NCBI GenBank assembly: GCA_046757025.1
Contig: JBHHXN010000145.1
Location: forward strand, 1-13,285
Length of the DNA: 13,285 nucleotides
DNA from: a bacterium
GTDB lineage: Bacteria; Zhuqueibacterota; Zhuqueibacteria; Oceanimicrobiales; Oceanimicrobiaceae
Direction: 5' to 3'
Under the pieces are notes generated by a model. The model worked only from the letters and a program-made list of their open reading frames with translations. It ran no database searches and had not been told where the DNA came from. The position numbers and the translations under genes were made by a program. Shown one piece after another: positions 1 to 13,285 of this stretch (position 1 is the first letter of the stretch; every line of letters begins with the position of its first letter).

Positions 1-12
1 TAGTTCCTTAGC

Positions 13-28
13 ATACTACATGTAGTAC
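13..28. promoter_or_regulatory. Candidate NrdR box / palindromic operator
   Basis: ATACTACATGTAGTAC contains the perfect 14-bp palindrome TACTACATGTAGTA (14-27). It matches all six strongly conserved positions (C4,A6,A8,T9,T11,G13) of the NrdR consensus acaCwAtATaTwGtgt. Confidence 0.5.
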
Positions 29-278
29 ACTTTACCAGACTTGGGAGAAGAACCAGTAGTTATTTGATAATCCTGTGTTCTGGTGCAAAGCGCCTTTTTT
101 ATCGTAAAACAAATAGTCGATTTTAAAATGACTTTTTAAATAAATGGCGGCATTCTCATATTTTGGATTTTTTGCAACGAAAGTTATTATAAAGAATTAT
201 GTGAATTCAGCTTGAGAAAAATACCTTAAAAACAATTGATTACACAACTGCGAAACTTGAGTTTTTTATTTTACATTG

Positions 279-450
279 ATGAGTATCTCGTAAAAAGTGC
301 CGTTTCGTGCCATCGTGAGGAATCCCGCTAAAGTGGGATGACGAAACGCTCTAAAAATATCAATAACTTAGCATGGATGCGTTCGCTTCGTTCCGCACAC
401 GCTGCTGGACTCGCCATGGCCGCCTGGAATCCTTTTTACGAGATACTCAT
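279..450. mobile_element. MITE-like element with perfect 19-bp terminal inverted repeats and an internal REP-like hairpin
   Basis: ATGAGTATCTCGTAAAAAG (279-297) is the exact reverse complement of CTTTTTACGAGATACTCAT (432-450). Inner arms are GCCATCGTGAG (309-319) and CTCGCCATGGC (410-420), with hairpin ATCCCGC-TAAA-GTGGGAT (322-339). Non-coding; no clear TSD. Confidence 0.75.
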
Positions 451-471
451 TCATAATTTAAAGGATGAGTC

Positions 472-1647
472 ATGCCCAAATTCCCACAATTTTCCAATCG
501 GGTGACAAAGATTACCGGCTCGGTTTTTGAAAAATATCGCGATAAAATGATCGCGCAGGGGGAAAACCTGGTGAAACTGCATATCGGAGACACCTATTTA
601 CACCCGCCTTATGAATTGCCTGTGCACGAGTCTTTTTGCAATGCGAACAAGATTTTCAATCAATACTGCGACACGTTCGGTATCGCGCCGTTGAGAGCGG
701 CGCTGGCGGAAAAGCTGCAAACCGACAATCAGGTGCCTGCCGCAAAAGCGAACATTTTGGTTACCAGTGGTGCCACCAACGCCCTGAGCGTCAGTGTGAT
801 GACGCTGATTGAGCCCGGCGAAGAGGTGCTGATTTTGACGCCGGCCTGGCCGTTTTTCTTTGGCATGGTCAAGATGGCCGGCGGACAGATTATCGAAGCG
901 CCCTTTTACACAAAGCTGTTTGATCACTTGGAGCTGGATATTGGAGATTATTTACAATCCTTTGTGTCTTCAAAAACAGCGGCCATTTATTTAAATACAC
1001 CAAACAATCCCAGTAGTAAAGTGCTCAACTATGAGCAAGTTCGGCAGGTAGCTGAGTTTGCCCAAAAGCACGATTTGTGGGTGATTTCGGACGAGGCGTA
1101 CGACGGGCTCACTTTCGACGGTCTGCCGCATCATTCCATTGCCAGCCTACCTAACATGTTCGAGCGTACGCTGTCCATTTTTACCTTTTCAAAAACTTTT
1201 ATGTTTGCAGGGCTGAGGTTGGGTTTCCTCGCGGCCAGCGCGTCCGCCATCACCAATCTCAACAAAAGTCTGGTGCACCAAATTTACAGTCCCTCCACCG
1301 TGGCACAGCAGATGATGGTGGAGCCGGTCAAAAACCTAAAACAATGGCTGCCACGGGTTCAGGAGCGCTTTCAGGCGCTGCGGGATGTGGTGATGGATAA
1401 TTTAGCCGTGGATTTCCCGAAACCCGAAGGCACGTATTTCGTTTTTTTTCCTGCAACCAAATATCTGCGAGGTCGCGATTACTGGCAGCTCATTGAGGCG
1501 TGCCTCAACGCCGGCGTCTCGGTTGCGCCGGGTGACAGCTTCGGCCGGGATTTCTCCGAATATATTCGCCTTTGTTTTACCGGGGAGCCGCCGGAAAGGT
1601 TAGAAATGGGCCTGGAAAGGTTGAACCAGATTTTGCTTTTTAAATAG
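472..1647 (+). CDS. PLP-dependent aminotransferase, class I/II (aspartate aminotransferase family)
   Basis: 391 aa with G..PLRAALAEK, VTSGATNAL, NTPNNP, ISDEAY, FSKTF..AGLRLG (PLP lysine), PEGTYF and YIRLCF. AAGGA RBS at 461-465. Confidence 0.95.
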   Translation: MPKFPQFSNRVTKITGSVFEKYRDKMIAQGENLVKLHIGDTYLHPPYELPVHESFCNANKIFNQYCDTFGIAPLRAALAEKLQTDNQVPAAKANILVTSGATNALSVSVMTLIEPGEEVLILTPAWPFFFGMVKMAGGQIIEAPFYTKLFDHLELDIGDYLQSFVSSKTAAIYLNTPNNPSSKVLNYEQVRQVAEFAQKHDLWVISDEAYDGLTFDGLPHHSIASLPNMFERTLSIFTFSKTFMFAGLRLGFLAASASAITNLNKSLVHQIYSPSTVAQQMMVEPVKNLKQWLPRVQERFQALRDVVMDNLAVDFPKPEGTYFVFFPATKYLRGRDYWQLIEACLNAGVSVAPGDSFGRDFSEYIRLCFTGEPPERLEMGLERLNQILLFK

Positions 1648-1707
1648 AAACGTATTCTGATTAAGAACTTTTAATTTGAGAAACATGCAAGAAACACGAG
1701 GAGAAAA

Positions 1708-2511
1708 ATGCTAAAGGTTGGATATCTGCAATTTCGACCCCTGTTTGGAGCGGTTGAGAAAAATTTGAACAAAATCGTCAAATCTTTGAACCCGGTCTCG
1801 GCGGATTTGATCGTTGTGCCGGAGCTGGCATTAACGGGTTACTATTTCAAAGACCGAGAGGAAGCAACAGCGCTGGCTGAAAATCCAGAGGAGTCAGCCG
1901 CTGTTGTGAACCTGATTGCGCTGTGCAAAGCCCGCGACTTTTATCTGGTCGTCGGTTTCGCAGAAAAAGCCGGCGCTAAGATATTTAACAGCGCCCTGCT
2001 GCTGGGCCCCGAAGGTCTGGTTCATATTTATCGTAAATTGCATCTGTTTAATGAAGAAAAAAACTGGTTCGATCCTGGAGAGACAATGATTCAGGTGCAG
2101 GAAATCCGCGGAGCAAAAGTAGGAATCATGATTTGCTTCGATTGGATTTTCCCGGAAGTCACCCGTGTGTTAGCGCTCCAGGGCGCGGACGTCATCTGCC
2201 ACCCCTCCAACCTGGTACTGGACTATTGTCAGCAGGCCATGCGGTCGCGCTGCCTGGAAAACAACGTGTTTGCCATTACAGCTAATCGTTTTGGCGCGGA
2301 TAAAAGACCGCACGGGGAATTGCGATTTACCGGCAAGAGTCAAATTGTGGCGCCAAAAGGCGAGCTGCTGCACCGCGCCGTCTCGCAGCGGGAAGAAGTA
2401 TTCGTCACGGAAATCGACCCGATTATGGCGCGGGATAAAAACATTACACCTCTGAACGAGATTTTTTTGGATCGCCGTCCAGAGTTTTATGCTCCCCTGA
2501 CTCGTAAATGA
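1708..2511 (+). CDS. Carbon-nitrogen hydrolase (nitrilase superfamily; omega-amidase/Nit-like)
   Basis: 267 aa with the Glu-Lys-Cys triad in VPELALTGY, YRKLHL and ICFDWIFPE, plus R.LENN, ANRFG and C-terminal DRRPEFY. GAGGAG RBS upstream. Confidence 0.93.
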   Translation: MLKVGYLQFRPLFGAVEKNLNKIVKSLNPVSADLIVVPELALTGYYFKDREEATALAENPEESAAVVNLIALCKARDFYLVVGFAEKAGAKIFNSALLLGPEGLVHIYRKLHLFNEEKNWFDPGETMIQVQEIRGAKVGIMICFDWIFPEVTRVLALQGADVICHPSNLVLDYCQQAMRSRCLENNVFAITANRFGADKRPHGELRFTGKSQIVAPKGELLHRAVSQREEVFVTEIDPIMARDKNITPLNEIFLDRRPEFYAPLTRK

Positions 2512-2859
2512 AGCAGCAGTGGACGCGCTGGTTTTGGGCGACTGCCAACAATTGCGCGAGCTGCTCAAACAAAATGAAAGGCTGACGAAAGCGAGATCGT
2601 CTTTCGGTCATCGTGCCACGCTGCTGCATTATTGGGCGGCAAACGGTGTGGAAATTCGCAGACAAAAGATCCCTCTGAACGCCGTTGAGATGGCAAAGAT
2701 GTTGATCGCGGCGGGTGCGGATGTGAACGCGCGGGCAAATTGTTACGCAGCGAATTCGATACGCTGGCGCTGCTGGTCACCAGCGCGCACCCGGCCAAAG
2801 CGGATGTAAAGGATGCGCTCGTGCGGACGTTGCGTGACGCCGGGACAACAGCGGCTTAA
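2510..2859 (+). pseudogene. Ankyrin-repeat-like protein remnant, 5'-truncated and frameshifted
   Basis: One frame reads EAAVDALVLGD...HRATLLHYWAANGVE...AKMLIAAGADVNARANCY (ankyrin-like TLLH..A and LI.AGADVNA). The ankyrin-like sequence continues in another frame from 2749 (SEFDTLALLVTSAHPAKADVKDALVRTLRDAG..., TAA 2857-2859). One added base near 2747 restores the frame. No RBS before the GTG at 2519. Confidence 0.75.
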
Positions 2860-3027
2860 TCACGAATAAGTGATCTGAGTTAATGATTTTTTGTTGCCTG
2901 AATAAGCAAGGTCCAAAGTATGCTCTGGAAACGTGGTAATCGTTTTAAAAACGTACCTATATTTCTTTTTTACCTACTCAAATTATTTATCTTTCACAAA
3001 AACATTTAAAATATCCAGAGTATGGTG

Positions 3028-3062
3028 AAAATGCTTGCATTTTAACAAAAATATTTTAAAAT
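3028..3062 (+). promoter_or_regulatory. Candidate sigma70 promoter overlapped by a palindrome, upstream of the molybdoenzyme operon
   Basis: TTGCAT (3035-3040), 16 bp, TAAAAT (3057-3062). The -35 lies inside the palindrome AAAATGC-TT-GCATTTT (3028-3043). The AT-rich context makes a chance match possible. Confidence 0.3.
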
Positions 3063-3129
3063 GGTAATTATCAATTCATAATATCCTACCAAATTAAAAA
3101 TTCTTTTCATCTCTAAAAGGAAAATTCTT

Positions 3130-3783
3130 ATGGAAGATCCCAGAAATAAAACTAAGCCGAGTGAGGGCACGAAAGGTATTTCTCGGCGCCGCTTTTTAAA
3201 GGGTCTTAGTTTGACTTCCGTGGGCGTGGCCGCGGTGCCGGGCGAATCCATTTTAGCCCGTCTGCGCAACACCGGGCTGCTGTCTCTCGATGGCAAAGTG
3301 TTAGGTCCCGATGCCGTGAGCCTTGTTTTACATGTCAACCATAAAAAAAGGCCGGTGCGAGTGGAGCCGCGAATGACTCTGGCGGAAGTGCTGCGCGACC
3401 GATTGCAATTAACCGGCACCAAAGTGGGTTGTGATCGCGGTGCCTGCGGGGCGTGCACCGTCATCCTGGACGGCAAAGCCGTGAACTCGTGCATGACGCT
3501 GGCGGTGGATGCCGTGGGGTTGTCCATTGAAACCATCGAAGGGTTGAGCGCCGAGGAGGCGCCCAACAGCAAATTGCACGTGATTCAACAATCGTTTGTG
3601 GAGCACGACGCTTACCAGTGCGGGTTTTGCACTTCCGGGATGATCATGAGCTGCAAGAATCTCCTGGACGATAATCCCCACGTGGGCATGGAAGAGATCA
3701 AAATGGCCACCAGTGGCAATCTCTGTCGCTGCGGGACTTATCCAAAAGTGTTCGAAGCGATTGCGGCGGTAAGCGATGGTTAG
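3130..3783 (+). CDS. Xanthine dehydrogenase family 2x[2Fe-2S] subunit with Tat signal (PaoA/YagT-like)
   Basis: Twin-arginine motif SRRRFLK followed by a hydrophobic stretch. Fe-S motifs GTKVGCDRGACGACTV...NSC and QCGFCTSG...NLCRCGTY. Confidence 0.95.
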   Translation: MEDPRNKTKPSEGTKGISRRRFLKGLSLTSVGVAAVPGESILARLRNTGLLSLDGKVLGPDAVSLVLHVNHKKRPVRVEPRMTLAEVLRDRLQLTGTKVGCDRGACGACTVILDGKAVNSCMTLAVDAVGLSIETIEGLSAEEAPNSKLHVIQQSFVEHDAYQCGFCTSGMIMSCKNLLDDNPHVGMEEIKMATSGNLCRCGTYPKVFEAIAAVSDG

Positions 3784-3919
3784 CGATTCTTCGTTTGTGG
3801 AAAAGCCGCTTCACGGCCAGAGGCATGTCGATCGGATCGATAACCGCTTTTGGTATTTTGATTAAAATAAAAAATGAAAGTCAGAAAAAAATCGTAGCCA
3901 CTTTTAATAGGAGAGACCG

Positions 3920-6229
3920 ATGTCAAAAGAAGTGAAGCTCCAAGTGGGGGTGCAGGATAATTTGCATGAAGTGTCTGTGGAAATTCCTGACGACACGCCC
4001 AAACCCTGGGACGGCTCAGATAAATTAAAATACATCGGCAAGAGAGTTGCCCGGATAGATGGCCGGGATAAAACTACCGGCCGGGCCAAATACACCTTTG
4101 ACATGCAGCTTCCCGGCATGCTTCATGCCCGATTTTATCGCTCGCCTTATCCCGCTGCCTTGGTTAAAAGTGTCGACACTTCGCAGGCGGAAAAATATCC
4201 GGGGGTAAAAGCGGTGTTGTTGGTGCCAGATAAATTGCCTATGGAAGTTAGATTTGCCGGCCAGGAGATTTTGGCCATTGCGGCTGAAACTCCGCATCAG
4301 GCGGAAGAGGCCATGAAGCTCATAAAAATCGACTACGAAATCCGTGATTTTGTGGTCGATGTAGATGCTGCCAAAAAGCCGGAGGCGCCGCTGGTTTTTG
4401 ATAAGCGGGTGAAACAACAAACCACCGAAGGCGATGTTCCGGACGCAGCCTCGAAGGTGTCGCAATCCGGCAACATTCGCGGTCCGAATATCCGACCCCG
4501 AGACGCCACGCCGGAGAAAGTGGATGCGGCCATCGCGCAATCCGATGTGGTGGTGGAAGCGACTTACAGAACCCAGGTGCAAACGCACAGCGCTCTGGAG
4601 ACCCATGGCGTAGTGGCGCAGTGGCAAGACGAAGAACATTTAGAGGTCTGGGCGTCGACTCAGGGTACCTTCTCTGTTCGAAATGAATTGGCCGAGGTGT
4701 TTGAGCTGCCCAAAACCCATGTCCGGGTTGTGACGAAATACATGGGTGGCGGATTTGGGGCAAAGTTTGGCGCCGGCATTTATGGCGTCATGGCCGCGAA
4801 ATTGGCACGCAAAGCCAAAGCGCCGGTGCGGCTGATGCTCGACCGTAAAGAAGAGCATCTCGCTGTTGGCAATCGACCCAACTCGGTGCAAACGCTTACA
4901 TTGGGAGCCAGCAAAGACGGTAAATTAAATGCCATCAAATTGATTTCTTACGGTACCGCCGGCGTCGGTACCGGCGCCGGCACTTCGGGGCCGGCCAGAA
5001 ACATTTACGAGTGTGAAAATATCTACACCGAAGAATCCGATGTGTTCATCAACGCCGGGCCGGGCGCCGCTTTTCGTGCGCCAGGACATCCTCAGGGAGC
5101 CTTTGCCCTCGAACAGTGCATCGATGAATTGGCCTACAAATTGAAAATGGATCCCATCGAGTTTCGCAGAAAAAACACCCTGAATAATGAGATTCGGCAA
5201 GTTGAGTACGAGCTTGGCATGAAGAAAGTGGGCTGGGCGCGGCGCAATCCCAAACCCGCGGCCAGCAAAGGTCCCATTAAGCGCGGGCTGGGAGTGGCCA
5301 ATTCCGTCTGGTACTATTTTTACGGTACTGGCTACCAGGTGACCATTCAGGTGAATAGCGACGGCTCGCTGGAGCTCACCAACGGCGTGCAGGATATCGG
5401 CGGCGGCATCGGCACCATCATGGCCATGGTAGTGGCGGAAGAGCTGGGATTGCAACCCACCGATGTCAGCGTCAACATCGGTGATACCAATTTTGGACTG
5501 GGACCCGCCAGCGGCGGCAGTGTCACCACCGGCGCAATTACTCCGGCCACGCGCAACGCGGCTTATTTAGCAAAAATGAAAATGTTCGAGATTGCGGCGC
5601 CCATTTTAAAAGTGACGCCGGCAGAATTGAGCGCACAAGACGGTAAGATTTTTGTCACCAGCGATGCCTCCAGGAGTCTTACCTGGAAACAGGTCGCCTC
5701 CAAAATTACCGGCGAAACGTTTTCGGTCACAGGTGAACGTGTGAAGGATTACCGGGAAGTTAGTCCGCGTACCATCGCCGGTGTGCAGTTCGCTGAGGTT
5801 GAAGTGGACACCGAAACCGGCGTGGTGATGGTGCAGCGGGTAGTAGCGGTGCACGACTGCGGGCGCCCCATGGATCGTTTAACTCTGGAAAGCCAGATCA
5901 ACGGCGGCATCATTCAGGGCATCAGTTACGCTTTGTTTGAAGATCGCATTTTGGACCGCAACACCGGTATCATGGTGAATCCCAATCTGGATCAGTACAA
6001 GATCGCCGGCTCCCTGGACATCCCCCGGATCGAATCGATTATTTTGGATGTGAACCACGGTCAAAACAGCGCGGGCGCTATCGGCATTGGTGAGCCTGCC
6101 ACGGTGCCAACTTCTGCTGCCGTCGCCAACGCGGTATTTCACGCCATCGGTGTGCGAATCCGCGAATTACCGATGACGCCAAGCAAAATCCTGGCGGCCC
6201 TGGAATCCAGTCAAGGAGGTACCTCATGA
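3920..6229 (+). CDS. Xanthine dehydrogenase family molybdopterin-binding subunit (PaoC/YagR-like aldehyde oxidoreductase large subunit)
   Basis: 769 aa with RIDG.DKTTG.AKY, GGGFGAK, FRAPGHPQG, QDIGGG, SGGS, QINGGIIQG and GIGEP (catalytic Glu). AGGAG RBS upstream. Confidence 0.95.
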   Translation: MSKEVKLQVGVQDNLHEVSVEIPDDTPKPWDGSDKLKYIGKRVARIDGRDKTTGRAKYTFDMQLPGMLHARFYRSPYPAALVKSVDTSQAEKYPGVKAVLLVPDKLPMEVRFAGQEILAIAAETPHQAEEAMKLIKIDYEIRDFVVDVDAAKKPEAPLVFDKRVKQQTTEGDVPDAASKVSQSGNIRGPNIRPRDATPEKVDAAIAQSDVVVEATYRTQVQTHSALETHGVVAQWQDEEHLEVWASTQGTFSVRNELAEVFELPKTHVRVVTKYMGGGFGAKFGAGIYGVMAAKLARKAKAPVRLMLDRKEEHLAVGNRPNSVQTLTLGASKDGKLNAIKLISYGTAGVGTGAGTSGPARNIYECENIYTEESDVFINAGPGAAFRAPGHPQGAFALEQCIDELAYKLKMDPIEFRRKNTLNNEIRQVEYELGMKKVGWARRNPKPAASKGPIKRGLGVANSVWYYFYGTGYQVTIQVNSDGSLELTNGVQDIGGGIGTIMAMVVAEELGLQPTDVSVNIGDTNFGLGPASGGSVTTGAITPATRNAAYLAKMKMFEIAAPILKVTPAELSAQDGKIFVTSDASRSLTWKQVASKITGETFSVTGERVKDYREVSPRTIAGVQFAEVEVDTETGVVMVQRVVAVHDCGRPMDRLTLESQINGGIIQGISYALFEDRILDRNTGIMVNPNLDQYKIAGSLDIPRIESIILDVNHGQNSAGAIGIGEPATVPTSAAVANAVFHAIGVRIRELPMTPSKILAALESSQGGTS

Positions 6230-7218
6230 ATAAATTTGAATATGCTTTGCCCGATAAATTAAGCGATGTGTTTGGCTATTTAAAGCACCCAAATGCCTCC
6301 ATCAAAGCCGGCGGCATTGATCAGCTCGATTTGATGAAGGAAGGCATTGCGACGCCCGCGCGGCTGGTCAATATTCGCAATCTGAAAGAACTGCATTTTA
6401 TCAAATCTGATTCAAAACGGGGTCTGATCATCGGTCCCAATGTAACCCTTGGAGAGTTAGCCGAAGATAATAATCTGAAAGGCGCCTATCGTGCGCTCGC
6501 CCAGGCCGCGCACGGCACGGCCACACCTCAAATTCGCAATTCTGCCACGCTTGGCGGAAATATTTGTCAGCGCCCCCGCTGCTGGTATTTTCGCAGCAGC
6601 GATTTCAATTGCAGCCGTAAAGGCGGTGAAACCTGTTTTGCAATTGAGGGTGAAAATCAGTACCATGCCATTTTCGGTAACCAGGACGGCTGTGTCATCG
6701 TGCACCCTTCTGCCACCGCGGTGGCGCTGATGGCGCTGGATGCGAAGCTCAAAATCGTCTCTGAAAAGTCCGAACATGAAATCGCCATCGATAAATTTTT
6801 CGTGGCTCCGGCAGAGGACATCACGCGCGAAAATGTTTTGAAAGCCGGCGAAATGATTTCTGAAATCGTTCTGCCGCCGGCGCCGGAAGGGTTCATCAGC
6901 TTCTATTTTAAACAAAAAGAAAAACAGGCTTTTGACTGGCCATTGGCCGAAGTCGCAGTTGCCCTGACCATGAAAGACGGCAAATGCCGCAATGCACGCA
7001 TCGTGTTGGGAGCGGCTGCGCCGATCCCCTGGCGTGTGCCGGCTGCTGAAAAATTGTTAGTCGGGCAAGCCATTTCTGTAGAGCTTGCCAGGAAGGCCGG
7101 AAATGAAGCCGTAAAGACCGCCAATCCTTTGTCACTCAACACCTACAAAATTGCCGTTTTCAAAGCCGTTGTTTATCGTGCAATTTGTTGGGCAACCGGA
7201 ATAGACCCATTTGCATAA
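6226..7218 (+). CDS. Xanthine dehydrogenase family FAD-binding subunit with extra [4Fe-4S] insert (PaoB/YagS-like)
   Basis: 330 aa with KAGGID, ATPQIRNSATLGGN and the Cys insert RPRCWYFR...NC.RKGG..C...DGC..VHPS. ATGA overlap with the upstream stop; AAGGAGGT RBS. Confidence 0.95.
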   Translation: MNKFEYALPDKLSDVFGYLKHPNASIKAGGIDQLDLMKEGIATPARLVNIRNLKELHFIKSDSKRGLIIGPNVTLGELAEDNNLKGAYRALAQAAHGTATPQIRNSATLGGNICQRPRCWYFRSSDFNCSRKGGETCFAIEGENQYHAIFGNQDGCVIVHPSATAVALMALDAKLKIVSEKSEHEIAIDKFFVAPAEDITRENVLKAGEMISEIVLPPAPEGFISFYFKQKEKQAFDWPLAEVAVALTMKDGKCRNARIVLGAAAPIPWRVPAAEKLLVGQAISVELARKAGNEAVKTANPLSLNTYKIAVFKAVVYRAICWATGIDPFA

Positions 7219-7229
7219 AAGGAAATCTT

Positions 7230-7451
7230 ATGAAACATCCAAAACCCTCACAATGCCGACATCTTCGTACGAAGATGACATACGTTCCTGACCAGGAGAA
7301 CGCAGAAAACTGGCGCATGGTCGATTCCACCACCCGGCAATATTGGTGCCTCTGTACCATGTCAACGGCGGGCCCTGACAACGACCTGGTGACGCCGGAG
7401 CAATGCCAATCCCAGCGTAGTTGTTACAAAGAAGTGGATTTGATTGTTTGA
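7230..7451 (+). CDS. Small Cys-rich hypothetical protein (73 aa), probable metal-binding partner of the molybdoenzyme
   Basis: The ATG at 7230 follows an AAGGA RBS (7219-7223) and starts 11 bp after the FAD-subunit stop. Sequence MKHPKPSQCRHLRTK...YWCLCT...GPD...PEQC..QRSCY, with 5 Cys. Confidence 0.8.
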   Translation: MKHPKPSQCRHLRTKMTYVPDQENAENWRMVDSTTRQYWCLCTMSTAGPDNDLVTPEQCQSQRSCYKEVDLIV

Positions 7452-7549
7452 GATCTTTACCCATTGATCTTAACGCACAAGATTTTGATGTGGAAAAATT
7501 GGGTATTCACGCTTTAGCGTGTCATCTTTCCTCACCGCAGCACGCTGAA

Positions 7550-7728
7550 GAGACTGTGTGAAAAAGTGATATCGCAACTAAAAACCCGATGTACTATTAT
7601 TGTCATCCCGTAACCGCGGGATCTTTTTAAGAAACAGCACTTTACTTCAAGACTAAAAAGATTCCTCCTGCATGTCCCGCAAGGCGGGGAATGACAAAAG
7701 CCCGGAAGTTGACTTTTCACACAGGCTC
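7550..7728. mobile_element. MITE-like element with IS1182-like termini, 4-bp TSD and internal REP-like hairpin
   Basis: TIRs GAGACTGTGTGAAAAAGT (7550-7567) and ACTTTTCACACAGGCTC (7712-7728), flanked by direct repeat TGAA (7546-7549, 7729-7732). Inner arms TGTCATCCCG (7601-7610)/GGGAATGACA (7687-7696) and GGGATCTTTTTA/TAAAAAGATTCC. The IS family link is from recalled resemblance only. Confidence 0.75.
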
Positions 7729-7838
7729 TGAAGCCTGTACACCTGAAAATCCATTCGGAGTAATATTTGCTGAAAAAGTCAGATTGTTTTGGAGAGAAAA
7801 TTATTAAGTGGAATCTAACTTTATTATAAGGAGGTAAT

Positions 7839-8921
7839 ATGGCTCGCCTACTGAAAGTTGTTTTGTTGCTCATCATTTGTTTGCAGTGGACTCCCCTGGC
7901 GCATGCCCAGATATTCAATGTTGGTGATTTGGTTCGCAGCGGCGTTGACGATGCCAATCTTTTGATAAACGAATATTTGCGACCGCTGGGTAATGGTTTT
8001 GGTGCCGATCTTAACAATGGCTGGTTTAATACCGCGCGCACGCACAAATTTTTAGGATTTGATATTACGGTTTCGGCCAATACGGCCATCGCACCCACCA
8101 GCGACGAAACCTTTGATATCTCATCTCTGGGCTTAAAAAATATGCGGCCCCTCGATGCTGGAAACACAATAACGCCAACAATTGTTGGAAGTGAAGATGA
8201 TGGTCCGGAGGTGGAAATATTTATCGAAGCATTGGGACAGCAAATGGTGGTGGATACGCTCAAACTGCCGCCGGGTATCGGTTTCCGTTATGTCCCTTCG
8301 CCCATGATTCAGGCTTCGGTTGGATTGTTTGCCAATACCGACGTCATCCTTCGGTTTTTCCCGGAAGTAGAATTCGAAAAAGACATCGGCAGTCTACGCA
8401 TGTTCGGTGTTGGCGTGAAACACGACCTCACGCAGTGGTTGCCGGGCGGCGGACTGCTGCCTTTTGATCTATCAGTGGCGGCTGGAGTCACAACCTTTCA
8501 GGCACAGGCCAATCTGGATGTGCCGCCCGATCCCAATTTGCCGCAAACTGGTGATGGAAAGTACGATAACCAGGAAGTCGAGGTTGAAGCTAAATCGTTT
8601 AACCTGAATGTTTTAATTTCAAAAAAATTCGCTATCCTGACGCTGTTTGGCGGCGTGGGCATCGAATCCTCAACCGTGGATTTAAAATTAAAAGGGGACT
8701 ATCCCATTCCCATATTGGAAACCGATATCAACAGCCCAAATTTTAGCAAACCCGTCACGACTCCTCTACGTAATCCGGTGAATCTGTCGTTTGACGGTGC
8801 TAATGAAACGCGTGTCAACGTCGGTGCGCGGCTCAACCTGGCCATTCTGGCGATTTCCGCCAGTTATACTTTTTCAAAATATCCGGTGTTTACTTTGGGG
8901 GCCGGTTTGAGTATTCGATAG
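7839..8921 (+). CDS. Exported DUF6588-like protein, probable outer-membrane beta-barrel
   Basis: 360 aa with signal peptide (AHA|Q) and motifs Y..PL..GFGA.LN.GW..TA, P.PMIQASVGL...TD..LRF.P and G.GVKHD..QW. Amphipathic C-terminal strands. AAGGAGGT RBS at 7828-7835. Confidence 0.8.
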   Translation: MARLLKVVLLLIICLQWTPLAHAQIFNVGDLVRSGVDDANLLINEYLRPLGNGFGADLNNGWFNTARTHKFLGFDITVSANTAIAPTSDETFDISSLGLKNMRPLDAGNTITPTIVGSEDDGPEVEIFIEALGQQMVVDTLKLPPGIGFRYVPSPMIQASVGLFANTDVILRFFPEVEFEKDIGSLRMFGVGVKHDLTQWLPGGGLLPFDLSVAAGVTTFQAQANLDVPPDPNLPQTGDGKYDNQEVEVEAKSFNLNVLISKKFAILTLFGGVGIESSTVDLKLKGDYPIPILETDINSPNFSKPVTTPLRNPVNLSFDGANETRVNVGARLNLAILAISASYTFSKYPVFTLGAGLSIR

Positions 8922-8945
8922 CACCTAAACAATTATATAAAATCA

Positions 8946-9028
8946 CCACCGATTTACACGGATTCTGCACGGGATTTTATTAATATTTTCTTCTTTTAAA
9001 TCTGTGTTGCATCTGGGTAAATCCGTGG
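8946..9028. repeat. Inverted repeat built from short CACRGATT-like tandem units
   Basis: The left arm CCACCGATTTACACGGATTCTGCACGGGATTT (8946-8977) pairs imperfectly with AAATCTGTGTTGCATCTGGGTAAATCCGTGG (8998-9028). Each arm has three related units, around an AT-rich loop. Confidence 0.7.
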
Positions 9029-9093
9029 CTTAATCAATATCAAGATCACGCAAATTACCTGCCGTTTTATTAAATTCGCATTGAAATTGTAAA

Positions 9094-9453
9094 ATGCAAA
9101 AAATCAATCTCGTAGAGAAATTCAATTTATTCGACGATTACTGGCGACCGAAAATCGTCGGTGAAGTCAACGATTTTCATGTCAAATTAGCCAAACTGAA
9201 AGGCGAGTTTGTCTGGCATCATCACGAATCCGAAGACGAATTGTTTTTGGTGGTCAAAGGCAAACTGCTGATCCAAATGCGGCAGGGCGAAGTGGAGCTG
9301 CACCCGGGTGAATTTTTCATCGTGCCAAAAGGTGTGGAACATAGACCGGTGGCTGAGGAGGAAGCGCAAGTGCTGTTATTCGAACCCAAATCGACCTTGA
9401 ACACCGGCCATGCTGAAAGTGAATTTACAGTTAAAGATTTAGATAAAATTTAA
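9094..9453 (+). CDS. Cupin domain protein (mannose-6-phosphate isomerase-like cupin_2)
   Basis: 119 aa with cupin metal motifs GEFVWHHHESEDELF and GEFFIVPKGVEHRP; W.PKIVGEVND at the N-terminus and NTG near the C-terminus. Confidence 0.92.
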   Translation: MQKINLVEKFNLFDDYWRPKIVGEVNDFHVKLAKLKGEFVWHHHESEDELFLVVKGKLLIQMRQGEVELHPGEFFIVPKGVEHRPVAEEEAQVLLFEPKSTLNTGHAESEFTVKDLDKI

Positions 9454-9457
9454 AGGT

Positions 9458-9823
9458 GTGGAGTTAAAAATAGTCGAGGCGATCATATTTTTCGGAATCG
9501 CGCCAATTTTATGGGCGATGGGATTTTGGCTTTTTTTACAATCCAACCTGTCTCGAAAAAGAAAAATCGTCTGGACGGGGGTGCTTGTGTTTGTGGGTTC
9601 TGCCATCGGAAGCTTGTTGTCGATGGATAAGATTCGCCATAAATTTTTCTTCATTTTGATGATAGTCCCGTTGCTGGCACTGATAGATTTGTGGTTAGCA
9701 AAATCCACGCGTCGTTTCAGCTATTGGTTTCGTGCCTGTACATTTGAATTAGGTACTGTGTTCGGTGTGGCTGTCATAGTCAGAAGCGTCCTCGATAAAT
9801 TTCGTATTTCCTCCTGGATTTAG
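9458..9823 (+). CDS. Hypothetical membrane protein (about 4 TM helices)
   Basis: 121 aa, GTG start 4 bp after the cupin stop. Four hydrophobic segments separated by basic loops (SRKRK, KIRHK, KSTRR). Confidence 0.75.
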   Translation: MELKIVEAIIFFGIAPILWAMGFWLFLQSNLSRKRKIVWTGVLVFVGSAIGSLLSMDKIRHKFFFILMIVPLLALIDLWLAKSTRRFSYWFRACTFELGTVFGVAVIVRSVLDKFRISSWI

Positions 9824-9830
9824 AAGGCAG

Positions 9831-9965
9831 GTAACTGTTCAGCCTTCGTTGTCATGCCGGCTGAAGCGATAGCGGAATGCCGGAATCTGTTTGCTGAAGC
9901 CCCTCATTTGAAGGTCGAATCAGGGGATTCCTGCATTCGCCGGAGTGACACGCCTGAATAGTTAC
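9831..9965. mobile_element. MITE-like element with 12-bp terminal inverted repeats and an internal REP/dRS3-like hairpin
   Basis: GTAACTGTTCAG (9831-9842) and CTGAATAGTTAC (9954-9965) are 11/12 complementary. Inner arms are TGTCATGCCGG (9850-9860) and CCGGAGTGACA (9940-9950). ATTCCT-N8-CGGAGT resembles the ATTCCC-N8-GGGAAT pattern. No TSD seen. Confidence 0.7.
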
Positions 9966-10051
9966 GAAATAAGTTTACATTTCAGTTTGCAATTTTATTA
10001 CACACCCAGAACGCTCAAAATAATTATTTTGTTAATTGTGGAGGAGGCGTA

Positions 10052-11347
10052 ATGATTTTGATTAGAAGCAAGCCAATTCAATTTATTTTGATCTACTTTT
10101 TTTTGCACTCAAATGCCTTCGCGCAATCGTACGCCATCAAAGCCGGTCGATTGCTCGATGGCAAAAGCGATAAAGTTTTGCAGAATGTGACTATCCTGAT
10201 TGAAGGCAACAAAATCACTGAGATCGGCAAGAAGGTCGCCATTCCGGAGTCGGCCACGGTTTTGGATTTGAGCGGACAAACCGTGCTGCCGGGATTTATC
10301 GATGCGCACACACACATTTTGCTGCAGGGCGATATCACGGCTGCCGAATACGAAGAGCAAATTTACAAAGAGTCGATTCCTTTTCGCACGATTCGTGCGG
10401 TGGCCGCGGTGCGCACCGCGCTGTGGCACGGTTTCACTTCCATGCGGGACGTGGAAACCGAGGGCGCCATGTACGCGGATGTGGACATCAAAAAGGCCAT
10501 CGATCGCGGCATCGTTCCAGGACCGCGGCTGTGGGTGTCAACCCGGGCGCTGAGCATCACCGGGCGCTACGGCCCCTCGGGCTATGCCTGGGAGCTGAAT
10601 TTGCCCAAAGGCGTGCAAATCGTCGATGGCGCTGACGCCTGCCGTAAGGCCGTGCGCGAGCAGGTGGCGCACGGTGCCGACTGGATCAAGTTTTATGCAG
10701 ATTCGCGCTACTTCATCGATGACGACGGCGGTCTCTCCAGCATGCCGAATTTTACCAAAGACGAGATCACCGCCATCGTGGACGAAGCCCATCGCCTGGG
10801 GGTGAAAGTGGCGGCACATGCCATCGGGCGCAATGGCATTCAGGCCGCTCTGGATGCCGGCGTGCAAAGCATCGAGCATGGCATCGGTTTTGACGATAAA
10901 CTCATTGCGCAGGCCAAAGCTCAGGGCGTTTTCTGGTGTCCCACCATGCGGGTGCTGGAATACGTGGCCCCCGGTCGGGCGGCGGCGGGCAGCGGTATCT
11001 GGCCTGAGATGCTGCCCATGCTCTACAAAGCGGTAAATCAGGCTTACAAAGCCGGTTTGAAAATCGCGTTCGGCACCGATGCCGGCGGTTTTCCCTGGAA
11101 TATCAATCAGGCGGAGGAGTTCGAGCTGTTTGTGACAAAGGCCGGTTTCAGCAACCTGGACGCCATCCGCGCCGGCACCTCGGTGGCGGCGGAGCTGCTG
11201 GGCCAAGCCGACCAGATCGGCCATCTGGCGCCCGGCAAGTTAGCCGACATCGTAGCGGTGCCCGGCGACCCGCTAACAGATATCCGCGTGCTGCAAAAAG
11301 TTCGGTTCGTGATGAAAGACGGAAAAGTGATTAAATTTGAAAATTAA
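10052..11347 (+). CDS. Exported metal-dependent amidohydrolase (Xaa-Pro dipeptidase / ochratoxinase-like subgroup)
   Basis: 431 aa with signal peptide (AFA|Q), LPGFIDAHTH, GADWIKFYA (carboxylated Lys position), VAAHA, SIEHG, FGTDAG and G.LAPGKLADIVAV.GDPL. GGAGGAGG RBS. Confidence 0.93.
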   Translation: MILIRSKPIQFILIYFFLHSNAFAQSYAIKAGRLLDGKSDKVLQNVTILIEGNKITEIGKKVAIPESATVLDLSGQTVLPGFIDAHTHILLQGDITAAEYEEQIYKESIPFRTIRAVAAVRTALWHGFTSMRDVETEGAMYADVDIKKAIDRGIVPGPRLWVSTRALSITGRYGPSGYAWELNLPKGVQIVDGADACRKAVREQVAHGADWIKFYADSRYFIDDDGGLSSMPNFTKDEITAIVDEAHRLGVKVAAHAIGRNGIQAALDAGVQSIEHGIGFDDKLIAQAKAQGVFWCPTMRVLEYVAPGRAAAGSGIWPEMLPMLYKAVNQAYKAGLKIAFGTDAGGFPWNINQAEEFELFVTKAGFSNLDAIRAGTSVAAELLGQADQIGHLAPGKLADIVAVPGDPLTDIRVLQKVRFVMKDGKVIKFEN

Positions 11348-11422
11348 CCCCTGTATAAATTCACTTGATTAAGCACCGTCCCGCGTCCTCATCTAAGTTA
11401 ATCCTGGAGTAATGCAGGCGCT

Positions 11423-11442
11423 AATTCAATTATAATTGAATT
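11423..11442. promoter_or_regulatory. Perfect 20-bp palindrome (possible operator)
   Basis: AATTCAATTATAATTGAATT is its own reverse complement and contains TATAAT at 11431-11436. Confidence 0.4.
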
Positions 11443-11749
11443 GCAAGATTTTAGTGTGTGGGAGCTCACACTTCAAAGAGGGTTAAAAAAATCTCAAGTC
11501 CTGATTTCCCTTATTTTTATTTAAATATGGAATCGGGATCTTCGCCTGCGTCCCTGAAGCATTAAGCGAGGACGATTGAGGGAGTGGTTTATCGGACTTT
11601 TCACACCGGCCGCTCAAAATCCGAATTGGAATTTTCTGGTTAGCCTCTGTTGGATAACATCCCTGTTTGAATGTTTAGCAGAAGGTTCGGATAGCATATA
11701 AAAGGAAAATACTATTATACAAGATACCATAACTTTACAGCGTTTCTTT

Positions 11750-11848
11750 GTCATTCTGAGGAGCGAAGCGAAGAAGAATCTCTGCGAATGCACTACATGC
11801 CAGGGCCTAAAAAAGAGATTCTTCGTCGCTTCAGTTGCTCAGAATGAC
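11750..11848. repeat. REP-like doublet (REPIN-like long hairpin)
   Basis: GTCATTCTGAGGAGCGAAGCGAAGAAGAATCTC (11750-11782) pairs almost fully with GAGATTCTTCGTCGCTTCAGTTGCTCAGAATGAC (11815-11848) around a 32-nt spacer. Confidence 0.85.
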
Positions 11849-12076
11849 GTGGTAAACGAAAGTGTCGTTGTAGTACTAATTTAATTGTTTTTTGATAGTA
11901 CATTAAATATATTGGTGTTATACAAATAAAAATTCCGCCCGGTGTCTGCGGCTGAACGGAATGCAGAAGTGATGTTAGCCAGTTTCTGCAGATCCTTACA
12001 GATTGTTTGTTTTCCAGAAACTGTACAATCACTGGTTAGGCCGCTCTACATTGAATCGAAATAACAGGAGGCACGA

Positions 12077-13285
12077 ATGAACACTGCAAAGGAATCCATT
12101 TTCATCGCGATCTTGACTGCGATCACACCCATCGTTTCAGGATCGAAGTTGATGAATCGATCAATGATATCGATCGCTATCGGCGTTCTGCTCGCGATGC
12201 CGTTGGCATTAATCGCACAAGAGGACTCGGCGGGGACAACGTTCTCCAGGTATGCCCGATATGGCGCCGATGTATGGGCAAGAAACCCCTCGGCCCTGAT
12301 AGCTGGCGAAGGTAAGGCCTGTATCAGTTGCCACACATCCTTACCGTATGCGTTGGTCGAGCCGCTCCTAGATGGCGATTATCCTGCCTACGATGATATG
12401 ATCGGGAATATTAACAACCGCATCCTGACCTGGTCCGATAACACACCCTGGTACTCCGACAATAAATTGGAGCAGATGGCTGCGCTCGCGAATCTCCCGC
12501 CGGATGCATTCAAGGAACCGCTTATCTCGGAGCAGTCGCGCAGTATCGAAGCGGTTTTCAACGCCCTGATTCGTGCAACGCACGACGCCTATTCCGGCTT
12601 GCCCCCCCCAGCAAGAAACACGCGCGGCATTCAGGAATATGTGGGAGAGACAAATAAAGCGCGGTCCGACCGCCGGTAGATGGCTTTGGTCCAAGTCGTA
12701 CCTGGTTCCCTGGGATGTGGCTGACGCAGATATCTGGGGTACATCTTTGGCTGGTGTGGCGGCAACTATCTTTCCAGGCCTGGCGCCGGAGAAAAACCTG
12801 CGGGCACTATACGCGACTTTGAGAGATGCTATTGCCCGTGACGACATCAGCCTGCACGCTAAGTCTGCGATCTTGTGGTGCGATGCAGAAACGGGCGGAC
12901 AGATTCTTGAAAGTGATGCTGCAAAGCGACACGCGGCAAAACTACTGGCCTTGCAGCGTGCCAACGGCGGCTGGGCTTTGCGCGACCTCGGGCCCTGGCC
13001 AGACTGGGAAGGTAGTCGTTCCGACTGTTGCCAGAAGCGAGAAGTGCGCTCAGATGCCTACGCGACCGGTTTTGTGACTCTTGTGCTGGCGCGCGCCGAC
13101 AGATACTTGTCCGATGAGAATCGAGCCCAACTGGAAAAGGCGATTGCGTGGATAGATCGGGAGCTGGCGAATCCGTACCCGGACGGGCCACGGTACAACA
13201 GGCACGACAGTATGGATGCCGAATTTCCGGAGTTCAGGAACAACCTCTATACGAATGCCGGACACATGTGGGCGTTTCTGGCGAA
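12077..13285 (+). pseudogene. Exported CxxCH + QW-repeat protein (squalene-hopene cyclase/prenyltransferase-like fold), frameshifted at a C8 tract; 3' end outside window
   Basis: AGGAGG RBS at 12066-12071, hydrophobic N-terminus and CISCHTSLPY (12320-12349). After CCCCCCCC (12602-12609) the +1 frame is open from 12609 to the window end. It encodes AFRNMWERQIKRG..AGRW.W, LLALQRANGGW, SDAYATG and AIAWI. C7 instead of C8 gives one ORF of about 400+ codons. Confidence 0.8.

Follow-up and report, generated by a model that had tools for sequence, protein, structure and literature searches.

Xanthine oxidase family enzymes are described as assemblies of three kinds of structural modules, aided by XdhC and MocA helpers. 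In E. coli, the modules of PaoABC are encoded in the order paoA-B-C, i.e., the 2Fe-2S subunit (S), the FAD-binding subunit (M), and the molybdenum-cofactor-binding subunit (L). PaoABC (PDB 5G5G/5G5H) and 5Y6Q, which we take to be a Methylobacillus-type aldehyde oxidase, both have a twin-arginine (Tat) signal on the 2Fe-2S subunit and none on the Mo and FAD subunits. In both, the FAD subunit has an insert with four cysteines, which are presumably the ligands of a [4Fe-4S] cluster. In 4-hydroxybenzoyl-CoA reductase (1RM6), the architecture is again S/M/L and the FAD subunit also has a Cys insert; this enzyme is cytoplasmic and is not known to carry a Tat signal. Hitchhiker export has been shown for PaoABC, with PaoB and PaoC riding on PaoA (PMC4273604, accessible part). 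According to the accessible part of PMC3958847, PaoABC is a heterotrimer, and no additional small protein is described there. PaoD belongs to the XdhC family and is not among the subunits of mature PaoABC (accessible parts of PMC2997495 and PMC3958847).

The operon studied here lies in a stretch of 13,285 nucleotides of bacterial DNA (the window) and is read in the order S-L-M, followed by a small gene for a 73-amino-acid protein (Table 1). As in PaoABC and 5Y6Q, it is the S subunit that carries a Tat signal (TIGR01409 score of 18 against a cut-off of 16.7; L and M gave no match), and a pattern search of 101 related S subunits recovered the Tat motif in 95. The best PDB matches of L and M were PaoC (E value of 2e-81 for L), PaoB, and 5Y6Q. 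However, L and S remain far below the cut-offs of the E. coli models (367 bits against 1180 for L with NF041671, the PaoC model; 164 against 322 for S with the PaoA model), the gene order differs from that of PaoABC, and L lacks a loop that PaoC has. All three subunits also stay below the cut-offs of TIGR03193-5 for 4-hydroxybenzoyl-CoA reductase. The enzyme works like PaoABC yet is not PaoABC, and its Tat signal suggests a periplasmic location.

Table 1. Features of the S-L-M operon and its small gene in the window
Feature	Positions	Strand	Details	Basis
S subunit, 2x[2Fe-2S], PaoA-like	3130..3783	+		Fer2, Fer2_2, TAT_signal
Twin-arginine signal of S subunit	3181-3201	+	SRRRFLK	TIGR01409 above cut-off
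L subunit, molybdenum-cofactor binding, PaoC-like	3920..6229	+		MoCoBD_1, MoCoBD_2, Ald_Xan_dh_C
Short-loop segment of L (30 aa)	5147..5236	+	residues 410-439	alignment; gap against PaoC
M subunit, FAD-binding	6226..7218	+		FAD_binding_5, CO_deh_flav_C
PaoB-type four-Cys insert of M	6580-6693	+	C119, C129, C137, C156	aligned to PaoB 5G5G, 5Y6Q
Ribosome-binding site AAGGA	7219..7223	+	6 nt 5' of ATG	sequence
73-aa four-cysteine protein	7230..7451	+	C9, C40, C59, C65; T43; G48-P49-D50; R63	sequence, homologue alignments
Terminator-like hairpin + T-run	7605..7622	+	3' of small gene	

A family of small four-cysteine proteins

The small gene starts 11 bp past the TAA of the FAD subunit gene, behind its own AAGGA ribosome-binding site, and its product has neither a signal peptide nor a hydrophobic stretch (maximum 12-residue hydropathy of 0.5); this bears out the initial annotation on the gap, the ribosome-binding site, and the absence of a signal peptide. 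The hairpin scan of the window found no terminator-like site on the + strand between 6581 and 7508. Since the window holds 12 terminator-type sites against 7.9 ± 2.6 in shuffles, the hairpin 3' of the small gene is a weak indication that this is the last gene of the operon.

The reading frame had been taken for a real gene, and rightly so. A homologue search, proposed with the initial annotation, went from 5 proteins to 84 and then to 1,055 clusters (50% identity, E ≤ 0.001), with E values down to 5e-25; all 12 pairs of small genes compared, which were picked by hand, show purifying selection (pN/pS of 0.05 to 0.31), and the starts and the motif are conserved across homologues. A chance open reading frame, which the shortness of the gene and the absence of a Pfam or NCBIfam family match might suggest, is ruled out by these data, and its probability is negligible.

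The Cys-rich motif proposed at the outset held in its core. Among 147 representatives drawn from the homologues listed, beyond those found earlier, C9, C40, C59, C65, and R63 are each present in 147, G48 and D50 in 146, and the aromatic neighbors of the cysteines in 133 (W39) and 137 (F/Y66). The fifth cysteine and the histidine of the motif did not hold: position 42 is mostly R or K, and H11 occurs in just 71 of the 147. In a separate set of 203 family members, the four cysteines are found in 198 to 203. Their spacing is x25-38 (mode 29), then x18, then x5-6, and the proteins are 63 to 186 amino acids long (median, 77). No Tat motif occurs in any of the 147 representatives, and a hydrophobic stretch occurs in one.

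Scans of the 73-aa protein and of 41 or 113 family members against Pfam, NCBIfam, and PHROGs gave no family match, PDB sequence searches gave none except for one chance match (E value of 1.6), and a plasmid search was empty. The ESM Atlas yielded three unnamed clusters, without Pfam at 0.90. The AlphaFold models of the small protein (pLDDT of 62.5 and 66.3) consist mostly of loops, with short strands. Foldseek (PDB, viral) and a wide VIA-align search found no fold match for a query model with a pLDDT of 66 and a pTM of 0.46, a blank that does not show the fold to be novel. A literature search found no description of this family in titles and the starts of abstracts, with subscription papers and supplements mostly outside its reach, so that absence from print is not established. 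The family is a real, widespread, and unnamed accessory protein of a variant of a known enzyme system.

HiPIPs and small four-Cys zinc knots resemble the small protein in having about 70 amino acids, four cysteines with aromatic neighbors, and little regular secondary structure. Unlike them, it has no CxxC pair (its cysteines are separated by x~29, x18, and x5) and no signal peptide, and the sequence and fold searches gave no match. The four cysteines could also form two disulfides, and the middling quality of the AlphaFold models would suit a metal-free, disulfide-bonded protein or a redox/thiol sensor that would be coregulated with the operon without playing a direct structural part. We consider this very improbable: the protein has no signal peptide of its own with which to reach an oxidizing compartment, and its strict co-distribution with one clade of Mo subunits, described below, suggests a physical partnership.

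Genomic linkage and the XdhC slot

The initial annotation viewed the small gene as a companion of a Tat-signal xanthine oxidase family operon, and the invariant cysteines and the neighborhoods of the homologues agree. Among the 86 best genome loci returned for the small gene, eight of which were first found via M, an M gene lies upstream within 1.3 kb in 69. All 13 further genome loci have the small gene behind M. In 21 loci anchored on the FAD subunit, the small gene is just downstream in 15, 2 loci end at or inside M, and 4 have no small gene. Within one metagenome subfamily, the small gene follows M in 63 of 72 loci, which are close kin and not independent, and the other 9 have at most 252 bp upstream; the usual order there is xdhC-mocA-S-L-M-small gene.

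The linked loci come from five phyla. A 5-sequence profile found carriers in 39 of 167 genomes of the window's own phylum; among the genomes sampled from the phyla of particular loci, carriers number 55 of 251 (an Acidobacteriota locus), 26 of 151 (Armatimonadota), 11 of 151 (Gemmatimonadota), and 2 of 201 (Desulfobacteraceae). Every positive genome, including that of the window, has one copy. The Acidobacteriota-phylum genome counts and the 86-locus counts include the unpublished genome G195 (locus L065), on which no claim rests alone.

XdhC/PaoD (PF02625) resembles the small gene in being an accessory gene after or near a xanthine oxidase family operon and in having a conserved cysteine (PMC2997495, accessible part). 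It had been proposed that the small gene fills the slot of PaoD/XdhC, with no xdhC or mocA gene seen in the window. Pfam and NCBIfam confirm that there is none in the window; elsewhere in the genome, however, xdhC is present on contig C67 and a mocA-like gene on C20. The small gene co-occurs with xdhC in the same locus in at least 15 of the 86 loci (a lower bound, as the analysis reaches just 1.5 kb to each side), in 8 of the 13, where xdhC comes next, and in 17 of the 72. Hence, the slot hypothesis fails: a replacement of PaoD is ruled out by the frequent presence of xdhC/mocA in the same operon and of xdhC elsewhere in the window's genome. The proteins differ as well. The XdhC frame of the window's genome has about 395 amino acids and its own domains, none of which is present in the 73-aa protein; the small family lacks the XdhC_CoxI and XdhC_C domains that are typical of XdhC chaperones of about 250 to 400 amino acids, the 73-aa protein has no Pfam match, and no XdhC match was found among 41 members.

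These neighborhoods bear on another role, that of a cytoplasmic maturation factor which binds briefly to the immature enzyme or to XdhC/MocA, aids cofactor insertion or Tat proofreading, and is absent from the mature enzyme. In several lineages, xdhC comes immediately after the small gene, frequently accompanied by mocA, as the co-occurrence counts in the 86 and 13 loci reflect. No M gene lies within 1.3 kb in 17 of the 86 loci; 5 of these 17 adjoin xdhC, and the gene persists with neither M nor xdhC beside it in the other 12, one of them a doubtful match. In locus L035, it adjoins xdhC while M sits on another contig. The single copy per genome, the absence of an export signal, and the Moco biosynthesis genes that adjoin the small gene in up to 19 metagenome loci (names assigned from sequences) also suit a maturation factor. 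However, XdhC and MocA are already present, the sister enzymes with the longer L loop do without the small protein, and it resembles neither XdhC nor any other chaperone family that has a name. On balance, we regard a maturation factor as unlikely, though a serious possibility.

No convincing fusion of the small domain to S, L, or M was found, and a search of longer proteins for the domain was empty, which is weak evidence. Long open frames that looked like fusions were ruled out as overlaps with the M or L gene in another frame. In a single record of 186 amino acids, P0143, the small domain is preceded by a short fragment of L and by unrelated residues; this record is probably a misassembly or rearrangement and not a true fusion.

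Several lineages have neighbors of their own. In an Acidobacteriota subclade (L076, L079, L080, L082-L088, L090-L093, L105), a DUF1326 protein with a signal-peptide-like start is encoded 3' of the small gene, often followed by a second conserved, secreted-looking protein; this subclade includes lineages whose FAD subunit lost three of the four cluster cysteines. In Armatimonadota (L064, L096, L101-L104, L106, L109-L113, L115, L116), a CopD-like membrane protein of about 150 amino acids with two conserved histidines adjoins the small gene and stays beside it even apart from the S-L-M operon; it is a possible heme or metal membrane partner of the small protein. A multiheme cytochrome c of about 740 amino acids adjoins the small gene in L032, L036, L037, and L158, directly downstream in the last of these. 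In the metagenome subfamily (L221-L279), genes that we named from their sequences as moaA-, mog-, moaE-, and moaC-like are found close to the small gene, most of them encoded on the other strand.

The Mo subunit clade and the function of the small protein

In the window's phylum, a PaoB-type M subunit is present in 62 of 167 genomes, including 38 of the 39 carriers of the small gene; the 39th, without a PaoB-type M match, has an L subunit of the short-loop type defined here. We compared 16 carrier operons of this phylum with 24 apparent non-carriers, one of which was rescued by a larger profile. In trees calculated with FastTree, the L subunits of carriers form one clade (support of 0.99 to 1.0), save one long branch; in the M tree, non-carriers are interspersed within the carriers. 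All L subunits of carriers lack a segment of about 11 residues after DP(I/L)EFR..N that non-carriers keep and that holds a conserved P-Y-T/S motif (D-x(4-5)-P-Y-T/S); PaoC has this segment too, in a longer form.

In a check on Acidobacteriota, L matched in 91 of 251 genomes; of the regions analyzed, 40 represent non-carriers or second operons, and 20 represent hand-picked carriers. Among 119 Mo subunits, 57 have a short loop (29 to 34 aa) and 62 a long one (38 to 51 aa). The small gene accompanies 52 of the 57 short-loop subunits, in 42 cases as an adjacent gene, one of which is truncated where its contig stops, and in 10 elsewhere in the same assembly; it is linked to none of the 62 long-loop subunits, a set that includes 3 outgroups and a few operons with early contig ends. 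In four short-loop operons, no small gene was found: G048 (85% complete), G087 (the contig ends in M), G165 (59% complete), and G395. Two genomes, G271 and G399, carry both types; in these, the small gene follows the other S-L-M operon, and none is linked to the long-loop one. All five genomes tested with a stand-alone small gene still have a short-loop L elsewhere.

The 57th short-loop entry, left uncoded, is a second Tat-signal S-L-M operon of the window's genome (G000 contig C248:2429-6112), whose L and M are 46% and 43% identical to those of the window. Its contig ends 45 bp past M, so that the assembly could lack a second small gene. The operon at locus L217 (G174:C1:10400-16500) is very divergent: S and L share a single open frame, the loop is short, and M is followed by the small gene. 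Its position outside the main short-loop clade may be due to a second origin or to a long-branch artefact. Locus L171 (G217:C16:100-13700) has three tandem long-loop Mo subunit genes, two S, and two M, without a small gene.

How far can the loop be read as a sign of contact? The tree shows 2 changes in its length, one of them on the long and unreliable G174 branch, and an independent-pairs test of loop loss gave one concordant and four uninformative pairs (p = 1). The carrier and non-carrier clades differ at dozens of other L positions as well, and the loop may be a mere lineage marker. The co-distribution of loop and gene represents one or two evolutionary events and is not independent proof; it fits co-origin and mutual dependence and does not by itself prove contact.

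The four-Cys insert of M follows a different pattern. Long-loop operons keep all four cysteines in 45 of 45 cases, against 27 of 54 for short-loop operons, in which 21 M subunits lack the fourth cysteine and 6 keep the first only. The constraint on this cluster is relaxed in part of the carrier clade, without a one-to-one tie to the small gene; a strict tie to cluster loss is ruled out by the window enzyme and by 49 of 49 members of the gene-carrying metagenome subfamily, in all of which the cluster is intact. The relaxation is compatible with the small protein being an Fe-S electron carrier, HiPIP- or ferredoxin-like, that would pass electrons from the FAD subunit on to an acceptor in the periplasm or membrane and lessen the need for the M cluster. 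Four invariant cysteines with conserved aromatic neighbors would suit such a carrier, as would the His-bearing four-helix membrane protein and the multiheme cytochrome c next to the gene in some lineages. Moreover, the electron acceptor of PaoABC is unidentified in the accessible part of PMC3958847, and an Fe-S center in the small protein would bear on this question for PaoABC-like enzymes in general. Against a carrier stand the missing CxxC, the absence of a match to a Pfam Fe-S family or a PDB sequence, the blank fold searches, the intact M cluster in the window enzyme and the metagenome subfamily, and the fact that the gene tracks L more than M. We consider an electron carrier improbable.

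The reading that we favor, tentatively and at somewhat less than an even chance, is that the small protein is a metal-stabilized fourth (delta) subunit that docks on the Mo subunit and is co-exported with the complex. Tat substrates fold in the reducing cytoplasm, where disulfides do not form; for this reason, and because the model has little regular structure, the four cysteines would bind one metal center (Zn or Fe-S). The protein would bind L near residues 410-439, replacing the lost loop in trans, and would hitchhike on the Tat signal of the S subunit, in the way that PaoB and PaoC ride on PaoA. The association with a loop-less Mo subunit tilts the reading toward a bound subunit; the gene tracks L, on whose tree the carriers are united apart from one long branch, more than M, among whose carriers the non-carriers are nested. 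On the other side, we counted the few changes in loop length with the uninformative pairs test, the four short-loop operons in which the gene was not found, and the 17 of 86 loci without M nearby, 5 of them by xdhC. The single copy per genome, also in the window's genome with its second short-loop operon, likewise speaks against a subunit, as do the absence of a convincing fusion and the description of the solved relatives as three-subunit enzymes in the accessible part of PMC3958847.

A bolder version, which we think rather doubtful, holds that a widespread periplasmic branch of the xanthine oxidase family is a four-subunit machine in which a small Fe-S protein of undescribed fold replaced the L loop, rides the Tat pathway, and gives a new electron exit. 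Such an exit would explain the decay of the four-Cys cluster of the FAD subunit in half of the branch.

An unnamed family of 1,055 clusters that is tied to one clade of Mo subunits points to a component missing from the picture of xanthine oxidase family enzymes; it spans the window's phylum, Acidobacteriota, Armatimonadota, Gemmatimonadota, and others. The lost loop of L provides a concrete prediction for the docking site, and if the protein is a true subunit, Tat hitchhiking would grow from three chains to four. Whichever reading holds, expression of these enzymes should include the small, easily overlooked gene.

Other reading frames of the window deserve brief mention. An ankyrin-like frame at 2519-2930 appears to continue in another frame and is probably frameshifted. 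Two overlapping frames at 12077-13283, the second of which weakly matches squalene cyclases (E value of 6e-4, far below the cut-off), are probably one frameshifted gene of the secreted type. The PLP aminotransferase at 472-1647, with GntC as its best NCBIfam match (227 bits against a cut-off of 415), is an ordinary class I/II aminotransferase.
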